NCBI GenBank assembly: GCA_028275775.1
Contig: JAPWTZ010000019.1
Span: forward strand, 1 to 8,395
Source: Candidatus Nanopusillus sp.
GTDB taxonomy: Archaea > Nanobdellota > Nanobdellia > Nanobdellales > Nanobdellaceae
DNA: 8,395 nt
Direction: 5' to 3'
The position numbers and the translations under genes are program-made. The notes beneath the pieces were generated by a model, which ran no database searches, had not been told where the DNA came from, and saw only the letters and a program-made list of their open reading frames with translations. Positions 1-8,395 of this stretch are shown in pieces; position 1 is the stretch's first letter, and the number at the start of each line of letters is the position of its first letter.

Positions 1-768
1 AAAGAATCTCCTGATTTTGAATTTTCAAAGAAAATATATATTGGAGATTCTGTTCTTTTTTCAAATAAATATCCATATGGAAAATATCATGCAGTATTGG
101 TTCCAAACTATAAAAAACATGTAAAGAATTTTTCTCAAATAAGTTATTTAGATCTTTACAATTCATTCATGCTAATAAAAGAATTTTATGAAAGAGTACC
201 TAAAAAAGATTATAAATATATATTTATTAATTTAAATAAAGGATTTTCTGCAGGTGCATCACAAGAACATTTACATTTCCAAATATTGATTGAAAAAGAA
301 CCAACAAATTATTTTAAAATTTATCTAGATAAATCTAACAAATATTTTGATAAATATAAAAAATTCTTTATAGAAGATTATTTTAATTTTGAAAAACAAT
401 TAAATGAAAGAATAATATTAGATGGAATAATCAAATTATGGTCTTCTTTTGCTCCATTTAGGAACAATGAATTAATTGGATATGTTGATACATTTGGTAT
501 ATTTTTCTTATCACAGAATAAATTTGAAGAATTCATTAAAACTTTATACAATATTTTAGTTACATATGAAAAATTATATGAGAATTTCAATTTAGTTATA
601 TTTGATACAACATTATTAAGAGAATCTAGATCATATCCAATTATTAAAATAGCACAAAGACCTTTATTTGATATTGGTTATATGGAAACTTGCCATTTAG
701 AATATGTTGTTTCATCAATACCTGAAGAAACTGCAAAAGAATTTAAAGAAAATTTCGAAAAAATTTAA
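1..768 (+). CDS. GalT-branch HIT-superfamily nucleotidyltransferase (galactose-1-phosphate uridylyltransferase-like); 5' end lies outside the window
   Basis: Frame 1 is open from nt 1 (KESPDFEFSKKIYIGDSVLFSNKYPYGKYHAVLVPNYKKH...), so the TTG at 97 in the ORF track is probably internal. The block FINLNKGFSAGASQEHLHFQI matches the GalT active-site signature (F-x-N-x-G...G-x-S-x-x-H-x-H-x-Q, cf. E. coli [20 protein letters not shown] recalled from memory). About 165 aa follow the motif, consistent with the second half-barrel of GalT-type proteins. Stop TAA at 766-768. Confidence 0.7.
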   Translation, partial: KESPDFEFSKKIYIGDSVLFSNKYPYGKYHAVLVPNYKKHVKNFSQISYLDLYNSFMLIKEFYERVPKKDYKYIFINLNKGFSAGASQEHLHFQILIEKEPTNYFKIYLDKSNKYFDKYKKFFIEDYFNFEKQLNERIILDGIIKLWSSFAPFRNNELIGYVDTFGIFFLSQNKFEEFIKTLYNILVTYEKLYENFNLVIFDTTLLRESRSYPIIKIAQRPLFDIGYMETCHLEYVVSSIPEETAKEFKENFEKI

Positions 769-780
769 CAAAAGCAATAC

Positions 781-790
781 TATCTTTTTT
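781..790 (+). terminator. Oligo-T tract (tatctttttt) 13 nt after the GalT-like stop; possible archaeal intrinsic terminator
   Basis: T6 run at 785-790 immediately downstream of the stop codon. Archaeal RNAP terminates at oligo-T. T runs are common in this AT-rich sequence, so this is weak. Confidence 0.35.
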
Positions 791-1012
791 CTAATACGTA
801 TTATTAGATTTTCTTTCAAAAGGATTATATTTATTATCTGTTTTATATTCTGTTTTTGGGCCAACTAAATAACTCTCCTCATATGTTTCCCTTTTATCAA
901 GTAGTTTACTTATATCATCAAGTGTTTTATATAATCTCCCGAGTATTTCCTCTAGAGATTCACCTTTAATAGCTTCTTCATAATTATTAACAGACTTTTT
1001 TATATAACGCAA
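791..1012 (-). CDS. Small hypothetical protein (73 aa), TTG start, distal cistron of a two-gene operon
   Basis: The ORF has no internal Met. The first canonical start is TTG (complement of 1010-1012), with no ATG/GTG/TTG between it and the upstream in-frame stop (1049-1051). A GGGTGA Shine-Dalgarno-like motif lies 10 nt upstream. The N-terminal half is helical and charged (EEAIKGESLEEILGRLYKTLDDISKLL); the C-terminal tail is polar. No family recognised. Confidence 0.5.
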   Translation of the reverse strand: MRYIKKSVNNYEEAIKGESLEEILGRLYKTLDDISKLLDKRETYEESYLVGPKTEYKTDNKYNPFERKSNNTY

Positions 1013-1022
1013 ATATTTGTCG

Positions 1023-1028
1023 TCACCC
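1023..1028 (-). promoter_or_regulatory. Shine-Dalgarno-like motif GGGTGA for the 73-aa ORF
   Basis: The minus strand reads aaGGGTGAcgacaaatatTTG. GGTGA is complementary to the conserved archaeal 16S 3' end (..UCACCUCC). It is the only G/C-rich patch in the 50-nt gap between the two minus-strand ORFs. Confidence 0.45.
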
Positions 1029-1062
1029 TTTAATAGCCTATGCTTAATTTAACCATAAATTA

Positions 1063-1656
1063 TTATTTATAATATGCGATAAAACTAAATCTATAATTCT
1101 TCGGATAAGATAACTCAATTTCACCATCATTTTTGTTTTTTCTTACTCTTAAAGCTACAAATCGAGAAACATAGTTATTTGTAGACCATCCAAAGATAAT
1201 GCTATTTTCATTCATTTCTTCGAGTATCTTGTAAGAGTCTGATGTTTTTCCTTCAAAGTCTATTAATATTTTTGAATAATTTCCCCCAGAGTCCAAATGA
1301 GAACTATTATTTCTTTTATATTTCTCTTTATATACTTCAGTAGTTAGCTGTATAGCTAGCTTTTCTATATCCTTTATTAATTTTTTAATTTCCTCTATAT
1401 TTTCATTTACTCCCCCTATATTAATACGAATATTATAATAGTTCTCTTCATAACTAGATTTACTACGATATATATATTTGTACTTATATTGAGAGCTTTT
1501 CCTTAATTCGACAAGACCTATTCCCTCATGTCCATTGGGTCCTCTATATATTTCTATCCTAACATTCTTTCTCCCAGGACCTAAGAAACTTGAAAGCATC
1601 CACATGCTTGCTAGTATCTCATCAAGAGTTTTGAATGAATTTCCTTCATTACCCAT
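1063..1656 (-). CDS. Hypothetical protein (197 aa), no recognisable family; possible internal two-fold repeat flanking a central helix
   Basis: A 197-codon ATG-start ORF is unlikely to be random in such AT-rich, stop-rich DNA. A TATA-like palindrome lies 21-32 nt upstream of the ATG. Residues 8-64 and 142-197 look weakly similar by eye (FKTLDEI/YKILEEM; NGHEGIGLVEL/NDGEIELSYP; YKYKYIY/YRFSFIAY). Confidence 0.75.
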   Translation of the reverse strand: MGNEGNSFKTLDEILASMWMLSSFLGPGRKNVRIEIYRGPNGHEGIGLVELRKSSQYKYKYIYRSKSSYEENYYNIRINIGGVNENIEEIKKLIKDIEKLAIQLTTEVYKEKYKRNNSSHLDSGGNYSKILIDFEGKTSDSYKILEEMNENSIIFGWSTNNYVSRFVALRVRKNKNDGEIELSYPKNYRFSFIAYYK

Positions 1657-1740
1657 AGAGGATAATTATAATAGAAATATTTAAATATCTTTATATACAA
1701 TATTTAAAAATTTATGACTACTTAAAGACCTTTTTAAAAT
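1657..1740. promoter_or_regulatory. 84-bp divergent promoter region with back-to-back TATA-like boxes
   Basis: A perfect 12-bp palindrome atatttaaatat at 1677-1688 lies 21-32 nt from the minus-strand ATG at 1656. The 10-mer aatatttaaa occurs at 1676-1685 and again at 1699-1708, the second copy about 33-42 nt upstream of the plus-strand ATG at 1741. Further TATA-like strings are ctttatata (1689-1697) and cctttttaaaat (1729-1740). Confidence 0.5.
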
Positions 1741-2184
1741 ATGGCAATATTACTTCAAAAAACCTATGGGATTTTTATATTATTTGGTAATAACCTGGTA
1801 GAATACGAAAGAATTAGAAATAATGGAAAGTTTTTGGAAGAATGGATAAAAGATCTTAAAAAAGAATTAAACAATCAATATAAAATAATTTTTGATAGAC
1901 TTGAATCTTTAAAAGAATTAAGAGGAAAAATAGAAAAATTAAATGGAGAAATAAAATTAGAAAACTTTTCAATTCCATTATTTTCAGATAGGATAAGTAG
2001 GGATATAAGGATTATATTTTCTATATTTAAAAATACACATAAAATTGTTGTTTGGGGAATAGATCATCATGAAAAAGCATATGGAAAAATAATAAGGCAT
2101 GCTGAAAGTTTTATAAAAAATCATAAAGAATTAATATTAAATTTCTTAGGAATAAAAACAGAACCTAAAAAATTATGGATATAG
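1741..2184 (+). CDS. RelE/ParE-superfamily-like protein with N- and C-terminal extensions (147 aa)
   Basis: The core IKDLKKELNNQYKIIFDRLESL...RISRDIRIIFSIFKNTHKIVVWGIDHHEKAY follows the RelE/ParE pattern. That pattern is helix 'kdLkkL..q.ri...l..L', then 'R.r.gdyRiiy.i....ivil.i.hRk.vY' (cf. archaeal RelE ...[31 protein letters not shown], recalled from memory). It is longer than typical toxins of about 90 aa. An alternative in-frame TTG at 1834 would give 116 aa. The last 12 nt overlap the asnS 3' end. Confidence 0.55.
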   Translation: MAILLQKTYGIFILFGNNLVEYERIRNNGKFLEEWIKDLKKELNNQYKIIFDRLESLKELRGKIEKLNGEIKLENFSIPLFSDRISRDIRIIFSIFKNTHKIVVWGIDHHEKAYGKIIRHAESFIKNHKELILNFLGIKTEPKKLWI

Positions 2185-3525
2185 CCAACTACCTCTTAAT
2201 CTTGGGAATGGTTGTGTATCTCTAATATGATCTAATTTACATATCCATCTTAAGAATCTCTCAATACCCAATCCCATTCCTGAATGCGGAACAGATCCAT
2301 ATTTTCTTAAATCTTCATACCATTCATATGCACTTATTTCCTCATTTCCAACTTTAACCTTTAATTTATCCAATCCCCATTCTTCAATCTTTTTATGTAA
2401 TATATCATATCTCCATTCTCTTTCAGATCCCCCAATTATTTCTCCATATCCTTCTGGAGCAAGTAAATCAAAGTTCTTTACAGTTCCATCTCCAACTTCA
2501 TACATATAAAATGCTTTTACTTCCCTTGGATAATATGTAACAAATATTGGTACATCAAATTGTTCTGTTAATAATCTTTCTTCATCAGATCCCAAATCAT
2601 CTCCATATTTTATATTTACTCCCAAATCCTGTAATTTCTTTATTGCATCTTTATATGTAATAATTTTCCATGGCTTTTCAACAAATTGTTTTAATTCATT
2701 TATATCTCTTCCTGTAATATTTTTTAATTCTTCAAATTCAGATTTTCTTTCCTCAATTGTTTTTTCAATTGAATATTTTAATGATTCTTCCATAACTTTC
2801 ATAATATCTTCCATATGATACCATGCAGCCTCAATTTCAAAATGCCAATATTCATGTAAATGTCTCTTAGTTCTAGATAATTCTGCCCTAAATGATGGAG
2901 TTAATGAATAAACCTTTTCTAATGAAAATATTAATGCTTCTAAATATAATTGTGCAGATTGAGATAAATATGCCTTATCTTCGAAATATTTTACTTCAAA
3001 TAATTCTGTAGTATTTTCTGCAGCATTTCCAACCAATATTGCTGGTGTTACTTCATACCATCCATCCTTTATAAACCAATCCCTCAAATTTACAATTAAA
3101 CTATGTTTTATTTTTAATACATCTGTAAACCACCTTGTCCTTATCCATAAATGTCTATACTTTTGTATTGTATCTATATCTTCATCCCCTTTTAATGGAA
3201 ATGGCTTTCCATAATCATATACTTTTATTTTTTTTACTTCTATTTCATATCCTCCAGGTGCTCTTTCATCTTTTCTTAATATTCCACTTACTTCTAAAGA
3301 ACCTTCAATTTGAAATTTTGTTGCATCTTCCCATGTTTTTTGATCAACATTTTCTTTTTTTACAACTGCTTGTATTATTCCTGTAGAATCCCTTATTACA
3401 AAGAAAATTTTATCTTTCATATCCCTCATTCTATAAACCCATCCTTTTATACTAACCTCCTTACCCAAAAAATCTTCCTTCAAAATATCTTTTATAAATA
3501 TTGTTTTCATCATAAATTCACTCAT
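2173..3525 (-). CDS. asnS: Asparaginyl-tRNA synthetase, archaeal type (class IIb)
   Basis: Full-length resemblance to archaeal AsnRS. It has an N-terminal OB anticodon-binding region (IRDSTGIIQAVV, DERAPGGYEIEV) and YRHLWIRT. The AsnRS-type block is YLSQSAQLYLEALIFSLEKVYSLTPSFRAELSRTKRHLHEYWHFEIEAAW, where AspRS has LAQSPQLYKQ. Further matches are LAPEGYGEIIGGSERE and motif 3 YGSVPHSGMGLGIERFLRWI...PFPR. The start could also be Met5 or Met6 (MSEFMMK). Confidence 0.93.
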   Translation of the reverse strand: MSEFMMKTIFIKDILKEDFLGKEVSIKGWVYRMRDMKDKIFFVIRDSTGIIQAVVKKENVDQKTWEDATKFQIEGSLEVSGILRKDERAPGGYEIEVKKIKVYDYGKPFPLKGDEDIDTIQKYRHLWIRTRWFTDVLKIKHSLIVNLRDWFIKDGWYEVTPAILVGNAAENTTELFEVKYFEDKAYLSQSAQLYLEALIFSLEKVYSLTPSFRAELSRTKRHLHEYWHFEIEAAWYHMEDIMKVMEESLKYSIEKTIEERKSEFEELKNITGRDINELKQFVEKPWKIITYKDAIKKLQDLGVNIKYGDDLGSDEERLLTEQFDVPIFVTYYPREVKAFYMYEVGDGTVKNFDLLAPEGYGEIIGGSEREWRYDILHKKIEEWGLDKLKVKVGNEEISAYEWYEDLRKYGSVPHSGMGLGIERFLRWICKLDHIRDTQPFPRLRGSWLYP

Positions 3526-3577
3526 TCCGACTTTCCATCAATATTAGATATTTAAAAATATTTATAAATGATAAAGA
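3526..3577. promoter_or_regulatory. 52-bp divergent asnS/acylphosphatase promoter region
   Basis: The AT-rich core atatttaaaaatatttataaa (3547-3568) contains tttaaaaata (3551-3560). This box starts 27 nt upstream of the acyP ATG (3578) and ends 26 nt upstream of the asnS ATG (3525) on the other strand. That leaves room only for leaderless or near-leaderless transcripts. Confidence 0.45.
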
Positions 3578-3847
3578 ATGAAAGCTGTAAAGGTAATTAT
3601 ATATGGAAAAGTCCAAGGTGTTGGGTTTAGAAATTTTGTATTTTTACATGCTAAGAGATTAAATATTAAAGGATATGTAAAAAACAATCCTGATGGAACT
3701 GTAGAGGCTGTTTTTGAAGGAGATGAGGATAATATAAATAAGATGATTGAATTATGTAAAAGAGGACCTGAAAGGGCTAGGGTTGATAAAATTGATATAA
3801 AAGATATAGAAATTAAAAACTATCAGGATTTTAGAATAATAAGATAA
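3578..3847 (+). CDS. acyP: Acylphosphatase
   Basis: 89 aa, with the hallmark N-terminal phosphate-binding loop V-x-G-x-VQGVGFR (IIYGKVQGVGFRNF). It also has GYVKNNPDGTVEAVFEG and typical family length. Confidence 0.9.
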   Translation: MKAVKVIIYGKVQGVGFRNFVFLHAKRLNIKGYVKNNPDGTVEAVFEGDEDNINKMIELCKRGPERARVDKIDIKDIEIKNYQDFRIIR

Positions 3848-3880
3848 ACTTTATATAATACTGAAGATTTTTATATAATT
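3848..3880 (+). promoter_or_regulatory. Promoter with duplicated TATA box (tttatataat twice)
   Basis: tttatataat occurs at 3850-3859 and again at 3870-3879. The first copy starts 31 nt upstream of the ATG at 3881 (leaderless geometry); the second abuts the ATG. The T5 run at 3868-3872 could also terminate acyP transcription. Confidence 0.45.
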
Positions 3881-4291
3881 ATGAAAAATAATGAAAATGA
3901 AAATATTTCACCAGAGGAAGAGGAAATATATAAAAAAGTTGAAGATATGTATGAAAAAATTGTTGAAAATCTAAATAAAACTTATCAATTAAAGAGAGAA
4001 GATAATAAGGATATAGAGAAATTTAATAAAGAATATACAAATATGTTTGAATATGAAAACAAATTATATAATTATTTAGATGAATTTGCCGGAAATATTG
4101 GTAAATATAACAAAAAATATTATAAAAAATTAAATAAAGAATTAAATAAATATAAAAAAGCATATGAAAAAAGCTTAAAAAATACTTTATCTATATTTAA
4201 AAAAATAATTAATAAAAGAAGAAAAATAAAAAAACATATTGAAAATATAATAGAATTAGTAAGAGAATTAGAAAATATGAAGGGACCGTAG
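3881..4291 (+). CDS. Lys/Glu/Asn-rich coiled-coil protein (136 aa), acidic N-terminus and strongly basic C-terminus; function unknown
   Basis: A 136-codon ORF in stop-rich AT DNA with a well-placed TATA box. The N-terminus is acidic (NENENISPEEEEIYKKVEDMYEK). The C-terminus is basic (KKYYKKLNKELNKYKKAYEK...KKIINKRRKIKKH). The final codons GGA CCG TAG (4283-4291) lie inside the tRNA acceptor stem. Confidence 0.65.
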   Translation: MKNNENENISPEEEEIYKKVEDMYEKIVENLNKTYQLKREDNKDIEKFNKEYTNMFEYENKLYNYLDEFAGNIGKYNKKYYKKLNKELNKYKKAYEKSLKNTLSIFKKIINKRRKIKKHIENIIELVRELENMKGP

Positions 4292-4354
4292 TCTAGTGGC
4301 TATGATGCCGCCCTGACTAGGCGGAGGTCCGGGGTTCAAATCCCCGCGGTCCCA
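4282..4354 (+). tRNA. tRNA-Val (anticodon GAC), 73 nt, no encoded CCA, no intron
   Basis: Manual cloverleaf. Acceptor stem is GGGACCG (4282-4288) with CGGTCCC (4347-4353), discriminator A4354. D arm is GTCT / AGTGGCTA / TGAT. Anticodon stem is CCGCC (4308-4312) with GGCGG (4320-4324), and the loop is CTGACTA, giving anticodon GAC (4315-4317). Variable loop is AGGTC. T arm is CGGGG / TTCAAAT / CCCCG. The sequence after it is ctt, so CCA is not encoded. Confidence 0.9.
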
Positions 4355-4370
4355 CTTATATTTTTTATTT
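4355..4370 (+). terminator. Oligo-T tract after the tRNA (cttatattttttattt); also TATA-like for the next gene
   Basis: The T6 run at 4361-4366 begins 7 nt after the tRNA 3' end. The same string starts 31 nt upstream of the ATG at 4386 and resembles a TATA box. Confidence 0.45.
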
Positions 4371-4385
4371 ACAAAATAGTAGTAT

Positions 4386-5237
4386 ATGAATGATTTATTA
4401 GAGTACGTAAGTACAAAGATTTACAAAAAGTTAGAAAAAAGTTTCGACAGAAAGATAACTCTTTTAGAATATTTAATTGGAGAATCTCCTTTAATATTCT
4501 TATACAAAAGAGAATTATTGAATTGTAAAGATATATCATCGAGTTACCTACCAGATCGTTATTATTATTCTATTAGAACATTTAAGATATTTAATTTAAT
4601 TGAATACAAAGATACAGAGATATGTGATTTATCAAAATTGGCTGAAATTATGTTAGGAAAATATATATTAGAAAAAGATTTATCTAAAATAGCTAGAGCA
4701 AAATATGAATATATAAGAGATAGTAATTTCTTTGAAGAATTAGGTGAAGATACTCTTTTAGCTCTATGTAAAAATCTCTATAAAGAAGAAAACTTTTATC
4801 ATTTTCCTAAGCAATATTTCATCTATTATTTTATTATAGAAAAATTATACGGAGGGGTAGAAAATGATACTCCTTATATTATAGAACTATTAAGGGGAAA
4901 TAAGAGAATAATAGCCCTTTTATCTCTTTATCTTTTAAATTTAAATCATCCTAACTGGTCTTTTAAACAAGAATACATAGCAGAAAATATAAAGGATATT
5001 GCGGGTCATAGATGTGTAAATTTACTTTTTACTTCAAGAGGAAGAAAAAGATATACTATATCACATCTATTTGCACGCATGAAGCGTTTTGTTATTAGAT
5101 CTAGTAGCAGTACAGCATATAAGAAATATAGAATATCACAGGAAGGAAAAGAATTTATTGAATATATTTTAATGCAAATTTATCCTATAGAATACTCTTA
5201 TAAAAATCATATAAAAACTTTCAACATAATAATCTAA
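4386..5237 (+). CDS. Tandem-paralog family member A (283 aa): predicted double winged-helix protein, unknown function
   Basis: A long ORF with an ATG start and TATA-like geometry. It shares five collinear blocks with the next two ORFs. Examples are NLIEYKDTEICDLSKLAEIML (wH wing 1), TPYIIELL, IIALLSLYLLNL and a C-terminal KKYRISQEGKEFIEYIL (wH wing 2 plus helix). Confidence 0.85.
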   Translation: MNDLLEYVSTKIYKKLEKSFDRKITLLEYLIGESPLIFLYKRELLNCKDISSSYLPDRYYYSIRTFKIFNLIEYKDTEICDLSKLAEIMLGKYILEKDLSKIARAKYEYIRDSNFFEELGEDTLLALCKNLYKEENFYHFPKQYFIYYFIIEKLYGGVENDTPYIIELLRGNKRIIALLSLYLLNLNHPNWSFKQEYIAENIKDIAGHRCVNLLFTSRGRKRYTISHLFARMKRFVIRSSSSTAYKKYRISQEGKEFIEYILMQIYPIEYSYKNHIKTFNIII

Positions 5238-5290
5238 ATTTTTATATATAATTTCATCTTTATAATCTTTATTTATAAGTAGTAATTATT
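5238..5290 (+). promoter_or_regulatory. Intergenic promoter for paralog B
   Basis: TATA-like strings are tttttatatata (5239-5250), ctttataat (5258-5266, starting 33 nt upstream of ATG 5291) and ctttatttataag (5267-5279). Confidence 0.4.
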
Positions 5291-6028
5291 ATGACAACTT
5301 CAAGGATAGATGAATTATTAACAAAGATTCAGATAAAAAGTTATGAATCAAATCAATCAATATTACAAACAGTTATCGAAAATGATACTATTTTATATCT
5401 TTTAATGAAAATATCTGAAGGGCAATTATCTGAAAGCGATATATATTCGTATTATCATACTCTTTTATATCTTACCAGAAAAAATCTTATAATAAAAGAA
5501 AAAGATACGTATCATTTAACAGATATTAGTAAGACAATAACTGAAAAAATCAAATATGAATTAAAATTATTAAAAAATATCAATAATGAAAATCTGGATA
5601 GTATAGATACATATAATTTATTAGAATCTACTTGTGAAAATATAGTAGAAATTAGTAGATCAAAGAAAATAAAACATCCTTTCTCTTATATAATATTTCA
5701 ATGCCATAATCAACAGGGTCCTTTCACATCATATTTTGTAGGAAGAAATGGAATAATATTAATATCTTTATACTATTTATCATGTAAAAAAGGAAAATGT
5801 TATAATTGGTGGTATTCGCCAAAACAAATAAGGGACAGATTATTTAATATACCTGGATGCTATAATAATTTTGGAGATGGCTTTAATATTAACCCTTTAG
5901 TAAAATATGGACTTGTATACCAAAGAAAAGGATTAAGAAATATTTCAAGATATAAATTATCTGAAGAAGGTTATAATGTTGCAAAATTTATATTAAAAAA
6001 TTTAGCAATAGTATATAAATATTATTAA
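5291..6028 (+). CDS. Tandem-paralog family member B (245 aa): predicted double winged-helix protein, unknown function
   Basis: Blocks shared with paralog C are NQSILQTVIEN / NESILQALEEK and RKNLIIKEKDTYHLTDISKTITEKI / ENGLLKCNDNYCEVTDDGISLYEKY. Further shared blocks are HPFSYIIF / NPFVEMLL and IILISLYYLSCKKGKC / VLTLLLMYRLTLSCEFNGRC. The last is PLVKYGLVYQRKGLRNISRYKLSEEGYNVAKFIL / PLLSHGLIEEKSDSERKRYRLTQIGYWVSRYL. Confidence 0.85.
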   Translation: MTTSRIDELLTKIQIKSYESNQSILQTVIENDTILYLLMKISEGQLSESDIYSYYHTLLYLTRKNLIIKEKDTYHLTDISKTITEKIKYELKLLKNINNENLDSIDTYNLLESTCENIVEISRSKKIKHPFSYIIFQCHNQQGPFTSYFVGRNGIILISLYYLSCKKGKCYNWWYSPKQIRDRLFNIPGCYNNFGDGFNINPLVKYGLVYQRKGLRNISRYKLSEEGYNVAKFILKNLAIVYKYY

Positions 6029-6099
6029 GTTAGACAATAAATCAATATTAGAGATATTAAAAATATATTTTTATTTTTTACTATGTAATAATAACTACT
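6029..6099 (+). promoter_or_regulatory. Intergenic promoter for paralog C
   Basis: aaaaatatatttttatttttt at 6058-6078. Its atatatttttat core starts about 36 nt upstream of ATG 6100. The T5/T6 runs could also terminate paralog B transcription. Confidence 0.4.
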
Positions 6100-6885
6100 A
6101 TGAAGATAAGGCCATATAACAACAATGGACCATATCAATATGATTTATTAAATGGGGCATTGGGATTGGCTATACATTCTTATATGAAAAATGAATCTAT
6201 TTTGCAAGCGTTAGAAGAAAAATATAATGAAATTAAAGAAATCTTATATATATTGGAGAAGGAAAAAATAAGAAGATATTCTAAGTATAAAAAAGGAATA
6301 GATTTACTAATTGAAAACGGATTATTAAAATGTAATGATAATTACTGCGAAGTTACAGATGACGGAATTTCCTTATATGAAAAATATGAAAGTGAAAAAA
6401 ATACTCTTGAAGAATATTTAGAGGATTTCCATATAGTTAGTATCCATAATATTGATATGAAAGATATTTCATATGTTGGTTTAGATAGTATATTGAAATA
6501 TGTTAAAAAATATGGTCTTCCCGAATCAAAAAGAAAATATACAAATCCTTTTGTAGAAATGCTACTTATAAACCAACCAGAAAATTTCACAATGCATATT
6601 TTAAGTACAGAATATGTATTAACTTTATTGTTAATGTATAGACTTACTTTATCATGTGAATTTAATGGAAGATGTATAAATTACTATGTAACTGGGGGAA
6701 GAATTTTAAGAGAATTAGAAGAAATTGGAATATATAGAAAGCGCCTTCCATTAAGACCTTTACTTTCTCATGGATTAATTGAAGAAAAATCAGATAGTGA
6801 AAGAAAAAGATATAGATTAACACAAATTGGATATTGGGTCTCTAGATACCTAACCTTACAAGCATATATAGCATCCCATCTTTAA
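6100..6885 (+). CDS. Tandem-paralog family member C (261 aa): predicted double winged-helix protein, unknown function
   Basis: See the shared blocks listed for A and B. Both halves carry the classic wHTH signature 'GL[IL]...Y-x-[LV]-T-x-x-G' (IENGLLKCNDNYCEVTDDG and SHGLIEEKSDSERKRYRLTQIG). The stop is only 8 nt before the next ATG. Confidence 0.85.
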   Translation: MKIRPYNNNGPYQYDLLNGALGLAIHSYMKNESILQALEEKYNEIKEILYILEKEKIRRYSKYKKGIDLLIENGLLKCNDNYCEVTDDGISLYEKYESEKNTLEEYLEDFHIVSIHNIDMKDISYVGLDSILKYVKKYGLPESKRKYTNPFVEMLLINQPENFTMHILSTEYVLTLLLMYRLTLSCEFNGRCINYYVTGGRILRELEEIGIYRKRLPLRPLLSHGLIEEKSDSERKRYRLTQIGYWVSRYLTLQAYIASHL

Positions 6886-6893
6886 TTTAAATT

Positions 6894-7370
6894 ATGGGAG
6901 AAAAATTATTAGATGAAAAATATTTAGAAAATTATTTGAATAAGCTAGGTATATCTTTTCAAATTATTAAATATGAAAAACCCGTTATGTCTGCAAGAAA
7001 TGCTGAAGAACATACTGATGGAATTGTTGCAAAAAGTATTATATTAATTTGCAATAATAAACCTTTATTATGTTTTTTATTAGGAAAAAATATGGTTGAT
7101 TTAGATAAAATAAAGAAATATTTTAATTGTAATGAAGTAAGATTAGCAAAAGCAAAAGAAGTAAAGGAAATTACCGGGTATGATATTGGTTCTGTACCAC
7201 CCGTAGGTTTAAAACAAAAGATAAGAACAATTGTTGATAAAAGTATAATAGAATTAAATGATAATCAAATAATATATTGTGGAGGAGGATCACATTATCA
7301 TTTATTAAGAATTTCAAAAAAAGATTTACTCAAAATTATGGAATATGAGGTATATGATATTAAGGTCTAA
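6894..7370 (+). CDS. YbaK/ProX/EbsC-family aminoacyl-tRNA trans-editing (deacylase) domain protein
   Basis: 158 aa, the size of a single YbaK domain. The pattern is KSIILICNNKPLLCFLLGKNMVDLDKIKKYF...VRLAKAKEVKEITGYDIGSVPPVGL...IVDKSI...IYCGGG. This fits the family layout (K-s-l, 'r.vd..Kl', 'a..ee....tG...G.v.P.G', 'v..D.sl', 'GgG'). Assigned from recalled family patterns, not a search. Confidence 0.75.
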   Translation: MGEKLLDEKYLENYLNKLGISFQIIKYEKPVMSARNAEEHTDGIVAKSIILICNNKPLLCFLLGKNMVDLDKIKKYFNCNEVRLAKAKEVKEITGYDIGSVPPVGLKQKIRTIVDKSIIELNDNQIIYCGGGSHYHLLRISKKDLLKIMEYEVYDIKV

Positions 7371-7560
7371 TTTTCTTAAAAACAGCCTTTAATGGTAATA
7401 CACCCTTTTCATATTCTATTTCTGCAATTTTTACAGGATTATACCTTATTCTTTCCAAATCTTCTTTAGATAATTTTACCATCATTGGAGCCCCCATTGC
7501 AATTTGTAATGCTCTTGCACCAATTAATCTAGCTAAAGCAAACTTAGAAATATCATTCAT
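7360..7560 (-). CDS. rpoK: DNA-directed RNA polymerase subunit K (Rpo6; Rpb6/omega homolog)
   Basis: 66 aa. FALARLIGARALQIAMGAPMMV...NPVKIAEIEYEKGVLPL matches the conserved RpoK core (ErArilGaRAlQlsmGAp...dPl.IA..El..g.lP). Its ATG overlaps the rrp42 stop (ATGA at 7557-7560). Its 3' end overlaps the YbaK-like 3' end by 11 nt. Confidence 0.85.
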   Translation of the reverse strand: MNDISKFALARLIGARALQIAMGAPMMVKLSKEDLERIRYNPVKIAEIEYEKGVLPLKAVFKKIRP

Positions 7561-8348
7561 TGTATTTTCTTTAATAAATAATCTTTAAGCTTTTCTGCTT
7601 CTGATAATAAATTATTAAATTCTTCTAAAGATATTGAACCTGATTTTCTTGTTTGTAATGCATTTATTTTATCTGATAATCCAATATGTATAATCATATC
7701 TGCAGCTTCTTCTTCATATTTATTTGGATCTACAATAAATTTATCATCAATTTTTGCAAATGAAACCATTACTGGAATATTTTTATTTAATGGTAATTTT
7801 TTATTTGTTTTATTTTTTGGATTTATCTTATATTCACCATTTTCTTTAATTAATTCTGGAAAATATGCATTCATTAGTGCACATACAGATGCTAAAGTTG
7901 ATGCATCAATTATATTTCCATCATTATTTAATACATATATATCTAATAATACAGACCAAACATATTTACCTGGTTCTATTACCAATTCTTTATCATTGAT
8001 AAATCTAGATTCTCTTAATATTCTATCTACAACCCTTGAATATTCTATAGATTCTTCTGAAGGTCCTATATCAACATTAATATCAGAAACTGGAGATAAA
8101 TATACTGTTGTTACTAGAATACCTGAATCTTCATTATCCTGTAATGGTTCTGATATTTCCAATTTTACCCCGGCTAATACTTTTGTTTTCCCAAGTTCTA
8201 AATAGCAGGATCCCTCTGAATTCTTTACATAATTTTTTATTATTTTTATATCCCTATATTCTAATAAACCCCTTTTATCAATCCTATAATTTTCTTTTAT
8301 AATTTTTCTAATATAATCTGTAATATTCTCCTCAAAATCAATATCCAT
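7557..8348 (-). CDS. rrp42: Exosome complex component Rrp42 (RNase PH-like, non-catalytic ring subunit)
   Basis: 263 aa. It has YRIDKRGLLEYRDIKII...SEGSCYLELGKTKVLAGVKLEISEPL...SGILVTTVYLSPVS, followed by EYSRVVDRILRESRFINDKELVIEPGKYVWSVLLDIYVLNNDGNIIDASTLASVCAL. The length and the long insertion before the C-terminal lobe fit Rrp42 rather than Rrp41. Confidence 0.87.
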   Translation of the reverse strand: MDIDFEENITDYIRKIIKENYRIDKRGLLEYRDIKIIKNYVKNSEGSCYLELGKTKVLAGVKLEISEPLQDNEDSGILVTTVYLSPVSDINVDIGPSEESIEYSRVVDRILRESRFINDKELVIEPGKYVWSVLLDIYVLNNDGNIIDASTLASVCALMNAYFPELIKENGEYKINPKNKTNKKLPLNKNIPVMVSFAKIDDKFIVDPNKYEEEAADMIIHIGLSDKINALQTRKSGSISLEEFNNLLSEAEKLKDYLLKKIQ

Positions 8349-8395
8349 TTATAAATGATTTATAAGATAATATTTATAAAAGTGATAACCAATAT

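Follow-up and report, generated by a model that had tools for sequence, protein, structure and literature searches.

Three consecutive genes of a Candidatus Nanopusillus strain, here designated A, B, and C, form a hypervariable island in which whole-gene alleles are exchanged between strains at sharp breakpoints. This behavior, which combines conserved putative promoters, allele exchange, and loss of A and C, is what is new here. The trio is marked by paralogy, a common predicted fold, a narrow distribution, hypervariability, mosaicism, and repeated gene loss. Our preferred reading, held with modest confidence, is that A, B, and C are tandem, clade-restricted, accessory paralogs whose products are most likely sequence-specific nucleic acid-binding winged helix (WH) proteins, probably transcription regulators. 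The window referred to below is the whole stretch of DNA that was analyzed, 8,395 nucleotides in length.

The array is bordered upstream by a tRNA-Val(GAC) gene (positions 4282–4355, + strand; ARAGORN, and Rfam with 63.8 bits) and downstream by a conserved YbaK-like tRNA-editing gene (6894–7370, + strand; Pfam tRNA_edit, 4.1e-25). Gene A (4386–5237) encodes 283 residues, gene B (5291–6028) 245 residues, and gene C (6100–6885), a paralog of B, 261 residues; all three are intact ORFs on the + strand, and their coordinates and lengths are exactly those of the original prediction. The A gene starts 30 nt after the tRNA, and the C gene ends 8 nt before the YbaK-like gene, spacings that agree with the predicted placement of the trio directly downstream of tRNA-Val with C abutting the YbaK-like gene. 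Between them are an A-B intergenic region of 53 nt (5238–5290, + strand) and a B-C intergenic region of 71 nt (6029–6099, + strand), which appear to carry the promoters of B and C, respectively. On the other side of the tRNA lies orf136 (3881–4291, + strand), which encodes a K/E-rich, non-WH protein that matched none of the Pfam and NCBIfam family models searched.

The position beside a tRNA had been regarded as typical of accessory DNA. The locus is indeed variable and accessory, but it bears no integration signature. An element integrated at the tRNA was rejected because none of the window proteins is an integrase, the tRNA 3' end is not repeated downstream, and there is no GC anomaly, the GC content of the trio (22–28%) being like that of its surroundings; in addition, the place of the block is conserved, and each of the 12 related loci that were scanned for tRNAs has tRNA-Val directly 5' of the array. 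No phage or plasmid homologs of A, B, or C were found.

Conserved TATA-like boxes are located ~30 nt upstream of each ATG, and on this basis promoters were assigned to all three genes. The putative A promoter region (4356–4385, + strand) contains TTATATTT at 4356–4363, about -30 to -23 from the ATG, a position from which we infer that the A mRNA is leaderless. The corresponding boxes of B and C are TTTATAAT at 5259–5266 and TTTATTTT at 6070–6077, both on the + strand. The putative promoters are better conserved than the coding sequences that follow them. Relative to related loci L004 and L001, the A promoter is 87% identical and the A coding sequence 74%, and the A-B intergenic region is 89–91% identical at the nucleotide level and the B coding sequence 72%; the last 30 nt of the A-B region are also kept in Nst1. 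In the B-C intergenic region, the last 45 nt are 80–89% conserved, and the block ATATATTTTTATTTTTTAC is common to the window, L004, L001, and L007.

Paralogy with almost no nucleotide similarity had been proposed for the trio, and the protein alignments bear this out. B and C align by BLASTP with an E-value of 9e-10 (27% identity over 242 columns) and by hhalign with a probability of 98% (E 1.8e-13), so that at the level of sequence their paralogy is secure. A gave a BLASTP E-value of only 0.15 with B, but the profile-profile comparison gave 3.4e-5 over 223 collinear columns, as against E-values of at least 0.11 over ~20 columns for reversed-alignment decoys. Between A and C, the profile-profile E-value is 0.01 over 217 collinear columns, and reversed decoys gave 0.24–0.7 over 11–12 columns. 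These comparisons support A as a distant family member and the most divergent of the three paralogs. Long nucleotide repeats among the three genes are absent; the longest are 28–31 nt with 71–86% identity in AT-rich DNA.

The AlphaFold2 model of B (pLDDT 88.5, pTM 0.88) has two WH modules joined by a helical core. The first (WH1, residues 24–77, nt 5360–5521, + strand) includes helices within residues 33–63 and a hairpin at 67–76, and it is followed by a long helix (78–94) and a helical middle region (107–164). The second, a basic EarA-like module (WH2, residues 151–224, nt 5741–5962, + strand), includes helices within 151–205 and a hairpin at 209–223 and leads to a C-terminal helix (225–244). 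The model of A (pLDDT 72.6) has the same order of elements, with WH1 at about residues 26–82, a low-confidence linker at 127–139, and a basic WH2 at about 173–250, followed by the C-terminal helix. For C, alignment to B places WH1 at about residues 34–88 (nt 6199–6363, + strand) and a basic WH2 at about 169–243 (nt 6604–6828, + strand), from which a similar two-WH architecture is likely. The two modules per protein that the original prediction had postulated are thus present in the models of B and A and, by alignment, in C, and all of the peptide motifs that it quoted occur in the translations.

The two modules differ in character. The WH2 modules of A, B, and C have pI values of 9.7–10.0 and net charges of +6 to +12, whereas WH1 together with the middle region has a pI of 5.1–7.9. 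The halves have no significant mutual similarity (E 0.011), and the proteins are therefore not simply fused dimers. Four C-type members (P0046, P0049, P0054, and P0085) lack WH1 and are otherwise intact, which suggests that WH2 and the helical core represent the minimal unit. The putative recognition helix of B (GDGFNINPLVKYG) is short, contains proline, and has few basic residues. Core residues and motifs are kept across family members. Sequence prediction identified no transmembrane segments in A, B, or C.

Searches of Pfam, NCBIfam, PHROGs, PADLOC, PDB sequences, and Foldseek yielded only borderline matches to a single WH, and the family that had not been recognized at the outset is still without a full-length counterpart in these collections; none of the solved structures searched matches the predicted compact two-WH arrangement from end to end. 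The closest structural matches are without exception DNA-binding proteins of the WH type, namely APE_0880a, MarR/MepR, RosR, SSV1 F-93, and TubR (probabilities up to 0.99 over ~80–110 columns), but all Foldseek E-values are 0.08 or higher, and known families are matched at a borderline level and within a single domain only. The top Foldseek match is APE_0880a (PDB 2pg4; probability 0.97, 25% identity, 79 columns), a small archaeal WH protein with a putative DNA-binding role.

Among family models, EarA (Pfam PF07381, formerly DUF1495) comes closest to the WH2 of B, with 23.0 bits against a gathering threshold of 22 over residues 176–233. C scored 13.6 bits, under the cut-off of 22, and A gave no match; among the 27 members of the B/C family, 8 are matched by the model at E <= 0.01. 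Examples of EarA are the archaellum-operon activators of Methanococcus maripaludis and Pyrococcus furiosus. EarA binds short 6-bp sites upstream of BRE/TATA and activates the archaellum operon (PMC5512572), and N. acidilobi expresses archaellum proteins (PMC4935971). No fla operon genes are present in the window or in the related loci that were fetched. The trio is like EarA in being archaeal and in having a basic C-terminal WH. By model length, however, EarA comprises one wHTH domain of 90 positions and accounts only for residues 176–233 of B in proteins of 245–283 residues; A, B, and C further contain a WH at the N terminus, a long helix, and a helical core, are arranged as a tandem triplicate, are hypervariable, and are known from Nanoarchaeota only.

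The signature GL[IV]-wing-Y-x-L-[ST]-x-x-G-helix is shared by A, B, and C with MarR, PadR, HxlR, and RosR, and a long helix after the WH is shared with PadR and Sso10a. Foldseek probabilities reach 0.99 for MepR/MarR and 0.91 for RosR, with E-values of 0.1–1 and target-normalized TM-scores of 0.35–0.53 over one WH only; weak PDB sequence matches include HxlR (3df8, E 0.085) and RosR (E 0.19), and no MarR, PadR, HxlR, or RosR model of Pfam or NCBIfam was matched. MarR/PadR-type proteins have one WH in a chain of ~110–150 residues and form homodimers, in contrast to the two non-identical WH modules that are predicted here in one compact chain. The N-terminal WH of C-type members is matched by HTH_45 (PF14947; 8 of 27 members, best E 9e-6, under the cut-off of 25.5 bits) and by DUF4364 (PF14277; 5 of 27, under the cut-off of 26.9 bits), and residues 60–92 of C by the model of the Sso10a chromatin proteins (NF053610; 22.4 bits, cut-off 60), which has no match in A or B. 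These matches span just ~35–65 residues. A two-WH plasmid initiator of the Rep_3/RepA-like type was also considered and rejected: there is no Pfam match, 4pt7 has a Foldseek probability of 0.21, and positions 4200–7000 contain no tandem or direct repeats of the iteron kind and none that resemble an origin.

Some WH domains, including those of La, SelB, and Roquin, bind RNA, and SelB and Roquin are among the weak Foldseek matches. The basic WH2 and a neighborhood rich in tRNA and RNA genes (tRNA-Val, a class II aaRS, the YbaK deacylase, and the exosome subunit Rrp42) would also be compatible with RNA-binding proteins that may be tied to tRNA or RNA metabolism. We regard this as most improbable, since the SelB and Roquin matches have low probabilities (0.20–0.25), the neighbors, which are housekeeping genes, evolve in a very different manner, and at the domain level DNA-binding regulators match most closely.

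When 1.84 billion (1.84e9) representative proteins were searched exhaustively, 18 matches were returned, one of which is an unrelated MarR-repeat protein. All members that bear an organism name are from Ca. Nanopusillus or Ca. Nanobsidianus, and as judged by this search the family is restricted to one clade, the Nanopusillus/Nanobsidianus group of hot-spring Nanoarchaeota. All lineages sampled have a B-type gene, even one in which Rrp42 is no more than 66% identical. In contrast, A is intact in the window, L009, L010, and L004 and is inactivated or absent in L001-3, L013/14, L005, L007, and L011. It has been inactivated or lost independently at least four times: its reading frame is shifted in L001-3 and interrupted by a stop at codon 192 in L013/14, Nst1 retains a deletion relic, and L007 and L011 have B and C but no A. 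Of the other two genes, C has a truncated copy in L010 and B a frameshifted one in L014. Nst1 has only B (Nst1_164) along with relics of A and C, the C relic being the last ~190 nt beside ybaK. Because these relics persist, the trio is probably ancestral to the clade, as the idea of an old triplication requires; the further idea that it has been kept claims more stability than the repeated loss of A and C allows. The family evolves very fast, and sequence divergence is therefore an unreliable gauge of its age.

Sets of paralogous tandem-WH proteins are known to build machines, and the original prediction had raised the possibility that A, B, and C form a hetero-oligomeric structural or assembly complex of the kite/ScpB, ESCRT-II, Cdt1/WhiP, or Rpc34/TFIIE-beta type. 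With subunits of such machines (ScpB/MukE, ESCRT-II Vps25, Cdt1/WhiP, Rpc34/TFIIE-beta, and A49) and with Rep_3, the trio shares two WH modules in a chain of ~250 residues and occurrence in paralogous sets; the genes are adjacent on the same strand, and there are weak Foldseek matches to MukE, to the WH domains of ORC/Cdc6/MCM, and to the tandem WH of A49. An obligate machine is nevertheless not supported by the gene content: co-occurrence is not required, B being found alone or with C only, and A is broken in several lineages. The structural matches to MukE and ORC cover one WH (~100 columns, E > 0.1), none is full length or two-domain (A49 has a probability of 0.15 and TFIIH p52 of at most 0.13), and Pfam gave no match to ScpB, Cdt1, ESCRT-II, or Rpc34 at E <= 1. 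The partner genes SMC/ScpA, MCM, and Orc1 are absent from all loci examined, and the exhaustive protein search placed the family in a single small clade. The variable gene content and the rapid evolution of allele classes described below are also unlike core machinery, and a complex of this kind is very unlikely.

The amino acid sequences of flanking genes are 89–100% identical between strains, whereas those of A, B, and C are 33–54% identical. YbaK is 89–92% identical across intact loci (83–92% in Nst1, where ybaK appears to be frameshifted and aligns as two pieces), and RpoK, which adjoins it, is 94–100% identical. The dN of the trio is 0.29–0.67, and the flanking genes have dN of 0–0.06 and dS mostly of 0.13–0.31, so that the non-synonymous rate of the trio is 10–60 times that of its neighbors. 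By the NG86 method, which gives crude estimates in a genome of 24% GC, dN/dS is 0.40–0.64 for intact copies of A, 0.56–1.23 for C, and 0.4–1.2 for the trio, as compared with 0–0.26 for the neighbors. The window and L013 have 30–60% nucleotide identity only across positions ~6000–6875 (gene C) and 90–100% identity on both sides. The left breakpoint of this C allele cassette is in the B-C intergenic region, the identity collapsing at ~6000, and cassette-like exchange with breakpoints at gene borders is found in two independent samples, L013 and L014. Allele classes are discrete, differing by 45–70% at the protein level within a frame that is 95–99% identical at the nucleotide level. Fast evolution, swapping between strains, and frequent loss together make the trio look accessory rather than like parts of a conserved machine. 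It may also be noted that high dN/dS and frequent pseudogenization could mean a weak or fading function.

Such variation might be adaptive rather than relaxed if the allele classes of a polymorphic specificity or conflict locus were maintained by negative frequency-dependent or diversifying selection. By analogy with agr and pherotype loci, possible roles would include heteroimmunity-like repressors, self/non-self or anti-viral discrimination, and strain- or host-specific regulation. The discrete classes, the exchanges at gene borders in two independent samples, the conservation of promoters next to diverging coding sequences, and a dN of the trio that exceeds the dS of most flanking genes all agree with this. 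When close B alleles are compared, polymorphic positions are concentrated on the recognition helices and wings (60% versus 38% of columns; Fisher p = 0.004), which also speaks for the preferred reading; for C, enrichment on the WH surface is not significant (p = 0.34). A raised density of non-synonymous SNPs has been reported for nanoarchaeal hypothetical proteins (Jarett et al. 2018, PMC6142677). Against selection for specificity, no match to any defense, phage, or plasmid family or record searched was obtained, and relaxed selection would account equally well for how often A and C are inactivated. Moreover, the lineage-specific ORFs of the window, orf197, orf136, and orf147, vary similarly, which means that variability is not special to the trio; orf136 constitutes a second hypervariable cassette, with 59–77% nucleotide identity to L013 over 3900–4200 between flanks of 91–99% and a dN/dS of 0.29–1.73. 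We consider adaptive hypervariability unlikely. A more far-reaching form of this reading would make tRNA-Val-[A]-B-C-ybaK a 'specificity' locus at which an archaeon living as an obligate ectosymbiont keeps many alleles in balance. Intracellular double-WH proteins would persist there in deeply divergent allele classes and be shuffled, one whole gene at a time, between genomes that are otherwise nearly identical, because they mediate strain-, host-, or virus-specific recognition; this seems quite unlikely.

The same dN/dS values, the independent losses of A, and the damaged copies of C (L010 and Nst1) and B (L014) could also be explained if the genes were largely dispensable ORFans, WH proteins by descent that drift under relaxed constraint in a reduced symbiont genome and have little current function except perhaps for B. 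However, long intact ORFs persist at ~50% amino acid divergence in a genome whose GC content of 24% favors the appearance of stop codons. Conservation extends to core residues, to motifs, to a fold predicted with confidence, and to the putative promoters; every lineage sampled has a B-type gene, and dN/dS is below 1 in most comparisons. Drift of this kind is unlikely in our view.

We return to the preferred reading of A, B, and C as nucleic acid-binding proteins, for which DNA binding and a regulatory role are suggested by the fold, the charge of WH2, and the nearest matches, although WH folds also bind RNA or proteins and the short, proline-containing recognition helix predicted for B, with its few basic residues, speaks against it. 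The products would be soluble and compact, with an acidic-to-neutral WH1 connected through a long helix and helical core to a strongly basic EarA/PadR-like WH2. WH2 would contact DNA, and WH1 and the long helices may serve in self-association or partner binding. Each gene would be under its own conserved leaderless-type promoter. The array would be ancestral to the clade yet accessory, with B as the retained core and A and C inactivated or deleted repeatedly, and recombination at the borders, which lie in conserved intergenic DNA, would exchange divergent alleles as whole-gene cassettes.

The locus provides a clean example of cassette-like allele exchange within a population whose housekeeping loci are nearly clonal, and the compact two-WH proteins would merit a protein family entry of their own. 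Should the variation be adaptive, it identifies a molecular interface on which conflict or selection for specificity acts in an archaeal symbiont, and a true specificity locus would give archaea an equivalent of the pherotype and immunity loci of bacteria, made up of proteins with an undescribed two-WH arrangement; if it is not, the locus documents the decay of accessory ORFans in reduced genomes. Nanoarchaeota have some of the smallest cellular genomes and very few recognizable regulators, and this clade-specific, expanded family of putative DNA-binding proteins is therefore a candidate for lineage-specific control, which may be related to symbiosis.

The window is archaeal, 8395 bp long, with a GC content of ~24%, and the genes recognized in it by Pfam and other searches include those for a class II Asp/Asn-type aaRS, an acylphosphatase, a YbaK-type deacylase, RpoK (Rpb6), and an Rrp42-like exosome subunit. 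Genes A (4386–5237), B (5291–6028), and C (6100–6885) are ORFs on the + strand at exactly the coordinates originally predicted. tRNA-Val(GAC) (4282–4355) lies 30 nt upstream of A, and the gaps A-B, B-C, and C-ybaK are 53, 71, and 8 nt. A conserved TATA-like box is present at about −30 to −23 relative to each ATG, a spacing that would be consistent with separate leaderless transcripts. No shared operator motif was found in the three promoters, whose similarity is merely of the AT-rich, TATA-like sort and whose short palindromes are not conserved. At the 5' end of the window, the ORF at 97–768 (+), given with a TTG start codon, resembles GalT/HIT proteins (NCBIfam galT, E 4e-7); its full-length homologs in related loci have 327–329 residues and carry DUF4931_N. 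The 52-nt divergent intergenic region at 3526–3577, between the aaRS (−) and acylphosphatase (+) genes, is 98–100% identical across the related loci L004, L001, and L007. This conservation exceeds that of the synonymous sites of the flanking genes, and the region is therefore presumably a bidirectional promoter under tight constraint.

The AlphaFold2 model of B, obtained from a 27-sequence alignment, is confident and compact (pLDDT 88.5, pTM 0.88). It comprises (i) an N-terminal helix with a conserved SYxxNQxILQ motif, (ii) the N-terminal winged helix, WH1 (helices 33–63, hairpin 67–76), (iii) a long helix (78–94), (iv) a helical middle region (107–164), (v) a small hairpin loop containing Cys, (vi) the C-terminal winged helix, WH2 (helices to 205, hairpin 209–223), and (vii) a C-terminal helix (225–244). 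For A, the model is moderately confident (pLDDT 72.6, pTM 0.76); its elements follow the order seen in B, with an additional low-confidence linker at residues 127–139, so that the predicted tandem of winged-helix (WH) modules is present in both models. The best conserved elements are the long helix, the first helix of WH2, and the C-terminal helix. WH2 is strongly basic in all three proteins (pI 9.7–10.0, net charge +6 to +12). WH1 and the middle region range from acidic to neutral, and none of the proteins has a transmembrane segment. Short C-type proteins of 191–218 residues (P0046, P0049, P0054, P0085, and those encoded at L011 3876–4490 and L013 7001–7654) lack WH1 and keep the N-terminal motif, long helix, helical core, and WH2; WH1 is therefore dispensable. 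In full-length C alleles, the turn of the WH1 wing lies between two invariant cysteines, C78 and C83 (window 6331–6348), and CxxxxC/CxxxxxC loops precede WH2 in class-I B and C alleles (residues 165–170 of B and 186–192 of C). In a thermophile, this pair and these loops may act as disulfide staples or as a metal site. A metal-binding Cys motif was rejected as a defining site because the loops before WH2 are lost in other allele classes.

At the level of sequence comparison, B and C are unambiguously paralogs: they align over their full length with 27% identity (BLASTP E 9e-10), and their profiles match with an hhalign probability of 98% (E 1.8e-13). A is much more distant. Its BLASTP matches to B (E 0.15) and C (E 0.003) are confined to the C terminus, and the family profiles align over 223 collinear columns with B (E 3.4e-5) and 217 columns with C (E 0.01), as compared with only 11–21 columns (E 0.11–0.7) for reversed-alignment decoys. 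The proposed paralogy is thus upheld, as is the near absence of nucleotide-level similarity, since no nucleotide repeats linking A, B, and C were found. Internal duplication in the form of a fused dimer is not supported because the hhalign match between the N-terminal and C-terminal halves (E 0.011, 30 columns) is limited to the generic WH signature.

No full-length match to a known family was found in Pfam, NCBIfam, PHROGs, PADLOC, PDB, Foldseek, or BFVD. In Pfam, EarA (PF07381) matches WH2 of B at 23.0 bits (cut-off 22), and C has sub-threshold HTH_45 and DUF4364 matches to WH1; EarA and HTH_45 each occur in 8 of the 27 family members. The Sso10a match in NCBIfam is sub-threshold (22.4 bits versus 60). 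PDB sequence profiles gave HxlR (E 0.085) and RosR (E 0.19) for B/C and no match for A. Foldseek searches of the PDB with the models of A and B gave no match at E ≤ 0.001; the top matches were single-WH regulators (APE_0880a, MarR/MepR, RosR, SSV1 F-93, and TubR), and tandem-WH machine subunits matched only at low probability or across one WH. A viral, plasmid, or defence origin was rejected: PHROGs and PADLOC gave only weak generic WH matches, tblastn against phages and plasmids gave none, and BFVD held no full-length viral match. There is no mention of the family in Jarett 2018, Wurch 2016, or the EarA papers. As had been anticipated, A, B, and C represent a previously undescribed family, with a new two-WH arrangement within the well-known winged-helix kind. 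EarA activates fla operons (PMC5512572), and N. acidilobi expresses archaellum proteins (PMC4935971). The likeness of WH2 of B to EarA is borderline and restricted to a single domain, and the neighbourhood of the trio contains no fla genes; the link may serve as a lead only.

Word-indexed searches found 14 clusters for C, 7 for A, and 15 for B. The C protein of the window is among them as P0001, although looking up its exact sequence gave no match. An exhaustive hmmsearch of 1.84 billion representatives with a B+C profile recovered 18 proteins at E ≤ 1e-3, one of which is an unrelated 907-residue MarR-repeat protein. All family members with an organism name belong to Ca. Nanopusillus or Ca. 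Nanobsidianus, with none from N. equitans. The scan of species-representative genomes recovered only Nst1 (Candidatus Nanobsidianus stetteri), in which Nst1_164 is a homolog of B. This homolog, together with flanking proteins 92–98% identical to those of Nst1, places the window in a nanoarchaeote from hot springs, within the Nanopusillus/Nanobsidianus group. The best-supported reading is that the family is clade-specific.

Thirteen related loci were recovered, and their array content was called by HMM scans. tRNA-Val(GAC) adjoins the array in all 12 of those scanned for tRNAs, and ybaK-rpoK-rrp42 follows it in every locus whose sequence extends that far. An element integrated at the tRNA is not supported because the position is conserved and neither an att repeat nor an integrase nor a GC shift was found. 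The full trio is found in some loci only. A, B, and C are all unbroken in the window, L009, and L004. L010 has A, B, and a C truncated at 237 residues, followed by a second partial C copy. In L001–3, A is frameshifted at the inter-domain linker (136 + 139 residues) and accompanied by B and C. In L013 and L014, A is interrupted by a stop at codon 192 and, in L013, also by a frameshift; B is intact in L013 and frameshifted in L014, and C is a WH1-less form of 217 residues. L007 has only B and C. L011 and L012, a divergent lineage (Rrp42 66% identical), have B and a WH1-less C of 204 residues. In L006, the locus carries a B-type gene, and a C-type gene of 306 residues lies ~7 kb away. Nst1 (L005) has only B. 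The Nst1 spacers retain relics of the 5' end of A (ATG changed to ATA, internal stops) and of the 3' end of C (an internal stop; 58% identity to the C-type protein P0046, E 3e-21). The variable content and these relics indicate that the trio is therefore ancestral to the clade, with B the retained core and A and C repeatedly lost. Thus, the original reading of an old triplication that has been kept holds only in part. The proposal that the proteins form a hetero-oligomeric machine is not supported, because an obligate A-B-C complex does not sit easily with the retention of B alone in Nst1 and of B and C without A in L007, or with the repeated losses.

Several further features were observed in these loci. 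In L010 (2614–3673), truncation has cost C its C-terminal helix and the last strand of the wing; the partial copy immediately after it (residues 36–158, 80% identical) runs to the contig end. This arrangement represents either a tandem duplication in progress or an artefact of metagenome assembly. In Nst1, ybaK (7017–7489) aligns in two frames (residues 1–98 and 99–158), the frameshift being either real or a sequencing error in a single-cell genome. In L011 (1202–1546) and L012 (1193–1537), a ParE-toxin-like gene (weak Pfam match) adjoins the aaRS gene, and the acylphosphatase gene and orf136 are missing between aaRS and tRNA-Val.

L013 and L014, which come from two independent metagenomes, have A and B alleles like those of the window (87–94% identical) together with a C allele of 38% identity. 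Along the alignment of the window with L013, nucleotide identity is 90–99% from 4300 to ~6000, falls to 30–60% exactly across C (~6000–6875), and returns to 97–100% at ybaK. Another variable block with sharp limits (3900–4200, 59–77% identity, flanks 91–99%) corresponds to orf136. These sharp drops at gene borders show that divergent alleles are exchanged as cassettes of whole genes, the breakpoints lying at the conserved borders. Because of such exchange, the divergence of A, B, and C is an unreliable gauge of the age of the duplication. A diversity-generating retroelement was rejected: the window contains no reverse transcriptase, and the variation is whole-gene, not in one variable repeat. 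orf136 (3881–4291, +) encodes a K/E-rich protein of 136 residues with no family match and a dN/dS of 0.29–1.73; its final 10 nt, stop codon included, lie within the 5' end of tRNA-Val.

The window was compared with L004, L001, L007, and L005. Flanking proteins are 89–100% identical (aaRS 96–99%, Rrp42 94–99%, RpoK 94–100%, YbaK 89–92%; 92–98% against the Nst1 genome), whereas A, B, and C are only 33–54% identical between loci (72% for B in Nst1). By the Nei-Gojobori method, the flanks have dN of 0–0.06 and dS mostly of 0.13–0.31; the trio has dN of 0.29–0.67 (0.15 for B in the Nst1 comparison), dS of 0.40–0.77 (0.28 in Nst1), and dN/dS of 0.54–0.87. Among close alleles, dN/dS is 0.40–0.58 for A, 0.40–0.96 for B, and 0.71–1.23 for C, with 0–0.26 for neighbours. 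The promoter-bearing tRNA-A and A-B segments (87–91% nucleotide identity) and the last 45 nt before C (80–89%) are better conserved than the coding sequences that they would drive (72–74%). The polymorphic columns of class-I B alleles are overrepresented on the recognition helices and wings of the two WHs (60% versus 38%, Fisher p = 0.004); the same test for C is not significant (40% versus 33%, p = 0.34). The pattern is not unique to the trio because other lineage-specific ORFs also evolve fast: identities between loci are 32–39% for orf197, 65–79% for orf147, and 53–91% for orf136. This fits the higher density of non-synonymous SNPs reported for nanoarchaeal hypothetical proteins (PMC6142677). 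orf197 (1063–1656, −), which has no Pfam or NCBIfam match, is more variable than the trio and is adjacent to the aaRS gene, whose product is 96–99% identical; orf147 (1741–2184, +) has a weak DUF7337 match.

The best-supported interpretation is that A, B, and C are clade-specific, soluble two-WH proteins that bind nucleic acid, for which we infer DNA binding. They are probably transcription regulators that would bind via the basic, EarA/PadR-like WH2, and their array would be ancestrally triplicated, yet accessory and polymorphic. The evolutionary pattern also fits both main rivals, namely a locus of adaptive specificity or conflict and a set of largely dispensable, decaying ORFans. The striking aspect of the trio is its population dynamics.
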